Shown: one piece after another, positions 1 through 64,000 of the stretch
How the letters are laid out: each line of letters opens with the position of its first letter
Position numbering within the stretch: position 1 is the first letter of the stretch
NCBI GenBank assembly: GCA_000004985.1
Contig: GG738889.1
Strand: one strand, 5' to 3'
From: Naegleria gruberi
Taxonomy: Eukaryota
Length of the DNA stretch: 64,000 bases
Translations under genes and position numbers: made by a program
Notes under the pieces: generated by a model
The model's database searches: none
What the model saw: the letters and a program-made list of their open reading frames with translations, nothing else
What the model was told of the DNA's origin: nothing

Positions 1-398
1 ATAACATGAAGGCTGAGTTTCTGCAGAAGGGTCACGGAAGGGTTATGGATGTCACTGACGCCAAGGACTTCTTCAATCATGTTAAGGATAACAAATTCTG
101 TGTAGTTTTATTCACTCGTCCAAGCAATGAATACTGTGATATTGTGTTGAGCCATTTGCAAAAGATTGCCCAAAAGCACTTGGAAACCTTATTCATTAAA
201 GTAGATGGTGAAAAGTGTCCAATCGTTGTGGAACATTTACAAATCTGGATGATGCCAACTGTTGTTTGTATTAAGAATGGAAGAACTGATAACTCGATAG
301 TGGGCTTGGATGAATTAGGAGGATCCAATTTCACAACACCAACTCTTAGAAAGATGTTATTAGGTTTTGGTGTTATCGAAAGAGAAGAAGACGAATAA
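1..398 (+). CDS. TXNDC9: Thioredoxin-domain protein 9 / phosducin-like protein 3 (TXNDC9/Plp1 family). It is 5'-partial; the ORF runs off the window start.
   Basis: The ORF is open to base 1. The thioredoxin-like block 'HLETLFIKVDGEKCPIVVEHLQIWMMPTVVCIKNGRTDNSIVGLDELGG..FTT' closely matches the conserved TXNDC9/PhLP3 C-terminal region, and the acidic tail EREEDE is typical. Confidence 0.75.
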   Translation, partial: NMKAEFLQKGHGRVMDVTDAKDFFNHVKDNKFCVVLFTRPSNEYCDIVLSHLQKIAQKHLETLFIKVDGEKCPIVVEHLQIWMMPTVVCIKNGRTDNSIVGLDELGGSNFTTPTLRKMLLGFGVIEREEDE

Positions 399-571
399 TT
401 CAAAAACGTATTAAATTAATTTATTGTAAATATTTCCTTCTTTTGAGATTAATTCAGAATACAGTGTTATGACACTGATGAATTACCAAATCTCGAGATA
501 AACATCCACAATCAGAATTCTTTACAACCTTAACATACCAAGAAATTCACACATAATGTAAATTACCTGAT

Positions 572-1003
572 TCAATTGTGTTTGAATTTTTGAAAAGCTC
601 TCCAATTCAAATAGATTGCCAAAATTACAACAGGAATAGTCATTGGTAACACTAATTTCCAATATTCATCCTCATAGAACCACCATTTCAATAGAGATAA
701 TAAAGAATTTACATTACTATCATCATTATGTCCAATTAGTATCGGAATGGCACTTGGAAAAATCAAATTCAAATAACTCATCCAAAAGAATACGAGTAAA
801 ATCAGTGGGATAACAATCAGCAGCAATCCGTACAATATTAATTCATATTTTGTTAAATCTTTTCCCTTTCCAATATCTTTAAAATTGGTTTTATAATGTT
901 TCCGAAAATTGCCATAATCAAAACTTCCCGATCGTGCTCTAAAGTATCGGGATTCAATATTTTGAAGTGATGATGAAGATTCCATGGATGATGGTGCTGA
1001 CAT
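572..1003 (-). CDS. Small two-TM membrane protein, possibly a PIG-P (GPI-GlcNAc transferase subunit P)-like protein.
   Basis: 143-aa ORF with two hydrophobic helices (YELILYGLLLIVIPLILLVFFW and EYWKLVLPMTIPVVILAIYLNW). Their spacing and the Y/W-rich loop resemble PIG-P/Gpi19. This is recalled similarity only. Confidence 0.3.
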   Translation of the reverse strand: MSAPSSMESSSSLQNIESRYFRARSGSFDYGNFRKHYKTNFKDIGKGKDLTKYELILYGLLLIVIPLILLVFFWMSYLNLIFPSAIPILIGHNDDSNVNSLLSLLKWWFYEDEYWKLVLPMTIPVVILAIYLNWRAFQKFKHN

Positions 1004-1110
1004 TTTTTTGGGTGATAAAATTGTAAAATATGAAATTCAAATGGATCACAATATGTTTCAATATGAATAATAAATTAAAGGTTTATAATTGTCAAAACTG
1101 TGAAATATCT

Positions 1111-2625
1111 CTACTTTTGTTGCTCACTGTCCTTGTATAATTGATAGCCAGCAGAAGCTCCTGTTTTAGCAGCACTGAATGCTCCTTTTCCAATTGCTAA
1201 GAATCCTTTAGCAACCTTCTTTTGCATGTCCTTGTCATTGGCAGCTTTATGAATTGCGTTACCAACAGCTTTTTGGACTTTTTCATTACCTGCAGTGTTT
1301 GCAATTGCATTACCGATACCACTTTGAACTGTCTTGTTGGTAGCAAGAGTTTGGATCAACACATTATCAGTATTTGATGCAATTGTTGTTCCAATTGTGG
1401 ATTGAACTTTTTCATTTTTGGCAGCATTTGACACTCCAGAACCAACTTTTCTTTGGACTTGCTCATTTTGTGCCAAATTTCCAACTTGTCTTCCAACATA
1501 TTCTTGAACTTGATCGTTATTGGCAACTCTTTCCAATCCATTATTATAAGCATTTTGAACATAATTTCCTGATTGAGTTGATACTTGATATTGTGGCTGT
1601 TGCTGTTGTTGATGTTGTTGTTGATATTGTTGTTGATAATGTTGTTGGAATGATCGATATTGTGGTGGTACAGAATAGTTTGGTTCATAATTTTGATAAG
1701 TGGTAGGTTGTGGATAAATTGGTTGAGATGGTTGTTGTGAAATTTTTGGTGGTTGTTGATATATTGGTTGTGATTGTGGTTGATAGGAAGGATAATTTCC
1801 TTGATACATTGGTTGTTGATATTGTTGTTGAGAAAAGTTCGAACTAATTTGTTGTTTCATCATTCTAGCTTGTTTTGGACTAATTAAATGGTAGACACTG
1901 TTTGGAGTATTTGGAGATTCATGTTCAATTATTCCAGGAAGTAATCTGACATAGTGAATTGTTCTAGAATTGTTTTTTGAGCGTTGTGCAATCATGGTTG
2001 GAGTTTTGTAAAGAGTATTTGGATCTTTACATCTGACTGCAACTGAAAATCTCTTATTTAAATCTTTTGCAGAAACTGGTCTAGGTAATTTTTCAAGTGT
2101 ACTTGTTGTTTCATGAACTGGCATAATTGGTTGAATGACAGATTTTCTTCTATCAGAATCATTTTTTGGAGAAGATGAAGCAGAGTTGGATGTTGGAATT
2201 TGAAAAGTAACAGGTTTAACTGGCTTACTTGTTGGTTGTGGAATCACAGGACTTGACACTTCATATAATTCAGACAGTTGACCTCTCAATTTTTCAATTT
2301 CTTGTTTAACTAGATCACACTTTTGAAAATTATAATCATATTCTGTTTTAGTCTTTTCAAAATCTTCAGCTTCTTCATCAAAATCAGCATGGGTTGGTAT
2401 TTTCTTTACAACAAGAATTAAATATTGTATCAATGCCTTGTACATTCCTTCTAAATCTTGTGATTCTCTGAATAGTTTAGCTTCCTTTAGTAAATTCTTT
2501 GCCGTTTCAAAGTAAATTTCCAATGGAGTATCATCATCAATTTCAATCATTTGTTCAATGGCTGCTTTATTCAAATCCTCGAGGGATGAATAGAGCAATC
2601 GTTGATTGGTAGGTGTATTAGACAT
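1111..2625 (-). CDS. Protein with a USP8-dimerisation/MIT-like N-terminal helical domain, a Q/Y/P-rich prion-like middle and C-terminal 17-residue tandem repeats. No catalytic domain is present.
   Basis: 504-aa ORF. The N-terminus '..AKLFRESQDLEGMYKALIQYLILVVKKIPTHADFD' resembles the USP8/AMSH N-terminal dimerisation domain. Residues ~255-340 are QQYQQP/YQ rich. Residues ~355-480 show repeats 'NEKVQxxVGxxxxNxAx' (LEA/CsbD-like). Confidence 0.6.
   Translation of the reverse strand: MSNTPTNQRLLYSSLEDLNKAAIEQMIEIDDDTPLEIYFETAKNLLKEAKLFRESQDLEGMYKALIQYLILVVKKIPTHADFDEEAEDFEKTKTEYDYNFQKCDLVKQEIEKLRGQLSELYEVSSPVIPQPTSKPVKPVTFQIPTSNSASSSPKNDSDRRKSVIQPIMPVHETTSTLEKLPRPVSAKDLNKRFSVAVRCKDPNTLYKTPTMIAQRSKNNSRTIHYVRLLPGIIEHESPNTPNSVYHLISPKQARMMKQQISSNFSQQQYQQPMYQGNYPSYQPQSQPIYQQPPKISQQPSQPIYPQPTTYQNYEPNYSVPPQYRSFQQHYQQQYQQQHQQQQQPQYQVSTQSGNYVQNAYNNGLERVANNDQVQEYVGRQVGNLAQNEQVQRKVGSGVSNAAKNEKVQSTIGTTIASNTDNVLIQTLATNKTVQSGIGNAIANTAGNEKVQKAVGNAIHKAANDKDMQKKVAKGFLAIGKGAFSAAKTGASAGYQLYKDSEQQK
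1188..1563 (-). repeat. In-frame tandem 51-bp coding repeats (17-aa units, about 6 copies) inside CDS 1111..2625.
   Basis: Protein-level periodicity: NDQVQEYVGRQVGNLAQ / NEQVQRKVGSGVSNAAK / NEKVQSTIGTTIASNTD / NEKVQKAVGNAIHKAAN. DNA shows recurring 'aatgaaaaagtccaaa'-type units on the minus strand. Confidence 0.6.
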
Positions 2626-2639
2626 TCGGAATGATGATT

Positions 2640-2880
2640 TTAATTATTTAATAATTTAATAAATTGAATATATATATTATTACTACTATTATATGTTCTG
2701 CTATGGAGTAGTAGTTGATCAACAAATAGCCTATTGATGTTTTTATACTACTTCTAAAATTACAAAATTACAATTTATAGACAAAATACTACTACTACTC
2801 GTATTATTACTACTATATTGTTGTTAAAATAATTATTACTATTAAAAACTATTTAAAAAACTATTACAATAATATCAAAT
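2640..2880. repeat. AT-rich simple-sequence / low-complexity tract (tac/tat/att-rich) in the intergenic region upstream of CDS 1111..2625.
   Basis: Runs such as 'tactactactactcgtattattactactat' and 'ttactactattatatg'. No ORF. Confidence 0.4.
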
Positions 2881-3220
2881 GGTGATGACCCAAAAATCAA
2901 AGAGAGGAAAAAAAAGGCTTTTTTGAGATTTTTCAAAGGCTTGCTTGATCAACAACCGAGTTCTATTTGTTTTCCTTGAGGAATTTAAAAATTATCTTCC
3001 AGTTTGCGCTGAAGTTTTTTTGGCTCTTCGGAGAACGTTTGAAAAATCTGAGACGAATAGGAACTTTAGATTTGCAGCACAAATCTCATGCTTATTGTTT
3101 AGTAATAGAAGGAATATTTGGGTAATAGAGGAAGGTAAATGTGTTGGTTTATTGAGGGTTCATTTGTGAAATATGTTCATGATTTCCAAATTCGAAAGTC
3201 CAGAAAGTTTCTGATATTCA

Positions 3221-4393
3221 TTATTGAAGGGAAGAATTGATAATTTTCCAAATTTGATCTCTCTTATCGAAATCTCTTTCAATTCCCATAAAGTTTGTTA
3301 TCAAATCACCGTGGAAGAATTGCTCCAATGGATGAAGTTGAATGACAGAGTTTGGACACAGTGCAGATAATTCCTGATGGAAAACTTGAGATTGAATCCA
3401 TGGACATGTTACATCCTTTTTTCCATGAGCAATTGAAGTGGATGGCCATTTACTGACAGATTCTGGATTGGCCACATTATTCGAACGAATGATTAAGGTT
3501 GGTGAAAAGAGAGGGAATCTATGAGTGCCTTTACAAATCTTCCACATTGGTGAAATATCATGAACCTTTCTTGTCTTTTCGTATTCGTAGTGAGTGGCCA
3601 TATCATAAACTCCACAAAGGAGAACTAATTTTTTAACTTGTTCAAGTTTCCAATTCGTCTTTTCAAAATTGAAATTATTGTAAATCTTATTAAGTGAAAT
3701 GAGTGAAAATAAATGAGCTCCAGCACTGTGTCCAACAAGAATAATTTCTGGATTATCCATTTTTTCATTCACACGTTCAATAACATAATTAACACCCCTA
3801 TCTACATCCTCAATCATTTCCTCCAAATGAACTTGTGGAAATAAACTATAATTCAAATTATAACATGCATGATTCTTTTGTCCAGATACGAAACTAGCAA
3901 ATCGATGATACAAATCAGCAGATCCACTATGCCACGTTCCACCATGCAAGAATATATAAACTCTATTACTTTGATCTGGTTTAAATGGAATATACTCATG
4001 CACAGTTTGTCTCCTTCTCTGATTGGCATATCTAATTCCATAATTCAAATAGAAATTCTTCTCATGATCCTTTCCATAGAGAAATCTCTTTAATTTTCTC
4101 ACCACTTGTCCAAAACCTTTCAATAGCCAATATTTCAATCGATTTTTCTTTTCATCATGATCATGATATTCATCAATATGGGAAATTAAATTGAGTTCAT
4201 TCCTCAAAAACCACGGAATGTGCATCACTTGATACCAAACAATGTCCAGCAAAACAAGACCCTCACAAAACTTTTGATTGAACCATCCTTTCCATGTTGA
4301 AGATGGAGAAGAAGAGGATACAGATGAATTGCTTGGTTGTGAAGAGGACATTTTTTTTGTGTTTTTTTTGCAACTCCGATATTCAGATTGCAT
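3221..4393 (-). CDS. Alpha/beta-hydrolase fold-3 esterase (isoprenylcysteine methylesterase / kynurenine formamidase-like) with an N-terminal hydrophobic segment.
   Basis: Oxyanion-hole motif 'FLHGGTWHSGS' and nucleophile elbow 'VGHSAGAHL' (GxSxG) are present, with a downstream His-containing block 'IAHGKKD'. This architecture matches the Abhydrolase_3 family (AFMID / ICME). Confidence 0.7.
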   Translation of the reverse strand: MQSEYRSCKKNTKKMSSSQPSNSSVSSSSPSSTWKGWFNQKFCEGLVLLDIVWYQVMHIPWFLRNELNLISHIDEYHDHDEKKNRLKYWLLKGFGQVVRKLKRFLYGKDHEKNFYLNYGIRYANQRRRQTVHEYIPFKPDQSNRVYIFLHGGTWHSGSADLYHRFASFVSGQKNHACYNLNYSLFPQVHLEEMIEDVDRGVNYVIERVNEKMDNPEIILVGHSAGAHLFSLISLNKIYNNFNFEKTNWKLEQVKKLVLLCGVYDMATHYEYEKTRKVHDISPMWKICKGTHRFPLFSPTLIIRSNNVANPESVSKWPSTSIAHGKKDVTCPWIQSQVFHQELSALCPNSVIQLHPLEQFFHGDLITNFMGIERDFDKRDQIWKIINSSLQ

Positions 4394-4855
4394 GTTTTTA
4401 ACAGCTGCTTTCGGAAGGACTACGAGGATTCAGGGATTTAATTAAGTATTCAATTTAGAGTCGAGCCATTTAAGATATTGAACCAATTGTAAAGTGAAGA
4501 GGAGAGAAATACATTTGACATTTTTCATTTTGACCGAATTGTTGTAAAAGATATTATCTAAAAAACTATTGACCCTTTTCAACTGGTAGGAAAATGTTTT
4601 ATTTAGATAACGAAATTGAATCTTTCAATGCTCAATTTGAAAAATTCCATTGTAATCTGTTCAGCATCTTTGTATTTAGAAAAATTCGTAAAAAAAAATG
4701 TGAGTAAAAAGTGGAGGGAATTTTTTTGATCATCATTAATTTTTAAAATATTTCCTTGTCATCACGATAACGTTGATCCGAACCAAAAATATTCCGATAA
4801 ATATTATTCCGATGATGATGAATATTATTATTTTTCTTTTGGAGAGAAGAAACAA

Positions 4856-6480
4856 ATGTCTTCAATAGAATTTGATTCATTGACAAGTGGAAAGTCAGTA
4901 TTAGAAAGAGCCAAATATATTCCAATTCGTTTGACATTTGAGGAGAGAAAGAAATTGAGATTGTTGGAAGCTACTTTGACTGTTAGTGAATATACTGATA
5001 AAATTGATACTATTAGAACATTTGGAAAGTTGAAGAGAATTAAAGAACAATGTGAGGAAATTTGTGCAATTTTGTGTGGTTTGATGGTTGCTGCTGATTA
5101 TCAAAAAGGTCAAGAATTGATCGCCAATAAGAACTTTCAAGATAATGAAGAATTTTTCCAAGATGTGTAAGTGTTCAATATTTGTAATGTGACAAGTCAA
5201 CTTTGTGAATAGATTTGAAATTGGAAGACGTTACAAGATTATGAATCCTGAAAAGATGAGAGGAACCTATGGTAAACTCTGTTATATTATTCAAGACAGT
5301 CAACAACCTGAAGTTCAAGAAATGTTAGGATTTAAACTTGATAGACCTGTCAAGACTGTTCATTGGTTCTTGGAACAACATGATGCTCTTGAAATTCTTG
5401 AGGATAAAGATATTGACACTGCCACAAATGAAATTTTTGCAAATGGAAAGACAAGAATGCAAGTTGAAGAAGAAATTAAAATGAAGGAAAAGGCAGCCAA
5501 GAGAATTTGTAAAGTTTACTCTGAGTCATGTGAAATGGAAGAAGAAGATATTGAAAAATGTCTTTACTCAATTGGTGATAGTAGTGCATATCTTAGACAA
5601 GCCGTATATCCAGTTGAAACCATCCTCTCCTTCTTGCTGAATAATTTCAAGCGTGATGATTATGAAGATGGTCACTCATTGGCTATTATGGCAGGCCATG
5701 AAGGTGCTCGTTTATCTCACAATCATGCCATTCAATTTGATTTCGTCTATCAAACTCTTACATTGTGGAAAAATGTTGGAAGAGATATGTTTGAATTGTG
5801 GTTCTTAGCTGAAAGAGATTTGTTCTCATCTACACATACCTATTCCTTAAGAAATACTGGTCAAGGTCTCAACAGAGTTCAATACTGTCCAAATGTTAGA
5901 AGAGCAATGGAAAAGTTGTTATCTCAAACACAGAATAGCACCTCTTCTTGGGTAGGAAGTTCAGTTATTCACTTGGGTGATGATGCTGTTCCTAACAGTT
6001 TAATGTTTATTGACAAGTATACTCAAATTTCAAGAATTTTGAATGTATGTATTTTCACTTATTATTTACAAACTTTTGAATTAGCCAATCATTCAAACAA
6101 TTACAGAAATTGATAACTATATGATTAAGGATCAAAACTTGAAAGAATATATCAATACTACATTTGGAGGTCCAGAGGAAGCAAAGATGACAATTTTGAT
6201 CGATCTTTTTAGACATGGATTTGACGGGTAAGTTATGTGGTTTTCATAATTACTAATTTGTTTCATTATTAAGATCGGGTGCTGATAACTTTTTCATGGC
6301 TGGCTCTTGTATAGATGGTAGATTGACAAGTGCTTGGAATTTCTGTTCAAAGGTTAGTATCTTTCTAATTTCTCGTATTCTTATTCAAAATTATCTTAGA
6401 TCAATAAGAAGAATTATTTCCCTCTCTTCCTTTTGGGAGGCTTCATTGGTTTCGATGGTGGTTCAGGTTTTGACAGATAA
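4856..6480 (+). CDS. Conserved eukaryotic protein of unknown function with five exons.
   Basis: Exons 4856..5166, 5213..6044, 6085..6227, 6274..6352 and 6400..6480. The introns are 46, 40, 46 and 47 bp, all GT..AG (gtaagt/gtatgt/gttagt donors). Splicing joins three separate ORF-track ORFs in frame; the 5205 ORF 'M' is a GTG, not a start. No recognisable catalytic motif. Confidence 0.6.
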
Positions 6481-6580
6481 ATCATTTCATAACACCTTTG
6501 AATCAATTTTTTGTAACTTATATTAAATTACTTATTACTTGAATTATTTATGGATTAAGAAGTGTTATTTTACAACACGT

Positions 6581-9133
6581 TTATTGGAAAAAATCTCCAT
6601 TATCCTCGAACATGTCTTCTTGGTTTACGTTATAATTATTGTCGATAGGGGTTTGAGAAATCTCTGTACTTTCTTCTCGAATTACGCTAAACATCCATAC
6701 ATAACCAAAAACAGTGCCATTATTCTCTGTAACTTTCTGTCCATAACAATTCATTTTCAGTCTCGAGTCATAAATTTGAGAAGAATTCATAGAATGTTCA
6801 TCAGGTGACATTTGCGCCTCCAACTTGTCAGGGAAATCCATAAGCACTGAATTTGACAAAATCTCCATAATGGTTCCTTTCATTTCTGGAATATCATACA
6901 CTCTTCTACCAAAGAAATTCTTTCTATGATTGTTAAACAATGCATCAAATCTTTCATTATTCCATAAAATATATCCTTGCTTATCGTAAAAACATGTTGG
7001 TTGTTTCGAACCAAAGAGTCTCTCCAGAATCTTAAGGAACATGTCTTGGAAAGTTTGCGGACTATCATTAATAAGGGATTCTCTTGAAATGTGACTCATG
7101 TCATAATCTGAAACTGTATGATTAAGCTGAGAAGGTAGTACAATGTCAGTGTGATTCTCTTCAATATTGGTTGATTTCATATTTGGATTGGATAATCTGA
7201 TTACAATCCATTGAGGAAGTCCCATTTCATTTCTTATGCAACAAAACTCTGTCGAAAGAGGTGCACATTTTCCATTTCTATTAACAAATTTGATACTATG
7301 TTTGCATGAATCCGAGTTTGTACTTAGCATTTGTAACAGGAGAATATCATGTTTTATGATATCTTGTGGATGTAAATAATTTTGTAAATTTGATCTAAAC
7401 TCGATATCATTGACAGAATCAAATCCAAGCATATCTTTCATAGCCTCGTTGACTTTAACAACAAAACCATCTAATAAAGTCACCATACTTGGTATTGTAT
7501 GATTTGTAATAGAGGTGTCATCACTTAAAATATCAATAATAGATCCAATAATAGATGTCTTTTTTCTATTATTAATAATTTGTAATCTAGAACTAGATTG
7601 ACTGATTGGTACCTTTTGTACTTTTTTACCTTTTGATTTATCACCATAGTAACAACCTTTTGGTTTTTGTTGAAGAGTAGGTAAAGGATATGGAGTAGAA
7701 AATTCAGAGTGTTGAATAGTATTAGTAAACTGAGGAATATCTTGCCATGTTTCCATTTCGTCAGTACCAAGAAAATTATCTGTTGAAGGTGTTAATTTTG
7801 GCATTAATAAACTAGTAATATCAGTAGGAATATTGTTAATAAAATTAGTTGACATTGGAATAGGTATTGAAGATAGAGAAGGATTAGATGTTGACATTGG
7901 TAAAGGAAGAGAGGATGGTTGTGTGGTAGGAGGTAAAATTGGATGATTTTCTTTTGATGTGTTGATATTGTTTGTACTTGCTGGTTCGGAAATATCTTCA
8001 CTAGATGATGCTTTTGAAGATCTTCCTGATGCAGCTTCTTGGAGTTTCTTTGTTGTTTTTCGTTGTTTTGTCTTTAACTCTGTGCCACCTATAGAGTTTG
8101 AAGATGATGTTTTCTTTTGTAATGAAGATGGAGGTGGTGGAGGATACGATGTTGGTGGGGTTGCTGTTGATGTTTTTGATGAAGAGTTAGGAATAGATGA
8201 GGCACTGCTGCTATTAGTTTGCTTTACATCCTTTGTAGTGGTAGTATTATTGGCATTATTACTATTCCCAGTTGCTATTATAGAGGATGATGAGCTTGAG
8301 GCAGGTATACTACTAGTTGTTACTTGTTGTGTTGATGAAGAAGCAGCAACTGTACTTGAAGTTGTCATAGCAGAGGCATTAGCAGTTGCAGCTTGGGCAG
8401 CTTGTGCGCTCCTTCTCTTCTTTTTCTTATCTTGCTCCAGCTTCAAGTGAAATATAAACTCTTCTTGTGGTCCTCTCTTTTTTCCACATCTCATCTTTCT
8501 CTTCTTCTTCTCCACCAAGTTATACTTTTGAGCTAAAATGTCTGAAGGAACATTCGACATATCATCTTCTTGTTGGATAACAGTCGGACTGCTAGGTCTT
8601 GGGGGTGGAGATGGTGATCTTGTTGGAGAAGAGGATCTGTTACTTGATCGATTAGAAGTATTAGCAGCTGCTGTTGCTATCGATGATGATGTTGGATGAG
8701 AATTATTAGAAGAAGAAGGTGGAGGAGGAGTAAGAAGCATATTCGAGACATGAGGTTGTTGCATACCTCCAGAAAACATTTGTAACATTTTCATCATCAT
8801 CATTGGATCAACTGGAGGAGCACCATTATTTTGATTTGTTGTGGTACTGCTTCCTTGATTATTATTACTTCCATTATTATTCATTTGCATATATTGTTGT
8901 AACATTTGCATCATTAACATGGGATCTTCACCCGTACCTAGAGGATTGGGTATCATAGAATTGTTATTATTATTATTATTGTTTGTGCTGCTCATCTCCT
9001 CTAAAATATGATAATTTGAGGATGGTTGTTGGGTTGATACGGAGGGTTGTGTATTGATTATGGAGGAGGAAGGAGATGTTAAACTAGAGGTGGATTTGTT
9101 CTTTGTTTTGGAGTTTGATGATGATAACTTCAT
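6581..9133 (-). CDS. PAS-domain-containing protein with a long N-terminal S/T/N/Q/P-rich low-complexity region.
   Basis: 850-aa intronless ORF. The C-terminal half contains two PAS-like folds, e.g. 'TLLDGFVVKVNEAMKDMLGFDSVNDIEFRSNLQNYLHPQDI...IKFVNRNGKCAPLSTEFCCIRNEMGLPQWIVIRL'. The N-terminal half has poly-N, poly-S/T/P runs and a basic cluster 'KKKRKMRCGKKRG'. Confidence 0.6.
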   Translation of the reverse strand: MKLSSSNSKTKNKSTSSLTSPSSSIINTQPSVSTQQPSSNYHILEEMSSTNNNNNNNNSMIPNPLGTGEDPMLMMQMLQQYMQMNNNGSNNNQGSSTTTNQNNGAPPVDPMMMMKMLQMFSGGMQQPHVSNMLLTPPPPSSSNNSHPTSSSIATAAANTSNRSSNRSSSPTRSPSPPPRPSSPTVIQQEDDMSNVPSDILAQKYNLVEKKKRKMRCGKKRGPQEEFIFHLKLEQDKKKKRRSAQAAQAATANASAMTTSSTVAASSSTQQVTTSSIPASSSSSSIIATGNSNNANNTTTTKDVKQTNSSSASSIPNSSSKTSTATPPTSYPPPPPSSLQKKTSSSNSIGGTELKTKQRKTTKKLQEAASGRSSKASSSEDISEPASTNNINTSKENHPILPPTTQPSSLPLPMSTSNPSLSSIPIPMSTNFINNIPTDITSLLMPKLTPSTDNFLGTDEMETWQDIPQFTNTIQHSEFSTPYPLPTLQQKPKGCYYGDKSKGKKVQKVPISQSSSRLQIINNRKKTSIIGSIIDILSDDTSITNHTIPSMVTLLDGFVVKVNEAMKDMLGFDSVNDIEFRSNLQNYLHPQDIIKHDILLLQMLSTNSDSCKHSIKFVNRNGKCAPLSTEFCCIRNEMGLPQWIVIRLSNPNMKSTNIEENHTDIVLPSQLNHTVSDYDMSHISRESLINDSPQTFQDMFLKILERLFGSKQPTCFYDKQGYILWNNERFDALFNNHRKNFFGRRVYDIPEMKGTIMEILSNSVLMDFPDKLEAQMSPDEHSMNSSQIYDSRLKMNCYGQKVTENNGTVFGYVWMFSVIREESTEISQTPIDNNYNVNQEDMFEDNGDFFQ

Positions 9134-10064
9134 CTAACACAAAAAGTCTAAATTTGATGTTTTTAAAACTAAAATTCTCTCTTGTCGATACTAGACAGTG
9201 GTAAGAGATAGATCCAAAAACTTTCCAAACAACAAAATTGGTACAATTACTGCACCAAAAGATCTTATTAATTTAGAATAATACTAGTGTTGATAAAAAT
9301 CAAGTATGTGTTGCAGCTGATTAAATTTCCACTTTTTCAAAATCAGCACACAATATTGTTGTTGATGTAATATATTACTATTACGATAGCCTCAAGAGCC
9401 GATAAGACCGTCGTCTTCCACAAAGAATTTCTAAAATTCCGTTTGTTTTCTTGATGTCTTCGTCTTCGACTTGTTTGGTGGTGGCCGAGAGGAGAATTTG
9501 ATGGGTGTTGATATTTTTTCTGGATAGTGAAAAGAAGAACATTGAAATGGAGAAAGAAAACAATTGTCATCATCACCATCGACTTGTTGTTGTTGTTGAT
9601 GGGATTGTAGATTATGAAAATACTCAAGGTAAACATGCATATGATAGAGAGAATGTACTCGGGGTGACTGGTTGAGTCATGACATTCTAGCTGAATTGAG
9701 TATTTGCAATACACAAAATTGGCATGCTTCGTTTTTGGAATTATACAGTAAAATTGAAATGATAACAACACTTCACTATTATGTATGCGAATTAAATATT
9801 CATACTTCCTCTCAGCTAGTGAATAATAAATAGTGTTGTCAAGATGAAAGGACCACAAACAATCTCACTACACAACAATCGAACAATACTTGAAGGTCAA
9901 AATTCAACATTCATTATGAATATTCCTCTTCCTTAATGGATGCAAAAATCAAAAAGGTAGACCGGTGGATAAGGTTATGGAAGGATTTTATGACTTATTT
10001 GGATGTTATTACAGGAGGGATTAGAATCCAAGTGAGGAGGTTGATGAACCTTAAAGAATCTGCG

Positions 10065-10787
10065 TTAACAGAGGTAATCCAAGAGGTTCACCTGTTGATG
10101 TCTCGTCTTGTTGGAGAGTCCAAACAATTTACTCAATTGATCAAGTGTTTTGCTATCTTTCAATGATATTGCTTGATCGTAGAGAGCAAATGGATTCTTC
10201 TTTTCCAATGCTTTGGAGAGAGTCCATTCATACTTTTCCTTTGGATTCTCAACTGGTAATTGTGTAGATGATGAATTTTCATTCATTCCCTTCATCATAT
10301 TTCCATAAATTTCACTTAAAAACCAAAATCCAAATGAATTTCCCTTGTAGGCAGCTTGTTCGAAATATTCTCTTGCCTTTTCCAAATCAATGTTGATGGA
10401 TTTATCTGAATCTTTCAATCCTTTATAATAGATATAACCCAGAATTGAGAGTGCACTTGAGAAATCATTCATGCTCTCCAATATTTCCATTGCGTTTTGA
10501 ATATCTTTGGTGTGTCCACAACTTCCTTCCAATTCAAACATGGCCAAAAGAATTGTTCGATGAGAATAATTCTCTCCATTACAATCGGAAAGTGTCTCAA
10601 ATATGGCTTTGTAATTTTTACATCCTTCCTTTCCGAATAATTGTTTAAATATTTTGTAAATTGGAAAAGAAAATCCATCAGGTGAAAATGTCAAAAAAAC
10701 AGTCAAATCGAGTGCTTCTTTAAATGATCCAAATTTAATGAGTGATGTGATGGCAGAGTATAAAATCTGTGGGTCTTGTGGATTCAT
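10065..10787 (-). CDS. Sel1-like repeat (TPR-like) protein.
   Basis: 240-aa ORF with Sel1-type repeats 'ALSILGYIYYKGLKDSDKSINIDLEKAREYFEQAAYKGNSFGFWFLSEIY'. Confidence 0.55.
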   Translation of the reverse strand: MNPQDPQILYSAITSLIKFGSFKEALDLTVFLTFSPDGFSFPIYKIFKQLFGKEGCKNYKAIFETLSDCNGENYSHRTILLAMFELEGSCGHTKDIQNAMEILESMNDFSSALSILGYIYYKGLKDSDKSINIDLEKAREYFEQAAYKGNSFGFWFLSEIYGNMMKGMNENSSSTQLPVENPKEKYEWTLSKALEKKNPFALYDQAISLKDSKTLDQLSKLFGLSNKTRHQQVNLLDYLC

Positions 10788-10940
10788 ATTTTTTTAGAAA
10801 TTGATTTTTGACATTTTTCACTTGATCCATTTTGACAGCACTTCCATCTCCTAAATCTCCAAACAATCCTGAACATCTCTGTCATGAATTCATGTAATAA
10901 ATAAATTGTTTCATTGTAAATAAAATCACGTTTAGCTGAA

Positions 10941-12482
10941 TTGAATTTACAATTTTCTAATTTTAATTCCAACTTTAAAAAAAAAATGCAATGTTCCATC
11001 TGTGAGGGAAGCATCAAGAGACAACAATTCGTTTGTGCAGCTTGCACGCTGGAAGCCATCAGGGGCAAATCGGAATTATATGCAAAATTACTGAAAAAAC
11101 GTAACGAATTGAAGGAAAGGCTTGAAAAGGAGATTTTAAACGATCAACAACAATTAACGGTTCTTCAGAGGAATGTAAGAAATCAGAAGGAGAAGAATAG
11201 GCTCCTGAAGGAGTATATTAAGCAAATACAACATGAAAATACAAATCAAGAACAATTATGTAAGAAAATGTTTGATGATCAAACGAAAAGAAAGGAAGAA
11301 TTTGAACAGGCTAGAAATTCTCTGAGAAATATTATTCAGGAGAATAGAGGGAGTATGGAAACTCAATATCAGAGTTTGAAAGGATTTAATTCGGAAAAGT
11401 TTGAAAAGATGAGAAGAACAAGTTGTTTCAGTCTTTTTCAATCATTTCCGATTTCTACAAATTCTGGGAAAATCATCACTCAAGCTAAAAGTACAAACAA
11501 ATTAGTATTACATATTCAATGCGATCCAAGTAGTAAGGAGTTGTATTTCTTGCAAAGAGATTTTAAATTGCCAATTTCTGTAATTTCGGAAGGATTTGAT
11601 TTTATTGAAGCAATTGCAAAATTTGATTCTTTTGATTATTATACACAAAAGGCATTGAATGAAGTTGGATCGTTTAAAGACACTTGGCCTTCTTCACAGA
11701 ATTTATCAGCCATGCTTGGATATTTAGTACTTGTCATTCAGCAATTATCACAAATTTTAGAAATACCTGTTCCATATGAAATGGAGTATAGAGGATGTAA
11801 ATCAATTATTTATGATTTGATTGGATCTGAATTGAGGAGAAAGAGAATTGCAGAACAAATGGAAAAACAGGATATGAATGATTCTAATATTTCTTCTGCA
11901 TCAATCGTATATTCAGAATCAGACTTGTACACTACTATTGTTGAACCAAAATTCAAGACTTATCCATTATTTGATCCTGGAAGTAATACTTTGGGATCGC
12001 CAGCAAGTGGTGAATCATTCCCGACAAACTTATTACTCTCTACTGAATCGTTGACTAGTAGTTCTTCTGATATATTATCCAGTTCAAGCAACTCAAGGGA
12101 GGGCTTTGTTAGAGCTGTTGAATTATTGAACGATAATGTTATTGCCATCTGCCATGGTCAAGGTATTATGGTGTCAGAAATCAATAGCAGAAACCTAATG
12201 CATAATTTATTGACTTTATATCATTATGAAAATATTGGTTGTGTAGGACCTTTCTTGTACACTTCCAAGGTTAAGAAAACAGAGGAAATTGCGGACATAT
12301 CTGTATTCAAGACTAATATTAACGAAAATCACTATTTTATTGTAAATGAGGTGGCACAAGAAGTAATTATGAAAAAAATTATTGTACATAGTAAGGAAAC
12401 AATTTCAACACAAACAATCAAGAATAATTCGGTAATATCAGGACATCTCAAAGAGGATTATCTTGATAAGGATGATGAATAA
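10941..12482 (+). CDS. ATG14: Autophagy-related protein 14 (ATG14/Barkor family; PI3K-complex I subunit).
   Basis: N-terminal cysteine repeats 'CSICEGSIKRQQFVCAACTLE' (CxxC-x11-CxxC) are followed by a long coiled coil and an Atg14/UVRAG-type C-terminal region. The true start is probably the ATG at ~10986 (MQCSIC...). Confidence 0.6.
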   Translation: MNLQFSNFNSNFKKKMQCSICEGSIKRQQFVCAACTLEAIRGKSELYAKLLKKRNELKERLEKEILNDQQQLTVLQRNVRNQKEKNRLLKEYIKQIQHENTNQEQLCKKMFDDQTKRKEEFEQARNSLRNIIQENRGSMETQYQSLKGFNSEKFEKMRRTSCFSLFQSFPISTNSGKIITQAKSTNKLVLHIQCDPSSKELYFLQRDFKLPISVISEGFDFIEAIAKFDSFDYYTQKALNEVGSFKDTWPSSQNLSAMLGYLVLVIQQLSQILEIPVPYEMEYRGCKSIIYDLIGSELRRKRIAEQMEKQDMNDSNISSASIVYSESDLYTTIVEPKFKTYPLFDPGSNTLGSPASGESFPTNLLLSTESLTSSSSDILSSSSNSREGFVRAVELLNDNVIAICHGQGIMVSEINSRNLMHNLLTLYHYENIGCVGPFLYTSKVKKTEEIADISVFKTNINENHYFIVNEVAQEVIMKKIIVHSKETISTQTIKNNSVISGHLKEDYLDKDDE

Positions 12483-12486
12483 ATAT

Positions 12487-15400
12487 TTACTCATCTCTTT
12501 CAAAGAATCTAGTTGATTCATTAATGACATTATGATGATTAGAATCTGAAATCTCACGATTCTTCTGACAACTTAATGTTACACTTATCAAAACAATAAC
12601 AATTAAGAAAACTGGAATAACAGCTGCTGCTCCAAACAGGAAAGAACTTATGCTAAACCAATCATCTCCTTGTTCAGAATTCCATAAATCGAGACTGAAT
12701 GTTCTAATTTCGCCTGGTTTAAGAATGATCTTGGTAAAGTTTAGATTTTTCGTAGCATAATTTAGCGACATTGTCATTTCCACAATATTACTAATAAAGT
12801 AATCAGAGAATATTGCCTGTGGATATAATGTGACTGGTTTTGAATGAATTAAACTTTCTTGGGCTTCATAAATATGTTGAAGTCTGAGAGCAGTAAATCT
12901 TTGGTTAGGTGTAGTAACATTATTTCTGGTTTGAAGTGAAAGAAGGTGAATGTTTGATGGCAACTCATTGAGGAATCTCGATTCAGAATTGAATTTTCCA
13001 ACATAGGTAAGGACAGCCTCTTTAATGTCGCTATCAGTGGCAAGTGAGGCGTACAATGAAATAGAGTTAGAAAACATTCTCAAAGCAGGGGCATTGAATA
13101 ATTTTGAAATGGTTGGTCTATAATTACTCGAGTCAGATGGTGGAGCTAAAAGAATTCTTAATGGAATAGTAACTGTTTGCGTTACATTAAGATTTTCACC
13201 TAAACCACGATCGTCATCAGTTAAAGTGTTTCTGTTCAACATGAATTCAATTGATCCATTTCTAAGACTTGCAACTCCTGCTGCTTGTCTGGTGAATAAC
13301 GTTAATTGGATATCATTTGATCTGATGAATGATGATTCCACTATTGGATAGTAGTTACCAGCAATTTTGTTAAAGAAGTAGCTATCATTAAATCTTGATG
13401 GTGCATACGGACGTTCAATCATTTCATACCCATTGCTGTCTGTGTAAAGAGTTGTTTGTACATCTCCTAAACTGAACTCGGTGATCATTTCCTTATTATC
13501 TCCTGTTTGAGCACTTGTAGACATGTCTAATACAAAGCCATTTTCTGGAATGTTATATTCATTGTAAATCACAAAAGTTTGAGTGACATTGTTTGTATAT
13601 CTCTGGCTCAATGATTGAACAACTTTTCCATTGGAAATAATACAATCAAGATATTCAGTTTCGAACACTAAATCTTGTGCATAACCTGTTGTTCTCAAAA
13701 TATAGGCACCATCTCCATAAGAGACGTATTGGGCAATCTTTTGTGAAATTGTAGTGGTTGTTCCAGTATATTTGTTAGTAATAGATTTGAGGACGTATGG
13801 AAGTTTTCCATTTGTCAACTCAAATGTTGCCTTGATGTAACCATTTTCCATATTCACAACATTTTCATATTGTGTTTGCTTCTTTTCAATTGTTGTTGCT
13901 TTAAAGTCTTGTTGAATTATGAAATAGGTTGAGAATCCGACAGGAACTACAGAAGCTTTAAAGTAAAGATAGGTGGTTCCATCAATTTCCTTAACTACAT
14001 CAGAATCTATTTGTGTTACATCTCCAGTTTCTCGTGAGTAATAATAAACAGAAATAGAGTTGGCCTTGACTGGAATTTTGATATATTCTTGGGTTGTCCA
14101 TCCAAGAGAGTTGAATAGGGTGAGAGCATAGATTGGTTTCTTTTCATCTAGTAACAGGGATTGGTCGAGAGAAACATTTAGCAAATCTTTTGTAACACCT
14201 CTAGTTGCTACATATTCGAAAATCAAAGAAGTCTTATTCTTTAGGGCAACAGTTGCATTTTGAATAATATCCGTATAGTTTTTAAGAACAAATCTCTTTT
14301 CAGTACCTGTTATGGCATCATGATGCAGTGCTAAAGCCACAGAATTTCTCATATATTGCAATGCTTCTTCAGCTTGATTGAGATCTTTTTCAATATTTCT
14401 ATTGAGACTTGTCTCAACCTTATAAAGTTCACTTTGACAAGCTGTAAAGATCATTTCACAATTTCTTAAAAGTCTTTCGCTTTCTCTAACTAATTGTTTA
14501 AATTGAGGTTCAGACACGAAATATCCACTCCAATAGGCAATACAATCACCAAATTGATCCTCATCGACTCCCCAACAAGTTGGATATGGGAAGTAGTCGC
14601 TATAGGAATCACTGTTATATGTTTTTACAGGGAATACATTTGGATTGGTTTTGTTATGGACTTGTTCAAAATATTCTGAGAGAGTAGAATATCTCATATT
14701 AACACCAAATCTTTGGAAATTCTTGTTAATGTAAGAAATAAGTAAATCCATATTGTCAAACATGAGATTTGCCTTTTGGAATCTGAAATCGTTTCCAAAT
14801 GGTATCAACACGTTGTTGGTTCTGTAGGTCTTGGAAACGTTTCTCATGTAATCAACAAGTAAGGAAGCTCTTGCATCAATATTTTCATTAGTTATTGGAG
14901 GATTGCTTGCAGGGTCAGATTCAAAATCAAAACCTGTACACGTTCCGTCATTGAAACAAATTTCTGGTGCACTGTAATGATGTTCTAAAACATGTGTGAA
15001 AATGCATGAATTTGGATCTGAATGTGAAGGACACCATTCCCATTCGAAATGCTTTTCAATAGCATATGTTCCACTTCCAGGAATTTCCCTATATTTATGT
15101 TTCAATCTTTCATCAATTCTATCAACAACATGATATTTGAATCCCATTTTAGATAATAAATAAGCAAAGGTACGAGAAGCTCCAAATGGATCAATTTGCC
15201 AACCAACTTGAATATCTGCTCCAATTACTTTTTGTACAAATTGATGACCTTGAGTCATTTGATCTATTATTGCAGAATAAGTAGGAAGGGCTTCATCTGT
15301 CATAACATATCCTCCATTCACTATTTCTATTTGTTTGTTATGAACTAATTTTTTGAATGCATCTCTCTGGGTCTGTGTACTATTATTCCACCACATTTCA

Positions 15401-15834
15401 AGGAAACCAGATTCTGACCAAATAAATCGTTTTTGTGGATCAGCATTCAAATACTTGATCACATTATCAATGATCACAGTTACATTATATTTCGAATAAA
15501 AGTTTACAGTCTCCAACCATCCCAAATCACAATGAGAATGAGCAACAATAAAAGCATTCACAACTGAATCCGAATTTTCTTTTAATTCATCAAATTCCAC
15601 TTCTTGATGCCTATTATTACTCTTTGCTTTAGCACATTCAACCCTATTCGGAATTTCCAGCCCCACAAATAATATTACAACAATTATTAATACTACTAAT
15701 ACATTAATATACAAAGGTCGCTTTTTTCCATTGACCATCACCAATGGAAGCCTTGAAGAGTTGGTTGTAATAGGATGAAAATTTCCCGCCAAGCTCGAGA
15801 GATGAAAACATTTTTTTTTAATTGATTTGATCAA
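12487..15834 (-). CDS. Class II alpha-mannosidase, glycoside hydrolase family 38 (lysosomal/Golgi type), with N- and C-terminal hydrophobic segments.
   Basis: 1115-aa intronless ORF with the GH38 signature 'FIVAHSHCDLGWLETVNFY' and Asp-rich blocks '..WQIDPFGAS'. It has an N-terminal signal anchor 'INVLVVLIIVVILFVGL' and a C-terminal TM 'AAAVIPVFLIVIVLISVTL'. Confidence 0.9.
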   Translation of the reverse strand: MIKSIKKKCFHLSSLAGNFHPITTNSSRLPLVMVNGKKRPLYINVLVVLIIVVILFVGLEIPNRVECAKAKSNNRHQEVEFDELKENSDSVVNAFIVAHSHCDLGWLETVNFYSKYNVTVIIDNVIKYLNADPQKRFIWSESGFLEMWWNNSTQTQRDAFKKLVHNKQIEIVNGGYVMTDEALPTYSAIIDQMTQGHQFVQKVIGADIQVGWQIDPFGASRTFAYLLSKMGFKYHVVDRIDERLKHKYREIPGSGTYAIEKHFEWEWCPSHSDPNSCIFTHVLEHHYSAPEICFNDGTCTGFDFESDPASNPPITNENIDARASLLVDYMRNVSKTYRTNNVLIPFGNDFRFQKANLMFDNMDLLISYINKNFQRFGVNMRYSTLSEYFEQVHNKTNPNVFPVKTYNSDSYSDYFPYPTCWGVDEDQFGDCIAYWSGYFVSEPQFKQLVRESERLLRNCEMIFTACQSELYKVETSLNRNIEKDLNQAEEALQYMRNSVALALHHDAITGTEKRFVLKNYTDIIQNATVALKNKTSLIFEYVATRGVTKDLLNVSLDQSLLLDEKKPIYALTLFNSLGWTTQEYIKIPVKANSISVYYYSRETGDVTQIDSDVVKEIDGTTYLYFKASVVPVGFSTYFIIQQDFKATTIEKKQTQYENVVNMENGYIKATFELTNGKLPYVLKSITNKYTGTTTTISQKIAQYVSYGDGAYILRTTGYAQDLVFETEYLDCIISNGKVVQSLSQRYTNNVTQTFVIYNEYNIPENGFVLDMSTSAQTGDNKEMITEFSLGDVQTTLYTDSNGYEMIERPYAPSRFNDSYFFNKIAGNYYPIVESSFIRSNDIQLTLFTRQAAGVASLRNGSIEFMLNRNTLTDDDRGLGENLNVTQTVTIPLRILLAPPSDSSNYRPTISKLFNAPALRMFSNSISLYASLATDSDIKEAVLTYVGKFNSESRFLNELPSNIHLLSLQTRNNVTTPNQRFTALRLQHIYEAQESLIHSKPVTLYPQAIFSDYFISNIVEMTMSLNYATKNLNFTKIILKPGEIRTFSLDLWNSEQGDDWFSISSFLFGAAAVIPVFLIVIVLISVTLSCQKNREISDSNHHNVINESTRFFERDE

Positions 15835-16187
15835 GTTTTGTATTTTTTGAATTGTTTTTAAAAAGGATTTGTTTTTAAATTGTGTATTGTTTATAACGAG
15901 AAAATAGTATTTCCTTAAAGGGTTATCTGAATATTTTAATAAATTAATATTTATAGATTGAAGAATATTTTACAAAATTAAATAATTAAATGTTTATGAA
16001 ATAGAGCAATTTGTTAATTGGAATAGAATAAATTCCGACTATTGTCTTTAGTTACACCTAGGTGGCCATGTTAGGAATTATGGAGGCCCATTTTCCTAAA
16101 TAGTCTTTTAATTCCCATTTAGAAACCAGAAAAATCAACAATTTATAATCAATTTCACATTTCACAATCAAAAAAAAAATAAAAGCA

Positions 16188-17225
16188 ATGAATTGGTTCT
16201 ACAATCTCATCAGAAAAACACCAACTCCTCCCTTTGATCCTTCATTCACCAAAGTTTGTCTAGTAACTGGTTCATCTTCGGGAATTGGTTTAGAAACTGC
16301 CAAATTAATGTACTCGAGTGGATTTAACATTGTGTTAGCTTGTAGGAATGTGAAGAAGGCAGAGGCAGTGAAGAATGATTTTGAAAAGATTGAATTTCCT
16401 TCCAGAAATTCTGCAATGAAACCTCAGATTACAATTTTAGAGATGGATTTGGCTGATTTTGACAGTGTTTCGAATGCATGTAAAGGTAAGTTTCTCTAAA
16501 TGATAAGAGTTGTTTAATAATGAATGTTGAAAGAGTTTGGAAATGCATTTGATAGATTGGATGTATTGGTGAATAATGCTGGAACTTGGAATGGATTTTC
16601 CAAGGATAATTTGATTGGAATTACAAAGCAAGGATTCAGTGTCACTTATCAAACAAGTCATTTGGCTCATTTCTACTTGACAAGAGAGTTACTACCATTC
16701 ATTATTAATTCTTCCAAGATTACTAATAAGCCAGGTAGAATTATCAATGTTAGTAGTGGGCTACACCTCTATGCAATGAATCAGATCAATAAGAAATCTG
16801 ATTCTCTTTCGGATTTGGAATGGGAAAAGAGAATGGTAAATGAACATGGAGATAATTTCAATTCTCAACTATATCAATACATGTATGTGAAACTCCTGAA
16901 TGTAATGTTTGCCAAACATCTTTCCAGAATGTACACTGATAAGGAAATTCTTTCTTTCAGTTGTCATCCTGGTCCAATTTCAAGCGATTTTTATAGAGAT
17001 TGGTCTAGCTTACTGAAATTCTCATTGAATTTCATGACCATTCCTTCTGTTTATGGAGCATTCACTAGTTGCTACTTGGCCACAAGTGAAGATCCAATTA
17101 TTTTGTCTAATAATGGAAATTATTTTGATAATTGTTCTATTGCAAAATATCATAAACTTGTTGACGATGTTGAACAATGTAAATTGATATGGGAAAAAAG
17201 TGAAAAGCAATTGAACGATTTATAA
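16188..17225 (+). CDS. Short-chain dehydrogenase/reductase (retinol-dehydrogenase/WWOX-like SDR), two exons.
   Basis: Exons 16188..16485 and 16534..17225 with a 48-bp intron 16486..16533 (gtaagt..ag). Has 'VTGSSSGIGLETA' (TGxxxGIG), 'NNAG', catalytic 'YMYVK' (YxxxK) and a 'HPG' block. Confidence 0.85.
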
Positions 17226-17328
17226 CCTTGAACTTGTTTATTTTAACTCAATTCAGAAACAAGATATTTTATTGTAAAGCACTTATAACATATTTAATAA
17301 TATTAAATACAAAAATATTTTAAAAAAA

Positions 17329-20300
17329 ATGAGTCAACTTGGAGAGGATTCTTTTCCTGCTGCTAATGAAGGCGATTACTTGCCGATCATTAAACCCTCA
17401 ACCGATAGGAGAGATTATAAAATTATAAAATTGGCTAATGAATTGGAAATAATTTTGTGTCATGATCCTGAGGCTTTAATTGCCTCCGCAGCTATGAATG
17501 TAAAAGGTAATTAGAAATTTAATAACATGTTTTGGAGTGATGATGATGGTGATGGTGGTGGAATGTAATAGTTGGTCATATGAGTGATCCGAGTGATTTT
17601 CCAGGTATGGCCCACTTTGTTGAGCACATGACCTTTATTTCGAGTAAAAAGTATCCAATCGAGGGTGAATATAAGGATTTTCTGAAGAAACGTGGAGGAG
17701 CAACCAATGCATCGACCTCCGCTGAAAAGACAACCTATTATTTTACAATATCGAATGATTATTTGGAAGAAGCTTTGGATAGATTTGCTCAATTTTTCAT
17801 TTCTCCAACATTTTCTGAACATCAAATCAATAGAGAAGTCGAGGCAATTAATAGTGAATTTAAAAAGAATTTACAATTGGAAGAAAGAAGACTCTATCAA
17901 TTGATGAAAAATTCGTCAAATCCACTGCATCCATTTAGAAAATTTGGAACTGGAAATACAATTTCATTGAAAACCGAACCTGAAATGAAAAATTTAAACT
18001 CGAGAGAGCACATGATTGAATTTTTTGAAAAATACTATTCTAGTAATCAAATGAAATTATCAATTATTGGAAATTATCCATTTGAAATATTAGAACAATG
18101 GGCAAGAAATTCATTTTCTGAAATACGAAACAATAATATGCAAACATACAAGTATTATCCAAGTTCAGTTGAGCCATTTAACAATGAAAATCTGGCCAGA
18201 TTATACAAATATATTCCAATATCTGACAGTCCTGTTCTCACCATCATGTTCCCCATCAATATTTCATATCCTGTTGAGGAGATGGGAAGAAATATGTACT
18301 ACAAACAAAGCTCGATAACTATGCTCAACAACTTGCTAGGTCATGAAGGTAAAGGATCTCTTTATTCTAAATTTCGAGCTGAAGGACTGGCTCAAAGTGT
18401 AGAGTCATACTATTACAGTTATGGAGGTGTTAGTGATCCAAACACATCTTTTTATTTCCTAATTGTTAAAGTCGAGTTGACAAAAAAGGGAGAAGATAAA
18501 TGGCAATCAATGATAGAGGATATTTTCGAATATATCAGCATGTTGAAAAAGGATGGAATACCAAAATACTTTTTTGATGAACTTAGTCAAATGAAAAAGC
18601 TAGCCTTTGAGAATGCTCAGTTTACCTCCACCCATGCCTCTAATTTGGCATCGAGTCTTCAACTTCACCTTCCACATGAAGTCATATCTGCTAACTATCT
18701 TATTTATGAGTTGGATGAGGTTGATATTTCAAATGTGTTAGGACAATTACATGCAGAAAATATGAACATTTACATTTGTAGCAAGTCCTTTGCACAAGAT
18801 GAATTGAAACATACAGAGAGATGGTATGATATCAAGTACTCTACAGATAGATTGGATTTTGATTTTCTGAATTTATTAAAGATGAGTAAGATTAATTGCT
18901 CCAAAGAGTTACACCTTCCACCACAGAATATATATGTGCCTTATAATTTGGAACTTGTGGAGGAAGAATCTACCGTATATCCTGAAAAGATTGTAGATGC
19001 TGACACTATTCGAACTTGGTTCAAGAAGGATGATTACTTTAAAACTCCAAGAGGTGACATTATTGCTAACATTATCGTACCACAAAGCTATTCAGATCCA
19101 TCCAATGCTGTAATGGTTCAATTATTTTGTGATATGGTACAATATTCATTGAATGAAGAGTTATACATGATCAAACTTGCAAAAATTTCCACTGAAATTG
19201 AAATGAACAAGAGAGGTTTAGCGATTTCAACATCAGGTTTCAGTAATCATTTGGAAGATGTCATTTATGTAATGTTAAGAGAAATTGTGCACATGTTCGA
19301 TAATGTTGATACATGTTTTACTGAAAAAATGTTTGATTACATCAAGGAAAATAATGTTAGGTATTATCAGAACCAAAAGTTTAAGAGACAACCATATCAA
19401 TTTGCTAGTTCAGAATACATCAATTTCTCTTTGAGGGCATTTGATTATTCATATGAGGAGTTTGCGAATGCTTTAGAAAAAATTACACTGGAGCAATTCA
19501 AAGGATTTGTTAAATTTTGGAGTTTGACAATGACAGTTGAGTGTCTTATTCATGGTAACTTTAAAAAGGATTTGGCAATGAGACTATCTGATAATATAAC
19601 TAGAATTTTATTTGAAGAAAGAAACAAAAGACCAATGACGCCTCTCCCTTGTCAGGATTTACTTACCAATGTAGCTATTTATCCACCGAATAAGGATCTT
19701 GCTTTAGTAATTCCAAATCCAAATGAAACGAACGAAAATAGTGCAATTCTTTCCTGTTTCCATATTGGCCCGAGATGTATGAGGATGGATTGCATTTTGG
19801 AGCTTTTTGCACAAGTATCAAGTAGCAAATATTTCCAATATATGAGAACAGAAAATCAATTTGGATACATTGTTAGCAGCTATCAACAAATGATCCACAA
19901 TGCCTCCTTCTTTGCTTGTGTAGTTCAAACAGTTAAAGATGATTTGTATCACATCTTCCATGAGAATGATTTATTCTTTGAAAAATTTGGTAACCATTTG
20001 GAGGAAATTACAGATGAAAAGTTTACCGAAATTATTGAATCAATCATTTCCAAAAACTTGGAAAAAGAAAAGACAATGGCTCAACGATCCTCTCGATACG
20101 ATATTGAAATATACAGAAAGCAATACAGATTTGATAGATACCAACTGAAAGCTGAGGAATTTAAAACAATAACCAAGGATGATCTCATTAACTTTTATAG
20201 AGATTATATTTTGAAAAGTGGAAAGAATTTTGCAAGGGCTAGCTTTATTGTAACAAAGAAGGATTTGATTATTACATTCCCAGAAGAGAAAAACATTGAG

Positions 20301-20366
20301 CTCGTCAGAAATAAGGAAAATTTCAAACTAGGCCTATCATATCATCCACATTTCATTTATTATTGA
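17329..20366 (+). CDS. Insulinase-family (M16A) zinc metallopeptidase, insulin-degrading-enzyme-like, two exons.
   Basis: Exons 17329..17506 and 17572..20366 with a 65-bp intron 17507..17571 (gtaatt..ag). The inverted zinc motif HxxEH is 'AHFVEHMTF', followed by 'NASTSAEKTTYYF'. Total ~990 aa, comparable to IDE/Ste23. Confidence 0.85.
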
Positions 20367-20382
20367 TTAGCTTGAATGTTCA

Positions 20383-20868
20383 TCACTTTCTTTCAAAAGT
20401 TTGGTGAACAACATTTGCAATTTTCAATTCGTCCACAAGTTTAAAATCATTTTCAAATTCAGGAATGTCCAAATAAATACCCTCACCAAGAGTTTCGTCC
20501 ACTTTTGTAATAATACATTCATCTATTAATTTTTCAATAGCAAAAGTTTTCACCAATTGAGCTCCACCCATCAGCCAAATATTATCATTTTCCCCCTTTG
20601 CCTTCTCACTCAACAATTTATGCATAAATGTTTTGACATTTTCCTTTACAATTATAATATTATTGCGATTGGGTGGCATTTTCAAATGTTCTTGTTGAGT
20701 AAAAACAAAGGTTGTCTTGTTTGGCCATTCCCAATTTTCAAAATCAATTGATTGTTCATATGTTTTTCTTCCTGTCACTATTGTTGATATTCTATTCATG
20801 AGTTTGTCATATCCTAAATCCTCCATCTTGACTTTCCTCTTATTTAATAATTTGCTCATTTTTTTCAA
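20383..20868 (-). CDS. RibD C-terminal-domain / dihydrofolate-reductase-family protein (bacterial-type). The N-terminus is possibly truncated or in an unfound upstream exon.
   Basis: 161-aa intronless ORF with 'IVTGRKTYE' and 'IWLMGGAQLVKTFAIEKLIDECIITKV', hallmarks of the RibD_C/YwjB family. The usual N-terminal '..ISLDGy' block is missing. Confidence 0.55.
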   Translation of the reverse strand: MKKMSKLLNKRKVKMEDLGYDKLMNRISTIVTGRKTYEQSIDFENWEWPNKTTFVFTQQEHLKMPPNRNNIIIVKENVKTFMHKLLSEKAKGENDNIWLMGGAQLVKTFAIEKLIDECIITKVDETLGEGIYLDIPEFENDFKLVDELKIANVVHQTFERK

Positions 20869-20939
20869 TTTGATTAGGATAGATCTTTGATATTCAAGAA
20901 GATGAAGTTGGTGAAAATCAAAATGCCTTTTTGATTGGC

Positions 20940-22584
20940 TTAATGTGAATATTGCATGTTTGGGGATTTTTCAGAATTTAACAAGGAATCGTTCTCTTGA
21001 TTGGTTGTTGCTGATGTTTCAGAATCATTTGATGTTTCTTTTTCCGAATGTTCATCCTTCTTTCGTTTAAATAATCTAGCTCCAATAGTGTTGAACATTT
21101 CCAAAAAATCAATTTCCACAATCGAAATTCCAGTCAAAATTAACATGACTAGTGCTATTGAGAATGTGGTGAGTAGTGCATTTGTAACCTCTTTCGCTGG
21201 AACACTTCTTGCAATAGTTAATAAGAACGATACATCAAGGATAATTGTAATGAAAATTGATAATGCTATCATTTTTCCAGTCTATTGTAAATTCCAATTG
21301 TTTCAATTATTCATAAATCTCTTAAAAACTTACACCTGTTTGGAAAATATTAATATCTGAAACCTTTTTCAAAGCCAAATGCATCCAAATCAATTGAAAT
21401 GTCATTACTAATACAGTGAGGGCACATATAGAAACCATGAAATAACTTGTAGCTTTCATATTTGTTATTATATCCACTGCACTGATTCCCATTAATCCAA
21501 TAACAAGTATAGCAAAGACAGCACCAATCAATATGTTAAGTCCATTCTTTGGCTTGGTATGGGTAATGGCATACACTACAGTGACATACTTGTTTCTCGA
21601 CATGACAACTAGTGCCATAAATGTGAATAGTATCGCAAAGGCAGTGAAAATATTTGCAACCCCATAAATATCGAACACTTCCAACATTACTGAAATAAAT
21701 AACATGAAAGATCCAGATCCTGTCAGTAGTAATACTACACTCTTTCCCTTAGTATTTCTATTATAGAATTCTATTGCTCTATAGGGAAAGATGATCAATG
21801 CAAGCAAATTGAATGAAACTGTGAGGATCAATTTGAAAGCCATCAATCCGTAATTGATAAAAATGTCAACTTTAGATGAAAGGCATCTCAATGAAAACAT
21901 ATCACTCTTTGAACAATAGCATCCATATACATATGGAAAAAAATTATCATTTTCCTTTTTCATTACTACTGGAATCCCCAACTCTTCAAGTCCACAAAAA
22001 AACTTTGATTTTGGAAAGTTGTCAATCACAAAACCAACCTGTCTGAAATAACTATTTTCTGTTTTTGCATTTACCTTATTCAAATACCTATCACTTCCAC
22101 AATAGAAACAATAATTAATCCATTGATAAGTATCAAATCCAGTTTCCTTCAAATATTTCTCTTCAAAATCTGACACGTAAAACTGAAAGCTTGTTTGGTT
22201 GAATAAATTCTTGCATTGATATTTCTCATTACTTGCCTCCCAAATCCTCATCGATCGACAAATATCAATTTCATCTCCCAAAGTCGGAAAGGAAAACAAC
22301 AAATCATAGCTTAATGTATTTCTTCCGATATCAAACATAATTGTCTTGGGAATGATAGCACTCGAACAGAATAATTCTAATTTATCTTTATAATCGATAT
22401 AGGTGTACGGAGATCCATAATCAAATGATGATATACGTTCTGATGAATTACATTGAAACTTGGCATTATTAAATGTTGGCAATGAGCAGTGAGTAATGGA
22501 TGCAGCACCGATAAGTATTAACATCAAGAGAGTGGGTATTTTCGGATCAAAAATGTTATTTGTGAATGGATGACGAAAGGGCAT
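20940..22584 (-). CDS. Multi-pass membrane protein with a signal peptide, a Cys-containing luminal N-domain and about 7 TM helices (GPR107/Lung-7TM-receptor-like topology). Two exons.
   Basis: Exons 21323..22584 and 20940..21270 with a 52-bp intron 21271..21322 (gtaagt..ag). Hydrophobicity predicts a signal sequence followed by seven helices spanning the exon junction. Confidence 0.5.
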
Positions 22585-22708
22585 TGTTTGTTTTTTTTTA
22601 TTAAATTTTATTTTTGTTTTTTTAATTTTTCCGCATTCATATGGAACTTATATTTAAGGCAACAATTATTATAAATATACTTTAATACTTTACAAAAATA
22701 TTTAACGT

Positions 22709-24379
22709 TTATTCTTCATCAGAGTCAACATCAAATTCCATTTCTTCCTCATCAGGTAAATACTCACTTTCTAAAAAGCTATCATTACAAAAGAGTAATT
22801 TAGACGAAAATCCAACATCTTCCAAAGCATTTACCATAACCTTCAATTGAGATTCCAACTCTGTTAGTCTATTCGAAAACTCTGAATGAGAATTCAGTAA
22901 TAAGGCACTATCTGCCTTTTTAAGAATTTCCACAGTTTCCAAATGTATTTCATCCTCACCCACAAGATCTTGATAATTCTGAATGTATTGTTTGATTTCA
23001 TTGAGTCTTCTCTCTTGAACTGCTCTTACATCTGGTAGAATAAAGTCAAGAAAACTTTCAGAGTTTACATTTTCAATTAGTTCTGCTAGTTTTTCCTCAT
23101 CGTCTGGATTGGAATAGACATGAATGAATTGTTGTTTCAAATCGCTCACATATTCTTTCAATAGTGGATCTGAATTGAAATCTGATTCCATTTTATCTAT
23201 CTTTCTAAATATTAGTGACAGCATGTCACTTCTTGGACGAGCATACAAATGAAATGATTTGTCCAATTTGAATGAAACTTCAACAAGTGGGAAACTATTC
23301 TCGAGTACATATTTCAAAAAACCAGAATCCGCATTTGATCCATAATGTGAATGAAGAACTTGAATACTGTTCAATGATTGGAAATTGATATCAATATTTT
23401 CACCATTTGTAAATCTAGCAAAACATTCTGAAATGGCTAAATGTTCCAAAGAGGGAAAGAAGTGTGCAACCATAGCCATAATTTGTGTCATTGACATTTC
23501 TCCCTTAATGTCCTTAAGACAAAGTTTCTTGGCATTTCTAAACACCTTGCATTCTGAAAAGTCCATTTCTTCAATCACTAAGGTTCTACAATCTGCTGCT
23601 ACTGAACTAAATTGATGAATGTGGTTCAGGTGCATCTTTTCGGCTGAGTATCGAATTGTGGCATTCGAAAAGTTTAGTGCTAAACAAGTTATGCATGATT
23701 GGAGCTTTTCAATGAGCCTATTTTCTTCCAGCTCAAGAATTGAATTCTTGAATATTAACTTTAATTTCTTGCCAAATCTTTGTTCTAAATCCACTTGTAG
23801 AGACCTAATGGTATCGTATAAAATGCACGGACCTTGTGTGGTAATGCTTTTTAAATTTGGTGAAAGAATTAGAGATTTTCTTACATCATGAGCAATCAGT
23901 GATGGTTCTTCCACCAATTTACAATAGCTTATGGTTAAATGTTGAATATGACTGTCAGGGTTCAACAAATTCCAAATGTCATCTTTTGACAAGCAATAAA
24001 TATTCCTTAATTCCAAGCCTGTACATTGAGCCATCAGTTTAGCACCTCCTAAAGGCATCTTTTCTAAATTGTCTACTTTTAAATATTTACAATTCTCACT
24101 TTCCAGATTTCTCATATTTCCATTTACAATTTTACAAACAAATTCGAAATCTCCTTTTTCAACAGCCAACAAGTTTTTTCTCGACCGTAAAACATAAGCC
24201 ATCATTGAATCATCTATCAACCTCAAAGATTTGAACAGATGAAGTGTTCTGATCAAGGATTCATCTTCTATGAAGGTCATGATCAAGACCCAAACATCAC
24301 CAACTAATTGAGGATGAGATTTTGTTTTTGAATTACGTGGCGAGTTTGTTTTGAAAAACTTGGTTAATCGTGTTAACAT
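22709..24379 (-). CDS. F-box-like / leucine-rich-repeat (RNI-like) protein with an acidic C-terminal tail.
   Basis: 556-aa ORF. Has LRR-type L-x-x-L-x-L periodicity throughout, an N-terminal F-box-like segment 'DVWVLIMTFIEDESLIRTLHLFKSLRLI' and a C-terminus 'EEEMEFDVDSDEE'. Confidence 0.6.
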   Translation of the reverse strand: MLTRLTKFFKTNSPRNSKTKSHPQLVGDVWVLIMTFIEDESLIRTLHLFKSLRLIDDSMMAYVLRSRKNLLAVEKGDFEFVCKIVNGNMRNLESENCKYLKVDNLEKMPLGGAKLMAQCTGLELRNIYCLSKDDIWNLLNPDSHIQHLTISYCKLVEEPSLIAHDVRKSLILSPNLKSITTQGPCILYDTIRSLQVDLEQRFGKKLKLIFKNSILELEENRLIEKLQSCITCLALNFSNATIRYSAEKMHLNHIHQFSSVAADCRTLVIEEMDFSECKVFRNAKKLCLKDIKGEMSMTQIMAMVAHFFPSLEHLAISECFARFTNGENIDINFQSLNSIQVLHSHYGSNADSGFLKYVLENSFPLVEVSFKLDKSFHLYARPRSDMLSLIFRKIDKMESDFNSDPLLKEYVSDLKQQFIHVYSNPDDEEKLAELIENVNSESFLDFILPDVRAVQERRLNEIKQYIQNYQDLVGEDEIHLETVEILKKADSALLLNSHSEFSNRLTELESQLKVMVNALEDVGFSSKLLFCNDSFLESEYLPDEEEMEFDVDSDEE

Positions 24380-24554
24380 ATTTTTTAATCGTTGATTTTA
24401 TTATTAATAGTAAAACGTGATTAAATGTAATTTAAAGGTTTCTAATAGATTTCTAATTAACAACAACTGTCTAATAATTTTGTACTCCAGAAGGTTCACC
24501 AACTATTTTGGAATACTTTAAAATTGTGAAATTCTTTACAATTTTTATTTAACT

Positions 24555-25756
24555 TTATGCATCACCAAGAATAGGTGTGTTTGCAAATTTATATCTGGTT
24601 CCTGTATGACGTTTCTTAATACTAATATATGAATCCAGGTTATCCTTGAAGGTTAGTATGATTTGGTTCATTAAGAAATTACAGAATGGAGATTGTACAG
24701 GTTTAGTTGAATGGGATTTACCTTTATGCTCCGCAATAGATCGAAAGTATGTTTGTTTGTCAGCATTTTCAATGATAGTGATTGGATATTTACCCCTCAA
24801 CAAGACATAGTTCATTAATAATCTAGATATTCTTCCATTCCCATCTTTGAATGGATGAATTTGAACAAAATTGTAATGGATAAGGCAAGCTTGTTTGATT
24901 GGATGGGAATTCATGAATGATGCAGAATTAACATATTGAATAAACTTCCTCATGAGACCTGGAACTTCATTAAAATCAGCTAACAACACCTTTTCAAAGC
25001 CAATTGCAACATTGACTTTTCGGTACGCTCCATTTTCTCTTAATAAATACATCATTAGAGTGATGCATTTGTTGAATGTTTTCCTCACTTAATGTTTCAT
25101 TTTGTTCAATATATTTAAGGATATAATCAAATGCAGTTTTGTGATTCATTACTTCCAAAAATTGTATATATGAAGTTTCTTTGGCAGCAACCTCAGAAAG
25201 TATTTGACTTGTTTGAGAAAATGAAGCAGTGCAACCTTCAATGGCATTTCCATGGTAAATAAATCTTGCCAGAGTGTCATTGGCAAGGATTTCTTTCATA
25301 TCAAAGTTAAAGCTCTGGGACAAATCTTCAACAACAGCTAAATCATTTTCATCTTAAACCAATAAGAAATAAGAAAAAGTAAAGCCTACCCAATTCAATT
25401 TCTGAAGGATGTTGAAACAAACTGGCATAACCTTGATATATTGCACCATCCTCAACCAATTCATAAAAATTGGAAGTACTTCTAAACGGTTCGTACAGCT
25501 TTTTCATCTCTTCTTCTCTCCAAGTCTCTGCCTCATAAAATAGTTTAAATTGGTTCCTTTGTTTCAGTAGCTTGTCGGAATCAACATATTCCTGAGTACT
25601 TTCGTAAGTATAAAACACAACAATGCTTAATAAAAGTATCACGACCACTCCACAAATATACAACACAATATTATCTTTTCGAATTGTTTTCTTGGTTTTT
25701 GGTACCGAAGTTTTCTTGTAGTTTGTTTTCCTTACTATATTTCCCTTGCTTATCAT
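24555..25756 (-). CDS. Fic-domain AMPylase, FICD/HYPE-like (N-terminal TM anchor plus Fic core). It is disrupted by a +1 frameshift in an A4/T4 homopolymer (plus-strand T run 25033..25036). It is either a pseudogene or a sequence error.
   Basis: Fic motif 'HPFKDGNGRISRLLMNYVLL'. The upstream frame carries 'YHGNAIEGCT' (inhibitory-helix-like xxxE[GN]) and 'AYRKVNVAI'. Exon 1 is 25390..25756 (TM 'LYICGVVVILLLSIVVFYTY'). The candidate intron 25353..25389 (gtaggc..ag) is only 37 bp and uncertain. Dropping one A from the minus-strand run AAAA gives a continuous '..MHHSNDVFIKRNGAYRKVNVAIGF..'. Confidence 0.6.
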
Positions 25757-25982
25757 TTTTTTGTGAGTTTTTTATTGTGCAAAAGACGAAAGCTTTAGAA
25801 AATTGCATTATTTCTGGATATGAGACAATTATATTTTCAAGAAGTTGAGCAATAACCACATTCTGGTTTTTCAAATAGAGAAGTAAAGCTCCAAGCTATA
25901 AATATCAATTTTTTTGTCATATGCAATATTTTCACAAACCTCTGGAGTGTTGTACCAACATTTTCAGTCACTTGAGATTTAC

Positions 25983-27080
25983 CTAGTTCTTCAGTGGTGT
26001 TTCAGATATTGGTCTGTAAGGATTCGATGTGGAGACAGTAGTTTCTGGTACATAATTCTGAATAAAAATGGCCATATCCAACCATAATTCCAAACATTGA
26101 ACAGCATGTAAGTTATCAAATTCCTTCATGTAGAGAAAATATTTGGGCACTATTAATGTTTGATTATTGATGACTTGCTCTTCAAATTTAGCCTCCAAAA
26201 CGAACAGAAAGGCAACTTTTTGTAGGTATAACAACCCCTCCACTTTGCTGTACTTTTCCATTTGTTCCTTTTTTAAACGAAAGTGTTTCATGTTTTCTCT
26301 GAAAAAGTTATTTAAATCCAAGTGAATAACATCTTACCTTAGTAAACTCTTCATACAAATAATCAATTTCTGGCCGTCTGTTCCTGGATTGTTCCACTTC
26401 ACTGGATGGTCGATTGCCTTATCTTCCCTTATCAAAAATCTACTTTCTTCAGTTTGCAAAAACCCATCATTTCGTACTTTAATTAGAGGCAACTCATCAC
26501 ATAAACAAACTGAATGTTGTTTGTCCCTGATCATATTCTCCTATTAGCATTTCTATTAATAAGAAACTTACCCATTCAAACTGATATTGTTAAAATTTGA
26601 ACATAGTGCATTAAATAGACTATTAATGGCTGAAGACACTACCATGTCTCCCAAAGGTTCTCTTCTTTTATAAATATCGAACAACTTTCGTGTCGAACAT
26701 AACAACTCCATAACTGTCCCAATACTGGCTCTGCACCCTTCAAAAGAGGATTCGAGCTCTAGCTTTAAACTTTCAAACTTTTCCCAGCTATCTTTCTCTT
26801 GGTAAATGTCGGTAATCCTTTCCAAACTTTCCTTTGGGAATGAAAAATCAGGTTTCCAACTCATAGGTGTAATGTCGAGTGTTGAGAAGAAAGGTGCACT
26901 TTCTTTTGCCCAATAGGGAAGATCCTGATTTTCGGAAATGATTGCTCTTTCACAAAATCTCACAAAAGCCTCAAGTTTTCCTTCATCTTCCACAATTCCC
27001 TTAATTACTTGTTGTAGACTTTGCTTTAGTCCCTCCTTGCTGTCTTCTTCTGCTCTTTCGATGAGTTTTCTCTTTGGCAT
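25983..27080 (-). CDS. Hypothetical three-exon protein (unknown function).
   Basis: Exons 26572..27080, 26338..26526 and 25983..26298. Intron 1 is 45 bp (26527..26571, gtaagt..ag) and intron 2 is 39 bp (26299..26337, gtaaga..ttttcag). Splicing joins three ORF-track ORFs in frame. No motif recognised. Confidence 0.55.
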
Positions 27081-27265
27081 TTTTTATAAAAAATTAAGGC
27101 GGGAATGAATCTCTAAAAGATCATAATATTGTATTTATTAAAATATCAGGAAGTTGATAATGGACCACCTATCACTTAGTACATGTTTCTTTCATACTAC
27201 TATTGATATTTATAGTTTTCTAGATCCTTTAATCTTTTTTCAAGATCTGTAATAAGATTTCTTTT

Positions 27266-29896
27266 CTAAAAGCCAAATGGTTTCATGTAAGAAATGATAA
27301 GATTAATATTATCTAAGAAATTAGCTGATAATTCATCGATCAACTGTTTGAATGGTCCAAATAAGTTCTTATTACGCAGATATTCAGCTAACTCATTGTA
27401 AATCATTCTCTCCATCAATATTATTAAACCTAATACTCTTTGGAAAGATTTAGGATAATAGTGGCTTCTTTCTAAATGTCCCTCATTATCCACATAAATT
27501 TTGGAAGGAGATGAACTCTCGAAAACATGTCCAATAAAAGCATCAAATGCTGCTGTCTGCAAGAGAATATCTTTGAATGATTGAGATTTTGATGTTGTAA
27601 AGTCAGAGAGCTTAGAATTTTTACCCCCAACTCTTTGTGAGTGAATTGGAGAAACAAGACTAAACCCTTTTCCAAAAGCAGTGGGGAAATTTCTAACCCT
27701 ACGATTTGTGTAAGGAACATTAATCCAAAATCTGTTCACATCAATAAAACTGTTGATAATCAAGTTAAATAATTGATCTAATGGTGAATATTCCAATTCC
27801 AATACTTCCCCACTCTTGAACTGCAGTATTACATTGGATATGGAAAACTTTTGAACAGAAGGAATAACTGTCATTACCTCATCATGCATGCTGTAAAATG
27901 GTATGAATAGTGGTTTGGAAAATTCACCGTTCATACCTCCCGTAGTTAATTTCTCAATTGAGTCCAAAAAGAGACATTGATTTTGAATGATTTCCTTTTC
28001 CTCAGTATTAATCATTGACATGTATTGGGAAAGTATAAATTTGCTGATTGGATGTCGATGTGATTCCACTTTCAGCAACCAGAAAAATTGATTTCCAATA
28101 ACTTTGGATGTAAGAGATCTTCTTACAAGATATTGAGTCAGTACTCCATTAACACTATCAAACTTGATACAATTTGTGAGATAAGGTAGCAATACCAAAA
28201 AATCTTCATCAGTGGTATCTTGCAGCATTTCTGTAATTGTAAGTTTGATAAAAACACTGTTGGAAACACTTTCTGATAGAATTCTCAATAGTTTCATCAC
28301 GTGTTGTGGTTTTTTCCATTTAGATACATATTGTTTGGCCAAATATACAGCCCATGGATTTTGAAATGGTATACTTCTCAAAAATGGTACAATCTTGTCT
28401 GGATTACTAATGTTAACATCCTTTTGTTTCCATTCCTTCATAGAAGGTAAATCATTCAATGTTAAGTTCATTGGTTCAACTCTATTAAAAAGAACAATTT
28501 GTGTTTCCTCATAAACTTCCAAAGATTCTTTAAACTTCAGTGGTGGTATTTTCTCTATTTCATACATGACCGAATGCTCATAATTCTCGAATGAAACGTC
28601 AACAGAAAATGTTGTATCAATACCGTCTATTGTGGTATCTTTGGAAAATAATTTAACATTTCCTTGTTGTAGCTCCAAATTTGAATCGAAAACTGGGCAT
28701 TCTACTTTTGACACGTATTTTCTTTTAGTTATTCCAGTAATAGGGTTTACCATTAAGCAGAATAGTGTTAATTCTATCATTCCATCACAAGAAAGGTCTG
28801 ATATACGAATGTTATCAAAACTAATTTCCTCATTCCATTCCAAACAATCCGAATGTGGTATACACTTGGTATATTTTCTCTCACTGGTCTCGTTGCTATA
28901 TATTTTGCATTCAATTACAAAAGAAAGAGTACTGAAAGGTTTGAAGTCTGTGTGAAAGTATGATATTCCCTGTATACCCTTGATGAAAATTTTCAGATTC
29001 TTATCAAAATCGAAAGAGCAAATGGCACCGTCCTTCTTTGCAATGTCAGTAGTTTGAGTGATTAAAGAATTTAAAAACTTGAAATATGGTTCAACATCAT
29101 TTTCGTGTTCAATATTCATCTTGGTTGGTGCACAATCAACCTCTATATTTTTCTTCGATCCTAAAGAAAGTAAAAGTCCTCTTTCAACATTCTTCATCAA
29201 GTTGATTTTGACAATTAAAGTTTTAAGGGAAGGTAAACCTTCTAAAATTGGTATGATACCCTCAGTCAAAGGGTTGGCAGAAATATTAAGCCTTGTTAAG
29301 TTTTTCCATTCACATTCACTCATAAGCTCTGTAAAATTCCTCGTATCCATATTAATTGAAGAAATATCCAGAGAGGTCAACCCTTCCAGTTTACAAATTT
29401 TGGATATTAATCCTTTTCCAAATGAATGGCCATTTACAGTTAAACATGTCAGGTGGAGTGGCTTGATTTCATTTGAACTGTAGATATTTTCCCAAAAACG
29501 TTTGCTCATATTATTTAAAGTAAGTGATTTTAGATTTTTGAATTCACACTTTTCAAAATTCTCAAATCCATTAGTTTGCACATCATCAAGAGCCAAATAC
29601 TCCAAGTTTTCTGAAAAGTTTTCAATATTAGTATAGCAGTGTGTTATGGAGAGTTTTTTCAATCCCAAAGGAAGAATGGATGTTTCTATTGTGATATTTC
29701 CTTCTAAATCTAATGATTCGAGATTTTCAAAATCCAACCTGGGAAGAGGTGATATTCTTTCAAAACGATCACTGTATATAGCCAGTGATCTAATTTGTGG
29801 TTTGATAGAAAGCATCTTATCTACCAAATATGAAGTATATGCAAAATCAACTTTCAACTCGACAAGATTAGGTAGTCTTTCCCTGCTCTCTAACAA
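27266..29896 (-). CDS. LRR protein fused to a PI3K-like module: N-terminal leucine-rich repeats, a central region, a PI3K accessory/helical domain and a degenerate kinase-like C-terminal region. It may be the same gene as the F-box ORF 29890..30300.
   Basis: LRRs 'LDFENLESLDLEGN..LKKLSITHC..LEYLALDD'. Helical-domain signature 'LTSKVIGNQFFWLLKVESH' (compare PI3K 'IGHFFFWHLKSE'). Canonical catalytic motifs (GDDLRQD, DRH, DFG) were not found. The ORF 'M' is a TTG and the frame is open upstream. Confidence 0.5.
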   Translation of the reverse strand: MLESRERLPNLVELKVDFAYTSYLVDKMLSIKPQIRSLAIYSDRFERISPLPRLDFENLESLDLEGNITIETSILPLGLKKLSITHCYTNIENFSENLEYLALDDVQTNGFENFEKCEFKNLKSLTLNNMSKRFWENIYSSNEIKPLHLTCLTVNGHSFGKGLISKICKLEGLTSLDISSINMDTRNFTELMSECEWKNLTRLNISANPLTEGIIPILEGLPSLKTLIVKINLMKNVERGLLLSLGSKKNIEVDCAPTKMNIEHENDVEPYFKFLNSLITQTTDIAKKDGAICSFDFDKNLKIFIKGIQGISYFHTDFKPFSTLSFVIECKIYSNETSERKYTKCIPHSDCLEWNEEISFDNIRISDLSCDGMIELTLFCLMVNPITGITKRKYVSKVECPVFDSNLELQQGNVKLFSKDTTIDGIDTTFSVDVSFENYEHSVMYEIEKIPPLKFKESLEVYEETQIVLFNRVEPMNLTLNDLPSMKEWKQKDVNISNPDKIVPFLRSIPFQNPWAVYLAKQYVSKWKKPQHVMKLLRILSESVSNSVFIKLTITEMLQDTTDEDFLVLLPYLTNCIKFDSVNGVLTQYLVRRSLTSKVIGNQFFWLLKVESHRHPISKFILSQYMSMINTEEKEIIQNQCLFLDSIEKLTTGGMNGEFSKPLFIPFYSMHDEVMTVIPSVQKFSISNVILQFKSGEVLELEYSPLDQLFNLIINSFIDVNRFWINVPYTNRRVRNFPTAFGKGFSLVSPIHSQRVGGKNSKLSDFTTSKSQSFKDILLQTAAFDAFIGHVFESSSPSKIYVDNEGHLERSHYYPKSFQRVLGLIILMERMIYNELAEYLRNKNLFGPFKQLIDELSANFLDNINLIISYMKPFGF

Positions 29897-30300
29897 ATAT
29901 TGATAATCATATTTGACGTATATTCTCTAACATCCAAAGACTTTAACTTTGAAAATTTGTCAATAATTAACTTTAAACCACTCGAGCTGAATTCATTTCT
30001 TCTCAAACTCAAATATTCCAAAGCATTTGCATTCATGGAAGAACACACTCTTTCAATCTCACTATCTGTTAAATGACAACCAACAGCCGAAAACTTTTTA
30101 ATAGAAAAATAATAATCATCAGCCTGATGATCAAGTAATAACTTAGAAAATTCCTGTTTTGAAGTAAACTTCAATCGGAGATGAACTAATCTTCTCACAA
30201 CCAGCCATCTCTTACAAACTTGCGAAGTAATCAAAAAGACAAACTTTGCATGAAGAAAGGAGAAAATTTCGGCAATAATTTCCTCTGGCAATTGATTCAT
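29890..30300 (-). CDS. F-box domain ORF with LRR-like tail. It is probably the 5' exon of the downstream LRR/PI3K-like gene.
   Basis: 'LPEEIIAEIFSFLHAKFVFLITSQVCKRWL' is a canonical F-box. Its stop overlaps the start of the 27266..29896 frame. A candidate 89-nt GT..AG intron (donor after '..NEFSSS') would join '..RRNEFSSS|ESRERLPNLVELK' in frame. Confidence 0.5.
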   Translation of the reverse strand: MNQLPEEIIAEIFSFLHAKFVFLITSQVCKRWLVVRRLVHLRLKFTSKQEFSKLLLDHQADDYYFSIKKFSAVGCHLTDSEIERVCSSMNANALEYLSLRRNEFSSSGLKLIIDKFSKLKSLDVREYTSNMIINIC

Positions 30301-30486
30301 TTTTTTGGAGTTGGATCGAAGAATGAATTATTGGTGCCTGTTCAAACCTGGATTTGAATTTCTTGAGGTGGAGCATCTACTCTCACAGGTTTGAATTAAA
30401 TTTTAGGTTTGAAGATTCATGAATTCAAGAAAATTATGAATTTCACATAATGATGTTTTACAAATTTGACATTTACAGGCTTAAAT

Positions 30487-31388
30487 TTAGGCATATTTAA
30501 TCATTAGAATGATGAATATTAAAATTGATATCAGAATACAAGCAATAATTGAAATAACGGTCACTACTCTACACATCATTCGATTCTTGGTGCTTTTTGC
30601 TTGATAAACAAATGTCTGAGAGTCACTGTTCAAATCAGTAGTTTTCTGAGATAGGTCTCTAGTAGATTCCATATTTACAATAATCTTATCAATGTTGGAA
30701 ACCATGATTTTCTTAACATCTTCAATTTGAGATTGAATCAGCACAATTTTATCATTTTCCACTCGTGTACAATAATCCAATTGTTGACCAAGTAATTTTT
30801 CCACCTTTTTGTAAAAATCTTCGTGTAATCTTTGATTATTTGATTTGAAAATTTCATAATTTATACTTTGCAATAATTTAATAAATTCATTTTTCACTCT
30901 ATCCAATAATCCAAAACAAATTCTCAAATGAGTACTATAATAATTCCATAATTTAAATTCCACAATAAATTCACCACATACCTCTCCTCTGCAATGCAAA
31001 CATAGAAATAAAATCTTCCATTGAAATGATGTTCCAAAACATGAATCTGTTGAGTGGCAATTTGAAATGTTGTTTTAAAAATTGAACTAGCAAGAGATGA
31101 ATCATTAAATTGATTGAGATCAGTTCTCTGTTTTTCCACAACTTTAAAACAAGTAGACCTCAGATTTTCTGTTGTTTTCTGTAATTGTGGTCTGAGAGCA
31201 GCATCACCATGAAAATATATTTTAGAATTTTGTGGTGTTGCCAAATAATTATTTTCCATAGATGGACCAGGACGTGAAAACACAGCGACCATGTGAATAT
31301 CGTGGTAATTGTTATTGGTGTTGGATTGATGTTCACTTGATCCTCCTCCAAGTATTGGAGTCCTTTCCGAAGCATTGTTTCTACTCAT
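30487..31388 (-). CDS. Longin-domain R-SNARE (VAMP7/Sec22-like) with a C-terminal TM anchor. Two exons.
   Basis: Exons 30982..31388 and 30487..30922 with a 59-bp intron 30923..30981 (gtatgt..ag). Longin block 'HHFNGRFYFYVCIAEER|ICFGLLDRVKNEFIKLLQ'. SNARE heptads 'IEDVKKIMVSNIDKIIVNMESTRDLSQKTTDLNSDSQTF'. TM 'VVTVISIIACILISILIFIILMI'. Confidence 0.7.
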
Positions 31389-31536
31389 TTTTTAATTGTG
31401 AAAGTAATAACGAATCCTATTCTCTAATCTCCTTCTCCTTTTGAATCCAATTAGATTCCACCTTACAAAGACCAACAAAGCCAAATAATAGAATAATGTA
31501 AAGATATTTATTATTTAGTCGAACTAGGGCTATTAT

Positions 31537-34095
31537 TTAGAGAAAGTTAAAGTTATTGTTATTCATGTACAGAATGGATTGTTTAACCTGACCAATTATA
31601 TCTGCATATTCATTCTTCATGAATTGTTCGCATTCCTTAATTGGACCAGTCAAAGAATAGGAGAGGTCTGAAGTACCTTTTGTTAGTCTCAAACTACTTG
31701 TTTTAGAAACCTTTTTCAAAAGAATGGGTAATCCCATTTCTCTTTCAGTCCCGTTAGTAAACGAGATCTGAACAGTCTTTTCTAAGTATTTCTTCATCTC
31801 GACATCAAAAGTTCTAAAGGCCTCTTCTACCTTTTCCATTCTAACTCCTCTAATATAAAACATTTTAGTTTGATCGCTATGATCAATATAAACACCGATT
31901 GGTAGTTTCATAGTGGTGATGTATCTTGTTAGGTTTTGAACTACATCAACAGGAAGTGAATCAGATGGGATCATCTTTTTGTAACCTCGGATAATTTCAA
32001 TAGTTTTTTGCTTTAAAACATTCTTTGTGTTTGTATCAAACTCATCTGAAATTATGGCAATATCTACATAAACCTTCTTCTTCTTGTCTATGTCTCGAGT
32101 GATTTGATATGCCATCCTACTATAGGAGTCGAGATAATTCTCTAATTCCTTCTTAGTTTCCCCAAATAATTCTGTACGTCCTGTAATGTCATGAATATGG
32201 ATAATTTCAATTCTATCTAACCACTTCTTCAACTCTTTAGAATCACTACTATCTTTCAATACAACCTTATTATCTCTTTCAGAGTAATCAGTTGGATTCA
32301 AAAGCTCTGGATGACATTTTCTAATAAGCTTAATCTTAATAGATGGTGAATCACCTCTCTTGGCAATCTTCTTTTCTAACTTGGCTTTAGCTTTTTCAGA
32401 TGGACAATGACAGTAGAGTGCAATCTCGTTCTCAATTTGGTTGTTATGCTTATCCTTTTGAGGTTTGATTTGGTACTTGTAATTATGTTTAAGGATAGTT
32501 TCGATAGATTCCTTTTCATGGAGTTTATAAACACCAATAAAACAGTAGATATGCTTAGATAATTTTTCCATATCATCTTCACTTAGGGATGCTACGTGAC
32601 AAACATTGGCAGAATCAAAGAAGCAAAGAGAGTTGTACTTAGATGCCTTCTTTTGAATCTCTCTTCTTCTTTCTTCCTTCATTTCACAATAACATTCTCT
32701 AAAGAAAACCTTTTTAAGAAGATCTCTCACTTGTTGTTCAACCTTTTCAAAAGTTACCTTCTTAAATTCAAGAATTAATCTATCACCTTGATTATCAAAA
32801 GTATAGGTTACTTTCAAATCTTTCATGATTGTATCCAAATCAGATGATAATAACTCTTGAAGAACAATTATTTCGATAGGTTTTAACAATAAAGGAGTAG
32901 TCTTCTTCTTTTCCTTCTTTTTAGATTTTTGTGGTTTGTTCTTATTTGATGTAGTTACACCACTACCATTTGCAGTTGAACTATTGTTACTACTGGTATC
33001 AGTAACAGTATTACTATTTGTATCATTAGCTGTTGCAGTTGGTGGAGGTTGAATAATATCTTGGTTATTTACTTCAAATCTAAATTGTGAAGTGTTACTA
33101 GAGTTTGGATCTTGGAATTGATTAAAGTTTTCACCAACAGATTGATGTAAACTTCCTTCAAAAGATGCCGTAGTAGATCGAGGTGTACTATAACTAGTAG
33201 TGCTGGTACTAGCAGCTGGATATTGGTTATCACTATTTACATAATATTGATAATTACTGTTGTTATAATGTAATGGAGGTTGAGAAACAGCAGTTTGATT
33301 ACCATTGTTGATAACATTAGTTAGATTATTTAGATTATAGCTATTATTTGGATAATTGAACGGTTGATATTGCCTCGATGGTTGATTTCCCAAAATTGGT
33401 CCCATATTTGTTGTTAGTGGTTGTTTGTTTTGATAGTCACCACCAAAACTGCTTCCAAACATAGGAGCGCTATTGTTCAAGAAAAAATTATTTCCAAAAT
33501 TATGATCTAGAGGTTGTTGTGGTGGTTGGTTAGAAACATTTTGATAATAATTATTTCCATATGACTGATTATCCGTATATTGATCGTTAAAGTCAATTTG
33601 ATAGCTCAATGATTGATCTAGTAAATGATCGTTATTCCTATATTTTTTAGTATTGTTGTTGTTATACGGTTGAAAACTAGAGTAGTGATAACCTGGTTGT
33701 TGGTTATTCATAGAACCGTTAGAAACCACACCATTACTACCATTGTGAAAGTTTGGAAACTGATTATTCATTGAATAGTAGTTAGATAGTGGTACGCTAG
33801 ATGTTTCGTTAAAGTTACCGTTTTGTTGTTTATCTATAGGTTTGTTGATGTTGTTAGTAACGCTAACGTTAGTATTATTCATAAAAGAATTTAACGGATT
33901 TTTGTTGTTGCTCAAACTCTTTAGAACGTTACTATGAATACCGGTAAAACCATTGTTGTTATTGTTAGTAATACCGTTTAAACTAGATGTATTGGTATTT
34001 ATAAACCCACTAGGTATATTAGTATTATTCATTATTTCGCTTTCTTTTTTAGAGGACAAAATTTGTTGTTGTGATGATAGTACAATATAGTACAA
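31537..34095 (-). CDS. Large protein with an N-terminal N/Q/S/Y-rich prion-like region (~400 aa) and a structured, Lys-rich C-terminal domain of unknown function.
   Basis: 852-aa intronless ORF. The first half is dominated by N, Q, S, Y and P (NNNNG, QPPQQP, YQ). The second half is non-repetitive with conserved-looking Cys/His spacing ('CYCEMKE', 'LYCHCPSEK'). Confidence 0.5.
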   Translation of the reverse strand: MYYIVLSSQQQILSSKKESEIMNNTNIPSGFINTNTSSLNGITNNNNNGFTGIHSNVLKSLSNNKNPLNSFMNNTNVSVTNNINKPIDKQQNGNFNETSSVPLSNYYSMNNQFPNFHNGSNGVVSNGSMNNQQPGYHYSSFQPYNNNNTKKYRNNDHLLDQSLSYQIDFNDQYTDNQSYGNNYYQNVSNQPPQQPLDHNFGNNFFLNNSAPMFGSSFGGDYQNKQPLTTNMGPILGNQPSRQYQPFNYPNNSYNLNNLTNVINNGNQTAVSQPPLHYNNSNYQYYVNSDNQYPAASTSTTSYSTPRSTTASFEGSLHQSVGENFNQFQDPNSSNTSQFRFEVNNQDIIQPPPTATANDTNSNTVTDTSSNNSSTANGSGVTTSNKNKPQKSKKKEKKKTTPLLLKPIEIIVLQELLSSDLDTIMKDLKVTYTFDNQGDRLILEFKKVTFEKVEQQVRDLLKKVFFRECYCEMKEERRREIQKKASKYNSLCFFDSANVCHVASLSEDDMEKLSKHIYCFIGVYKLHEKESIETILKHNYKYQIKPQKDKHNNQIENEIALYCHCPSEKAKAKLEKKIAKRGDSPSIKIKLIRKCHPELLNPTDYSERDNKVVLKDSSDSKELKKWLDRIEIIHIHDITGRTELFGETKKELENYLDSYSRMAYQITRDIDKKKKVYVDIAIISDEFDTNTKNVLKQKTIEIIRGYKKMIPSDSLPVDVVQNLTRYITTMKLPIGVYIDHSDQTKMFYIRGVRMEKVEEAFRTFDVEMKKYLEKTVQISFTNGTEREMGLPILLKKVSKTSSLRLTKGTSDLSYSLTGPIKECEQFMKNEYADIIGQVKQSILYMNNNNFNFL

Positions 34096-34630
34096 TATTC
34101 CTCTAGAGACTATAACACTACCCGAATAATAATATCAAGTATTAGACTATTATTACCAGTAGTGATGTTGTTGTTGTTGTTGAACAAACTCTGTAAAATA
34201 GATTTAATACAAAACCAAGCCAAAAACACGCGTAATTATTTTTCTCTTCAATACTTTATCAACCGCAGAGTTTTGAAAATTTTTTTCTTCAGGTTATTTT
34301 TAGTTGGTGGTCGTTAAGATTTTCTAAAGACCCAATCAGATTCTTGTGAGGTTCTTTTCTTTTGTTAAGGAAATTGGGTTGCAACGAGATTGTAAACTTT
34401 TTGTAAAGCTCAATTTCATTTTGTGCAAAGGGCTATTTAGATTTATCGAAAAAGAGTTCTTTCCTATCATTCCATCTTTTTTGTTGAGATACCCTTTTGA
34501 TCTGCTATCATCAGTAATCAAACCAAATAAAACCAACGGTTTTTTGGATCTGTGAGCTATGTTATCTTGTAAATCATCAATTTTTTATTAATGAAGCAAT
34601 ATTGCTTATTATGCATTTCCTACAACAAAC

Positions 34631-37600
34631 TTGCTTGTTCTTCATTGTTCCTCAGCTGAAGTCTTTTCCTCTAAAAAGAAGAAAAAAATGCTTTGTGCTA
34701 ACAACTCCACGGAAGTGGAGGAAACATCTGTGAAGAGAAAGCGAGAGGAGGATTTTGTTGGTCATAACAAGAATGAATCAGCGGAAGAACATTTATCGAC
34801 TACGTCATCATCATTCAATGAAGTTGTAGATGATCAGATTGAACCTCAAGTTAAAAAAATCAAGACTGAATTAGAGTTGAAGGCTGGACTTGTAGATGAA
34901 GATCTTTTTCCCAAGAGTGGTTCTAAATTATATACTGATGATGATGAGACTCGTATTGAAGATATTTGGCATGTTAAATATGTTAGAAAAATAATACTAG
35001 ATGTTCTAGATGCTGATTTGACTAATTGGCAGGATAGTGAAGGAAAACATTTGTTAGATGAATTGATTGAAAGAAGAGAGGAAATTGAGAGCATTTCATT
35101 GTTTTTAGCCGAGAGTATGATTAAAAAGGTTACGATTCATGATACAAAATATATTAAAGAGATGATTAGCAATTTAAACATTCCCGATATGGTAAAGACA
35201 TTAGAAGAAGAATTAACAGAGGATTATCCTCGTGGTTCTAACACATTGAAATATTGGCTCAAATACATATTACCTGAAATTGTTAAAAAACAAAATGAAC
35301 TCAATCTAATAGAATCAAATGAGGAAAGTGAAAAACTAAGTCCGGAGGAAGAGAAGGAGAAGGATGAAATACTGAACTCGATGCAATATGATGAAAAGGA
35401 AGAAGACGGTTATGCTTTCTTACTTGACTCTTGTAATCTTTCTGTACCAAGCGAAATCAAAACTATGATTGATAATGAAGAGGAAAAATGTGAAGAAATA
35501 GAGGAAACTAGTGATGATTATATTATTGACAACTTATTCAATGAATATATATTCAATAAGACACTCCCTGATGAAAGAGGAGAACATAGTTATAACATTA
35601 GCCCTTTCAAAGGTATTCTAACAGAGGATGCTGCTTCTCTTCAAGAAGATAATCCGTTCCTTTCTATTTTAGAGAAAACAATTAGAATGTCCACTAATAA
35701 TGAATACAAAGAAGAACATCAAGATTTACTGGTATCGCCAATGAGACTGGGACTTTCATTATTAATTTTGGATTGCTTAAATAGAGAGCTTTCTCTTGCC
35801 TTTAATAGACGTTATTATTTGTACTTTACTGGAAGGCCAATAGTAAGGGCTGTTCTTGATCATTTAATTGATTTTGATCCAAACAAAGTTTACTTCAAGC
35901 AACCACCGGGTTTGGTGGAGATGAATGGAAGAGTATTTTCAGAATCTCTCGAAAGCCGAATAACTGAGGAACATATCAGACAAGTGAAAAATGTGTTCGA
36001 TATTTCAAAACCAATATTTAATAATGATGATTATGGCTTTGAGATTGATGAAAGTGATACAGAAAGTGAATCCAGTGATGAAGTAATAGATGAAACTGAT
36101 GATGACTTCGAAAATAGTACTTTATTCTCTGAATATGGAGAGCATGCCAGAGATGACTTTAAGAAGCCTCGGTATGAAAACTTTCAATATGGTCCTTGTG
36201 GAGGTAATATCAACGTTAGATTTACTCGGTCAGAACATCCATTTTGGAGTTCTTTTCCTCTTTCTCAGAAAAACCTTGTAATGTTGAATAATTATCAACT
36301 GAACTCATATTGTCCTGTTCCTTTAACAATTGAATCATCCAGTGATTGGCTATATACTGAAGAAAAATTAGATGGGGAAGAGGAAATTCAAGTACCTCTT
36401 CACCAGCAAAAGATTGTTTCTCTATTCCCGAACGAACTTGATGAAGAAAATGGCAACATGACCATTCCAGCTGTCGACCATCTTATTCATGTTTTTAGTG
36501 ATGCAAGACATCAGCCTCCAACCCAAAACTCAATACACATTGATATCAATAGACTTTTCAGAAGGGCTGGTAACATGTCTTTCAGCAGCGGAGCTCTCGT
36601 AGAAGGTTTTCTTTCTTTGAAATCATTCATCTCAAGAATAATTGAAACATTGATGGTGATCAAGAGAGATGATTTGGTAACCAAGCTAGACATTGTAGAT
36701 GCACTAAATATTTGCAATTATACACATTATCCTGATTTGAAAATTTCACAGCCATCAGAGCAGAAGTATATTCCTATTGGAGAACTCAAATTCACTACAG
36801 AACCAATGGTTACCCCTGAAAATTTTGAAGATGTACAAGTTGAGGGACTTGAAGTTTTTTTAAGTAGAACGGACCCAAATGGAAATGAAATGAGTGAGGA
36901 CGAAACCATTACTATGAATGCAGATTACGATTACGTTGTGAATAACAGTACTTTTGCTGATCATATCACGCTTTTCCTCAATGATCCAAATCTTTACAAT
37001 GACAGCTTCATTGAGCTTAATGGGCATAGAGTGCACATATACACACCAATAATCAAACACCGATGTCCTAAAATGTATGAGGAACACTTTTCAACTCCTG
37101 AAAAGAGAAATCAAGGTTTTATACTTAACAATGAAAATGATTTCACTTTTGATATGGTATTCCATTGGATTGAAAGTTATTATTTGGGTTCATTCCAACC
37201 AATGAACGACAATAATAGAGATACAGAAAATTTTTATTTGTTACTTAGAAGTTATGAAATTAAGTATAACGCTGTTTATAAGGGAGATTATTCCTCAGAT
37301 GATCCAGAAGACTTAAAGGATGGAGAAGAATATGAATTGGACGGGCTAGATCCTTCGAATACATGTTTTACTCTTCATAGCTTGTACAACGATGAAGAAA
37401 CCAAGGATTTTCAATTATCATTTGTTGATCATACAACAATGGAAAAGAAGACAAGAAAAGTTCACAAATATATTTTAGCATGCCGTTCACCATTTTTCAG
37501 ACAAATTTTCGAAGGAAATTACACAGACAGAGTCACGGACAATTTTGATATTGGAGACATATTTAAGGATGAGAAATCTGTTGATGCATTTATTTATTAC

Positions 37601-38272
37601 CTTTATCATAACTTTATTGTTATTCCAACCCTTAATCCTAATGAGTTTGAACCAAGAAATATGGGATATTTCGACCTGAAAGACATTCTTTCAGAAAAAG
37701 ACACATCAACGAAACAAGATTCGGCTAATCTCTGCGCAGAAGAAAATGAAATTAACCTCTATCTTTCATTATTCATTTCATCTGACTATTTAATGGTTGA
37801 CGGTTTGAAAAACCTTTGTGAAAATGTTATTGGATCTCTTGTTGATGAAGAGAATTTTGCCCAATTATTAGAGTTTTCCAACGAGCAAAGTTCTGAAACT
37901 ATCTTTTCTTTTGTTGACAATTTCCTTCTTTCCTCATCATTGGTATTGGAAAATCCTCAAATTATTAATCAAGATATTTCCCTTTATTATACTTATCTTT
38001 CTGGACCTATTACTTTGGAAAATGTCGCTGAGAGAATTAGACTCACTCTAGAGTTGGTAGATAAGTCTGAGAGTCAACTTTACAGATTCCACAAGGAACG
38101 TCTTGAAGAATTCCATATCCCACAACTGGTATCATTTATCTTGAAGAATTATGATTTCTTTTCACAACAAGAGTACTTTTACCAACCATTCAACGAAATC
38201 AAATATTCTGAATATCAAAGCGTTTGGGAACATGTCTCTGCAAAATATTGGGAAATGAATCCACGTTATTAA
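34631..38272 (+). CDS. Tandem BTB/POZ-domain protein with an acidic N-terminal region.
   Basis: 1213-aa ORF. BTB cores 'RVHIYTPIIKHRCPKMYEEHF..FTFDMVFHWIESYYLG' and 'KVHKYILACRSPFFRQIFEGNYTD..SVDAFIYYLYHN'. The likely true start is the ATG at ~34688. Confidence 0.6.
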   Translation: MLVLHCSSAEVFSSKKKKKMLCANNSTEVEETSVKRKREEDFVGHNKNESAEEHLSTTSSSFNEVVDDQIEPQVKKIKTELELKAGLVDEDLFPKSGSKLYTDDDETRIEDIWHVKYVRKIILDVLDADLTNWQDSEGKHLLDELIERREEIESISLFLAESMIKKVTIHDTKYIKEMISNLNIPDMVKTLEEELTEDYPRGSNTLKYWLKYILPEIVKKQNELNLIESNEESEKLSPEEEKEKDEILNSMQYDEKEEDGYAFLLDSCNLSVPSEIKTMIDNEEEKCEEIEETSDDYIIDNLFNEYIFNKTLPDERGEHSYNISPFKGILTEDAASLQEDNPFLSILEKTIRMSTNNEYKEEHQDLLVSPMRLGLSLLILDCLNRELSLAFNRRYYLYFTGRPIVRAVLDHLIDFDPNKVYFKQPPGLVEMNGRVFSESLESRITEEHIRQVKNVFDISKPIFNNDDYGFEIDESDTESESSDEVIDETDDDFENSTLFSEYGEHARDDFKKPRYENFQYGPCGGNINVRFTRSEHPFWSSFPLSQKNLVMLNNYQLNSYCPVPLTIESSSDWLYTEEKLDGEEEIQVPLHQQKIVSLFPNELDEENGNMTIPAVDHLIHVFSDARHQPPTQNSIHIDINRLFRRAGNMSFSSGALVEGFLSLKSFISRIIETLMVIKRDDLVTKLDIVDALNICNYTHYPDLKISQPSEQKYIPIGELKFTTEPMVTPENFEDVQVEGLEVFLSRTDPNGNEMSEDETITMNADYDYVVNNSTFADHITLFLNDPNLYNDSFIELNGHRVHIYTPIIKHRCPKMYEEHFSTPEKRNQGFILNNENDFTFDMVFHWIESYYLGSFQPMNDNNRDTENFYLLLRSYEIKYNAVYKGDYSSDDPEDLKDGEEYELDGLDPSNTCFTLHSLYNDEETKDFQLSFVDHTTMEKKTRKVHKYILACRSPFFRQIFEGNYTDRVTDNFDIGDIFKDEKSVDAFIYYLYHNFIVIPTLNPNEFEPRNMGYFDLKDILSEKDTSTKQDSANLCAEENEINLYLSLFISSDYLMVDGLKNLCENVIGSLVDEENFAQLLEFSNEQSSETIFSFVDNFLLSSSLVLENPQIINQDISLYYTYLSGPITLENVAERIRLTLELVDKSESQLYRFHKERLEEFHIPQLVSFILKNYDFFSQQEYFYQPFNEIKYSEYQSVWEHVSAKYWEMNPRY

Positions 38273-38285
38273 TAAAAATAGTTTA

Positions 38286-40226
38286 TTACATTTCACAATG
38301 ATTAAGCAACAAGTTTGGTGTATTGAGATAATGTACTTCAGATCCATCCATAAAATCACATTTCCAAATTAGAAACTCTTTAAGATTTGGTGTATTCAAA
38401 AAGGCTCGAATGTGTAACCAAAACACTTCAAAAATATGGATGTATTCTATTGAATTGTGCCGTATCGAACTTATAGTGATAGAATTAATATGTTGGGATC
38501 TTCCAATCTCAAATATCTTGAGATTTGGCAGACTTGCTAACACTAAATCTTCAATTTTTGAGTTAGTCAACTTGAGCACAGTTACCGATCTGAATAGAGG
38601 TATTTCTTTCATCTTTGGAATAATGAGTTGATCCAAAAATATCGAAATATTGTTATTGATAGTTGAATCAAACTCTATTTCGTTTGAATAACCAGCAATT
38701 TCCACCAATTTCGTACAATTTTTAAATCCAACTCCTTTTTGACCTTTTAATTTCATCTTGGTTAGAAAATGTGAATTATTCCCTTCCAAATAATCAAAGT
38801 CTAAATCATTCAAATATGTATATTCACCATCATCATATTCACATATAATTTCATCGACTTTTGAAATCTTATTGTAAAGTAACTTCTTATTGATTTTTTC
38901 CTTGTAAAGAACGAGATTGTAATTTAATAATCGTATTTTCCCAACTTCCAACTTTATATCATTGATAATTACTTGTTCAAGGGAATGTATTTCCAAATAG
39001 TCGATTCTTCTAATTGTTGACTGCATTGAGCATGAGGAAAAAATGGTACACTTCTCAATGGTATCCGAAACTACACTTATAGATCTACTTCTAGAAATGA
39101 ATAGATATTTGATATTTCTTAATTGAATTAGAACGTTGAATTCTACGATGAGGGTTATATTTTTTAGACTTGGCCAATTATCCTCTATAATTGATAATTC
39201 GTCACATGTTATATTTCTTCCCTTAACATGAATATCGGTTATTAAATGACAGGGTAAGTTATAGAGAAATGAAAAATCTCCAGACTCCACATCTATAGAA
39301 AGTGATTTCAGTGAAGGTAGTTGTAAATTATTGGCTTTCAAATCTACAACTTTTTCAAGATTAAGTTCAGTAAGATTAGGAAAATTAATATCTGAAAGAT
39401 CTAGTGTTGGCTTTCTGATTGTAAGAGATTGTAACGTGTTACAACAAGTGCAATCCTTCAACTGTACTTGTACATTTGGAATGAATATATTAGATGCTGT
39501 TAAAATCAAGTCCAATTCCTCTTGGCTTTCAACATAACACTTATCCAAAACTCTATAAAAGAACACTTTTGGATTTAATCTTTTCGAATCCAATATTGGG
39601 AAATTTTGACCTGTTGTTAAATATTCCAAAGTTGGGAAATGATCCATTGCAAAATCTGAGAATTTAGCATTTGGTATTTCCAAATATTTCAAATGTGGAA
39701 ATGTTGAAGAATTATTCATAAACATATTCCCCTCTCCCAATACATAGAGCCCAGTGAGATTGGGGAAATCCCTCACAAGTCTCTCTTGAAGCCAACCAAA
39801 CTCCTCACCATCAAATCGAATACTATTATCAAATCGAATTTTCCTCACCAATTCTTGTGCAAAACCATCACCAACCAGAATATTTAGAAAATCCACAAAT
39901 TTCTCATAGCACTTTCTTGCAATTTTAATTTCACTTCCATCATTTACTATCAGATCCTTCGCACTACTGGGATTAATATAAGCTTTCCATTGAGAAATAA
40001 ACCTATTCGGTGAATTGATTCGATAAAAATCATGAGTAAAGTTAAAGGTAAAATTACTCCACAATATAAAATTCTGACCATGAAAGAGTGATCGGAATGT
40101 AGAGCAGGTATGAATGAGTGAAATGATGGTCCTGATAGATTCGTTCATCATTAGATAGGAGAAGATTTCGTTGAGTATTTCATCAGGTAGGGAATCGAGA
40201 GAAAACATTTTTTTGTAATATTGCAA
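38286..40226 (-). CDS. F-box / leucine-rich-repeat protein.
   Basis: N-terminal 'LPDEILNEIFSYLMMNESIRTIISLIHTCSTFRSLF' (F-box), followed by ~500 aa of LRR-like repeats ('LKYLEIPNA', 'LQSLTIRKP', 'LTELNLEKV'). Confidence 0.65.
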   Translation of the reverse strand: MQYYKKMFSLDSLPDEILNEIFSYLMMNESIRTIISLIHTCSTFRSLFHGQNFILWSNFTFNFTHDFYRINSPNRFISQWKAYINPSSAKDLIVNDGSEIKIARKCYEKFVDFLNILVGDGFAQELVRKIRFDNSIRFDGEEFGWLQERLVRDFPNLTGLYVLGEGNMFMNNSSTFPHLKYLEIPNAKFSDFAMDHFPTLEYLTTGQNFPILDSKRLNPKVFFYRVLDKCYVESQEELDLILTASNIFIPNVQVQLKDCTCCNTLQSLTIRKPTLDLSDINFPNLTELNLEKVVDLKANNLQLPSLKSLSIDVESGDFSFLYNLPCHLITDIHVKGRNITCDELSIIEDNWPSLKNITLIVEFNVLIQLRNIKYLFISRSRSISVVSDTIEKCTIFSSCSMQSTIRRIDYLEIHSLEQVIINDIKLEVGKIRLLNYNLVLYKEKINKKLLYNKISKVDEIICEYDDGEYTYLNDLDFDYLEGNNSHFLTKMKLKGQKGVGFKNCTKLVEIAGYSNEIEFDSTINNNISIFLDQLIIPKMKEIPLFRSVTVLKLTNSKIEDLVLASLPNLKIFEIGRSQHINSITISSIRHNSIEYIHIFEVFWLHIRAFLNTPNLKEFLIWKCDFMDGSEVHYLNTPNLLLNHCEM

Positions 40227-40513
40227 ATGTTTGACCGGTCAAGTGGTATTTGTGTAAATCTGTGTGAGTCATCTCTTTTTGGATATATTTAATGATGTGT
40301 ACTATAATAGTAGTATGTACATTAGTTTATTTACATGTTAGATTATCAAATACGTATGTTAGAATGAATTAAATCATTTGCTTGTAATACTTTTCCAAAT
40401 CCTTGAACGTTTCATTGATATCATCGGTTGACAAGGCTACAAGAAATATTTCATGGTTAGCACAATTATTAATTAGAATAATATATTCATTATCAAATTT
40501 ATCACCATCACCT

Positions 40514-40819
40514 TTATAATGACAAGGAGAGCGAAAACTTACCTTCCTGCATAGCCTTTTCCTTCTCCTCTTGTAATTGTTGTTTGAAAGTTCTCAACAC
40601 AGATGAATCTCTCTCATAGGTTTCATTCATCCACTTTTTCAAGGCTCCAATTTGTTGCTCACACATTTCCATTCTCTTGTACATTTTGGCATCTGATTGA
40701 AGGATGAGATTTGCATATTGATCGTCTTTCCGAGTGATTTCCATGTCTTGTTCAGCCATTAGCCTTGAATATTCTTGCCAGCTTTGAGAGAGTTCTTCTA
40801 GGTGGTGATGATTGACCAT
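40514..40819 (-). CDS. Small coiled-coil protein (unknown). A possible additional 3' exon lies downstream.
   Basis: 101-aa ORF with heptad-like 'LQSDAKMYKRMEMCEQQIGALKKWMNETYERD'. A gtaagt donor sits just before the stop; a 31-nt GT..AG segment would extend the frame by 47 aa ('GDGDKFDNEYIILINN..') to ~40375, but 31 nt is shorter than any confirmed intron here. Confidence 0.4.
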   Translation of the reverse strand: MVNHHHLEELSQSWQEYSRLMAEQDMEITRKDDQYANLILQSDAKMYKRMEMCEQQIGALKKWMNETYERDSSVLRTFKQQLQEEKEKAMQEGKFSLSLSL

Positions 40820-40893
40820 TTTTTTTTAGATTTTGATATTAAGGCTTTGAAATGCAAAATACAATATTGAACAACTGAAAAGCAAAATCAACT

Positions 40894-40966
40894 CTCCCCC
40901 TGGTGGGCTCGAACCACCGACCTGCAGATTAACAGTCTGACGCTCTACCGACTGAGCTAAGGGGGA
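40894..40966 (-). tRNA. tRNA-Asn (anticodon GUU).
   Basis: Minus-strand sequence TCCCCCTTAGCTCAGTCGGTAGAGCGTCAGACTGTTAATCTGCAGGTCGGTGGTTCGAGCCCACCAGGGGGAG folds into a cloverleaf. It has a 7-bp acceptor, a GCTC/GAGC D-stem, anticodon loop CUGUUAA, T-arm GGTGG-TTCGAGC-CCACC and discriminator G. A T-run lies shortly downstream. Confidence 0.85.
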
Positions 40967-41372
40967 TTACGTCATCTTTGTAAATTTAAAATTAATGAAG
41001 CTGATTACTCATTATTGAGTTAAAACCAGGAGATGCTTTTGTACCAGTATCCTTCCATCAAACAACTCTTATCTAAAATCTTCAATATAAATTTCTTCAG
41101 GTGTAAAATCTATCGGGCCAAACAGACATTATTGGGACTCGTGTTCATCATGCTCAAAATAACATCATAATAACGACAAGATGCTAAGTTTATTCAGAAC
41201 ACAAAACTTCATGGCAAGGTAATAATAATTTGTGTTAATTATTTTTTTAAAGACGTCAGCTTGTGTGGTTTTTAGCTGTGCTAGTCTGGTGACACAACTT
41301 TCATTGTAAAAAATCAAGTACCTACTCAACTACTCGCAGCGTTAAAAATTCTTTGAAAAAAAACATCGCAAA

Positions 41373-41672
41373 ATGTCTGACGCCCTCACATACGCTACTC
41401 TTTTGTTGGTTGATGCTCAAAAGGATATCACCTCATCAAACATCCTCGCTGTCACCAAGGCTGCTGGTTTGGATGTCAACAAGGCTTCCGCTGAAATTTT
41501 CGCCAAATATGCTACTCCAGCTATGATTGAAGGTTTGATCACCAAGTTGACTGCTGTCGGTGGTGGTGTTGCTTCATCTGCTCCAGTTGCTTCTGCCGCT
41601 GCTGTTGTTGAAGAAAAGAAGGAAGAACCAGAAGAAGAAGAAGAAGAAATGGGCTTCGGTGGTCTCTTCTAA
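41373..41672 (+). CDS. RPLP1: 60S acidic ribosomal stalk protein P1.
   Basis: 99 aa. 'ALTYATLLLVDAQ..ASAEIFAKYA..' is followed by an Ala/Gly-rich hinge and the stalk C-terminus 'EEKKEEPEEEEEEMGFGGLF'. Confidence 0.85.
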   Translation: MSDALTYATLLLVDAQKDITSSNILAVTKAAGLDVNKASAEIFAKYATPAMIEGLITKLTAVGGGVASSAPVASAAAVVEEKKEEPEEEEEEMGFGGLF

Positions 41673-41966
41673 ATCTACTCTATCCTAAAATAAAAAAAAA
41701 TATAAATATATAATTTATTCTTTTATTTGCTGATGAAGATGAATTATTTGATATAGTAAGCTTAGGAAGATTTGCATATTTCCTCTGACTTCAATAGAAC
41801 TTTGCAAGATCGTTATTGTTACCCTTGCCTTTTCCTACAAAATTCAAGCAAAAACTCAACGAAAGGTTTGCAGTCATAACAAAGCAATGTTGATTTCGAC
41901 TCGATTTTCTGGTTTATAATCATAATAGGTTTGTTATAATACCAATATTAAAATTCATCCACGTAA

Positions 41967-42055
41967 GGCGGCTTAGCACAGTGGTAGTGCATCAGTCTTG
42001 TAGGCAGAAATGCTGAGATAACTGAGGGTCGAGGGTTCAATTCCCTCAGTCGCCT
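41967..42055 (+). tRNA. Intron-containing tRNA, most likely tRNA-Thr (anticodon UGU), with a 17-nt intron after position 37.
   Basis: Acceptor GGCGGCT/AGTCGCC (one G-U pair), D-arm GCAC-AGTGGTA-GTGC, anticodon stem TCAGT..ACTGA enclosing CTTGTA[GGCAGAAATGCTGAGAT]A, and T-arm GAGGG-TTCAATT-CCCTC. A T5 Pol III terminator follows at 42055..42059. Confidence 0.7.
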
Positions 42056-42059
42056 TTTT
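42055..42059 (+). terminator. RNA polymerase III oligo-T terminator for the intron-containing tRNA.
   Basis: TTTTT immediately 3' of the acceptor stem/discriminator. Confidence 0.6.
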
Positions 42060-42515
42060 ATTATTATTATTGGTTTCAATAAATGCTGAATGCTGTAACT
42101 GATTAATTTCTGAGAATATTTATTATTCTGATGAAAACTTGATAAGAAAATATATTAAGGTTGCCATAGTATCTGAGATTAGGTCACTCGATTCTCCGAA
42201 AAAATTTTACTCATTCAAATTCCATCCTAGCAAGCCTGAAAACGAGGTGTGCAACGATGTGATAACGAAAAAACGATTTTAGAACCCTTAGAGAGGCTTA
42301 TAAAAGTCACATTGGAGAAGAGCGCTACCAGAAACTACTTTCTCAAACAACAAGAGACAATGGAATACATGGCCATGATTGAAAATTTTGCAAACATGCA
42401 TAAGAAAGCTTATTGAATGAAGATATTGTTTAAGGCAAACTCGTTCACTAATTCACTAACTTTCGAATTGATTCAATAAGACGTTTTTTTAATATATTTA
42501 TCTAAATAATTTATT

Positions 42516-43976
42516 TTAAATTTCCATTTCATCGGCCATAATATCTTGGTCAGTATAGGTTTCGTCATCCTTCTTGACTGTAAAGTTTGGAGCGACTCTA
42601 CATCTCTCCATTTTAGTTCCAGCCTCAATAACAGATCCAGAGCTAATCACACAATCCTTCAAATGAACCTTATCTTCAATAATTACGTTACCCATAATGA
42701 CTGAATTATCAATTAAAACTCCACTTCCAAGACTACAATTCTTTCCAATATTACTCTTCTTGATGGTTGGTTTGGATACCTTCTTAGTGACAGATAATCC
42801 TTCTCCAATAACACAATCAGGTCCTAACAAAACAAGATCAGCTGGTGGTGTGACATGTGTACTTTGAACCATTTCACTATAAAAATCAATATTATTCTTT
42901 CTTGCAAGCTAAAATTATTGTGAAATAATTACAATAAATTATTCAAAATAACTTACCTCTCTATTGACATGTAAATAAGAAGAAACATCGTTACATCTCT
43001 TACAAAAAACTCCTTGTCTTGTTGGGGTCTTTGCGGCTGTGGTGGTGGTAGTTGGTTTATCTTCGTGTGGAGGAACAACATGGGCAAAAACTCGAATCAC
43101 ATCACTGAGTTCAGATTCAGATGTACTCATTCTATAAGCTTCTGATAATGGGAATGGCGTAACAACAGTGGAGAGGACAGGATCTAACTTATCGGAAGAA
43201 ACTTTTTGTGAGTCAATCAAGAATGGAACCAAATCAGACTTGATAGAGTGAATATCAGGTTTTTGAACCAATAAATCAATGACCCACTTTGAAAAGATGT
43301 ATAAATGTGAATCTTTGAGGAATTTGGAAATTGAAAAGTTTGACCATCTCTTCAAGAATGAGCGTGGAATTGATAAATGTTCTTCGGAACCATCATCTGC
43401 ATCATCCGAGTCAATAATTCTATTCATAATTACACGTGATGGCTTCTTTGATAATAAATCTCTTCTCTTCTTTGTTGGTTCACCAACAATTTCTCTCTTA
43501 TAATTTGTCAATGCAAAATAATCGGATTTATCCTCTTTAGAATTAATATTTGATTCATCCTTCAAAAGGAGAGTAAGTGATGAATTATGTTGTCTATGAA
43601 TATCATAAACATTAACCAAAGGAACATCAGTAAATGTATCAACACTCATCACAACAAAATTTGTATAAATAGAATCATGAATTTGTCGTAAAGCTTCAGC
43701 ACTTTCGCAATCCTTGTTGTCCAAAGTTTTAATATCAATTTTTAATTTCCCTGGATATTCCTCGATGGCTTGTTCAATAATCTTTTGTTGTCCAGCTTTA
43801 ACAACAACAATAACATCCTTCAATCCATTCCTCTCCAAATAAGACAATGAATAGTGAATCATTGGATGATTAGCAATCGGCAGTGTTGCCTTTGGTGAGT
43901 GGTCTGAAGCGAGAGGATACAGTCTCAATCCATCTCCTCCAGCCAACAATACGGCTTGCAATTCGGTTTGCATCAT
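42516..43976 (-). CDS. EIF2B3: Translation initiation factor eIF2B subunit gamma. Two exons.
   Basis: Exons 42948..43976 and 42516..42899 with a 48-bp intron 42900..42947 (gtaagt..ttttag). N-terminal nucleotidyltransferase fold 'LQAVLLAGGDGLRLYPLASDHSPKATLPIANHPMIHYSLSYLERNGLKDVIVVV'. C-terminal left-handed beta-helix hexapeptides ending '..MEI' as in EIF2B3. Confidence 0.85.
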
Positions 43977-44374
43977 TTTTTTTAATTTTCGTTTTTTTAA
44001 AGTTTTTTCTGAATTTTTTTTAATAGAATTTTATTGGGAAGCATTTCACAATTAACTTTAATTTCTTTAAATATCAAATGGTCTTTGAAGAATATTAAAG
44101 AAGCAATCATGATTGCTGTGGAAAGAGGGGTTTATTTGAAAATGAATTTTTTTAAAAATAGATTCTTAAATTGTTGTAAAGTGTATTTAATGGTATTTAA
44201 TAATAGTATTTAACGCATATTATTTTTTTGAAAATGGACATTTTTTGGTGGACATTTTTACAGCACATTATCCTAAAAAATCAATGAAAAAACAAACCTC
44301 GCTAAAACTTTTCCTATAAATTTGATGCCCAGAACACATGCCACTTAACAACAACCAAAAACAATAAGAAAAAA

Positions 44375-45528
44375 ATGTCTCTAATCAACAACAACTCTGA
44401 AAATACTCCTATTAAAATTACCAATTATGTCAGACTTGGCAATACTGGATTGAAAGTCTCTCCACTCTGTTTAGGTTGCATGAGTTTTGGCAGCTCGAAA
44501 TGGGAACCTTGGGTTTTGGAAGAGGAAGAATCATTGAAAATCCTCAAACGTGCCTTTGATTTGGGAATTAACTTTTTCGACACTGCTGATGTTTATTCGA
44601 ATGGAGAAAGTGAAAGAATTTTGGGTAAATTCTTGAAGGAGAATCAAATTCCGAGAGAGAATGTTGTCTTGGCCACTAAGGTATTCTCTCCAGTGGATCA
44701 TTCAGGTCAACAAGAGAATAAGATTAAGAGTTTGGGAAAGGGAATTCCAAATACTTTTGGATTGTCAAGAAAACACATCATGCATGCTGTTGATTATTCA
44801 TTGAAGAATTTGCAAACTGATTGTAAGTTGTTTTAATTTTTTTCGAAAGATTTAATATTATGGGAATAATAGATATTGACTTGTACATTATTCATCGTTG
44901 GGATAATAATACTCCAATTGAGGAAACTATGGAAGCTCTCCACGATTTGGTTAAATCAGGAAAGGTCAGATACATTGGCGCCTCTTCAATGTGGGCATGG
45001 CAATTTGCCAAGGCACAACACGTGGCCGAAATGAAAGGTTGGACAAAGTTTGTTTCCATGCAAAATCTCTACAATTTAGTGTATCGTGAGGAGGAACGTG
45101 AAATGATTCCTCTCTGTATCGATCAAAAAGTTACTCTAACTCCTTGGTCTCCGTTAGCCAGAGGATTACTTGCAAGAGCTAGTGAACTAATCCGAGCCGA
45201 AACCAATCAAGAAAATCAAGACTCAGCAACTACAAGAGCCAATTCAGATTTCTATGCCAAGGCCATGAAGAATTCATTGAAGGAAAGTGATTTGGAAATA
45301 TTGAGAAGAGTGGACGAATTGAGCTCCAAAAAACAATGCACCAATGCTCAACTTTCTCTCGCATGGATGCTCCACAAACCATTCGTCTCCTCTCCAGTCA
45401 TTGGCGTTACCAAATTGGAAAATATCGAAGCTAACATTGCAGCTTGTTATATTCAATTATCAGAAGAGGAATTGAAATATTTGGAGGAACCTTACCAAGC
45501 CAAAGCAGTCATGGGAAATCTACAATAA
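44375..45528 (+). CDS. Aldo-keto reductase (aryl-alcohol dehydrogenase / Kv-beta-like AKR). Two exons.
   Basis: Exons 44375..44822 and 44873..45528 with a 50-bp intron 44823..44872 (gtaagt..aatag). Splicing creates the AKR signature '..LQTDYIDLYIIHRWD'. Also has 'GINFFDTADVYSNGESERILG'. Confidence 0.85.
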
Positions 45529-45597
45529 ACATTTAGCAACATTTCTAAAAATTGTCTTTTTTGATTTTCAAAACCTTCTCTGTTCTTATCAAGAGGG

Positions 45598-48500
45598 TTG
45601 GGAATTCACAAAGATTCAAAAATTCTAAAATTGGAACAATCAGAAATGCAAAGTCAAATAAAAAAAATGTCACAACAACCCACTCAACCACCTCCCAATG
45701 ATAATGATATCAATATTCTGAGATATCCAACAATAACCCCTACTAATAATAAGAAACCACACAAAGGTGGTTTTATTAAAATTCCAATCACTCCAAACTC
45801 AACCAATGACACAATCGATCCACAGAATATTAACCAGAAGACCAACACTTCTTTATCCACCACTACTATAGATGCTAATGTGAAGCCTGTAGTATTGAAT
45901 AATACATCTCCTACTGATGGAAAAAGAAACAAGCCAAAGAAGAAGAATGATGCGTCATCAAATGCATTGAATGTTGGTGGTCAATCAAGTGCTGCATCTT
46001 CATCATTGGATGTTGTTGTACCTCCATCACCATCATCCGAAGCATCTGCATCATCATCATCTACATTCAGTAAGAAAGGTAGAGAATTTAAACCCTCCGA
46101 ACATGCAAACAAGAGATTTTCACAAGTACTTTTAATGTGTGGAAAATGTAATTCATGTCTTGCTGCCAATACTTTGGAAGCCTCTCACATGTTTAGTGTT
46201 TTCAAAGATGATCGTACGAGACATGCTGTTCTGAAGGATCAAAATGTGATTGGGAATACCTTGATTGAGAAGGAAACCAATTTCAAGTTTGAAAAGAAAA
46301 ACGAAAAGTACCGAAAGACTCACATGTTATATTGTAAAGCATGTAATCAAAAAGTGGGTTCTAGATTTCCAGGCAATTATCCAGATACTGAATTGCCTAA
46401 AAGAATGTTCGATGGTAGTGATTGTAAGGTTTCATGTAAGGAGTTGAATAATGATGATGGACAAGATGTTGTAATGAATGTTGAAGAGTGGAGAACTTTG
46501 AGTAGTTCATTGAGAGATTATGGATTATATCCTCCACGTCATGTATCTTCTCAAGATTCATCGAGAAATAATTCCAGAGATGGTTCTTTCAAGAAGGATT
46601 TCAATGGAAAGAAACCAGTAGAAAGTGGGACGAATGAAAACAAATTTCAAAAGAAGGAATTTAACAAGAAGAGTTTTGAAAAGAAGAATCATCAACCAAA
46701 TGAACCGATTACATCAATCCCATTTATAAGCAACAATGAGGTGGATAATATCTTTGGAAGAAACAATCAAGGATCGTCATCTTCATCACCATTCATCAGA
46801 AACATTTCTCCAAAATTTGGTCAATTGTCTCAAGCAAGAGTTCAAAAAGATTTGCCTCCAAAAAAGGAAAAGAAAGATTACACAATCAAAACTGTTAAGG
46901 GTATTGGTTTTTATATTGACAATTCACTTTTCAATGAAAATCAAAAAGAATATTTCATCAAGAACTTAACACAAGAAGAATTCAAATCAATATTCAATAA
47001 GGGAGGTCTTTTAGAGGAACAAGAAGTTAATTTTTCAATTATTGAAAAGCTCATGAAGGTCTTTGCCCATGAGCAAATAGAATTATCAACTAACAAGTCA
47101 CTAATCACCCCAATCTTTTCTCATCTCATGAATAGCTTATTTTGGAGAAGAGTTGTAAAGAAATATATTGTACAGGATGTAATTGATGATGAACAAGTTA
47201 AAGACTTGATCACAGTTTTTCACAGATGCTTGGAGTTTTGTCCACAGGAAGCTGAGAGAGTTTTCATTGAAGAATTAGAAAAGGTGTACATTGACAAATT
47301 CGTCTCTCAAGATTATCAGGAATCCATTATGGCAATCAAGAAAAGGAAGCAAGCACTCAAATTGGCCAACTCAAAGATGGATAAAGGACCACTACCTGAA
47401 CAACAAGAAATCAACGAAAATGATGAAAATGAATTTGAGGAAATTAGTGTCTTTCCAACTTTCAATGAATTGACTTCGAATGAAAGATTCAAAGTTAGAA
47501 ACAATGTTGATGGCCCTTATTCTTCTTTGAGAGAATATATTAGGACTCAAATATTGTTATTGAGAGAGGATTTTATTCATCCACTCAAGGATGGCATTCA
47601 ATCTTTCCTTTCCAATAATTGTAACCATAGATCAATTTCAGTTTTCACAGATTGTCAATTCGTGTCTGTTATTTCATCAGATAATGAACGTGAATTAGTT
47701 CATTCTCTTTCATTCCATTATCCTTGGAGAAGGATCAATTGGGAATGTACCAAAAAATTAGCTTTCGGTTCCCTTCTCTGTTTATTCCCACAAGAAGGTT
47801 CTGGAAAGAATGCAACCATTGTAAAATCAGAGCCAATATTTGTAACAGTTTTGGATAGAAAATCGGTCTCAAAAGAATTAATTTATGTTGGTTTGAGTAG
47901 AGTTGAGGATTTCAAGAGACTTTCTCTCGTTGGAAAATATGTCATGTTTGAATCACCTGCTTATTTCGCTGGAGTTAGACCTGTCATTGATTCTCTCAAT
48001 ATGATTCTCAATGAAACCTTAATTGACCAATCCAAATTTACATTTTATGATGAATTCATCAAATTGAAACAACAAACTCCACCACAATATATCGAAAGAG
48101 ATAGTTTTATGAATTTAGATGTTATCAAGGGAGATCAAAGAAGATCGACTCAATCAGATTTATCTACTGGAAGAAAAACTAATATTTTGAGTAATTGGAT
48201 TGAGGATAATGAGACTTTCCTTGATCCTAGTCAAAACAAGGCCATTCAACACGTTATGAGAAATAGAGTTTCAATTGTAAGTATAAGAAATCAAACTATT
48301 GCTCTAATTTTGAAAGGTAATTGGACCTCCAGGTTGTGGAAAAACGTTTACAGGAATTGAGATTGCTAAATTATTGAAGAGTCACCCAGATATGAAAAAT
48401 AGACAATTAATATGTATTACTTATACTAATCATGCTCTTGATCAATTTTTAGAAGGTTTAATTGATTATTTCCCAGATATTGTCAGAATTGGCAGTAGAA

Positions 48501-51500
48501 GTAAGAGTCAGAATGAGAAACTATTGAATAGAAACCTTTCTAAAATGAGATATTTGCCACAATATCTATATGTAGAAAAGCAAAAGTGTGAAGCTGAATT
48601 GAGAAGGTTGTCACTCACAATTGGTGCAACAGAACTTTCTATCAAGAATCCAGACGATAGTTTACTTCGCCACTTGGCAAAATCATTTGTATTTAATAGA
48701 GCTCTCTCAAAATTCCCAATTCACCTGTATAGCAAGAGAAATCCACCTCCAGAAACCTTACAAGCCATGTTCAGAGCTTGGTTAGGAGGAGACGATCTCA
48801 GAAGAAAGGAGAGTTTACAAAAGAACATGCAAAAGGCCTATAGAACTGCTAATTTCTTTAGAGTTCTACAAGAAAATAACAATGAAACACAAGAAGAAGA
48901 CGAGGAGGAGGAGAAGCTCATTATTGAAGAGGAACCTCAGAGAGAAATCATTCCACAAGAAGAAGTTATTGTGGAAGAAGTTGAAGATGAAATCGAAGAA
49001 GAAATTGAAGCCGAATTGATTAATGAAGAAATGAGAAATATATTTGGCTATGAAGAAAATGAAATCACCAATGAAGTTGCTATTACTAAAATGTATGAAG
49101 ATTTAGAGGATGCATCAGATATTCAATCAGAAACTCGAGCAGAAATCCAAAAAATAGAGCAAATAGTCAAGCAATGTGGGGATATTTACAGAATTCCTCT
49201 CAAGAAGAGAATTTCAATGCTCAACCCATTGAGAATTTTGAATGAGAAACTACTCAAGGCACGTCTCATTGATTTATGTCATCTTAGAAGCCACTATGAG
49301 AATAGAAAATACGAAATTATTATGGATGGAGATTATGACAAATTGAAAACTGCCTCAGTTATTGGATTGACTTCTACAGCTGCTTCCATGAATAGACAAC
49401 TATTGAATAGATTAAAGTCACCTGTCTATCTCATTGAAGAAGCTGCTGAATTATTGGAATGTCAAATTACTTCTGTATTGCATCCAAATGTTGAACATTT
49501 AATTATGATTGGTGATGAGAAACAACTTCAACCTAAAGTCAACTCTTACTACTTGGAGAAGAATTGTGATTTCACTGTGAGTTTATTCGAAAGATTGATC
49601 AGAAATGGATTGGAATATTCTTCACTCAATGTCCAACAAAGAATGAGACCAGAAGTTAGAGAATTAGTCGATATGTTCTATGAGAAACTAATTGACCATG
49701 AAAGTGTTAAACAATTCGAAAATGTTAATGGAGTGAGTAAGAATGTTTGCTTTATTGAACACAAGAAATTAGAAAAGACCTCAGATGATGTTCAATCATT
49801 GACCAATCCACATGAAGCTGAGTTTTTATGCAAGTTTTCAAAGTATCTTCTCAATGTCAGACAATTCAAGGCAAGTCAAATTACAATTCTGACACCTTAT
49901 AGAGGACAAGTTATTTTGATTAAAAAGACACTCAGGGAATTGCTTAATCAAGACTTGTATAGAGAATTGAGAGTTTCTACTGTTGATGATTATCAAGGAG
50001 AAGAAAATGAGATTATTTTACTTTCGTTGGTGAGATCGAATAACTTTGAAAATCTTGGATTTGTTAAGATTACCAACAGAATTATTGTTTCATTGAGTAG
50101 AGCAAAGAAGGGTCTCTACATTATTGGCAATCACGATTTGTTAAGAAATAACGAAGATTGGAGAAAGGTCTTTGCTAGACTAAAACATTCGGATAGAATT
50201 TTGGATCATTTACCTCTCTCCTGTCCAACACACTCTGAAGAAAGAGAATGCATAAGAGAACCAAGTGATTTTGATGGTGTTATCTGGGGAGGGTGTAAGA
50301 AACCATGTACTTATCGTTATCCATGTGGACACATTTGTTCATTACCGTGCCATCATGATTCATTACATAAGGAAAGAAAATGTGAAAAGATTTGTGGTGA
50401 AAAATATGAAGATTGTGGTCATAGATGCGAGGACAAGTGTCATCATGGAAAATCCTGTCCAAAATGTAAAACTAAAGTTGACTACAAGTTTGTGGCATGT
50501 GGACATGTTACAAAAGTTGCATGCCACTTGAAAAATACTACTCAATTGTGCAAATCAACGTGTAACAAACTTCTTGGATGTGGACATAATTGTAGAGGAC
50601 AATGTGGACAATGTGGATTAACTGGTTGTGGACCATGTATTGCCACAGTCAAAGATTATTGTGAAACTTGTAAGAAACCATATGAAAGAAGATGTTCAGA
50701 GCCAAGAATCTGTACAAATCGTTGTACTGTCAAACTATCTTGTGGACATGCATGTTCTGGAAAGTGTGGTGAATGCTCAACCAGTGGAACTCATAAAGTT
50801 TGTGGATTCAAGTGTGAGAGAAAACTCATTTGTGGACATATTTGTAAAGCTAAACATACTTGTAGTAATCCGTGTCCAAAATGTGAGGAAATGTAAGTAT
50901 TTCAATTTATGCTTTGATTTTTATAATTTCCATAGTTGTAAATTCAAATGTTTCCATAATATTCAATGCAAGCTTGCTTGCCATGAAATGTGTCACAAGT
51001 GTAAGGAGCCATGTCCAATTCAATGCCCACACAGAAAATGTACAAATCTTTGTCATGAGTTGTGTAATGTGGAGCCATGCAATGAGAAGTGTCCAAACAT
51101 CTGTTCAAAATGTAATCATCAATGTATGGGACTTTGTGGAGAGCCATGTCCACCATGTATGTATTGCGATACTCTGAAGAAAGAGGAGGAAGAAATGTGG
51201 CAATGCCCAATCTCTTTTTACACATTTGAAGATTTAATTCAAAGCGACGATTCGAGGGTTTATCATTTACCTGAATGTGGACACACCATTGAACTTGAAT
51301 CAATGGATAATTGTGTGAAAACCTTCTTTGATACGGAACAAGGAGTTTCAATCAAATACTTGTCATGTCCAGTGTGTAGAACTCCAATATTTACTTCTCC
51401 AAGATATCAACACTCTATCAAGCAATCTGTTGAAAGAATGGAAAATCTCAAATATGTAATTTACAAAAAGGCAGAGGAGGAAAAAGAAAGAAAGCAAGCT

Positions 51501-51725
51501 ATTAAGGCTGTCTCTGCTGGCTATGCTTCTGGTCATTGGTTCACTTGTCCAAATGGTCATCCATATTTCATTGGTGATTGTGGAGGAGCCATGCAACAGA
51601 GTACTTGTGTTGATTGTGGAGAACAAATTGGAGGTTCTAATCATACACTATTGGCTTCTAATCGTTTAGCAACTGAGATTGATGGTTCCACAGCCCCAGC
51701 TTGGCCAACTGCTCTTAATAGATAA
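45598..51725 (+). CDS. ZNFX1: NFX1-type zinc-finger-containing helicase, ZNFX1-like (Upf1-like SF1 helicase, NF-X1 zinc fingers and a C-terminal RZ-type zinc finger). Three exons, ~2000 aa.
   Basis: Exons 45598..48276, 48317..50892 and 50936..51725, with introns of 40 bp (gtaagt..gaaag) and 43 bp (gtaagt..ccatag). Splicing restores Walker A 'VSIVIGPPGCGKTFTG'. Helicase C-terminal block 'TVDDYQGEENEIILLSLVRS'. Many CxxC/CxH NF-X1 repeats (50300..51170). RZ finger 'GHWFTCPNGHPYFIGDCGGAMQQSTCVDCGEQIGGSNH'. Confidence 0.8.
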
Positions 51726-51779
51726 ATATGAGCAAACAGAAGAATAAAAACAAATATTGAATGTCTAAATATTTCAGCT

Positions 51780-54398
51780 TTATATTTTCAAATTACTTTG
51801 TTGTTGCATGAAAAAGAAGTGAGCTCTTCTCTCCTTTGCATTCTCAAAGTCTTTTCTATGATAAAAAGATTTCAATAGCATGTCATACTCGATGTGAGTT
51901 CTGTTAAATCCTCTACTATTGAGTTGTTCATACTCTTCACTAAACTTTTTGTGTGCTTCAATGTTGCTTTGTAAGGATATCAAAGCAGAGTCAATGTAAA
52001 GTTTTCTGATGGAGGATATTCTTCCAAGGAGAGATTTCTCATATTTGAGTCCCAATCTTTTCATTCTATCCTCAATAACACCACTTTGCTCCTCAGAAAC
52101 TCTCATATCTTCCTCTCTGACATGAATTTCCTCTTTGAGTCTTTCCATATTATTTTCAATAGTTAAAAGCTTCAATCTAATGGCAGAGAGTTTTTGTAAT
52201 TGAGAACGATTCTTGTCCACTTCAATGGTTTCTTGAAGAGTTAGAGCTTCAACAGCTCCCATAATATTATGGCACAATTCTCTAATGGAAGGATGTGTTG
52301 GAATGATGTAATCTTCCAAATATTGTTTGGAGCAGAAATTCATGACAAATATCTTTCTGGTACCAATGGCATTTTGAAGGTAAACATTCAATGAAGAGAA
52401 GAAACGAGATTCGAATAGAGTACAAAAATCCTCCTTATCACCAGGACAATCGAATTCTGCCTTCATCCACTTGAAGCAAGCTTCCCAAACTTGTTGACAA
52501 TAATTCTCAGAATTTCTTGCATTTTCTCTCCAAAGAATTCTAAAGTTATTGTTAATACCGTGCTTGAGCAATTGTTCAACCTCTTCAATGACTTGAGATG
52601 GGAAGCAAGCTGGAGCCACTGTTTGTGTAAACATTCTAATGGCAGCCTCTGCGTTCATTTCAGATAATTTCACAATGGCCTCCATCTCCAAAGGACAAGC
52701 TGGATTGAGATCAGCTTTGACAGCTCTTTGATAGAATTCGATGGATTTTTGCATTTGTTTTTCGAGGAGTGCCTTGGCAAAATCGTTCAAAATCTTCTCG
52801 TATAATACAGAGCCATTATCTAGCATGTGCCCGTTGGTAATATCACTCTGTCTTGTTTGGTTACTCTCTGCTACACAATGTTCCAAATAATGTCTACATG
52901 TTTCACCATTTGATTTCACTTGATCCCATCGAGAGATTGACCATCCAAATTGGAGCTTACTACTGATGTCATTGACAAAGCACCAAAGCTCATCATCGTA
53001 TGAGAGTCGTGCAAAATTATTCATATTTACAGTAATGCCATGAATTTTACCAAACCAGTTCAATAAAACAGACATAAAGTTGAGAGATTGATTCTTATTT
53101 TCAGAGATTCTATCCTTAATCTCCAGCATGAGGTCATCCAATTCGATAGAACTTGTTCTATTACTGGAGTTGCTGACCTTCGTCGAGGTATCCATACTAC
53201 ACACGAGGAGGGATGGCATACTCGAGTAGGAACCAAACAATGGTGGATCATGTGTTGGTTCAATGAGATTGTCAAGGTTGTACATCCACGAGTCGTCTGA
53301 CTTGTCCTTACAAACAATGACTGTAGAACTGAACAAGATGATAAATCTCATCAGGTTCTTTCTCAAATTATTAATACTGGAGAGATTGGATTCATTACTA
53401 CAATCAAAAATATCCTCCTCAATATTTAAATCTGTCTCATTATCATAATCAAATAAATTATAAGCTCGAATAAATAGAACGTTTTGGTTCTTTCCCTTGT
53501 GTGATTTTCTAACTCTACACAGAGGTCTAGTATACATGTACAAGCATGGAAGCTCAGTATCTTCCTCGGAAAGTGAGCTTGGGAATGCATTGGTAATACC
53601 CAACAATTGGTTCAAAATGTCGCTGGCATTTCCCTTATTCTTAGTTCTATCAGGGAAGCATTGCAAAGCGGTAACTATACAAATCTCTTTAGATTTAATC
53701 TTTTCAATGAGTTGGCTGAGAATGTTATCATTGAGAGTCCATTCCAATTTAATCAAATCAAATTTACAGAACCAATCACACTGACTACATCCAATATTAT
53801 TTTCATAGTTCAAATATAAATCTCTATATGGATCATAGTAATAATTGGAGATGTCATTATCTGAAAGTTCACTATTTCTTGGTTTACTAAATCCATCATA
53901 ACAAGATGGCTCTATTATCTTATCCCTAACACACAAGATTCTCCACAATGAAAAATTAGAAACATTCTCACAAAATATAATATTATAGAAATGTTTGCAT
54001 GAAAGAGAGAATTGAAATATTTCCCTCTTCCCCAAAAACGACATAATTTCAGATAGGTCATCATTAGAAATATTCAAAATTAATGATCTTGTCTTTTCCA
54101 ATACTTTAGACGAATGTTCTTCTTCCTCCAATGTTGACCTCAAATTATTTCTACTATGATGATGTTGATTCAATGTTTGTCTAAATAAATTCCTAAAATC
54201 ATTCTGTTGCTGATTTGAAGACATTGAAAAGGTCGGAATGTATGATTGTTGTTGATCAACAAGCACAGCATTTGTATTAGCATGATTGTTATGATGTTGA
54301 TGCTGAGAAGTAGTGGTAGTTGGACTATCAGTTGCCTCTGCATCCTCTCTTCCGTATGCCCAATCAGTAAGTAGACTTGTAATATTATTCATGAACAT
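51780..54398 (-). CDS. F-box-like domain protein with a large uncharacterised central region and a C-terminal coiled coil.
   Basis: 872-aa intronless ORF. 'LSEIMSFLGKREIFQFSLSCKHFYNIIF' is F-box-like. The C-terminal ~150 aa is heptad-rich (LKLLTIENNMERLKEEIHVREEDMRVSEEQ). Confidence 0.5.
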   Translation of the reverse strand: MFMNNITSLLTDWAYGREDAEATDSPTTTTSQHQHHNNHANTNAVLVDQQQSYIPTFSMSSNQQQNDFRNLFRQTLNQHHHSRNNLRSTLEEEEHSSKVLEKTRSLILNISNDDLSEIMSFLGKREIFQFSLSCKHFYNIIFCENVSNFSLWRILCVRDKIIEPSCYDGFSKPRNSELSDNDISNYYYDPYRDLYLNYENNIGCSQCDWFCKFDLIKLEWTLNDNILSQLIEKIKSKEICIVTALQCFPDRTKNKGNASDILNQLLGITNAFPSSLSEEDTELPCLYMYTRPLCRVRKSHKGKNQNVLFIRAYNLFDYDNETDLNIEEDIFDCSNESNLSSINNLRKNLMRFIILFSSTVIVCKDKSDDSWMYNLDNLIEPTHDPPLFGSYSSMPSLLVCSMDTSTKVSNSSNRTSSIELDDLMLEIKDRISENKNQSLNFMSVLLNWFGKIHGITVNMNNFARLSYDDELWCFVNDISSKLQFGWSISRWDQVKSNGETCRHYLEHCVAESNQTRQSDITNGHMLDNGSVLYEKILNDFAKALLEKQMQKSIEFYQRAVKADLNPACPLEMEAIVKLSEMNAEAAIRMFTQTVAPACFPSQVIEEVEQLLKHGINNNFRILWRENARNSENYCQQVWEACFKWMKAEFDCPGDKEDFCTLFESRFFSSLNVYLQNAIGTRKIFVMNFCSKQYLEDYIIPTHPSIRELCHNIMGAVEALTLQETIEVDKNRSQLQKLSAIRLKLLTIENNMERLKEEIHVREEDMRVSEEQSGVIEDRMKRLGLKYEKSLLGRISSIRKLYIDSALISLQSNIEAHKKFSEEYEQLNSRGFNRTHIEYDMLLKSFYHRKDFENAKERRAHFFFMQQQSNLKI

Positions 54399-55104
54399 GA
54401 TGATTTTCTATTCGGTTCTTATTATAGTGATGATGAGGATGCTTTCCGTGCAATCTTTTCATTGAGTAAATCAAAGCAGTCTCATGAAAATCTCTTGTGT
54501 TATTCGTTGGCGTGATGCTGCTGTGTGATGCTATTTTTGTTGTGTGGTGATGTAATTGCTGACGTCTTGTATTTCGTTACAAAGCCAACGAGCAACAACA
54601 AATAACAAAGTAAATAATTCAAATGGCTTCTAAATTAATTAACCGAAAGTATGTTAGGTAGGAAGTGAGAGTTTAATTGTATTGGAGTTAAGAGTAAAAG
54701 TTTGAATAAGAACCATTCGATTGTCGTTGCTCTTGTGTGCACCTTGGATAAACAACGCCACAAAATTAACTGTAGTGATGTGACATTTTGGGTCTCTGCT
54801 CAAGATTTATCTCTGTTCCGATATTGGTAGTGGTAATCATCAAAGAATTGGAAGATTTTAATGACTGAGAAATACATTGTCGACAAGATTTTGTCAGATA
54901 TTTTCATTATATCCAACAATAACATTGTCAAGGCGAGCCTCTGAAGATATATTAGATTGATAATTGATTTGAAAAACTGTACAGGTTCGCTTATTATAAA
55001 ATGACGGTTACCCATTTTATCAAAGTTCGTTACAGTTACACAAAAATATTTTTCAATATTATTTCCTCACAGCAGCAGATATTTTTCAAAAACACTGAGA
55101 AAAA

Positions 55105-56904
55105 ATGAGTAAACGTACCTTTGACGAATACTCCAATAACGACCACTATTATTCAGTTATCGGCAGCTGCGGAAGTCTGGAAGGAAGGGAAAACACTTCC
55201 AAAAGGGTTTTGCCTGCCATGATGCAGACAGAGAGTTCTGACGATTTTATGGATGGAATGCTAATTAATACAAAGGAAAAGGTTTCCGCTATCGATTATG
55301 ATGAAACGCCATCAAACTTTTTGAACATTGAACCTAACCTTCCCGATTTTGTACACATGATGGAAAGCAAGAAGAGAAAGATTGATCTTGAAAGTAGTAT
55401 TCAACAATCTATTGACTCTTTTGAGGATTTGTTTTTCAAGGCTATTAATAATGGTGATTTGGACTGTTTATTAGTGTTACTTCGACAAGTACCTACAAAC
55501 TTTGATATTAATATGCCAAATCATATTCATCCATTCAAGGATCAACCTGCATTACATATTGCTTGCAATTGTGGATACACGGATTTTCTCAAATTATTAC
55601 TCGAACATTTCAAACCAACATTGAACATTAACTTGGAAAATTCAAAGGGTTCTAGGTCGATTCATTTTGCAGCCTATGGAGGTAGTTTACAGATTTTAAT
55701 AACCCTCGTAGGACATGTTGCTAGATATTGTCATGTTAATGGCGTCGATTTGACTTTCCAACAAGGCAAGGAATTTATTTTCCAAGGAAGAAACACTGAA
55801 ATTTACATTACACCTCAAAATGCGAGAGTCATTCATGAATTTGTGAATAGCAAAACAAATGACGAAAACCAAAGAACACCCCTAATAATTGCAACTGAAA
55901 AAGGCAATACTGATGCTGTACAATTCCTATTGAGTCTAGATAAGGCGCTTAGAGAAGCTTGCCCAGAACTTCAAGATGCAACAACAATTGGAACTCAAGG
56001 CAGCTACCTTCCAATTCACAAAGCTGCTTCTAGGAATAATACCGAGATTATTCAGCTATTGCTGGAACATAATCCTGGCTCTGTCAATGCAAAAACCTCA
56101 AAGAGAAAGTATCCACTCTACTTTGCAGTGAAGAGAGGAGCAACATGTGTTGTTGAAGTATTGCTCAAATTTGGTGCATCAACTTGTGAATATACTCCAA
56201 GTGGCAAGAAACTGTTACACATTGCAGCATTTATTAATAATTTAGACATTTGTAAATTACTTGTAGAACAACCTGACTGTGATTTGGACGCAAATACCAA
56301 TGATGGTCACCCAAGGACAGCTCTCCATTTAGCTGCCAAGAAGGGACTCTGTGAAATAATAGAATTACTTTTAAGCAAAGGCGCCAACGTTGAATGTGTT
56401 GATTATTTTGGGAGATATCCAATACATGTTGCAGCATCATCTGGTTCCATAGAGGCAACAAACATGCTAGCACATATTAATGGAAAGGACTATATCAACT
56501 CTAAGAATTCAACTGGTATAACTTGTTTACACTTTGCTTGTGCCTCAGGACACACTGAAATGATACCATTCCTGAAATCTAAAGGATTTAACTTTAGTGA
56601 AGCTAAGGATGACAGATGCATACGGCCTATTTATGTGGCAGCTGCTCAAAATCAACAAAATGTCGTCTTAGAATTAGCAAAATATTACAAAAAAGATATT
56701 AACTATATCAATACTCAAACTGGTTTATCACCATTACATATTGCAATCGCTCGTGATTCGGTTTCTGCTGTGGAAGCATTAATAGAATCAGGAGCTGATA
56801 TTTACCAACCTAGTGGTAGTGGAATGAGTGCGATTGCACTGGCAAAACACAAAAATAACACTAGGCTTCAAAACATCCTCAATAGAATAATAAGATCTGA
56901 GTAA
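55105..56904 (+). CDS. Ankyrin-repeat protein (about 10 ANK repeats).
   Basis: Repeated 'xxGxTPLHxAAxxGHxxxVxxLLxxGA' units, e.g. 'TALHLAAKKGLCEIIELLLSKGANVEC' and 'ITCLHFACASGHTEMIPFLKSKGFNF'. Confidence 0.8.
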   Translation: MSKRTFDEYSNNDHYYSVIGSCGSLEGRENTSKRVLPAMMQTESSDDFMDGMLINTKEKVSAIDYDETPSNFLNIEPNLPDFVHMMESKKRKIDLESSIQQSIDSFEDLFFKAINNGDLDCLLVLLRQVPTNFDINMPNHIHPFKDQPALHIACNCGYTDFLKLLLEHFKPTLNINLENSKGSRSIHFAAYGGSLQILITLVGHVARYCHVNGVDLTFQQGKEFIFQGRNTEIYITPQNARVIHEFVNSKTNDENQRTPLIIATEKGNTDAVQFLLSLDKALREACPELQDATTIGTQGSYLPIHKAASRNNTEIIQLLLEHNPGSVNAKTSKRKYPLYFAVKRGATCVVEVLLKFGASTCEYTPSGKKLLHIAAFINNLDICKLLVEQPDCDLDANTNDGHPRTALHLAAKKGLCEIIELLLSKGANVECVDYFGRYPIHVAASSGSIEATNMLAHINGKDYINSKNSTGITCLHFACASGHTEMIPFLKSKGFNFSEAKDDRCIRPIYVAAAQNQQNVVLELAKYYKKDINYINTQTGLSPLHIAIARDSVSAVEALIESGADIYQPSGSGMSAIALAKHKNNTRLQNILNRIIRSE

Positions 56905-57045
56905 AAAATTAAAATCTTATTATTTTTGAAAAAACAATGTGTGTTAATATTATTAATTGTCCAACAATTCAATCATTTTGTTTTCTTAATTTACCATATC
57001 TGGTCTCAATTCGGCCGCCAAATTTAATTTCCCAACTTCAAAAAA

Positions 57046-58029
57046 ATGTACTCACTCCAAAAAGCTTCCCGATGCTTATTATCCAACAGCAGACAATCCC
57101 ATCTTGCCACTAGATTTCCATCATCCTTTATTACTTCATCAAATCAAGTAATTTATAGAGGATTTTCACAAACACAATTCAAGAGAAGTGAAGAAAAGAA
57201 ACAAGAGGAATCAAGATCCGAAGAACAATCACAACAACAACAGGAAGAAAAAAAGAGTTACTTTAAGAGATTGTTCTCACCAGCCAATTTGATCTTGCCA
57301 GCCGTGTTCGGAATTGTTTTATATAATTTTGCATCATATGATGTTCGTCAAAAGAAACGTGAGGCTGAATTGGAGAGTAAGTTTTCATTCTGTGATGTTG
57401 ATGATAATAGTAATAATACAATAATTCAACAATGATAATGATAATAATATTAATAATGGAATTAATTGGAATAATTAGAACAAGCAAGTAGCAAGGCTGT
57501 TAAAGCTGTAGGAGCTCCAAAACTTGGAGGTGCTTTCACTCTTGTTAATACTAAAGGAGAAGTTGTTACAGATTCTGAATTTAGAGGAAAATTCATGTTC
57601 ATGTATTTTGGATTTACTAATTGTCCTGATGTTTGTCCAACTGAAATGAAAAAGATGACAAAAGCACTTCAAAAAATTGAAAAGGAAAATCCAGAGTTGG
57701 CAGACAAGATTGTTCCAGTGTTTGTTTCATGTGATCCACCTCGTGATTCATGCACAGCTGTCATTGAATATCTTCAAGATTATCACCCAAGATTTGTTGG
57801 ATTAACTGGTACTCCAGATCAAATCAGTAGAATTTGTAAGAAATATAGAGTTTATTACAATGCTCCTGATTACAAGGAAGGATCACAAGATTACTTGGTT
57901 GACCACAGCATTTTCATTTACTTGATGGATCCATATGGTCACTTGTCTGAATATTTTGCTCAAAATACTACTGCTGATAAGATTTACGAAAGTGTTAGTA
58001 CAGCCTTAAAATCATATAAATGGGAATAA
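57046..58029 (+). CDS. SCO1: SCO1/SenC cytochrome c oxidase copper chaperone with a mitochondrial presequence. Two exons.
   Basis: Exons 57046..57376 and 57479..58029 with a 102-bp intron 57377..57478 (gtaagt..attag). Has the 'GGAFTLVNTKGEVVTDSEFRGKFMFMYFGFTNCPDVCP' CxxxC copper site and a downstream His, 'DHSIFIYLMDPYG'. Confidence 0.85.
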
Positions 58030-58150
58030 ATTATTTCTTTAAATTTTCAAGGATTTAAATTTTTTCATTCCATTACATTTTGATTTTGAATTCTTTTACA
58101 ACATGAAGAGATATTTGTGGCATGTTCAAAATCAAAATTAATTTAAAAAA

Positions 58151-58777
58151 ATGATAGAAGAGAAAGCTCAACCAATTTCCGAAGAATTATTGCACAGTAC
58201 CAGATGGCTACAATTAAAAACCCTCACCTACCAAGATGAATCTAAAACAATTAGAAAATGGGATTGTGTAGAGAGATCAACAAGAACAAGCGATATTGAT
58301 GGAGTTGATATTATTGCTACTCTTGATGCAATTCCCGAAAGTGATCAGGAAGAAGGTGGAAAATATGTTATCCTCATTTCACAATATCGTCCTCCAATGA
58401 GAAATTATTGTATTGAATTTCCAGCTGGTTTGAGTGATGCTGGTGAGACTGCCGAAGAAACTGCTAGAAGAGAAATGCTTGAGGAAACTGGACTAATGGT
58501 TGAAAAGGTTAATAGAGTTTCGCCAATATTGGGAATGGAAGTTGGGTTAACCAATGCTAATTGTAAAATAATTTATTGTCAAGTACAATCTATCAAAATT
58601 TCAGAAAGACCAAAGCAACAATTGGAAGATGATGAAAACATTACTATTCACTTTGTAAAATTATCAAATATTATGGAAAAATTGGAGGAATTTGCCAAGT
58701 TGGGATTTACTATTGATGCCAAGGTTTGGACTTTTGCTTTTGGAATTGAACAAGCCTCATTATTTACAAAACAGTAA
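58151..58777 (+). CDS. Nudix hydrolase (ADP-sugar/ADP-ribose pyrophosphatase-like, NUDT5/NUDT14 type).
   Basis: Nudix box 'GLSDAGETAEETARREMLEETGL' (Gx5Ex7REUxEExGU). Confidence 0.75.
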   Translation: MIEEKAQPISEELLHSTRWLQLKTLTYQDESKTIRKWDCVERSTRTSDIDGVDIIATLDAIPESDQEEGGKYVILISQYRPPMRNYCIEFPAGLSDAGETAEETARREMLEETGLMVEKVNRVSPILGMEVGLTNANCKIIYCQVQSIKISERPKQQLEDDENITIHFVKLSNIMEKLEEFAKLGFTIDAKVWTFAFGIEQASLFTKQ

Positions 58778-58787
58778 AATGGATTTA

Positions 58788-61700
58788 TTAATCTAGTAAG
58801 TCAACTTCAGTAAATTTAACTGAACTATTTGCATCCTCCAATTTTTGAAGTTTGAGTGGAGGAACCTTATTGTATGTAGCTGAAAGAGTTGGATGGACTT
58901 GTTCTTCTGTAGCTTCTGAAAGCTCAAGAGGGGTTTCTTCATATTTATGAACAACTACACTGTTCGATTTTACAAAAACTTGTCCACCACCATAGGTTAC
59001 CTCACCAGAAGTTGATGTAACTTTTTGAGTCTTTCTAGCTCCATACCAAATGCAGAAGAAAATTGATGCAAGAGTTACGCACAGACATAATGCAAACATT
59101 ACAGTGGAGAGCACAACACCTGCTACATATGTGAATGAATGATATACTGTTGTTACTGTTTCCATGATGAAAACATTTGTTAATTGTTTACATCTGCATA
59201 CAGCATATGTATCATTCATTGATAGCATTATGCAATCAACTGCAACCTCTGTTGAACCATCATCAAAATTGCCACAAGAATATCTTACTTCTTGTTCTAT
59301 ATAATCTAATGTAGTGTGAATAACTTCATGGATTGCAATAGATTTGTTGATAGGAATTTCATAAACCAAATATTGCGAATTAACTGGAATAGACAAATCA
59401 ATTAGTTTAAGGGAAACAATTGGTGAAACTAAGCTAGACATTTGATAGGTTTGTGAATCGACTTTTTGGGAGATTGTTAACTTTGTGTTCAAAGAAAATA
59501 CATCAATTGAACTTGAGAAAATATATACAAATGGTTTCTTGAAAAGTGTAGTAACCTGAGGACTGAAATCAAAGATGTAGTTTTCCATTTGAACAGATGC
59601 CTTACTAACATCATCATGAATTGAGGTAGGCATGTCAAATATTGTGTGTCTATTTACAGTCATCGAGTAGAATGACCCTGTCTTTTGTTGTTTCTTACTT
59701 CCCACAACAATATTTCGTCCAATTAAACAAGTGGACAATTTGAGAGCTGACAATAATCTACGAGAGTTGGTTGATTGATCTACAAAGTATTGTCTATTGA
59801 TGATATAACTATAAGCAGATTCTACACTACTGACAAGCAATGTTTCAATCTCTGGAGCTAATTTAAGATTTGGATCAGCCAAAGCATACTCAAGGAACAT
59901 ATTCAATGTGAAAAGCGATTCTGATATTGTTTTGGAATTGAGCAATTGGTAATTGATCAACAGAGAGTCAATTGAGAATGATAACAAGGAGAGATAGTAA
60001 TCATTTACGAATCCGTCAGTACTATTCGCAATGTAAATCATATCTCTGAGTACTATCATCTTGGTTCCTTGAATATCAGAAAAAGCTTGAATAGAATCTG
60101 AGCAATCAGATCCAATCCAACCATCTTCACATTTACAGACACCTGAAATGTCTCTTCCATGAATACACTCTATAGTTCTTTTTACTGGTTTGGATGATAC
60201 ACTGTACAGTTTCTTTAAAAGCTGTTGTAACAAGACAGAGTCAGTTCTTGAGGTTGTAGCTGATTGATAGAAGCTTGAACTAAATTCTCCCTTAGAGGTA
60301 AATTCAGAACTCTTCTCAGCCCATTCCTTAACAATTTTAGAGGCATCTGAAAAATCACTAATGACTGGCTTTGAAATGGTCAAATTTTGATAAGTAGTTA
60401 TTGAGGCACCAGTAACTGTTTGAATCACCTCAAAGTAACACGTTAAGGTAGAACCACTGAAAGGAGCTGGAAGCTTTGAAGAGTAAATGTCACCAAACTT
60501 GTAGAGCTCAATTTTTGATCCTGATCTATCATCAATGAATCCGTACTTGTAATCAATATTTGCTTCAATGTTCTTGCAGTTGGAACAGTAGAACTTGAAT
60601 TCTGTTTCTAGAGCTTGACCCTTGAGTGGTGAAATAGTACAATCACAAGGTTTTGGGGTTACAGCAATGGTGAATGAGTAACTTGATTGAGTTGAAAAAC
60701 CAGTCTTTTTGTCAAAAATAATGCATGTCACAACATTGGTTGAACCTTCTTCGAGCTGTTTGGTGTCAATAATAATTGTGATTGTCTTGTCAATTGTTGT
60801 GTTACTACAAGAGGTGTTTTGTAAAACAGCTCCATTCAGCAACCAGGTAGCATTCACAGAGGAAGATTCAGCATAAAGCAGGGCTTGAATTGACAAAAAT
60901 TGTCCAGGAAGTAAAATAGAGGAGGAAGGCTCGATATGAAGAATGTTCAATAGTGGAGGAACTTTACCAAAGAATACAGTGGTTGTCTTTTCAATTGATC
61001 GACCATCTAATTTTTCAACTCTCAGTTTAAGTTCTACAGAGGATGGGATAGTAGAGAACAATGAGCTTGACACTACAAATTCTGAAGCCTTTGTTGAGCC
61101 TGCATTGTTGAGCAAATTAACTAGTTCAGGACTTGTGTTATCCAAACAGGTCCAAGTCCATGTTTCAATTGAGCTATCATGCAATGACATTTCTGGGTCT
61201 AAATAATCAACTTCAATAGTGGTATGGTATTTGGTAGATTCACTTTGAATAATGCTAAGAATGAGGTCAGGTGACTTTGTTACAATATTAACGATAGTGG
61301 ATGCTTTCAATGATGGGTTGGAAGCATAAAAAGCTGACACCTCAAAAGTGTAATTTTGAGTCCCAAACTTGCTAACAGAAGGAATGAACAAGTTATTGTA
61401 AGAGTCTGAACTGAATGTTATGGCTGAGCCACTCAACTTGGTCCATTCCACTTGCAATACGTCACTATCACTTTGACATACAGAAGGTGTAATCACTTTC
61501 TTTACAGTGAGAGGGAATTGGTTTGTATACTTTACAATTGTCTCTCCCTTATTGCTTGTACTGAGTAGAGGAAGTGGTTTTACTGCTTTGGTGAATCTCT
61601 TGGAAGACACAGTGCTACTCACCAAATTTAACCACTTACTTTTAACATAGAGGGTCATAATGTAGTCACCAGCTGTAAGAGAAGAATCAAGTGTAAAGAT

Positions 61701-62714
61701 GGATTGTCCTTGTAATATTGAGACAGGATTCATGGTTGTAGCATCTAGAAGTGACCAATAATACAATAATTGCTTGCCATCTATGGAATAGCTCGAAGAG
61801 CCATCAATAGTGATTGTGTCGCAAGAACTATAGATATCTGTACTGGCCATTTGAATGATAGCTTTTGGTGGTGAAATATTTTGAGGTACATTCACAGTCA
61901 ATGGCATGTATTGTTGATGGATTTGCTCATTTTCAAAAGCAAGATCATTAATTTGAATTGTTGTCTCTCCTGGTTGAATATCATAATCAACAGAACCAAA
62001 AGATATCATAAAGAGTCCGCTAACCTTATCTAAATATTGGCACTTGATGTTTGTTATCGAGCCATACACATTCTTGCTAATGTCAGAGGGATGTAGTAAG
62101 GATGAGCATGGAACATCCTTTTCGATAAAGTCATAAGGTGAATGCAGATAAAAGGTTATACCCTTAAAATCTGACGATATCACTGCTGGTCCTACAACCC
62201 TTGATGAACACTTCTCACCATGATACTCTGATTGACATGAACTACATGAACGGCCTGTCCAAAATCCCTCCTTAATACTTGAGTGGCATTCACATTCTCC
62301 CTTAATATTGCACTCTCCATGACCAGTGCAATTAATAATTCTATCGCAAAAAGTTGGCGATATTTCCAATTGACAATTACTACCCTCATAACCACTCGAA
62401 CAAGAACAGTTATTCAATGAAATACATGCTCCTCTCCCTGAACAAACACTCGTATCATTTGCTCTCATTCCCTCACATGTAATACTGTCCTCACCTAGCT
62501 TATTCAATTTACATTCAATCCTAGAAGAATTTAATAACACTAGCAGCACAGCCATCAAAGTTAAAAATATTATCGAAAAACCTGTCGTACGAGACGATGA
62601 TGGCTTGGTGTTATGATTGATTAAGGCGGCGAAAATAGCCCTGCCGCGAATTGGCTGCGTCATTGTTGATGTGTTTTTTTGTGGTGGGAAAAGCTGTTGT
62701 TTATAATATCGCAC
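58788..62714 (-). CDS. Large single-pass membrane glycoprotein with N-terminal EGF-like Cys-rich modules, a long REJ-like extracellular region, a GPS-like motif and a C-terminal TM (sea-urchin REJ / PKD1-like architecture).
   Basis: 1308-aa intronless ORF. Signal/anchor 'FSIIFLTLMAVLLVLL'. EGF-like 'CSGRGACISLNNCSCSSGYEGSNCQ' and 'CTGHGECNIKGECEC'. GPS-like 'YSCGNFDDGSTEVAVDCIMLSMNDTYAVCRCKQLTNVF'. TM 'VAGVVLSTVMFALCLCVTLASIFFCIWY'. Confidence 0.55.
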   Translation of the reverse strand: MRYYKQQLFPPQKNTSTMTQPIRGRAIFAALINHNTKPSSSRTTGFSIIFLTLMAVLLVLLNSSRIECKLNKLGEDSITCEGMRANDTSVCSGRGACISLNNCSCSSGYEGSNCQLEISPTFCDRIINCTGHGECNIKGECECHSSIKEGFWTGRSCSSCQSEYHGEKCSSRVVGPAVISSDFKGITFYLHSPYDFIEKDVPCSSLLHPSDISKNVYGSITNIKCQYLDKVSGLFMISFGSVDYDIQPGETTIQINDLAFENEQIHQQYMPLTVNVPQNISPPKAIIQMASTDIYSSCDTITIDGSSSYSIDGKQLLYYWSLLDATTMNPVSILQGQSIFTLDSSLTAGDYIMTLYVKSKWLNLVSSTVSSKRFTKAVKPLPLLSTSNKGETIVKYTNQFPLTVKKVITPSVCQSDSDVLQVEWTKLSGSAITFSSDSYNNLFIPSVSKFGTQNYTFEVSAFYASNPSLKASTIVNIVTKSPDLILSIIQSESTKYHTTIEVDYLDPEMSLHDSSIETWTWTCLDNTSPELVNLLNNAGSTKASEFVVSSSLFSTIPSSVELKLRVEKLDGRSIEKTTTVFFGKVPPLLNILHIEPSSSILLPGQFLSIQALLYAESSSVNATWLLNGAVLQNTSCSNTTIDKTITIIIDTKQLEEGSTNVVTCIIFDKKTGFSTQSSYSFTIAVTPKPCDCTISPLKGQALETEFKFYCSNCKNIEANIDYKYGFIDDRSGSKIELYKFGDIYSSKLPAPFSGSTLTCYFEVIQTVTGASITTYQNLTISKPVISDFSDASKIVKEWAEKSSEFTSKGEFSSSFYQSATTSRTDSVLLQQLLKKLYSVSSKPVKRTIECIHGRDISGVCKCEDGWIGSDCSDSIQAFSDIQGTKMIVLRDMIYIANSTDGFVNDYYLSLLSFSIDSLLINYQLLNSKTISESLFTLNMFLEYALADPNLKLAPEIETLLVSSVESAYSYIINRQYFVDQSTNSRRLLSALKLSTCLIGRNIVVGSKKQQKTGSFYSMTVNRHTIFDMPTSIHDDVSKASVQMENYIFDFSPQVTTLFKKPFVYIFSSSIDVFSLNTKLTISQKVDSQTYQMSSLVSPIVSLKLIDLSIPVNSQYLVYEIPINKSIAIHEVIHTTLDYIEQEVRYSCGNFDDGSTEVAVDCIMLSMNDTYAVCRCKQLTNVFIMETVTTVYHSFTYVAGVVLSTVMFALCLCVTLASIFFCIWYGARKTQKVTSTSGEVTYGGGQVFVKSNSVVVHKYEETPLELSEATEEQVHPTLSATYNKVPPLKLQKLEDANSSVKFTEVDLLD

Positions 62715-62887
62715 TTCTTTCTCTTAAGCGAACTAGTCACAGCCAATGCTGATTCATTTTTGAAAATTGTAGGACATTTAAGGAAGATGATTCATTTAGA
62801 AATTTTGCCAATGAACCAGTGGCAATAAGGAAAAAACAGTCTTGCATTAAAACAAATATTAAAAAAAATAAAAATTGAAAGAAAAAA

Positions 62888-63940
62888 ATGCAGAGAATGG
62901 TGTGGAGAGGAGGAGCGATTGTTTTTGGAGGAATGTTGGGTTATTTCGGAAAGAATTATTTGAGAGATTTTAAAAAAGAGTTTTTAGAAAAGAAGATGCA
63001 AGTAGATCACTTGTTGTTTACTAGTAAATTGTTAAAGTTTAGGAAATTTTCTAATGGTGATCCGATGGTAGAAGATATTGATTGTAAATATTTGGAATTG
63101 ATTAGTGATTATTTGGTTTTTAATTTAAAATCATTACCTATGGATGATGGTAATTTGAAAAGAAATATTTCTAGTGGAACTTGTTTTGTGACAAGTCCAA
63201 TGAATGATCCATCTTGTGAATATATTTATTTGGTGACTGCTGCACACTGTGTTATAAATAAGGAGGGAAAGGCAAAGAAAGTTGGACTCATTCCAAAGAA
63301 TAAGGAAGGTTCCATATCAAATCAAAAACTAAAATCGAATAGTGGAGAGTTAATCGAGTGTCAAATAATTTGTTGTGAATATGATGGAGATAGAGATGTG
63401 GATTTTGCAATTATGAAATGTTCTAGGAAGGAATTTTTGGAAAAGAATGGGTTTACTGAGATACCTAGTCAATATTTTGTGCCTAAGATTGGTGAATTTA
63501 AAGAAAATGATGATAATTTGAATAATATAATAGTTGGATATCCTTCAAAGTATAAAGAATATAGAGATAAGCGAGTACTAGATTATACTTTTGAAAAATT
63601 GAATGGGTTAATGATGACATATCAAAAGAGACCAGTATTTTCTTTTGGAAGATATTTAAGAACGGAAAAGAGTAACTCAGAGAAGGCAGATATCACTATT
63701 TTTACGAACACCATCAATAAGGGATTCAGTGGCGGTCCTTCCATTGAATGGAGAGGTAATACATCTCAAAATGATACACTCCCTAAATTTCATGGTATTG
63801 TGGCATTGTTTGATGATGCTGGATATGGATCTTTTAATGTTTCGAATGAAGAATTTAGGCAGGCTTACTTTTCACATATTGAAATTCCTTCAACAACTGG
63901 TCTAGATATAAAGAAAGCCATCGAGGAATATAGAAAATAA
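62888..63940 (+). CDS. Trypsin-like serine peptidase (S1 family, Trypsin_2/DegP-core-like, no PDZ) with an N-terminal hydrophobic segment.
   Basis: Catalytic His 'LVTAAHCV', Asp in 'DVDFAIMKC' and Ser in 'GFSGGPSIEW' (GDSGGP-like), in the canonical order. 350-aa intronless ORF. Confidence 0.7.
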   Translation: MQRMVWRGGAIVFGGMLGYFGKNYLRDFKKEFLEKKMQVDHLLFTSKLLKFRKFSNGDPMVEDIDCKYLELISDYLVFNLKSLPMDDGNLKRNISSGTCFVTSPMNDPSCEYIYLVTAAHCVINKEGKAKKVGLIPKNKEGSISNQKLKSNSGELIECQIICCEYDGDRDVDFAIMKCSRKEFLEKNGFTEIPSQYFVPKIGEFKENDDNLNNIIVGYPSKYKEYRDKRVLDYTFEKLNGLMMTYQKRPVFSFGRYLRTEKSNSEKADITIFTNTINKGFSGGPSIEWRGNTSQNDTLPKFHGIVALFDDAGYGSFNVSNEEFRQAYFSHIEIPSTTGLDIKKAIEEYRK

Positions 63941-64000
63941 TTTATTGACTATGCTTTACTTTGAAAGCAATGAAAGGAATTTTCTTTCTGTCACTCGTGT

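What the first reader, a model, noticed from the sequence alone, without database searches (positions are those of the whole stretch)
1111..2625. USP8/AMSH-type dimerisation domain protein lacking any deubiquitinase domain, with a prion-like Q/Y/P region and 17-aa tandem repeats
The N-terminal ~115 aa resembles the helical dimerisation/MIT-like domain that normally precedes a rhodanese+USP or JAMM catalytic domain, but here it is followed only by a QQYQQP/YQ-rich low-complexity stretch and six 17-residue amphipathic repeats (NEKVQxxVGxxxxNxAx, LEA/CsbD-like). It may be a catalytically dead decoy of ESCRT-associated DUBs or a stress-granule/LEA-like protein, which would be relevant to desiccation tolerance if the host is anhydrobiotic.
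Basis: inference. Interest (0 to 1): 0.5.

Follow-up and report, generated by a model that had tools for sequence, protein, structure and literature searches.

The report
Enzyme-less ESCRT adaptor with new tail domain
This Naegleria gruberi gene encodes a protein whose head is the ESCRT-III-binding (MIT-type) domain of the deubiquitinases AMSH and USP8, with no enzyme attached; it ends in a conserved, undescribed helical-repeat domain that other amoebae attach to BAR and EH membrane-trafficking proteins.

Summary
ORF 1111-2625 (-) encodes 504 aa, identical to Naegleria gruberi NAEGRDRAFT_58932. Residues 12-122 match Pfam USP8_dimer above its curated cut-off, and an ortholog profile hits the AMSH and USP8 MIT domains in the PDB. 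Residues 263-353 are Q/P/Y-rich. Residues 370-480 hold six 17-aa repeats plus one 9-aa half repeat (lag-17 z = 7.3). There is no DUB domain and no further exon: orthologs, one from a transcriptome, end at the same C-terminus.

The repeats are not LEA/CsbD-like (no Pfam hit at E <= 10). They form a fixed, almost gap-free ~130-150 aa helical module and are the best-conserved part across distant Heterolobosea. 84 cluster representatives carry it, and it is C-terminal in 45 of 49 long proteins. It is fused to USP8_dimer (16), BAR (8) or EH (1) domains in Heterolobosea and Amoebozoa. It has no Pfam family and no solved structural relative.

Best reading: a non-enzymatic ESCRT-III-associated adaptor, comparable in layout to MITD1 or spartin, whose new C-terminal module is a shared targeting or effector domain of amoebal trafficking proteins. 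The decoy idea is untested. The desiccation idea is unsupported. Moderately interesting, mainly for the new module.

The parts
1111..2625 (-). Complete single-exon CDS, 504 aa plus stop; Naegleria gruberi NAEGRDRAFT_58932
   Evidence: ORF list. 100% identity and coverage to P0001. Orthologs of 491-511 aa are colinear from N- to C-terminus.
2260..2592 (-). Residues 12-122: USP8_dimer / AMSH-type MIT-like helical domain, four predicted helices (15-27, 35-49, 55-75, 89-123)
   Evidence: Pfam PF08969 at 38.8 bits, above the gathering cut-off of 24.6. PDB hits: AMSH MIT E 1.1e-10 and USP8 E 1.2e-5 with the profile. Helices are from the AF2 model, which is low-confidence at pLDDT 50-67.
1840..2259 (-). 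Residues 123-262: S/P/K/T-rich, predicted disordered linker with conserved islands
   Evidence: pLDDT below 50. Composition. 50% identity to N. fowleri but 16-18% to distant orthologs. No Pfam hit.
2140..2151 (-). Residues 159-162, RRKS: basophilic-kinase-type consensus inside the block D-x-x-RRK[ST]VIQPI[VM]P, which is conserved in the Naegleria clade
   Evidence: Alignment and regex. Conserved in P0001, P0003 and P0004; RRKT in P0002. That it is a phosphosite is inference only.
1930..1947 (-). Residues 227-232, R-L-L-P-G-I: a short linear motif R-[PL]-LPG-[ILT], conserved in all 11 members of the ortholog group within an otherwise divergent linker
   Evidence: Motif scan. R227 is invariant in alignment A1. 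Coordinates checked against the DNA.
1567..1839 (-). Residues 263-353: Q/P/Y/S-rich low-complexity region (Q 36%, P 15%, Y 14%), containing one PPxY (PPQY, residues 320-323, window 1657-1668)
   Evidence: Composition. DNA microsatellite-like repeats at 1585-1647 and 1706-1785. Present in orthologs but variable in sequence, 35-42% identity within Naegleria. PPxY occurs in only 4 of 11 orthologs.
1114..1566 (-). Residues 354-504: conserved C-terminal helical-repeat module with no Pfam family; eight predicted helices
   Evidence: hmmsearch of 1.84 billion representatives: 84 hits at E <= 1e-3 and 53 at <= 1e-10. 48-sequence alignment A4. AF2 mean pLDDT 80.2, pTM 0.53. 0 Pfam hits. No PDB relative.
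1186..1518 (-). Residues 370-480: six 17-aa repeats (starts 370, 387, 404, 430, 447, 464) plus a conserved 9-aa half repeat at 421-429 (N-x-x-V-x-x-L-A-x)
   Evidence: Lag-17 z = 7.3. Stacked repeats and family consensus. Each repeat is a 14-16-residue helix with 1-3-residue breaks between helices.
1120..1233 (-). Residues 465-502: long, Lys-rich amphipathic terminal helix (net charge +4, muH 0.42). It is present in the USP8_dimer-linked subfamily and truncated in most BAR-linked members
   Evidence: Helix. Hydrophobic moment and charge. Subfamily difference visible in alignment A4.

Best explanation
The gene encodes a non-enzymatic, ESCRT-III-associated adaptor specific to Heterolobosea.

Shown:
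- The N-terminus is a bona fide member of the USP8_dimer/AMSH MIT-type domain family.
- No catalytic domain exists.
- The C-terminus is a conserved, fixed-architecture helical-repeat module. In amoeboid protists (Heterolobosea and Amoebozoa) it is almost always the C-terminal end of proteins whose N-termini are USP8_dimer, BAR or EH domains.

Inferred:
- The MIT-type head docks on the C-terminal MIM tails of polymerised ESCRT-III subunits, as the AMSH and USP8 MIT domains do.
- The disordered linker presents a conserved R-[PL]-LPG-I motif. Together with a Q/P/Y-rich low-complexity stretch, it offers sites for partners or multivalent assembly.
- The basic, amphipathic C-terminal module is the common output domain, attaching the complex to a membrane surface or to a shared partner. 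The protein would then tether or scaffold at ESCRT-III sites rather than remove ubiquitin. In layout this parallels human MITD1 (MIT plus a membrane-binding domain) and spartin (MIT, PPxY, then a C-terminal lipid-droplet-binding domain).
For: Domain identity:
- Pfam USP8_dimer above the gathering score.
- Profile hits to solved AMSH and USP8 MIT domains at E 1.1e-10 and 1.2e-5.
- AMSH and USP8 MIT domains bind many ESCRT-III tails (PMC9477494; AMSH-CHMP3 structure 2XZE summarised in PMC9313428).

No enzyme:
-, plus identical C-termini in orthologs, including a transcriptome-derived one.

The module is a real, constrained domain:
- It is 50-51% identical between Naegleria and Acrasis/P0005, where the MIT domain is 39% and the linker 16-18%.
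- It aligns almost gap-free over six repeats plus the half repeat in 48 sequences.
- AF2 gives pLDDT 80.

Trafficking context:
- Among 57 module-bearing proteins, 16 carry USP8_dimer, 8 carry BAR (best E 1.5e-26) and 1 carries EH (80 bits).
- The module lies within 30 aa of the C-terminus in 45 of 49 proteins of at least 250 aa.

Membrane-surface affinity is plausible:
- Net charge is positive in 40 of 48 modules (mean +4.3; +7 here).
- Helices are amphipathic, muH 0.25-0.57.
Against: - No experiment or interaction data exist for this protein or the module; literature searches found nothing.
- Only 2 of the 5 AMSH residues that contact CHMP3 are conserved in kind (E104, K107). One is semi-conserved (Y80 to F). 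Two are charge-reversed (E72 to K, K88 to D/E). The two available alignments differ by a heptad in the last helix (contact residues from PMC9313428). ESCRT-III binding is therefore inferred from family membership, not from a preserved interface.
- The module also occurs on predicted multi-pass membrane proteins (P0027, P0037). There a mere membrane anchor would be redundant, which favours a protein-binding role.
- pTM is 0.53, so the tertiary packing is uncertain.
Confidence: 0.55

Rival explanations
1. DUB decoy or regulator. The enzyme-less MIT-type head competes with, or directly regulates, genuine MIT-bearing deubiquitinases (AMSH- or Doa4/USP8-type) at ESCRT-III. This would tune cargo deubiquitination and the free-ubiquitin pool, as yeast Rfu1 does by inhibiting Doa4.
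For: The head is the same domain family as in AMSH and USP8. A small non-enzymatic Doa4 inhibitor acting at endosomes is established in yeast (PMC7653365, PMC6222566). Two paralogous enzyme-less USP8_dimer+module lineages exist in Naegleria-type amoebae (P0010 against P0001), which suggests a maintained regulatory role.
Against: Nothing in the sequence points to a DUB contact. There is no STAM-binding motif and no YPxL-type Bro1-binding motif. The most conserved part is the C-terminal module, which is shared with BAR and EH proteins that have no link to DUBs. I could not establish whether Naegleria encodes AMSH or USP8 orthologs with this head; the search with the N-terminal profile returned nothing. 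That Rfu1 itself carries a USP8_dimer-like region is my recollection and was not tested.
Confidence: 0.15
2. The C-terminal module is a protein-interaction domain, for example one that binds actin or an endocytic hub, rather than a membrane binder. On this reading it plays the part that SH3 domains play at the C-termini of opisthokont BAR proteins. The protein would link ESCRT-III to that partner.
For: In the BAR-linked proteins the module lies at the C-terminus after a proline-rich linker, the arrangement I recall for SH3 in opisthokont BAR proteins such as amphiphysin and Rvs167. It also occurs on predicted membrane proteins, where a lipid anchor is unnecessary. Conserved polar residues (near-invariant N and Q at each helix start) form a regular surface. 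So far it is found only in amoeboid lineages.
Confidence: 0.2
3. LEA-, CsbD- or hydrophilin-like stress protectant. The 17-aa repeats would be disordered amphipathic segments that fold on drying or on membranes and protect the cell, or the cyst, during desiccation.
For: Repetitive amphipathic helices rich in A, G, K, N and Q. Naegleria forms resistant cysts (general knowledge).
Against: No Pfam LEA, CsbD or other hit at E <= 10. The repeat number and the 9-aa half repeat are fixed across 48 sequences, whereas LEA-type arrays, as I recall, vary in copy number. A confident folded prediction. The module is always attached to trafficking domains.
Confidence: 0.05

Closest known systems
AMSH / STAMBP (MIT-type N-terminal domain plus JAMM deubiquitinase)
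   Same: The N-terminal domain is homologous: Pfam USP8_dimer, and AMSH MIT 2xze/9le4 is the best PDB hit at E 1.1e-10 with the profile. The predicted helices include a long last helix, like the AMSH 'helical extension' (PMC9313428). The acidic and basic pair corresponding to AMSH E104/K107 is retained.
   Different: No JAMM/MPN domain or motif and no STAM SH3-binding motif. The residues matching the AMSH contacts E72 and K88 are charge-reversed. A Q/Y/P region and a novel helical module take the place of the enzyme.
USP8 / UBPY and yeast Doa4 (N-terminal MIT-type domain, rhodanese, USP protease)
   Same: The head domain is in the same Pfam family. USP8 2a9u/8y9a is hit at E 1.2e-5.
   Different: No rhodanese or USP domain. 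It is closer to AMSH than to USP8.
Yeast Rfu1 (regulator of free ubiquitin chains 1; non-enzymatic Doa4 inhibitor at endosomes)
   Same: An enzyme-less protein acting in the ESCRT/DUB circuit (PMC7653365, PMC6222566).
   Different: From memory, Rfu1 is a much smaller protein, without the Q/Y/P region or the repeat module.
Human MITD1 and spartin (MIT-domain adaptors with C-terminal lipid- or membrane-binding domains)
   Same: The layout is the same: an N-terminal ESCRT-III-binding MIT domain, no enzyme activity needed for recruitment, and a C-terminal domain that provides a second attachment. Both are listed among human MIT proteins in PMC9477494. Spartin also carries a PPxY motif (general knowledge), and this protein has PPQY at residues 320-323.
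   Different: The MIT head belongs to the AMSH/USP8 subfamily. The C-terminal module has no detectable sequence or structural relation to the PLD-like or senescence domains. This is an analogy of architecture only.
LEA proteins / CsbD (repeat-rich hydrophilins)
   Same: Tandem amphipathic helical repeats with many A, G, K, N and Q residues.
   Different: No profile match. Fixed copy number, a predicted folded bundle and a trafficking-protein context.

Membership tests
Pfam PF08969 USP8_dimer (AMSH/USP8 MIT-type N-terminal domain) | Profile HMM score above the curated gathering threshold | tested here: met
   38.8 bits against 24.6, covering 9-112 of 114 model positions. 16 of 57 relatives carrying the same C-terminal module also match.
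Pfam PF08969 USP8_dimer (AMSH/USP8 MIT-type N-terminal domain) | Sequence similarity to solved AMSH and USP8 N-terminal domains | tested here: met
   Single sequence: 2xze_A E 1.1e-4. Profile: AMSH E 1.1e-10, USP8 E 1.2e-5.
ESCRT-III-binding MIT domains (functional class) | Conservation of the AMSH residues that contact the CHMP3 MIM (E72, Y80, K88, E104, K107; PMC9313428) | tested here: inconclusive
   E72 to K74, Y80 to F82, K88 to D88 or E95, E104 to D104 or E111, K107 to K107 or R114. Two are kept, one is semi-conserved and two are reversed. The two alignments differ by seven residues in the last helix.
ESCRT-III-binding MIT domains (functional class) | Direct binding to ESCRT-III C-terminal tails | not testable with these tools
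   Needs binding assays or complex prediction with Naegleria Vps24, Vps2, Did2 and Snf7 tails.
AMSH-family JAMM deubiquitinases | JAB1/MPN domain with the HxHx7Sx2D zinc motif | tested here: not met
   No JAB/MPN Pfam hit and no motif. The protein ends at residue 504, as its orthologs do.
USP-family deubiquitinases (USP8/Doa4) | UCH/USP catalytic domain, plus rhodanese domain | tested here: not met
   No such Pfam hits at E <= 10. The flanking ORFs are thioredoxin, PIG-Y-like and an alpha/beta hydrolase.
LEA / CsbD hydrophilins | Match to any LEA_1-6, CsbD or related Pfam profile | tested here: not met
   Zero families at E <= 10 for residues 355-504 alone.
[quoted passage not shown] | [P/hydrophobic]-P-X-[P/hydrophobic]-G-[FW]-large; Gly and Phe/Trp are essential (PMC4346919) | tested here: not met
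   The conserved motif is R-[PL]-L-P-G-[ILT], with an aliphatic residue where F/W is required. Resemblance only.
New C-terminal helical-repeat module (proposed family, no Pfam entry) | Six N-E-x-V-Q-x-x-V-G-x-x-V-A-x-x-A-x repeats with a 9-aa S-D-N-x-x-V-x-x-L-A insertion after repeat 3 | tested here: met
   The window protein scores 251.5 bits (E 2.2e-70) against the family profile, which was built partly from it. Independent members reach E 1e-51 to 1e-10. Alignment A4.
Prion-like (Q/N-rich) domains | Compositional score by a trained predictor (PLAAC/PAPA) and experimental aggregation | not tested
   Only composition was measured: Q 36%, P 15%, Y 14%, N 4%. The high proline content argues against an amyloid-type prion domain; this is inference.

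The most novel reading that the evidence does not exclude
The C-terminal 17-aa-repeat module is a previously undescribed, autonomous domain of amoeboid eukaryotes (Heterolobosea and Amoebozoa). It serves as a common output domain for several classes of membrane-remodelling proteins: MIT-type ESCRT-III binders, BAR proteins and EH proteins. It would do so by binding one shared target, either a specific membrane surface or the actin/endocytic machinery. On this reading the window's protein is a lineage-specific bridge between ESCRT-III polymers and that target.
Probability: 0.4. Interest if true: 0.55.

Novelty: new variant of a known kind. Interest (0 to 1): 0.4.

Why it matters
Non-enzymatic MIT-domain adaptors are a known kind of ESCRT-III cofactor, and public databases already label this protein 'USP8 dimerisation domain-containing'. 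Its head is therefore not news.

The new element is the tail. It is a ~130-150-residue helical-repeat module with no Pfam family and no solved structural relative. It is more conserved than the MIT head across distant Heterolobosea. It recurs at the C-terminus of BAR, EH and MIT-type proteins in two distant supergroups of amoebae.

If it is a common targeting or effector domain, it identifies a lineage-specific piece of endocytic and ESCRT wiring in organisms that include the pathogen Naegleria fowleri, which has a 52% identical ortholog. It would also give an experimentally tractable handle on how ESCRT-III cofactors diversify outside animals and fungi.

Tried and rejected
1. PDB profile search with the module. 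It produced apparently strong WD40 hits (2ymu_A, E 1.7e-14). These are sums of many short 'G-x-IAS-x-SD-x-x-VK' matches that are each insignificant (each i-E-value above 100, zero significant stretches), so I rejected them as an artefact of matching one repeat protein against another.
3. The AFDB50 fold library was not available.
4. The word-indexed protein search with the module profile returned only 2 proteins. With the N-terminal profile it returned none. I therefore could not list Naegleria AMSH or USP8 orthologs or obtain source names for most relatives.
5. Literature searches for the locus tags and for Naegleria+ESCRT+AMSH found nothing. The 'NF0' term was a poor choice and wasted a search.
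6. The Rfu1 papers that describe its domains were not held. Rfu1's domain content therefore rests on memory.
7. ALG-2 ABM-2 reading of the R-P-L-P-G-I motif: rejected as a strict match because the essential F/W is aliphatic here.
8. The full-length AF2 model with 6 sequences was too poor (pLDDT 44.6) for fold searching.
9. tblastn of the module and the head against the window found no second copy.
10. Fetching the contig of P0035 gave no taxonomic information.
Full report
**What is there.** The window is AT-rich (about 33% G+C). The ORF at 1111-2625 on the minus strand is exactly as reported: 504 codons from ATG to stop. Its product is 100% identical over its full length to NCBI 'hypothetical protein NAEGRDRAFT_58932 [Naegleria gruberi]', which UniRef labels 'USP8 dimerisation domain-containing'. 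The host is therefore the heterolobosean amoeboflagellate Naegleria gruberi, not an anhydrobiotic animal. Full-length orthologs of 491-511 aa exist in N. fowleri (52% identity), N. lovaniensis and an environmental sequence. More distant orthologs exist in Acrasis kona and further environmental or transcriptome sequences.

- N-terminal domain. Pfam USP8_dimer (PF08969) matches residues 12-122 at 38.8 bits, above the curated cut-off of 24.6. The single sequence finds the solved AMSH/STAMBP MIT domain at E 1.1e-4. A 14-sequence profile of the domain (A5) finds AMSH at E 1.1e-10 and USP8 at E 1.2e-5.
- Q/Y/P region. Residues 263-353 are Q 36%, P 15%, Y 14% and S 10%. The only DNA tandem repeats in the gene are the short CAA/CAG-type ones underlying this stretch.
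- Repeats. Self-similarity of residues 361-504 peaks at lag 17 (z = 7.3 against 500 shuffles), with peaks at 34 and at 43 = 2x17+9. Stacking gives six 17-mers starting at residues 370, 387, 404, 430, 447 and 464, plus a 9-residue half repeat at 421. The family consensus is N-E-x-V-Q-x-x-V-G-x-x-V-A-x-x-A-x.
- No catalytic domain. There is no other Pfam domain and no JAMM motif. The neighbouring ORFs are a thioredoxin, a PIG-Y-like membrane protein with its own start codon, an alpha/beta hydrolase and a DUF2009-type E2. All orthologs stop at the same conserved ...Y-x-x-Y... C-terminus. The Percolomonas homolog P0019 comes from a transcriptome and has the same architecture. There is no missing exon.

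The repeat region is not a generic LEA/CsbD-like array. On its own it gives no Pfam hit even at E <= 10.

I searched a profile of the six orthologous C-termini (A2) against 1.84 billion cluster representatives. It found 84 proteins at E <= 1e-3 and 53 at <= 1e-10. An alignment of 48 of them (A4) is almost free of gaps from repeat 1 to repeat 6. Every member has the same number of repeats and the same S-D-N-x-x-V-x-x-L-A half repeat after repeat 3. This is a fixed domain, not an expandable array.

It is also the most conserved part of the protein at long range. Between N. gruberi and Acrasis/P0005 the module is 50-51% identical, the MIT-type head 39% and the linker 16-18%. With the 48-sequence alignment, AlphaFold2 predicts eight helices, one per repeat, of 14-16 residues separated by 1-3-residue breaks. 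Mean pLDDT is 80.2 and pTM 0.53.

**The module's company.** A Pfam scan of 57 module-bearing proteins found USP8_dimer in 16, BAR in 8 (best E 1.5e-26) and EH in 1 (80 bits). GRAM, RME-8_N and COPI_assoc matches were weaker and below their cut-offs. No family covered the module itself. In 45 of 49 proteins of at least 250 aa, the module ends within 30 residues of the C-terminus.

Named sources are Heterolobosea for the USP8_dimer fusions: Naegleria spp., Willaertia magna, Acrasis kona and Percolomonas cosmopolitus. For the BAR and other fusions they are Amoebozoa: Mastigella eilhardi, Pelomyxa schiedti, Cavostelium apophysatum, Copromyxa protea and Cavenderia fasciculata DFA_11929. N. lovaniensis also has a shorter paralog, P0010, with USP8_dimer, a proline-rich linker and the module. 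The module is thus a mobile C-terminal domain of membrane-trafficking proteins in amoeboid protists.

The helices are amphipathic (muH 0.25-0.57). The last one, residues 465-502, is Lys-rich (+4) and amphipathic. Module net charge is positive in 40 of 48 sequences, with a mean of +4.3 and +7 here. The apparently strong WD40 hits in the PDB sequence search are sums of many insignificant short matches and are artefacts.

**The head.** AMSH and USP8 MIT domains bind the C-terminal MIM tails of many ESCRT-III subunits (PMC9477494). In the AMSH-CHMP3 structure the contacts are E72, Y80, K88, E104 and K107 (PMC9313428). Mapping these through the alignments gives:

| AMSH residue | Window protein | Verdict |
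|---|---|---|
| E72 | K74 | charge reversed |
| Y80 | F82 | semi-conserved |
| K88 | D88 or E95 | charge reversed |
| E104 | D104 or E111 | conserved in kind |
| K107 | K107 or R114 | conserved in kind |

The two alignments differ by one heptad in the last helix. The acidic/basic pair is kept in both, and two other contacts are charge-reversed. Membership of the domain family is solid. Retention of a particular ESCRT-III-binding mode is only inferred.

**The linker.** Apart from the Q/Y/P stretch, it holds a short motif, R-[PL]-L-P-G-[ILT], present in all 11 members of the ortholog group within otherwise unalignable sequence. It resembles the ALG-2-binding type-2 motif PXPG[FW] but has an aliphatic residue where F/W is essential (PMC4346919), so it is not a member of that class. 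A Naegleria-clade block contains RRK[ST]. PPxY occurs in 4 of 11 orthologs. No STAM-binding, clathrin-box or YPxL motif is present.

**Most likely mechanism (confidence about 0.55).** This is a non-enzymatic adaptor.
- The MIT-type head docks on ESCRT-III polymers. This is inferred from family membership.
- The disordered linker offers a conserved linear motif and a multivalent Q/P/Y region. The sequence features are shown; their function is inferred.
- The conserved basic helical module supplies a second attachment, to a membrane surface or to a partner shared with BAR and EH proteins. This is inferred from domain co-occurrence, charge and amphipathicity.

In layout this resembles human MITD1 and spartin rather than AMSH.

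**Rivals.**
- A DUB decoy or regulator like yeast Rfu1 (PMC7653365), confidence 0.15. It is untested, and I could not establish whether Naegleria has AMSH or USP8 orthologs.
- The module as a protein-hub or actin-binding domain rather than a lipid binder, confidence 0.2. This is favoured by its presence on predicted membrane proteins.
- An LEA-like protectant, confidence 0.05. This is disfavoured.

**Novelty and score.** The head and its lack of an enzyme are already implicit in automated annotation. MIT-only adaptors are a known kind. The C-terminal module, its fixed architecture, its distribution and its fusion partners appear undescribed: there is no Pfam family, no structural relative and no literature found. 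I rate this a new variant of a known kind, with interest 0.4.

Noticed in passing
window 1930-1947 (-), residues 227-232; also P0002-P0009, P0015, P0019: A short linear motif R-[PL]-L-P-G-[ILT] is conserved in all 11 orthologs inside an otherwise unalignable linker. It looks like the ALG-2-binding type-2 motif PXPG[FW] but has an aliphatic residue at the essential aromatic position. Its partner is unknown.
   Followed up: partly
window 2140-2151 (-), residues 159-162: An RRK[ST] basophilic-kinase-type site lies inside a block (D-x-x-RRK[ST]VIQPI[VM]P) conserved only in the Naegleria clade. It may be a regulatory phosphosite. USP8 has a phospho-dependent 14-3-3 site in its linker (from memory).
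   Followed up: no
P0010 (N. lovaniensis C9374_005106) and P0011-P0018: There is a second, shorter paralog lineage (280-400 aa) with USP8_dimer, a proline-rich (LPPPP) linker and the same module, but without the Q/Y/P region or the RPLPGI motif. In several of these (P0011, P0012, P0016) the AMSH E72-equivalent residue is still Glu.
   Followed up: partly
P0036, P0038, P0039, P0041, P0044, P0053, P0062, P0071, P0073 (Amoebozoa): These are BAR-domain proteins with long PxxP/Q-rich linkers that end in the module, where opisthokont BAR proteins such as amphiphysin, as I recall, end in an SH3 domain. Their modules lack the long terminal amphipathic helix seen in the USP8_dimer subfamily.
   Followed up: partly
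P0067 (657 aa; weak hit): An LRR protein with an acidic N-terminal tandem repeat 'EEVQEKMGDEVEDKIK' scored weakly against the module profile. It is probably a chance resemblance between repeats rather than a family member.
   Followed up: no
window 4856-6113 (+): A DUF2009-type non-canonical E2 ubiquitin-conjugating enzyme gene is split into two ORFs (4856-5170 and 5205-6113) that match consecutive parts of the Pfam model (positions 1-87 and 88-365). This implies a short intron of about 34 nt at roughly 5171-5204.
   Followed up: partly
window 572-1003 (-), 6-398 (+), 3221-4393 (-): The immediate neighbours are a PIG-Y-like small membrane protein (24.6 bits, just below its cut-off of 25), a thioredoxin-fold protein and a BD-FAE/Abhydrolase_3 alpha/beta hydrolase. 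None is functionally linked to the finding.
   Followed up: yes
window 40894-43285: A cluster of three tRNA genes: Asn-GTT (-), Thr-TGT (+; 91 nt, so probably intron-containing) and Val-CAC (-).
   Followed up: no

What the first reader, a model, noticed from the sequence alone, without database searches (positions are those of the whole stretch)
20383..20868. Intronless bacterial-type RibD_C / DHFR-family gene (candidate horizontal acquisition)
The 161-aa ORF has the RibD C-terminal-domain hallmarks (GRKTYE, WLMGGAQLV..ITKV). This family is overwhelmingly bacterial, and the gene is intronless in a genome where most conserved genes carry tiny introns. The conserved N-terminal beta-strand (ISLDG) is missing, so the gene may be N-terminally truncated or have an undetected upstream exon. 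Together with the Trypsin_2 gene at 62888 it suggests foreign-gene uptake.
Basis: partly seen in the sequence, partly recalled or inferred. Interest (0 to 1): 0.55.

Follow-up and report, generated by a model that had tools for sequence, protein, structure and literature searches.

The report
Truncated bacterial reductase gene in Naegleria
An unannotated 158-codon open reading frame in the amoeba Naegleria gruberi is a bacterial DHFR-like reductase gene, picked up from the kind of bacteria that live inside amoebae, and it has cleanly lost the first strand of the enzyme, so it is probably a relic and not a working reductase.

Summary
The ORF is real. It lies at 20383-20868 on the minus strand, with an ATG at 20859, giving 158 aa. 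The window is Naegleria gruberi NEG-M. The ORF sits between two annotated intron-containing Naegleria genes and has no gene model of its own.

It is a YyaP/SacH-type "dihydrofolate reductase family" protein (Pfam RibD_C and DHFR_1; 148 bits to a subfamily profile). All 866 detectable relatives are prokaryotic or metagenomic. The best match is 50% identical.

A bootstrapped NJ tree nests it (97/100) in a proteobacterial clade. That clade includes Ca. Jidaibacter, Midichloriaceae, Holospora and Legionella alongside unclassified MAGs. There the gene is cargo of a mobile island of small-molecule-modifying enzymes. Bacterial origin by horizontal transfer is well supported.

The first 28 family positions (central strand βA and the SxDGFIA loop) are absent. 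No remnant, upstream exon or ATG exists. Base composition and codon usage are host-like, conserved columns are kept, and the branch is about 1.5 times longer than its relatives'.

Most likely reading: a long-resident, 5'-truncated, catalytically dead remnant. A retained non-catalytic function cannot be excluded. Being intronless is not evidence, because at least six neighbouring gene models are intronless too.

Ordinary in kind: a new member of the known class of bacterium-to-amoeba transfers.

The parts
20383..20859 (-). 158-codon ORF plus TGA stop. It encodes an N-terminally truncated YyaP/SacH-type DHFR-like (RibD_C) domain. Residues about 7-158 are homologous to family profile positions 29-178.
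   Evidence: AlphaFold2 model pLDDT 84 with 7 strands and betaA absent; Foldseek top hits 3jtw, 3ky8, 2xw7, 7xh2/7xh4
20824..20859 (-). Novel basic 12-residue N-terminus, MSKLLNKRKVKM, which replaces the ~33 N-terminal residues of full-length homologues (betaA strand and SxDGFIA...WL loop). M12 is an alternative start.
   Evidence: alignment A1; pLDDT below 50 for residues 1-8
20755..20772 (-). GRKTYE motif (end of betaB, start of alphaC; the part that contacts the cofactor phosphates in DHFR-fold enzymes).
   Evidence: read directly from the sequence; conserved column G30; the role assignment rests on established DHFR structural knowledge
20551..20577 (-). WLMGGAQLV motif (betaE-alphaF Gly-Gly loop, cofactor pyrophosphate binding in the DHFR fold). 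W95, L96, G98 and G99 are invariant in alignment A1 (G98 and G99 also in A3).
20860..20939 (-). 80-nt spacer between the stop of the upstream gene NAEGRDRAFT_71216 and the ORF's ATG. It has no ATG in any frame and no remnant of the family's N-terminus.
20367..20382 (.). 16-nt gap between the convergent stop codons of the M16 peptidase gene (TGA 20364-20366) and the ORF (TGA 20383-20385). It contains the ORF's second in-frame TGA.
20940..22584 (-). Upstream neighbour NAEGRDRAFT_71216 (EFC40941.1, D2VQG3), a 530-aa multi-pass membrane protein. Exons are 22584-21334 and 21281-20940, with a 52-nt GTAAGT..AG intron at 21282-21333. It shows that the ORF is embedded in authentic eukaryotic DNA.
   Evidence: my spliced model matches the database protein exactly
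17329..20366 (+). Downstream convergent neighbour: the M16 (insulinase-type) peptidase EFC40868.1 (D2VQG2), annotated from 17580. There is a probable extra 5' exon at 17329-17506 and a 65-nt intron at 17507-17571.

Best explanation
The ORF descends from a bacterial NAD(P)H-dependent DHFR-fold reductase. It belongs to the YyaP/YwjB/SacH branch of the RibD_C family. It is neither a true FolA-type DHFR nor a riboflavin RibD.

The gene entered the Naegleria lineage by horizontal transfer from a proteobacterium. Several named members of its bacterial clade are bacteria that live inside amoebae and ciliates (Midichloriaceae/Ca. Jidaibacter, Holospora, Legionella). In those bacteria it is one cassette in a mobile array of small-molecule-modifying, resistance-type enzymes.

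The Naegleria copy carries only profile positions 29-178. The DNA for the central strand betaA and the following SxDGFIA..G..WL loop is simply absent. In the solved relative SacH, this region supplies part of the nicotinamide and substrate pocket.

The retained part still holds the two cofactor-phosphate motifs (GRKTYE and WLMGGA) and the acidic residue of helix alphaB. Without the central strand and the loop, hydride transfer is very unlikely.

What is shown: bacterial ancestry, integration in host DNA, clean truncation, host-like composition, absence of a gene model. What is inferred: loss of catalysis. My call is that it is a long-resident remnant that is non-functional or at most non-catalytic.
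For: Organism and integration:
- Ten window ORFs or models are exact matches to N. gruberi NEG-M proteins from one 348-kb scaffold.
- Both flanking genes have spliceosomal introns.
- The ORF lies 16 nt and 80 nt from its neighbours.

Family:
- Pfam RibD_C and DHFR_1 both match.
- PDB sequence hits: 3jtw 7.9e-35, 2xw7, 3ky8, 2gd9 (YyaP), 7xh2 (SacH).
- Fold search gives the same set.

Bacterial ancestry:
- 866 relatives, best 50% identical, a Pseudomonadota MAG.
- The genome scan returned only bacterial and archaeal loci. The top ones are Alphaproteobacteria MAGs, Ca. Jidaibacter, Holospora, Legionella and Fastidiosibacter.
- No protein from a eukaryotic source among the best 120 hits.
- NJ bootstrap: nested in the proteobacterial clade in 97/100 replicates.

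Mobility and function in bacteria:
- Flanks are shared at 80-100% nucleotide identity across Legionella, Holospora, Jidaibacter and Fastidiosibacter.
- Neighbours are NUDIX, kinase, methyltransferase, GNAT, glyoxalase/bleomycin-resistance and APH genes.
- SacH-type members reduce hemiaminal antibiotics and do not reduce dihydrofolate (PMC10031226).

Truncation:
- The profile alignment starts at position 29.
- There is no ATG upstream.
- The N-terminal scan gives 7.7 bits, against 52-64 bits for intact or frameshifted bacterial copies. The best score anywhere in the window is 23 bits, inside an unrelated gene.
- SacH uses Ala9, Leu23, Leu26 and Glu27 in its active site.

No gene model:
- Consecutive UniProt accessions D2VQG2 and D2VQG3 flank the ORF.
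- The sequence is not in the 15-billion-protein collection.

Accelerated evolution and substitutions:
- Root-to-tip distance is 0.741 against 0.504 +/- 0.063 for clade members.
- Radical changes occur at conserved sites: P138D (98% conserved), G63E, F148D, M51T.
Against: The frame is open for 158 codons, all the way to the family's natural C-terminus, in a 31% GC sequence.

Under a simple neutral model with host base composition, only 8% of bacterial homologues keep an open frame after 0.1 substitutions per site, and 0.3% after 0.3.

Synonymous codon usage is host-like. The log-likelihood ratio is +0.049 bits per codon. Host genes give 0.10 +/- 0.06 and the 37 bacterial homologue genes give -0.17 +/- 0.08, with a maximum of -0.039. 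GC3 is 0.283, within the host range. This suggests long residence.

The ORF keeps 82% of the columns that are at least 80% conserved, but only 30% of the variable columns. Bona fide bacterial members of equal divergence show the same pattern (0.86 +/- 0.07).

Together these results fit purifying selection on the retained domain. That would mean it is expressed and does something.

Caveats on these counter-arguments. Much of the divergence may predate the transfer. An AT-rich donor would need little amelioration. The codon statistic separates host DNA from bacterial genes, but it separates the host coding frame from other host frames only weakly.
Confidence: 0.58

Rival explanations
1. A functional, domesticated short gene. 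The truncated DHFR-like domain is transcribed from the 80-nt spacer and translated from M1 or M12. Selection keeps it for a new role, for example NADP(H) or small-molecule binding, or activity regained by completing its beta-sheet through dimerisation.
For: The frame is intact to the native C-terminus. An open frame is expected to be lost quickly under neutrality. Codon usage and GC3 are host-like. The conservation pattern is the same as in working bacterial members. The cofactor-phosphate motifs and the alphaB acidic residue are retained. The AF2 model is confident (pLDDT 84) for residues 12-158. The ORF fills a tidy gene-sized slot in a compact genome.
Against: BetaA, the central strand of the DHFR sheet, and the adjacent loop are missing. 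The replacement N-terminus, MSKLLNKRKVKM, is basic and predicted to be disordered. Radical substitutions occur at highly conserved positions, and the branch is about 1.5 times too long. There is no gene model in the reference annotation. No close copy was found in any other dataset. High AF2 confidence driven by an alignment of full-length relatives does not prove that the fragment folds.
Confidence: 0.3
2. A complete gene whose 5' part was missed. Either an upstream exon supplies the N-terminal strand, or the ORF is an alternatively spliced 3' exon of NAEGRDRAFT_71216.
For: Short introns exist in both neighbours. The reference model of the neighbouring peptidase does miss a 5' exon. The ORF's frame stays open for 37 codons upstream of the ATG.
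Against: No ATG occurs in the 80 nt before the neighbour's stop. The profile scan of the whole 64-kb window, both strands, finds no N-terminal segment. The maximum is 23 bits, inside an EGF/REJ protein, against 52-64 bits for true N-termini. Fusion to the membrane protein would still not supply betaA.
Confidence: 0.05
3. Bacterial contamination or a chimeric assembly, not true Naegleria DNA.
For: The only independent contig for this region (L001, 98.3% identical, from an ENA metagenome) stops at 20958, just short of the ORF. Continuity across the ORF therefore rests on the reference assembly alone.
Against: The ORF is flanked at 16 nt and 80 nt by Naegleria genes on a 348-kb scaffold. Its GC, GC3 and codon usage are host-like and lie outside the range of all 37 bacterial homologue genes. 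No sampled bacterium is more than 50% identical.
Confidence: 0.03
4. An ancestral eukaryotic gene inherited vertically and lost elsewhere.
For: None found. The protein databases do not allow a translated search of other heterolobosean genomes.
Against: All relatives found are prokaryotic or metagenomic. The ORF is nested inside a shallow proteobacterial clade with 97/100 bootstrap support.
Confidence: 0.02

Closest known systems
YyaP/YwjB-type 'dihydrofolate reductase family protein' (Pfam PF01872 RibD_C; PDB 3jtw, 2gd9, 2xw7, 3ky8)
   Same: Same fold and sequence family. The profile of the ORF and its seven closest relatives (alignment A2) matches 3jtw at E=7.9e-35, and Foldseek matches it at 4.3e-9, TM 0.70. 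The GRxTYE and WL.GGA motifs, the C-terminal strands and the native C-terminus are retained.
   Different: It lacks the first ~28 profile positions (betaA and the SxDG(F/Y)IA..G..WL loop), which intact members have (236 of 171-195 aa were used for the profile). It is encoded in a eukaryotic nuclear genome. It has radical changes at P138, G63, F148 and M51.
SacH / SfcH (PDB 7xh2, 7xh4): DHFR-like reductase that inactivates hemiaminal tetrahydroisoquinoline antibiotics (PMC10031226)
   Same: Same branch of the DHFR/RibD superfamily (sequence E=2.5e-22; Foldseek TM 0.73-0.75). The bacterial relatives of the ORF sit among resistance-type modifying enzymes, and once next to an NRPS/PKS cluster. That fits a detoxifying reductase role for the ancestor.
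   Different: Only about 20% identical. SacH's active site uses Ala9, Leu23, Leu26 and Glu27. At least the first three lie in the segment the Naegleria ORF lacks. No substrate is known for the ORF's own clade.
Canonical dihydrofolate reductase FolA/DfrA (Pfam PF00186)
   Same: It passes the DHFR_1 gathering score (32.1 bits against 25). It shares the Gly-Gly cofactor loop and an acidic residue in the alphaB position (the alignment to E. coli FolA is my own inference).
   Different: It aligns only to profile positions 27-140. NCBIfam DfrA models score about 20 bits against cut-offs of 325-360. SacH-type relatives do not reduce dihydrofolate. BetaA and the Met20 loop are missing.
RibD C-terminal reductase domain (riboflavin biosynthesis)
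   Same: Distant homology of the C-terminal half (TIGR00227 17 bits; Foldseek hit to 7lrh).
   Different: There is no deaminase domain. Scores are far below the cut-offs (17 against 150). It is not in a riboflavin gene context.
Bacterium-to-amoeba gene transfers and the amoeba 'melting pot' (PMC5751055, PMC3220658, PMC6892926)
   Same: The donor clade includes amoeba- and ciliate-associated Rickettsiales, Holosporales and Legionellales alongside unclassified MAGs. In those bacteria the gene is itself exchanged laterally.
   Different: Here the recipient is the host nucleus. Wang & Wu 2017 report that direction to be rare for Acanthamoeba endosymbionts. The transferred copy is also incomplete.

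Membership tests
RibD_C / YyaP-SacH-type DHFR-like reductases (PF01872) | Significant match to the family profile | tested here: met
   RibD_C 27.7 bits against a cut-off of 24.1. 148 bits to a 236-member subfamily HMM. 866 homologues found.
RibD_C / YyaP-SacH-type DHFR-like reductases (PF01872) | Complete eight-stranded DHFR fold, including the central N-terminal strand betaA and the SxDG(F/Y)IA motif | tested here: not met
   The alignment starts at profile position 29. The AF2 model has 7 strands. No remnant lies upstream: 7.7 bits against 52-64 bits in controls.
RibD_C / YyaP-SacH-type DHFR-like reductases (PF01872) | Cofactor-binding motifs G-R-x-T-Y-E and W-L-x-G-G | tested here: met
   GRKTYE at residues 30-35 and WLMGGA at 95-100. 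W95, L96, G98 and G99 are invariant in alignment A1, and G30, G98 and G99 in A3.
RibD_C / YyaP-SacH-type DHFR-like reductases (PF01872) | NAD(P)H-dependent reductase activity | not testable with these tools
   Needs the recombinant protein. Inferred to be lost because the betaA/loop residues used by SacH (Ala9, Leu23, Leu26) are absent.
Canonical DHFR (FolA, PF00186) | Full-length match to the DHFR profile and to DHFR-specific models | tested here: not met
   DHFR_1 matches only positions 27-140 of 159. NCBIfam DfrA models give about 20 bits against cut-offs of 325-360.
Canonical DHFR (FolA, PF00186) | Acidic catalytic residue in helix alphaB | tested here: inconclusive
   E13 and D14 in 'MEDLGY' align with the family's acidic position before G-Y. 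Equivalence to FolA Asp27 or SacH Glu27 rests on my manual alignment.
Bifunctional RibD (riboflavin biosynthesis) | Deaminase domain plus a reductase domain that reaches the TIGR00326 / TIGR00227 cut-offs | tested here: not met
   17.3 bits against 156 and 17.2 bits against 150. There is no deaminase domain.
Horizontally acquired bacterial gene in a eukaryotic genome | Phylogenetically nested inside a bacterial clade, with no eukaryotic relatives | tested here: met
   NJ bootstrap 97/100 nested. No protein from a eukaryotic source among the best 120 of 601 hits. Limits: NJ was used rather than ML, and unannotated eukaryotic genomes could not be searched.
Horizontally acquired bacterial gene in a eukaryotic genome | Physically linked to native, intron-bearing host genes (not contamination) | tested here: met
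   Flanked at 16 nt and 80 nt by EFC40868.1 and EFC40941.1, both with GT..AG introns.
Horizontally acquired bacterial gene in a eukaryotic genome | Expression in the host | not testable with these tools
   No transcript data are available. There is no gene model in the reference annotation.

The most novel reading that the evidence does not exclude
The truncated domain is not a relic. It is a cargo gene from the mobile detoxification island of amoeba-dwelling bacteria that the host has kept under selection in a shortened form. Its role would be new: non-catalytic NADP(H) or ligand binding, or an enzyme that rebuilds its central sheet by strand-swapped dimerisation. It would be a documented case of an amoeba nucleus capturing and repurposing a gene from its intracellular bacteria.
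Probability: 0.15. Interest if true: 0.5.

Novelty: new member of a known kind. Interest (0 to 1): 0.3.

Why it matters
Bacterium-to-protist gene transfer is well known, so the kind is ordinary. Three things give this case modest value.

First, it is a coding-quality ORF with no gene model in the N. gruberi reference annotation.

Second, its relatives point to a particular donor pool. They include Rickettsiales, Holosporales and Legionellales that live inside protists, and in them the gene rides a highly mobile island of resistance-type enzymes. The case therefore bears on symbiont-to-host-nucleus transfer, a direction reported as rare for Acanthamoeba endosymbionts.

Third, the clean loss of the central strand together with an open, host-adapted frame makes a simple test case. 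A few experiments could tell whether incomplete transferred genes persist by selection or by chance.

It does not give Naegleria a second DHFR and should not be annotated as one.

Tried and rejected
1. An eyeballed N-terminal remnant upstream, 'KGIL|FSPTSSS*ISK' compared with the family's 'KVILYIATSSDGF'. Rejected. A frameshift-tolerant PSSM alignment scores 7.7 bits there, below the mean of random 120-nt blocks in the window (9.2 +/- 1.9; 82% of blocks score as high). Positive controls score 52-64 bits.

2. The window-wide top hit of that scan (23 bits, around 60,000 on the minus strand, 'MIYIANSTDGFVNDY'). It lies in frame inside an EGF/REJ-domain protein and is a chance match.

3. Giant-virus or phage vector. 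A scan of viral contigs found no relative.

4. Close orthologues in JGI metagenomes. None; the only hit is 23% identical.

5. A second-strain sequence across the ORF. The metagenome contig L001 (98.3% identical) ends at 20958. A search with the peptidase C-terminus returned nothing. It did not even return the N. gruberi peptidase that is in the collection. A miss by the word-indexed search is therefore weak evidence. The claim of absence from the collection rests.

6. Codon usage as proof of translation. The host-versus-donor statistic separates host DNA from bacterial genes. Host off-frame DNA scores -0.02 to +0.05, so the statistic does not prove selection on the frame.

7. Flanking target-site duplications or inverted repeats. 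Only short matches at chance level.

8. RNA families between 19000 and 22000. None.

9. The first genome scan, using the 28-sequence alignment, failed for lack of a conserved stretch. It was repeated successfully with 8 sequences.

Full report
**What is there**

The minus strand of the window carries an open frame at 20383-20868 (161 codons from a TTG). The first ATG is at 20859, which gives a 158-aa product. It begins MSKLLNKRKVKMEDLGYDKLMNRISTIVTGRKTYEQ, contains NIWLMGGAQLV and LIDECIITKV, and ends HQTFERK, followed by two in-frame TGA codons.

Pfam matches both DHFR_1 (E=1.2e-7, 32.1 bits, profile 27-140 of 159) and RibD_C (E=2.9e-6, 27.7 bits, profile 96-190 of 197). Both are above their gathering scores.

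**Organism and neighbourhood**

Ten ORFs or spliced models from the window are exact matches to Naegleria gruberi NEG-M proteins from one 348,446-bp scaffold.

The ORF lies between two annotated genes:
- The M16 peptidase EFC40868.1 (UniProt D2VQG2) is convergent. Its stop is at 20364-20366, 16 nt from the ORF's stop.
- NAEGRDRAFT_71216 (EFC40941.1, D2VQG3) is in tandem. Its stop is at 20940-20942, 80 nt upstream of the ATG.

My spliced model of 71216 (exons 22584-21334 and 21281-20940, with a 52-nt GTAAGT..AG intron) reproduces the database protein exactly.

The two flanking genes carry consecutive UniProt accessions. None of three versions of the ORF's product is in the 15-billion-protein collection. 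Exhaustive HMMER finds nothing above 50% identity. The ORF therefore has no gene model in the reference annotation.

Intronlessness is not informative. At least six annotated genes in this window are single ORFs.

**Family**

Exhaustive HMMER finds 866 relatives at E<=1e-3 (84 at <=1e-10). The best is a 179-aa 'dihydrofolate reductase family protein' from a Pseudomonadota MAG, with E=1.9e-26 and 50% identity.

A profile of the ORF with its seven closest relatives (alignment A2) hits these solved structures:
- 3jtw (7.9e-35)
- 2xw7
- 3ky8
- 2gd9 (B. subtilis YyaP)
- 7xh2 (SacH)

An AlphaFold2 model (pLDDT 84, pTM 0.78) gives the same set by Foldseek, with TM 0.70-0.75.

NCBIfam models for DfrA and RibD score only about 17-22 bits, against cut-offs of 150-360. 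The ORF therefore belongs to the YyaP/SacH branch of the DHFR/RibD superfamily. It is not FolA and not riboflavin RibD.

SacH and its homologues reduce hemiaminal antibiotics with NAD(P)H and do not reduce dihydrofolate (PMC10031226).

**Origin**

A scan of 185,579 prokaryotic species genomes returned 80 loci. The closest, at 38-46% identity, are:
- Alphaproteobacteria MAGs
- Ca. Jidaibacter, Midichloriaceae and Rickettsiaceae
- Holospora curviuscula
- Legionella drancourtii and L. santicrucis
- Fastidiosibacter

The named taxa among these are largely bacteria that live in amoebae or ciliates; many of the closest loci are unclassified MAGs.

A profile search of 5.8 billion protein clusters listed no protein from a eukaryotic source among its best 120 of 601 hits.

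An NJ tree on 146 columns and 70 sequences places the ORF inside this proteobacterial clade. In 100 bootstrap replicates it was nested in the clade 97 times, and the clade plus ORF was monophyletic 83 times. The exact sister is unresolved.

No relatives were found in viral contigs. No close ones were found in JGI metagenomes.

The direction of transfer is bacterium to Naegleria. The family is broadly prokaryotic, and Naegleria is the only eukaryote found to carry this subfamily.

**Bacterial context**

In Legionella drancourtii the homologue lies in a run of overlapping small genes:
- nucleotidyltransferase/DUF4440
- NUDIX
- AAA_18 kinase
- methyltransferase
- RibD_C
- GNAT
- glyoxalase/bleomycin-resistance
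- APH
- GNAT

The best-hit MAG shows a similar set. Another close homologue sits next to NRPS/PKS genes and integrases.

Several kilobases of this array are 80-92% identical at the DNA level between Fastidiosibacter, Legionella, Holospora, Jidaibacter, Midichloriaceae and a Rickettsiaceae MAG. They are 100% identical between the two Legionella species.

The ancestor was therefore most likely a detoxifying reductase cassette on a mobile island. That island circulates in the 'melting pot' of protist-associated bacteria (PMC5751055; PMC3220658).

**The truncation**

A 182-position HMM built from 236 full-length members aligns to the ORF only from position 29 to 178 (148 bits). Positions 1-28 are absent. 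These are strand betaA ('ILYIA') and the 'S.DGFIAD..G..WL' loop.

The 80 nt between the neighbour's stop and the ORF's ATG contain no ATG in any frame.

I wrote a frameshift-tolerant alignment of profile positions 1-28 to DNA. The results:
- The upstream region scores 7.7 bits, below the average random block of the window (9.2 +/- 1.9).
- Intact bacterial copies score 62-64 bits.
- Bacterial copies broken by a stop codon (L002) or a frameshift (L078, L055) score 52-58 bits.
- A bacterial copy cut off by an IS200-like insertion (L041) scores 8 bits.
- The best score anywhere in the 64-kb window is 23 bits, in frame inside an unrelated EGF/REJ protein.

The 5' part is therefore gone. It is not frameshifted, and it is not on a nearby exon.

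The same approach does recover a missed 5' exon for the neighbouring peptidase, so the method can find such exons.

The AlphaFold2 model has seven strands. Its first eight residues are disordered.

In SacH, Ala9, Leu23, Leu26 and Glu27 line the active site. At least the first three fall in the missing segment.

The retained part keeps GRKTYE, WLMGGA and an acidic residue before G-Y.

**Age and constraint**

Composition and codon usage:

| Measure | ORF | Host genes | Bacterial homologue genes |
|---|---|---|---|
| GC | 0.31 | 0.31-0.37 | 0.29-0.74 |
| GC3 | 0.283 | 0.18-0.345 | 0.22-0.92 |
| Synonymous-codon LLR, host vs donor (bits/codon) | +0.049 | 0.10 +/- 0.06 | -0.17 +/- 0.08 (max -0.039; the 37 closest loci) |

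Host DNA read off-frame gives an LLR of -0.02 to +0.05. The statistic therefore shows host-like DNA, not necessarily translation.

In a neutral simulation with host base composition, bacterial homologues keep an open 158-codon frame in 8% of runs at 0.1 substitutions per site, and in 0.3% at 0.3.

The ORF matches the family consensus at 82% of columns that are at least 80% conserved, and at 30% of variable columns. This is within the range of bacterial members of equal divergence (0.86 +/- 0.07).

Against this, it carries P138D (98% conserved), G63E, F148D and M51T. Its root-to-tip distance is 0.741 against 0.504 +/- 0.063 for the clade.

These data pull in two directions. The open frame and the conservation pattern suggest constraint. 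The lost strand, the radical substitutions, the faster rate and the absence of a gene model suggest decay.

**Verdict**

Bacterial ancestry and integration in the Naegleria genome are well supported; I put this at about 0.9. Truncation without a hidden exon is well supported, at about 0.9. Loss of reductase activity is inferred from the fold.

My estimates for present status are:
- Remnant, non-functional or at most non-catalytic: 0.58
- Short gene kept by selection: 0.30
- Hidden exon or fusion: 0.05
- Assembly artefact: 0.03
- Vertical descent: 0.02

This is a new member of a known kind, a bacterium-to-amoeba transfer. Its interest is modest. What it adds is the missing annotation and the identifiable donor pool.

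Noticed in passing
window 17329-17579 (+): The reference model of the M16 peptidase (EFC40868.1, 928 aa, starting at 17580) seems to miss a 59-aa 5' exon (17329-17506) joined through a 65-nt GTAATT..AG intron (17507-17571). With the exon, the Pfam Peptidase_M16 match improves from profile 24-121 (98.6 bits) to 2-122 (119.5 bits).
   Followed up: yes
L014-L028, L033, L039, L040 (bacterial loci; e.g. L017 1-6435): The bacterial homologues sit in an array of overlapping small genes: nucleotidyltransferase/DUF4440, NUDIX, AAA_18 kinase, methyltransferase, RibD_C, GNAT, glyoxalase/bleomycin-resistance, APH, GNAT. The array is shared at 80-92% nucleotide identity over several kb between Gammaproteobacteria (Legionella, Fastidiosibacter) and Alphaproteobacteria (Holospora, Ca. 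Jidaibacter, Midichloriaceae, Rickettsiaceae). This looks like a mobile resistance-type island of protist-associated bacteria.
   Followed up: partly
L017 and L018: Legionella drancourtii LLAP12 and L. santicrucis SC-63-C7 are 100% identical over about 6.2 kb of this island, apart from one ~220-nt indel. This suggests very recent exchange or a shared plasmid or element.
   Followed up: no
L002 5750-6110; L078 and L055 2800-3100; L041 150-480: N-terminally short copies in bacteria are ordinary pseudogenes. L002 has one in-frame stop after an intact N-terminus. L078 and L055 have frameshifts. L041 is cut off next to an IS200/IS605-type transposase ('HIVWITKYR'). The Naegleria truncation, which leaves no trace, is different.
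   Followed up: yes
L001 (ENA metagenome ERZ929261 contig, = window 20958-25008): A metagenome holds a Naegleria strain 98.3% identical to the window. Its contig ends 18 nt beyond the neighbour's stop codon, just short of the ORF. I cannot tell whether that is low coverage or a structural difference at the ORF.
   Followed up: partly
window ~59990-60055 (-): 'MIYIANSTDGFVNDY', inside a 1308-aa EGF/REJ-domain protein (58788-62714), mimics the family's 'ILYIATSxDGFIAD' motif. It scores 23 bits, the best in the window. It is a chance match, but it shows how heavy the tail of such short-motif scans is.
   Followed up: yes
It only just passes Pfam Trypsin_2 (29.1 bits against 27.6). Its origin, bacterial or not, was not examined.
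   Followed up: no
tool behaviour: The word-indexed protein search did not return the N. gruberi M16 peptidase when queried with its own last 250 residues, although that protein is in the collection. Negative results from that search alone should not be read as absence.
   Followed up: partly
window 12482/12487, 20366/20383, 38272/38286: ORFs on opposite strands end within 4-16 nt of each other at several places in this window. Where both are real genes, their 3' UTRs must overlap, which fits a very compact genome.
   Followed up: no

What the first reader, a model, noticed from the sequence alone, without database searches (positions are those of the whole stretch)
24555..25756. FICD/HYPE-like Fic AMPylase gene interrupted by a 1-nt homopolymer frameshift
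The reading frame carrying the N-terminal Fic helices (25323 frame: '..YHGNAIEGCT..EENIQQMHHSNDVFIKRK') and the frame carrying the catalytic core (25088 frame: 'NGAYRKVNVAIGF..HPFKDGNGRISRLL') overlap by ~95 bp and differ by +1. No GT..AG intron of plausible length reconciles them. Deleting one A from the minus-strand AAAA run (plus T4 at 25033..25036) yields a continuous, well-conserved Fic domain. Upstream, a TM-anchored exon (25390..25756) joined by a 37-bp candidate intron gives the TM + Fic topology of metazoan FICD. It is either a recently inactivated AMPylase, a programmed frameshift, or an assembly error. The inhibitory-helix motif is also non-canonical (GNAIEG instead of [S/T]xxxE[G/N]), which would matter for auto-inhibition if the gene is functional.
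Basis: partly seen in the sequence, partly recalled or inferred. Interest (0 to 1): 0.6.

Follow-up and report, generated by a model that had tools for sequence, protein, structure and literature searches.

The report
Frameshifted membrane-anchored Fic gene in Naegleria

Summary
The window is Naegleria gruberi. The 3' piece of the locus is 100% identical to predicted protein NAEGRDRAFT_71218 (165 aa).

On the minus strand there is a two-exon gene. Exon 1 (25756-25390) encodes a basic tail plus a membrane anchor. A 37-nt GT..AG intron follows (25389-25353). Exon 2 encodes a class II Fic domain with the gatekeeper Glu in GNAIEG and a canonical HPFKDGNGRISR motif. Exon 2 changes frame once.

Two independent HMMs and three relatives place the break at 25059 (cat cac T cta atg), not in the A4 run at 25036-25033. 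It is best read as a 2-nt deletion.

The intron is supported. An uncultured relative has a 34-nt intron at the same codon and phase.

The Willaertia magna orthologue is intact. The uncultured relative has its own separate deletion and frameshift about 27 nt away, seen in two independent assemblies.

The closest solved structures are human FICD. However, no TPR domain is detectable, so this is FICD-like rather than a full FICD.

The most likely reading is a real, very recent inactivating lesion. An assembly error cannot be excluded. Programmed frameshifting and a cryptic 52-nt intron are unlikely. Interest is modest.

The parts
25390..25756 (-). Exon 1. ATG at 25756-25754, K/R-rich N-terminal tail, single membrane anchor, and a helical module with conserved W79 R80 E83 Y88 ... 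L113 F114.
   Evidence: The module is conserved in L004, W. magna, the Logan protein and the Trimastix protein.
25613..25669 (-). Predicted type II signal-anchor / transmembrane segment, residues 30-48 (IVLYICGVVVILLLSIVVF).
   Evidence: Mean hydropathy 3.22, with 6 K/R before and 1 after. The AF2 model has a helix at 28-57. All four relatives have an equivalent N-terminal hydrophobic segment.
25353..25389 (-). 37-nt intron, GTAGGC...TTTAAG, phase 1. It joins ..SEIEL | D ENDLAVV..
   Evidence: L004 has a 34-nt GTAAGT..CAG intron at the same codon and phase (..MILF | D PELLARI). Control introns in the window are 40-50 nt, and one has an AAG acceptor. A 52-nt alternative acceptor at 25338 is not excluded.
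25060..25352 (-). Exon 2, first part, in frame A (residues 123-220). It holds the inhibitory helix and the N-terminal Fic helices, up to ..EENIQQMHH.
   Evidence: The tblastn segment is 25353-25060. It aligns to FICD and to the relatives.
25234..25251 (-). Inhibitory-helix motif GNAIEG. Gatekeeper Glu161 is at 25239-25237. Gly replaces the usual Ser/Thr at the first position.
   Evidence: Read from the sequence. Relatives have SSGIEG, SNALEG and SNALEG. E161 and G162 are conserved in 97% of 153 background homologues.
25055..25063 (-). Frame-breaking lesion: cat cac T cta atg. Base 25059 belongs to neither frame. Best read as a 2-nt deletion that removed one codon's worth of sequence minus one base.
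   Evidence: The score maximum lies here in both the custom HMM and Pfam. tblastn segments end at 25060 and restart at 25058. N. gruberi is one residue shorter than W. magna (HSILMTSLL) and L004 (HTLLMSTLL) exactly here.
24555..25058 (-). Exon 2, second part, in frame B (residues 221-387 plus the stop codon). It encodes the flap region, the catalytic core and the C-terminal helices.
   Evidence: Pfam Fic E=1.1e-19 on this frame alone. AF2 pLDDT is above 90 over most of it.
24822..24857 (-). Fic active-site motif HPFKDGNGRISR (catalytic His288).
   Evidence: Read from the sequence. Every motif residue matches columns that are 98-100% conserved.
24555..25052 (-). Extent of the public gene model NAEGRDRAFT_71218 / XP_002673687.1 / D2VQG5 (165 aa, starting MYLLRENG). 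This is only the 3' fragment.
   Evidence: P0151 is 100% identical over residues 223-387.
25033..25036 (-). It is not the best-supported site.
   Evidence: About 10 bits (custom HMM) and 7 bits (Pfam) worse than the 25059 site.
25037..25088 (-). Cryptic 52-nt GTGAGG..AAGAG candidate intron. It restores frame but deletes 17 residues, including the family-invariant His219.
   Evidence: It scores 148.5 bits (custom HMM) and 71.8 bits (Pfam), and the Pfam match is then truncated to profile positions 20-93.

Best explanation
The locus is the Naegleria gruberi orthologue of a heterolobosean gene for a type II membrane-anchored class II Fic enzyme. The enzyme is FICD-like but lacks TPR repeats.

Intact gene (inferred): two exons joined by a 37-nt intron encode about 388 residues. 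These comprise a cytosolic K/R tail, one membrane anchor, a short conserved helical module, an inhibitory helix with a gatekeeper Glu, and a Fic core with HPFKDGNGRISR. By analogy with FICD, such an enzyme would sit in the ER or secretory lumen. It would transfer AMP from ATP to a target hydroxyl using His288, with Glu161 restraining AMPylation and enabling deAMPylation. This function is inferred, not shown.

Gene as sequenced: exon 2 has lost two bases (or gained one) at 25059, in the helix just before the G-x-Y-R/flap region. Translation from the ATG therefore ends 22 codons later at 24994, before the catalytic core.

Everything else is intact. There are no other stops, and 30 of 33 strongly conserved positions are kept. 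The lesion is therefore very recent. The most likely reading is a young pseudogene, or a null allele of the sequenced lab strain, in a gene that is being lost repeatedly in this clade.
For: Organism and locus identity:
- The 3' ORF is 100% identical to N. gruberi NAEGRDRAFT_71218.
- A neighbouring DUF2009 gene is 80% identical to its N. fowleri counterpart.

Fic identity:
- Pfam Fic scores 80.6 bits over profile positions 2-93 after repair.
- PDB best hits are human FICD at 1.5e-23 and C. elegans FIC-1.
- The AF2 Fic core has pLDDT above 90, and the top Foldseek hits are FICD structures such as 4u04 and 6i7g.

Lesion position:
- Scores peak at 25063-25055 in two independent HMMs.
- Frame-B LMMYLL matches the relatives, while frame A has 0 of 9 identities.

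Intron:
- The position and phase are conserved in L004.
- Verified window introns are 40-50 nt.

Real decay rather than design:
- The W. magna orthologue is intact and continuous through both sites.
- The uncultured relative L004 has a different lesion: the conserved Gly and Arg of the G-x-[YF]-R motif (columns G230 and R233) are missing and the shift is -1/+2. It is identical in two independent assemblies.
- No N. fowleri orthologue appeared in an exhaustive HMMER search.

Recency: 30 of 33 background-conserved residues are retained, compared with 27 of 33 in the intact W. magna protein.

Sequence context: the lesion is not in a homopolymer. An independent near-identical strain contig shows no indels against this assembly over 2.6 kb.
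Against: - No reads, traces or transcripts could be examined, so a consensus error in the assembly is not excluded.
- The complete absence of any second defect is equally what an error would produce.
- The absence of an N. fowleri orthologue is weak evidence. The library is clustered at 50% identity, and the word-indexed searches were visibly lossy: they missed the W. magna and L004 proteins.
- Whether the change is a 2-nt deletion or a 1-nt insertion rests on a short alignment with relatives that are only 33-37% identical.
- The ER localisation and the AMPylation function are inferred from homology only.
Confidence: 0.6

Rival explanations
1. Sequencing or assembly error. The real N. gruberi gene is intact and encodes a functional, roughly 388-aa membrane-anchored Fic enzyme. 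The public 165-aa model and this frameshift are artefacts.
For: There is only one defect. All catalytic and regulatory residues are intact, and 30 of 33 conserved positions are retained. Both halves stay open in a 32% GC genome, where random ORFs average roughly a dozen codons (my estimate from the composition).
Against: The break is at cat cac T cta atg, not in a homopolymer or other simple repeat. The assembly shows 0 indels against an independent 99.73%-identical contig over 2629 nt. A related organism carries a verified lesion in the same gene, so decay of this gene is plausible in the clade.
Confidence: 0.25
2. The frame is restored by splicing of a second small intron, the 52-nt GTGAGG..AAGAG at 25088-25037. 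This would give a 370-aa protein lacking 17 residues.
For: It is a canonical GT..AG. Its length (52 nt) is close to the verified introns of this window (40-50 nt). It is 3n+1 and leaves an open frame.
Against: It deletes LSEENIQQMHH.., which aligns to the first Fic-core helix of FICD and of all relatives, including the family-invariant His219. It scores 148.5 versus 171.0 bits (custom HMM) and 71.8 versus 80.6 bits (Pfam), with loss of profile positions 2-19. W. magna and L004 have no intron at that place. All 67 enumerated intron candidates at this junction remove conserved residues.
Confidence: 0.06
3. Programmed +1 ribosomal frameshifting (or another recoding event) yields the full-length enzyme from the sequence as it stands.
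For: Both frames are intact and overlap by 95 nt. An AAA codon followed by U lies in the overlap (aga aaa tgg). A second lineage is also interrupted within about 27 nt.
Against: Conserved residues are encoded in frame B upstream of the A-run, so a shift there would not reproduce the ancestral protein. At the true break, cac/tct cannot re-pair in the +1 frame, and no stop codon follows. The L004 break is at a different codon, in the opposite direction (-1/+2), and is missing the conserved Gly and Arg of the G-x-[YF]-R motif, so there is no shared signal. W. magna needs no shift.
Confidence: 0.03
4. The break is tolerated or selected because it splits the enzyme into two products. One is a membrane-anchored fragment carrying the inhibitory helix. 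The other is a 165-166-aa catalytic fragment started at the ATG ATG (25055/25052) just after the lesion. This would resemble class I Fic toxin/antitoxin pairs.
For: Two in-frame ATGs lie immediately after the break, and the public model uses one of them. Both disrupted lineages are cut between the inhibitory helix and the catalytic core.
Against: Eukaryotic ribosomes would rarely initiate about 0.7 kb into an mRNA. The fragment would lack three to four core helices, including His219, and would have no signal or anchor. L004 has no ATG near its break and has lost the conserved Gly and Arg of the G-x-[YF]-R motif.
Confidence: 0.03

Closest known systems
Metazoan FICD / HYPE (human FICD, C. elegans FIC-1, Drosophila Fic)
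   Same: These are the best sequence and structure matches among solved proteins (E=1.5e-23; Foldseek E about 1e-14, TM 0.56-0.67). Both have an N-terminal single-pass anchor followed by the Fic domain. Both are class II, with the inhibitory helix N-terminal to the core and a gatekeeper Glu. Both have a canonical HPFxDGNGRxxR motif.
   Different: There are no TPR motifs by Pfam. hhalign against an arthropod FICD aligns only the Fic part, query columns 155-372 to FICD 227-437. In FICD, TPR1 is the element that grips BiP (PMC8373988). The space between the anchor and the inhibitory helix is about 100 residues, much shorter than in the 445-aa arthropod FICD compared here (P0154). It holds a different conserved module (W-R-x-x-E ... 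Y-x-x-L-F). The first residue of the inhibitory motif is Gly. The gene is frameshifted.
Protist and fungal membrane-anchored, TPR-less Fic proteins: Willaertia magna KAL9653107.1, Trimastix marina EP00771_P002649, uncultured L004, Logan P0156. More distant relatives are found in Arcella and in chytrids.
   Same: They share the same architecture and the same conserved pre-Fic module. They are 26-37% identical over the whole length. L004 shares the intron position and phase.
   Different: W. magna and Trimastix are uninterrupted. N. gruberi has the 25059 lesion. L004 has a different deletion and frameshift. P0156 has Gln in place of the catalytic His.
Bacterial class II Fic proteins (for example Bacteroides BT_2513 3cuc, Clostridioides difficile CdFic 4x2c)
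   Same: They share the Fic fold, an N-terminal inhibitory helix and the same motif. Sequence identity is 25-35%.
   Different: They are soluble, have no membrane anchor and no introns, and score lower than FICD.

Membership tests
Fic/Fido superfamily (Pfam PF02661) | Profile match above the curated cut-off. | tested here: met
   71.5 bits for frame B alone and 80.6 bits for the repaired protein. The cut-off is 24.
Fic/Fido superfamily (Pfam PF02661) | Active-site motif HxFx(D/E)GNGRxxR. | tested here: met
   HPFKDGNGRISR at 24857-24822. All positions match columns that are 98-100% conserved.
Fic/Fido superfamily (Pfam PF02661) | All-helical Fic fold. | tested here: met
   The AF2 core has pLDDT above 90. 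The top 50 Foldseek PDB hits are all Fic proteins.
Class II Fic (intramolecular N-terminal inhibitory helix) | Motif [S/T]xxxE[G/N] N-terminal to the core in the same chain. | tested here: inconclusive
   The motif reads GNAIEG. Glu161 and Gly162 are present and correctly placed, but the first position is Gly instead of Ser/Thr. Relatives have Ser there.
FICD/HYPE | N-terminal type II membrane anchor. | tested here: met
   Hydrophobic segment at residues 30-48 (Kyte-Doolittle 3.2) with K/R enrichment on the N-terminal side. It is conserved in relatives. The topology itself is inferred.
FICD/HYPE | Two TPR motifs between the anchor and the Fic domain. | tested here: not met
   Pfam finds no TPR family at E<=0.01. 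hhalign against an arthropod FICD aligns only query columns 155-372. The AF2 confidence for residues 55-110 is low.
FICD/HYPE | Closest relatives among characterised proteins are FICD orthologues. | tested here: met
   Human FICD is the top hit by sequence and by fold. An Artemia FICD is among the top 4 of 1.84 billion representatives.
FICD/HYPE | AMPylates and deAMPylates the ER chaperone BiP. | not testable with these tools
   This needs biochemistry. The missing TPR argues for caution.
Programmed ribosomal frameshift site | A slippery sequence at the point where the conserved protein changes frame, conserved in relatives. | tested here: not met
   The break at cac T cta has no re-pairing potential. 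Relatives are either unshifted (W. magna) or shifted elsewhere in the other direction (L004).
Unitary pseudogene | A frame-disrupting lesion relative to an intact orthologue. | tested here: met
   W. magna is continuous through the site. N. gruberi has one base that belongs to neither frame.
Unitary pseudogene | Signs of relaxed constraint, such as further lesions or loss of conserved residues. | tested here: not met
   There is no second stop or shift, and 30 of 33 conserved positions are kept. If the gene is a pseudogene, it is very young.
Unitary pseudogene | The lesion is present in the organism and not only in the assembly. | not testable with these tools
   No reads or independent copy of this locus were found.

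The most novel reading that the evidence does not exclude
Two heterolobosean lineages (N. gruberi and the L004 organism) carry different frame breaks within about 27 nt of each other, in the same helix. Each break lies between the inhibitory helix and the catalytic core, while everything else stays intact. The most novel reading not excluded is that this is not coincidental decay. Instead it could be a selected or regulated state: a recoding or bypass event, or a deliberate uncoupling of the catalytic core from its gatekeeper, that keeps a potentially toxic AMPylase silent until needed.
Probability: 0.04. Interest if true: 0.7.

Novelty: new member of a known kind. Interest (0 to 1): 0.25.

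Why it matters
- It corrects a public gene model. NAEGRDRAFT_71218 (165 aa, listed as a predicted protein) is the tail of a roughly 388-aa membrane-anchored Fic gene.
- It shows that FICD-like, membrane-anchored class II Fic enzymes without TPR repeats exist in Heterolobosea and Preaxostyla. This bears on when ER-type AMPylation arose, and on how such enzymes choose targets without the TPR that FICD uses to hold BiP.
- It gives an example of the gene being lost piecemeal: intact in Willaertia, freshly broken in N. gruberi, and broken differently in an uncultured relative.
- None of this is surprising to a specialist. Fic genes are known to be sporadic in eukaryotes (PMC4454073).

Tried and rejected
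- Exact-protein look-ups for the three ORF pieces and for alternative starts found nothing. No independent copy of the N. gruberi locus was obtained.
- The search for related loci with the single protein found nothing in metagenome contigs or in viral contigs. A giant-virus source was therefore not supported.
- The same search with the family alignment returned only distant loci, at most 37% identical.
- The word-indexed protein searches missed the true relatives. These came only from the exhaustive HMMER search.
- The codon-usage frame plot was consistent with three frames but too noisy to place the break.
- Ciliate-type explanations were considered early and dropped once the organism was identified and the control introns (40-50 nt, GTAAGT) were seen. 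These included 15-16-nt introns, Euplotes AAA-TAA shifting and alternative genetic codes.
- I enumerated all GT/GC..AG and AT..AC introns at both junctions. None at junction 2 keeps both conserved flanks.
- A comparison of synonymous and non-synonymous differences between the two L004-type contigs was not possible, because they are 100% identical.
- Literature searches for Naegleria plus Fic found no paper.

Full report
**What the window is**

The window is 32% GC and about 79% ORF. It carries eukaryotic genes, including PI3K-type, GH38 mannosidase, insulinase, ZNFX1-like, F-box and ankyrin genes.

A DUF2009 ORF is 80% identical to the Naegleria fowleri protein. It is 100% identical to a protein on an ENA metagenome contig, and that contig is 99.73% identical to the window with no indels over 2629 nt.

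The 3' ORF of the finding is 100% identical to N. gruberi predicted protein NAEGRDRAFT_71218 / XP_002673687.1 / D2VQG5, which is 165 aa. The window is therefore N. gruberi. The public model for this locus is only the fragment 25052-24555.

**The observation**

Three ORFs lie in three frames on the minus strand:
- 25756-25349
- 25323-24994 (frame A)
- 25088-24555 (frame B)

Each step between them is +1. Frames A and B overlap by 95 nt.

Frame B alone matches Pfam Fic at E=1.1e-19 and contains HPFKDGNGRISR. Frame A contains YHGNAIEG, the inhibitory-helix region. The first ORF has a very hydrophobic 19-residue stretch preceded by six K/R.

The description is accurate. With E-values of 1e-19 to 1e-23 spanning both frames, it is not a chance pattern.

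**Junction 1 is an intron**

A 37-nt GT..AG at 25389-25353 joins the frames in phase 1. Its donor (GTAGGC) and acceptor (AAG) are weaker than the window's control introns. I defined those controls from domain or orthologue continuity:
- 50 nt in the aldo-keto reductase gene
- 46 nt in the DUF2009 gene
- 47 nt in a longin/synaptobrevin gene
- 40 nt and 43 nt in the ZNFX1-like gene

The control donors are GTAAGT or GTATGT, and one control acceptor is AAG.

The decisive support comes from an uncultured relative, L004 (JGI sample 3300002220, 37% GC). It has a 34-nt GTAAGT..CAG intron at the same codon and phase. The flanking peptides are similar..MILF|DPELLARI versus ..EIEL|DENDLAVV.

A 52-nt variant using the acceptor at 25338 remains possible. 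The Willaertia orthologue has no intron there.

I removed each base in the overlap in turn. I then scored the products with an HMM built from 30 remote homologues and, separately, with Pfam Fic.

| Repair | Custom HMM (bits) | Pfam Fic (bits) |
|---|---|---|
| One base removed at 25060-25058, within the 25063-25055 maximum (..IQQMHH LMMYLLRENGAYRKV..) | 171.0 | 80.6, profile 2-93 |
| One A removed from the A4 run 25036-25033 | 161.0 | 73.6 |
| 52-nt GT..AG 25088-25037 spliced out | 148.5 | 71.8, profile 20-93 |

The closer relatives found by the exhaustive search settle the matter. W. magna reads FHSILMTSLLQNAGKFREHNVGIG and L004 reads LHTLLMSTLLPE... N. gruberi frame B reads LMMYLLRENGAYRKVNVAIG, whereas frame A (SNDVFIKRK) has 0 of 9 identities.

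tblastn places the last frame-A residue at 25060 and the first frame-B residue at 25058. Base 25059, the T in cat cac T cta atg, therefore belongs to neither frame. N. gruberi is one residue shorter than both relatives at exactly this point. This favours a 2-nt deletion over a 1-nt insertion.

The context is not a homopolymer.

All 67 enumerated GT/GC..AG or AT..AC candidates at this junction delete conserved residues.

**What the gene encodes**

The repaired product (387 aa) has the following parts:
- a K/R-rich tail
- a membrane anchor at residues 30-48
- a helical module conserved only in the protist relatives (W79, R80, E83, Y88, I106, Y110, L113, F114 are invariant)
- the inhibitory helix (GNAIEG, Glu161)
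- a complete Fic core

Human FICD gives the best PDB sequence hits (1.5e-23), followed by C. elegans FIC-1 and then bacterial class II Fic proteins.

The AF2 model has pLDDT above 90 through most of residues 120-370, including the repaired helix. Its best Foldseek matches are FICD structures.

Pfam finds no TPR. An hhalign comparison with an arthropod FICD aligns only the Fic part. In FICD, the TPR1 motif contacts BiP (PMC8373988). So this protein works like a FICD-type enzyme in architecture and active site but fails one defining feature of the FICD family. Its target cannot be inferred.

Ser/Thr is replaced by Gly, while the gatekeeper Glu and the following Gly are kept. Relatives have Ser at that position.

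**Relatives and what they say about the break**

The exhaustive HMMER search returned the following:
- the intact W. magna protein (381 aa, E=1e-40)
- a fragment from L004 (52% identical)
- an intact but probably inactive protein from a Logan assembly (IQPFSSGNGR)
- a Trimastix marina protein
- at similar scores, an Artemia FICD
- below that, bacterial and archaeal Fic proteins and hits from Arcella and chytrids

No N. fowleri protein appeared. This is weak evidence, given the clustering and the lossy indexed searches.

L004 has the same three-piece layout as N. gruberi, but its break is different. Frame A runs through ..LHTLLMSTLLPE. Frame B resumes at RHNVAVGTEKVLLAD directly after a TGA. 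The conserved Gly and Arg of the G-x-[YF]-R motif (columns G230 and R233) are missing, and the shift is -1/+2.

A second assembly, from a different project, is 100% identical to L004 over 1095 nt, including this site. The L004 lesion is therefore real.

Two different lesions in two lineages, together with an intact outgroup, fit independent decay of a dispensable gene. They argue against any shared recoding signal. Their closeness (about 27 nt apart) is notable, but I estimate it could arise by chance at roughly the 5-10% level.

**How old is the break, and is it real?**

N. gruberi keeps 30 of the 33 positions that are at least 80% conserved across 153 background homologues. That is better than the intact W. 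magna protein, which keeps 27 of 33. Neither half has acquired a stop.

The lesion is therefore either very recent or an artefact. I could not obtain reads or an independent copy of the locus.

Three points favour a real lesion: the non-repetitive context, the absence of indels against an independent near-identical contig elsewhere in the window, and the demonstrated decay in a relative.

The cleanliness of everything else favours an error.

My estimates are:

| Explanation | Probability |
|---|---|
| Real lesion (young pseudogene or null allele of the sequenced strain) | about 0.6 |
| Assembly error | about 0.25 |
| Cryptic 52-nt splicing | about 0.06 |
| Programmed frameshifting | about 0.03 |
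| Split-product scenario | about 0.03 |

**Verdict**

The finding is real and well described. Three corrections are needed:
- The break is at 25059, not in the A-run.
- A frame-restoring GT..AG does exist, though it is implausible.
- The protein is FICD-like but has no TPR repeats.

It is a new, broken member of a known enzyme class in an organism where a fragment was already annotated. Its value is as an annotation correction and as a small data point on the spread and loss of ER-type Fic enzymes in protists. It is not a major surprise.

Noticed in passing
L004 1295-1320 (JGI 3300002220) and L085 (ENA ERZ27315067): The uncultured relative's Fic gene carries its own deletion and frameshift. 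The conserved Gly and Arg of the G-x-[YF]-R motif are lost, and a TGA lies just upstream of the resumed frame. This is only about 27 nt downstream of the position homologous to the N. gruberi break. Two assemblies from different projects are 100% identical over 1095 nt. One possible origin is deletion between two AGGC repeats, but that is conjecture.
   Followed up: partly
L003 528-1595 (Logan SRR23962323), protein P0156: An intronless relative with the same anchor plus Fic layout has IQPFSSGNGR. The catalytic His is replaced by Gln and the Asp by Ser, and it departs from 12 of 33 conserved positions. It is probably a catalytically dead Fic.
   Followed up: no
L002 4139-4178 (Willaertia magna JBEGDK010000057.1): The public W. 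magna model places a 40-nt intron two codons before the stop, so the last exon encodes only 'YI'. L004 ends ..NWGYI and Trimastix ends ..RWGYQ, so a short conserved C-terminal tail may exist. N. gruberi ends differently (..PILGDA).
   Followed up: no
window 43208-43285: ARAGORN calls a tRNA-Val inside the NTP-transferase ORF 42939-43976. Rfam does not confirm it at its gathering score, so it is probably a false positive. The tRNA-Asn (40894-40966) and a 91-nt tRNA-Thr (41966-42056), whose length suggests an intron, are confirmed.
   Followed up: partly
window 27266-29896 (minus strand): This 876-aa ORF has PI3K C2 and PIK accessory domains plus an LRR-like hit. No kinase catalytic domain was reported at E<=1e-3, and the next ORF downstream (26568-27080) has no Pfam hit.
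   Followed up: no
window 45598-51725 (plus strand): A large ZNFX1-like helicase gene with an RZ-type zinc finger is split by very small introns: 40 nt at 48277-48316 (AAG acceptor) and 43 nt at 50893-50935. These are useful as controls for minimum intron size in this genome.
   Followed up: partly
window 4861-7489 versus L001 (ENA ERZ929261, run ERR1078381): An environmental metagenome contig is 99.73% identical to the window (7 mismatches, no indels). A near-identical N. gruberi strain is therefore present in that sample. Its reads could be used to check the Fic lesion.
   Followed up: partly

What the first reader, a model, noticed from the sequence alone, without database searches (positions are those of the whole stretch)
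27266..30300. F-box/LRR N-terminus fused to a PI3K-like helical domain and degenerate kinase-like domain
The 876-aa ORF combines leucine-rich repeats with an unmistakable PI3K accessory-domain signature (IGNQFFWLLKVESH) but lacks the catalytic-loop and activation-loop motifs. This implies a PI3K-derived pseudokinase/scaffold. Its frame is open upstream and abuts a canonical F-box ORF (29890..30300). A candidate 89-nt intron (donor after NEFSSS, acceptor ..tgttag) would fuse them into one F-box-LRR-PI3K-like protein, i.e. a potential SCF substrate adaptor built on a lipid-kinase scaffold. I do not know of a described equivalent.
Basis: partly seen in the sequence, partly recalled or inferred. 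Interest (0 to 1): 0.6.

Follow-up and report, generated by a model that had tools for sequence, protein, structure and literature searches.

The report
F-box/LRR protein with dead PI3K core
This Naegleria gruberi locus encodes a ubiquitin-ligase adaptor head (F-box plus leucine-rich repeats) joined to a catalytically dead copy of a class I-type PI 3-kinase core; it has two paralogs in the same species, and here a one-base frameshift, not an intron, splits it into two reading frames.

Summary
It has weak LRRs and no PI3/PI4-kinase hit. The adjoining 136-aa ORF (29890..30300) starts with a genuine F-box.

A profile-profile comparison with 30 active PI3Ks (E 5.5e-30) runs colinearly from C2 through the kinase N-lobe to the catalytic loop. 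The GDDLRQD lysine motif, DRHxxN and DFG are all replaced, and the C-lobe is shortened. It is therefore a PI3K-derived pseudokinase.

Only N. gruberi has relatives. EFC39004 has the LRR-C2-helical-dead-kinase part. The adjacent models EFC37601 (F-box-LRR) and EFC37602 (C2-helical-dead-kinase) cover the rest.

The proposed 89-nt intron is wrong. It would delete an LRR (GLKLIIDKFSKLKSLDV) conserved in both paralogs. The two ORFs instead join through a single missing T in a T-run (29895..29897), giving a 1011-aa protein that aligns across the junction. Whether the frameshift is an assembly error or a real recent mutation cannot be settled here.

A role as an SCF substrate receptor is inferred, not shown. 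It is a lineage-restricted new domain combination of moderate interest.

The parts
29890..30300 (-). ORF1, 136 aa: N-terminal exon-equivalent of the gene (F-box plus the first LRRs). It ends at a TAG created by the frameshift.
   Evidence: ORF listing. Pfam F-box-like 31.2 bits and F-box 28.3 bits, both above cut-off. Aligns with the N-terminus of paralog P0004/EFC37601.
30205..30297 (-). F-box motif, LPEEIIAEIFSFLHAKFVFLITSQVCKRWLVV (ORF1 residues 2-32).
   Evidence: Pfam PF12937 E 1.9e-7 and PF00646 E 1.5e-6. The paralog P0004 F-box aligns here. There are weak PDB matches to FBXL17 and TIR1 F-boxes.
29893..29898 (-). Frameshift site. The T-run 29897..29895 (ATTTG) needs one more T, or a -1 re-reading of T29896, to read ...SNMIINI|LLESRERLPNLV... 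as one 1011-aa protein.
   Evidence: Paralog homology runs in ORF1's frame to 29923 and in ORF2's frame from 29908. The corrected fusion aligns without a break to P0004 and P0002.
29890..29978 (-). Rejected; this stretch is coding LRR sequence.
   Evidence: Its translation, GLKLIIDKFSKLKSLDVRE, is conserved in P0004 (LRFIINQFSNLKSLDIRR) and P0002 (FKFNSISHFYKLKSLDIME). The intron model scores lower against both paralogs.
27266..29896 (-). ORF2, 876 aa: LRRs, C2, PIK helical domain and degenerate kinase domain. The public model EFC40945.1 covers only residues 183-876.
29147..30033 (-). Leucine-rich-repeat region, spanning the frameshift (ORF1 from about residue 90 to ORF2 about residue 250).
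   Evidence: Sub-threshold Pfam LRR hits: LRR_Zer-1 22.2 bits, LRR_14, LRR_4. Generic LRR matches in the PDB. 33% identity to the LRRs of P0004, whose LRR_Zer-1 hit (33.6 bits) is above cut-off.
28577..29014 (-). PI3K-type C2 domain (ORF2 residues about 295-440).
   Evidence: Pfam PI3K_C2 29 bits against a cut-off of 26.4. Aligned to the p110gamma C2. The hhalign alignment starts here. Modelled as a beta-sandwich at pLDDT about 90.
28001..28447 (-). PIK helical (accessory) domain, containing IGNQFFWLLKVESH (ORF2 residues 484-632).
   Evidence: Pfam PI3Ka E 5.5e-18. PDB sequence hits to p110gamma, p110alpha and PI3KC2alpha. The AF2 model is all-helical here at pLDDT 80-93.
27269..27934 (-). Degenerate, shortened kinase-like domain (ORF2 residues 655-876). 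The Lys/GDDLRQD, DRHxxN and DFG motifs are all replaced. Only about 67 residues follow the position of the DFG strand.
   Evidence: No PF00454 hit. Motif scan. Alignments. The AF2 model built with PI3K-containing alignment has pLDDT 50-80 here, and the whole model matches p110 structures over its full length. Tests of this region alone were not significant, and the three-paralog AF2 model was of low confidence.

Best explanation
The two ORFs are one gene of Naegleria gruberi. In its intact form it encodes a protein of about 1011 aa with this order: N-terminal F-box, about a dozen leucine-rich repeats, PI3K-type C2 domain, PIK helical domain, and a degenerate, C-terminally shortened PI3K kinase domain.

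Origin. It belongs to a three-member family found only in N. gruberi in the accessible databases. The family arose by duplication of a heterolobosean class I-type PI3K. The ABD/RBD head was replaced by an F-box-LRR head, and the catalytic residues were lost.

Mechanism (inferred). The protein cannot phosphorylate lipids. The F-box would dock it on Skp1-Cul1-Rbx1. The LRR solenoid together with the dead PI3K core would then act as the substrate- or membrane-recognition platform. In other words, it would be an SCF substrate receptor or scaffold that recruits PI3K-interacting partners, or membranes via C2.

The split. In this assembly the reading frame is broken by one missing T in a T-run at 29895..29897, not by an intron. 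Both halves are otherwise intact, so this is either an assembly error or a very recent mutation.

Shown: domain content, loss of catalytic motifs, paralog architecture, and the frameshift as the joining event.
Inferred: Skp1 binding, the SCF role, and which ligands the dead PI3K core binds.
For: - Identity and annotation: 100% match to EFC40945.1 of N. gruberi NEG-M.
- Domains: the F-box, PI3K_C2 and PI3Ka Pfam matches are above curated cut-offs, and there is no PI3_PI4_kinase hit. Canonical heterolobosean PI3Ks score about 180 bits on that model.
- Homology through the kinase domain: hhalign of the three paralogs against 30 active PI3Ks gives probability 99.8% and E 5.5e-30. It aligns 499 columns, ORF2 residues 290-809, ending at the strand just before DFG. 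ESSSPSKIYV lies opposite GDRHNDNIM, and a gap lies opposite the ATP lysine.
- Motif loss: none of the three paralogs has GDDLRQD, DRHxxN or a kinase-position DFG. Thirty or so full-length PI3K hits have all three.
- Structure: the AF2 model built with PI3K-containing alignment has pTM 0.80. It matches p110alpha/delta/gamma at E about 1e-22 over about 680 alignment columns.
- Family: P0002 (E 8e-86), P0003 (9e-56) and P0004 (3e-26) are the only close hits among 1.84 billion representatives, and all are from N. gruberi. P0004 and P0003 have consecutive accessions on one scaffold.
- One gene: P0004 has the F-box and LRRs in one chain and aligns across the junction. The frameshift-corrected protein beats the intron model against both paralogs. 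The homology changes frame between 29923 and 29908.
- Nearest active relatives are N. gruberi EFC45331 and a Percolomonas PI3K.
Against: - As the sequence stands, the F-box ORF terminates at TAG and the large ORF is in another frame. If the frameshift is real, the F-box is not attached to the PI3K-like part in this copy.
- There is no transcript evidence. No public gene model covers the F-box ORF or the first 182 aa of ORF2.
- The C-terminal 226 aa tested on their own are not significantly similar to kinase domains (hhalign E 0.27).
- An AF2 run with only the three paralogs was uninformative (pLDDT 40.6). The confident kinase-like model therefore leans on the alignment to real PI3Ks.
- In paralog P0002 no F-box is seen in the public model.
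- No ortholog was found in any other species, so long-term conservation is unproven.
- SCF function rests only on the F-box consensus.
Confidence: 0.7

Rival explanations
1. The frameshift is real. This copy is a split or newly decaying gene. It would give a short F-box-only protein of 136 aa, plus a separate LRR-C2-helical-pseudokinase protein started at an internal Met (Met28, or Met183 as in the public model). Alternatively it is a fresh pseudogene. Under this reading, the F-box/PI3K-like fusion exists only in the ancestor and perhaps in a paralog.
For: - The window sequence contains the stop, and the frames differ.
- The public annotation models only residues 183-876.
- A second apparent 1-nt frameshift sits 5 kb away in a Fic gene, so this region may hold decaying genes.
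- The third paralog is also annotated as two genes.
Against: - Both halves are completely open, at 136 and 876 codons, in 32% GC DNA. No further lesions are present, which is not expected for an old pseudogene.
- Two frameshifts within 5 kb fit local assembly indels at least as well.
- The shift lies in a homopolymer run.
Confidence: 0.22
2. One reading: an 89-nt spliceosomal intron (29978..29890, GTTTAAAG...TGTTAG) joins NEFSSS to ESRERLPNLV.
For: The GT..AG boundaries exist and restore a single 981-aa frame. Short introns occur nearby, for example the 47-nt intron in the SNARE gene.
Against: - The 'intron' encodes, in ORF1's frame, an LRR that is conserved in both paralogs.
- Removing it lowers the BLAST score and adds gaps: 143 vs 164 bits against P0004, and 327 vs 337 bits against P0002.
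- The donor GTTTAA is weak compared with the local GTATGT.
- More than 100 alternative GT..AG pairs also restore the frame by chance.
Confidence: 0.04
3. It is an active phosphatidylinositol 3-kinase, as the public annotation says.
For: The annotation name. C2 and helical domains are present.
Against: - There is no PF00454 match at E <= 1.
- The ATP lysine/GDDLRQD, DRHxxN and DFG motifs are all absent in this protein and in both paralogs.
- The C-lobe is truncated.
Confidence: 0.02

Closest known systems
Class I-type PI3K catalytic subunits (p110alpha/gamma/delta; N. gruberi EFC45331; Percolomonas PI3K)
   Same: It has the same order of C2, PIK helical and kinase-position domains. The profile alignment is colinear from C2 to the catalytic loop. 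The best PDB sequence and fold matches are p110gamma, p110alpha and p110delta. The closest active relatives are heterolobosean PI3Ks.
   Different: It has no ABD or RBD; an F-box plus LRRs takes their place. The kinase domain is undetectable by Pfam, all catalytic motifs are replaced, and the activation loop and C-terminal helices are shortened.
FBXL-type F-box/LRR substrate receptors of SCF ligases (Skp2, FBXL17, TIR1)
   Same: It has an N-terminal F-box with the LPxE(I/L)..IF..L...VCKRW consensus, followed directly by LRRs.
   Different: It carries a PI3K-derived module of about 590 aa after the LRRs. I found no described F-box protein with such a module. The LRRs are divergent and fall below Pfam cut-offs in this copy. 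Skp1 binding is untested.
TRRAP/Tra1 (PIKK-family pseudokinase scaffold)
   Same: It is the known precedent for a PI3K-fold kinase domain that lost its catalytic residues and serves as a protein-interaction scaffold (established knowledge, not tested here).
   Different: TRRAP is a PIKK with HEAT, FAT and FATC regions and no C2 or PIK-helical arrangement. The present protein descends from lipid-kinase class I-type PI3Ks and gave no FAT or FATC hits. This is an analogy of principle, not family membership.
N. gruberi paralogs EFC39004.1 (NAEGRDRAFT_52708) and EFC37601.1 + EFC37602.1 (NAEGRDRAFT_53605 / _74644)
   Same: They show 31-36% identity over the whole length, the same domain order and the same loss of catalytic motifs.
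   Different: They are annotated as 'predicted protein' or 'F-box domain-containing protein'. One is modelled without an F-box and one is modelled as two genes. None has been characterised.

Membership tests
PI3K catalytic subunit family (class I/II/III lipid kinases) | PIK helical (accessory) domain | tested here: met
   PF00613: 65.5 bits against a cut-off of 31, E 5.5e-18.
PI3K catalytic subunit family (class I/II/III lipid kinases) | PI3K-type C2 domain N-terminal to the helical domain | tested here: met
   PF00792: 29 bits against a cut-off of 26.4. Aligned to the p110gamma C2.
PI3K catalytic subunit family (class I/II/III lipid kinases) | Recognisable PI3/PI4-kinase catalytic domain (PF00454) | tested here: not met
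   No hit at E <= 1. Canonical relatives score 182-191 bits. The C-terminal region alone against kinase domains gives hhalign E 0.27.
PI3K catalytic subunit family (class I/II/III lipid kinases) | Catalytic residues: Lys in the IFKxGDDLRQD motif, DRHxxN catalytic loop, DFG | tested here: not met
   All are absent from this protein and from both paralogs, and present in about 30 full-length PI3K hits.
PI3K catalytic subunit family (class I/II/III lipid kinases) | Common descent of the whole C2-helical-kinase core (colinear homology) | tested here: met
   hhalign probability 99.8%, E 5.5e-30, 499 columns reaching the catalytic-loop position. Foldseek gives E about 1e-22 to p110 structures over the full length, but that model was built with PI3Ks in the alignment.
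Class I PI3K specifically | Ras-binding domain and adaptor-binding domain N-terminal to C2 | tested here: not met
   No PI3K_rbd or ABD hit; LRRs and an F-box are there instead. The relatives P0005 and P0008 have the RBD.
F-box proteins / FBXL SCF substrate receptors | F-box motif | tested here: met
   PF12937 scores 31.2 against 24.3, and PF00646 scores 28.3 against 20.5, at ORF1 residues 2-32.
F-box proteins / FBXL SCF substrate receptors | LRR domain following the F-box | tested here: inconclusive
   The LRR Pfam hits are all below cut-off in this copy. The homologous region of paralog P0004 passes (LRR_Zer-1, 33.6 against 27). There are generic LRR PDB hits.
F-box proteins / FBXL SCF substrate receptors | F-box and recognition domain on one polypeptide | tested here: inconclusive
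   They are interrupted by a 1-nt frameshift in this sequence. They are continuous in paralog P0004 for F-box plus LRR. No transcript data are available.
F-box proteins / FBXL SCF substrate receptors | Binding to Skp1 and assembly into SCF | not testable with these tools
   Requires co-immunoprecipitation or pull-down with Naegleria Skp1.
PIKK pseudokinase scaffolds (TRRAP/Tra1) | FAT and FATC domains flanking the kinase-like domain | tested here: not met
   No FAT or FATC Pfam hit. The protein ends about 67 residues after the DFG position.

The most novel reading that the evidence does not exclude
A small Naegleria-specific family of SCF ubiquitin-ligase receptors uses a catalytically dead class I PI3K core (C2 + helical + remnant kinase pocket) as a membrane- or phosphoinositide-sensing recognition module. 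Substrate ubiquitination would then be gated by lipid or inositol-phosphate binding. This would be a lipid-kinase-derived counterpart of the inositol-phosphate-dependent F-box/LRR receptors TIR1 and COI1, and the first pseudokinase derived from a class I-type PI3K.
Probability: 0.2. Interest if true: 0.7.

Novelty: new variant of a known kind. Interest (0 to 1): 0.42.

Why it matters
If the fused protein is made, it links two major eukaryotic signalling systems, SCF ubiquitin ligases and PI3K, in one polypeptide. It would also be a rare case of a lipid-kinase PI3K that lost catalysis and was kept as a scaffold.

It also corrects the public annotation:
- EFC40945.1 is not a PI 3-kinase and is N-terminally truncated.
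- Three N. gruberi loci appear to be mis-modelled.

The limits are that the family is seen in one species only, there are no expression or biochemical data, and this particular copy carries a frameshift.

Tried and rejected
- The 89-nt intron: rejected on paralog conservation and alignment scores.
- All GT..AG pairs of 20-400 nt that restore the frame were enumerated. More than 100 exist and none has a strong donor, so splice-site logic alone cannot decide.
- A 44-nt intron (29931..29888, GTTAGA..TTAGAG) was considered. It would keep KLKSLD but delete 13 residues present in both paralogs. It was rejected for the same reason.
- Programmed -1 frameshifting: the site (AAT ATT TGT) is not an X XXY YYZ slippery heptamer, so it was not pursued.
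- The look-up of encoding contigs for P0001, P0002 and P0004 found the N. gruberi genome is not on record. Paralog loci and gene neighbourhoods could therefore not be read.
- A metagenome scan for the junction with three or four Ts gave no hits.
- A metagenome scan for relatives with family-specific motifs gave no confirmed locus.
- hhalign of the C-terminal 226 aa alone against kinase domains was not significant, although it chose the correct register.
- AF2 with only the three paralogs had pLDDT 40.6 and was unusable as an independent fold test.
- Literature searches for F-box/PI3K/pseudokinase in Naegleria returned nothing relevant.
- Other motif-less hits (P0029, P0040, P0045, P0061) were checked for being the same kind of protein. 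They are truncated fragments of ordinary RBD-C2-helical PI3Ks.
Full report
**What is there**

The window is AT-rich eukaryotic DNA (GC about 0.32-0.36). On the minus strand, an 876-aa ORF lies at 27266..29896 and a 136-aa ORF at 29890..30300. They overlap by 7 nt in different frames.

Residues 183-876 of the large ORF are 100% identical to Naegleria gruberi NEG-M protein EFC40945.1/XP_002673689.1, annotated 'phosphatidylinositol 3-kinase'. The organism is therefore N. gruberi. No public gene model covers the F-box ORF or the first 182 residues of the large ORF.

**Domain content**

Pfam results for the large ORF:
- PIK helical domain: E 5.5e-18, 65.5 bits against a cut-off of 31, residues 484-632.
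- Several LRR families match below their cut-offs in residues about 90-250.
- There is no PI3_PI4_kinase match, even at E <= 1.

The small ORF begins with a good F-box, LPEEIIAEIFSFLHAKFVFLITSQVCKRW. It scores 31.2 bits on F-box-like against a cut-off of 24.3, and 28.3 bits on F-box against 20.5.

By sequence, the nearest solved structures are class I p110gamma and p110alpha and class II PI3KC2alpha, through the C2 and helical regions.

**Is the C-terminus a dead kinase domain?**

Canonical relatives, including N. gruberi's own PI3K EFC45331 and a Percolomonas PI3K, score 182-191 bits on PF00454. This protein scores nothing.

In alignments with active PI3Ks, the catalytic motifs of the active enzymes face these sequences here:

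| Motif in active PI3Ks | This protein |
|---|---|
| IFKAGDDLRQD | LELEY-SPLDQL; the ATP lysine falls in a gap in the profile alignment |
| GIGDRHNDNIM | VFESSSPSKIYV |
| HIDFGH | LERSHY |

A motif scan confirms that none of the three family members has these motifs at the kinase positions. About 30 full-length PI3K hits have all three. Only about 67 residues follow the DFG position, against about 135 in active enzymes.

The evidence that this region is still homologous to a kinase domain is mixed:
- A profile-profile comparison of the three paralogs (C2 to the end) with 30 active PI3Ks gives probability 99.8% and E 5.5e-30. It aligns 499 columns colinearly, from C2 through the helical domain, the N-lobe and the hinge, to the strand just before DFG.
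- The C-terminal 226 residues tested alone are not significant (E 0.27), although they find the same register.
- An AlphaFold model built on an alignment that includes active PI3Ks has pTM 0.80. C2 and helical regions have pLDDT about 90, and the kinase-like part has 50-80. The model matches p110alpha/delta/gamma at Foldseek E about 1e-22 over its full length.
- A model built from the three paralogs alone is unusable (pLDDT 40.6). The fold evidence is therefore not independent of the alignment.

I conclude that a degenerate, shortened kinase remnant is well supported by colinear homology, and that loss of catalysis is clear.

**Family**

An exhaustive HMMER search of 1.84 billion representative proteins gives only three close relatives, all from N. 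gruberi:
- P0002/EFC39004 (963 aa, E 8e-86): LRR-C2-helical-dead kinase.
- P0003/EFC37602 (529 aa, E 9e-56): partial C2-helical-dead kinase.
- P0004/EFC37601 (450 aa, E 3e-26): F-box plus LRRs.

P0004 and P0003 have consecutive accessions on one scaffold. P0004 ends, and P0003 begins, at positions that flank about 60 missing residues of the C2 domain. They are most simply one mis-modelled gene with the same architecture.

All further hits are ordinary PI3Ks matching the helical domain (E >= 3e-12), or truncated fragments of them. Two metagenome scans found nothing.

The family thus looks like a lineage-specific offshoot of a heterolobosean class I-type PI3K, in which the ABD/RBD head was replaced by F-box-LRR.

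**How the two ORFs are connected**

More than 100 other GT..AG pairs do the same.

Decisive against it is that the 'intron', read in ORF1's frame, encodes GLKLIIDKFSKLKSLDVRE. This aligns with LRFIINQFSNLKSLDIRR in P0004 and FKFNSISHFYKLKSLDIME in P0002.

Homology to P0002 runs in ORF1's frame down to 29923 and resumes in ORF2's frame at 29908. Adding one T to the T-run 29897..29895 gives ...SNMIINILLESRERLPNLVELKVD... and a 1011-aa protein. Its spacing between KLKSLD and LPNLV (18 residues) matches the paralogs (19 and 20).

The frameshift-corrected protein scores higher than the intron model against both paralogs:

| Paralog | Frameshift model | Intron model |
|---|---|---|
| P0004 | 164 bits, 32 gaps | 143 bits, 58 gaps |
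| P0002 | 337 bits | 327 bits |

The donor GTTTAA is also unlike the GTATGT of the clean 47-nt intron in the neighbouring SNARE gene. The junction is therefore a one-base frameshift in a homopolymer, not an intron.

**Error or mutation?**

Both halves are otherwise intact. In this base composition, a random 136-codon frame stays open with probability about 2e-5, and an 876-codon frame with about 1e-30 (my arithmetic). The lesion is therefore either an assembly error or very recent.

Five kilobases away, a Fic-domain gene shows the same symptom. Removing one base gives a better and complete Fic match than the only plausible intron does: 80.3 bits over profile positions 2-93, against 71.7 bits over positions 20-93. 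This pattern is compatible with local indel errors, but equally with two decaying genes. I cannot decide with the tools available.

**Mechanism**

Shown:
- The protein has an F-box of canonical sequence.
- It has LRRs directly behind the F-box, as in FBXL proteins.
- It has a PI3K core that cannot catalyse phosphotransfer.

Inferred from established knowledge of F-box proteins:
- The F-box docks on Skp1-Cul1-Rbx1.
- The remainder presents substrates.

The dead PI3K core keeps the best-conserved surfaces of the family (C2 and helical). It could bind membranes, or partners that normally contact PI3K catalytic subunits. The most adventurous reading is a lipid- or inositol-phosphate-gated receptor analogous to TIR1/COI1. 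Nothing here tests this.

**Comparison and novelty**

- It is not a member of the active PI3K family in the enzymatic sense, because the catalytic domain and catalytic residues were tested and not met. It is a descendant of that family.
- It resembles FBXL receptors in its head.
- It resembles TRRAP/Tra1 only in the principle of a PI3K-fold pseudokinase scaffold.

I found no description of an F-box/PI3K-like fusion.

I rate it a new variant of known kinds and of moderate interest. It is real and unusual. However, it is confined to one species and is without expression or biochemical data, and this copy is broken as it stands in the sequence.

Noticed in passing
window 24555..25323 (-): A Fic-domain gene (HPFKDGNGR motif; Pfam Fic E 1e-19) is split into two overlapping ORFs. 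Deleting one base around 25050..25057 gives a complete Fic match (80.3 bits, profile positions 2-93). That is better than the only plausible intron model (52 nt, 25088..25037; 71.7 bits, profile positions 20-93). This is a second apparent 1-nt frameshift, close to the one under study.
   Followed up: partly
window 30487..31388 (-): An R-SNARE gene (Synaptobrevin domain, E 2e-17, with a C-terminal transmembrane helix) has a clean 47-nt intron, GTATGT...TTATAG, at 30981..30935. It joins ...FYVCIAEE to STHLRICFGLLDRV. It is a useful local example of a strong Naegleria splice donor.
   Followed up: partly
window 31537..34095 (-): An 852-aa ORF has a long Asn/Gln/Ser-rich low-complexity N-terminal half and a Lys/Glu-rich C-terminal half. 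It has no Pfam match.
   Followed up: no
window 29351..30300 (-): The public N. gruberi annotation has no gene model over the F-box ORF or the first 182 codons of the large ORF. The annotated protein EFC40945.1 starts at an internal Met and is named as an active PI 3-kinase, which the sequence does not support.
   Followed up: yes
window 25349..27080 (-): A string of short same-strand ORFs (25349..25756, 25671..25874, 25983..26321, 26334..26534, 26568..27080) has no convincing Pfam match; one weak ISK_Channel hit is probably spurious. They are probably exons of one or two intron-containing genes. This was not resolved.
   Followed up: no
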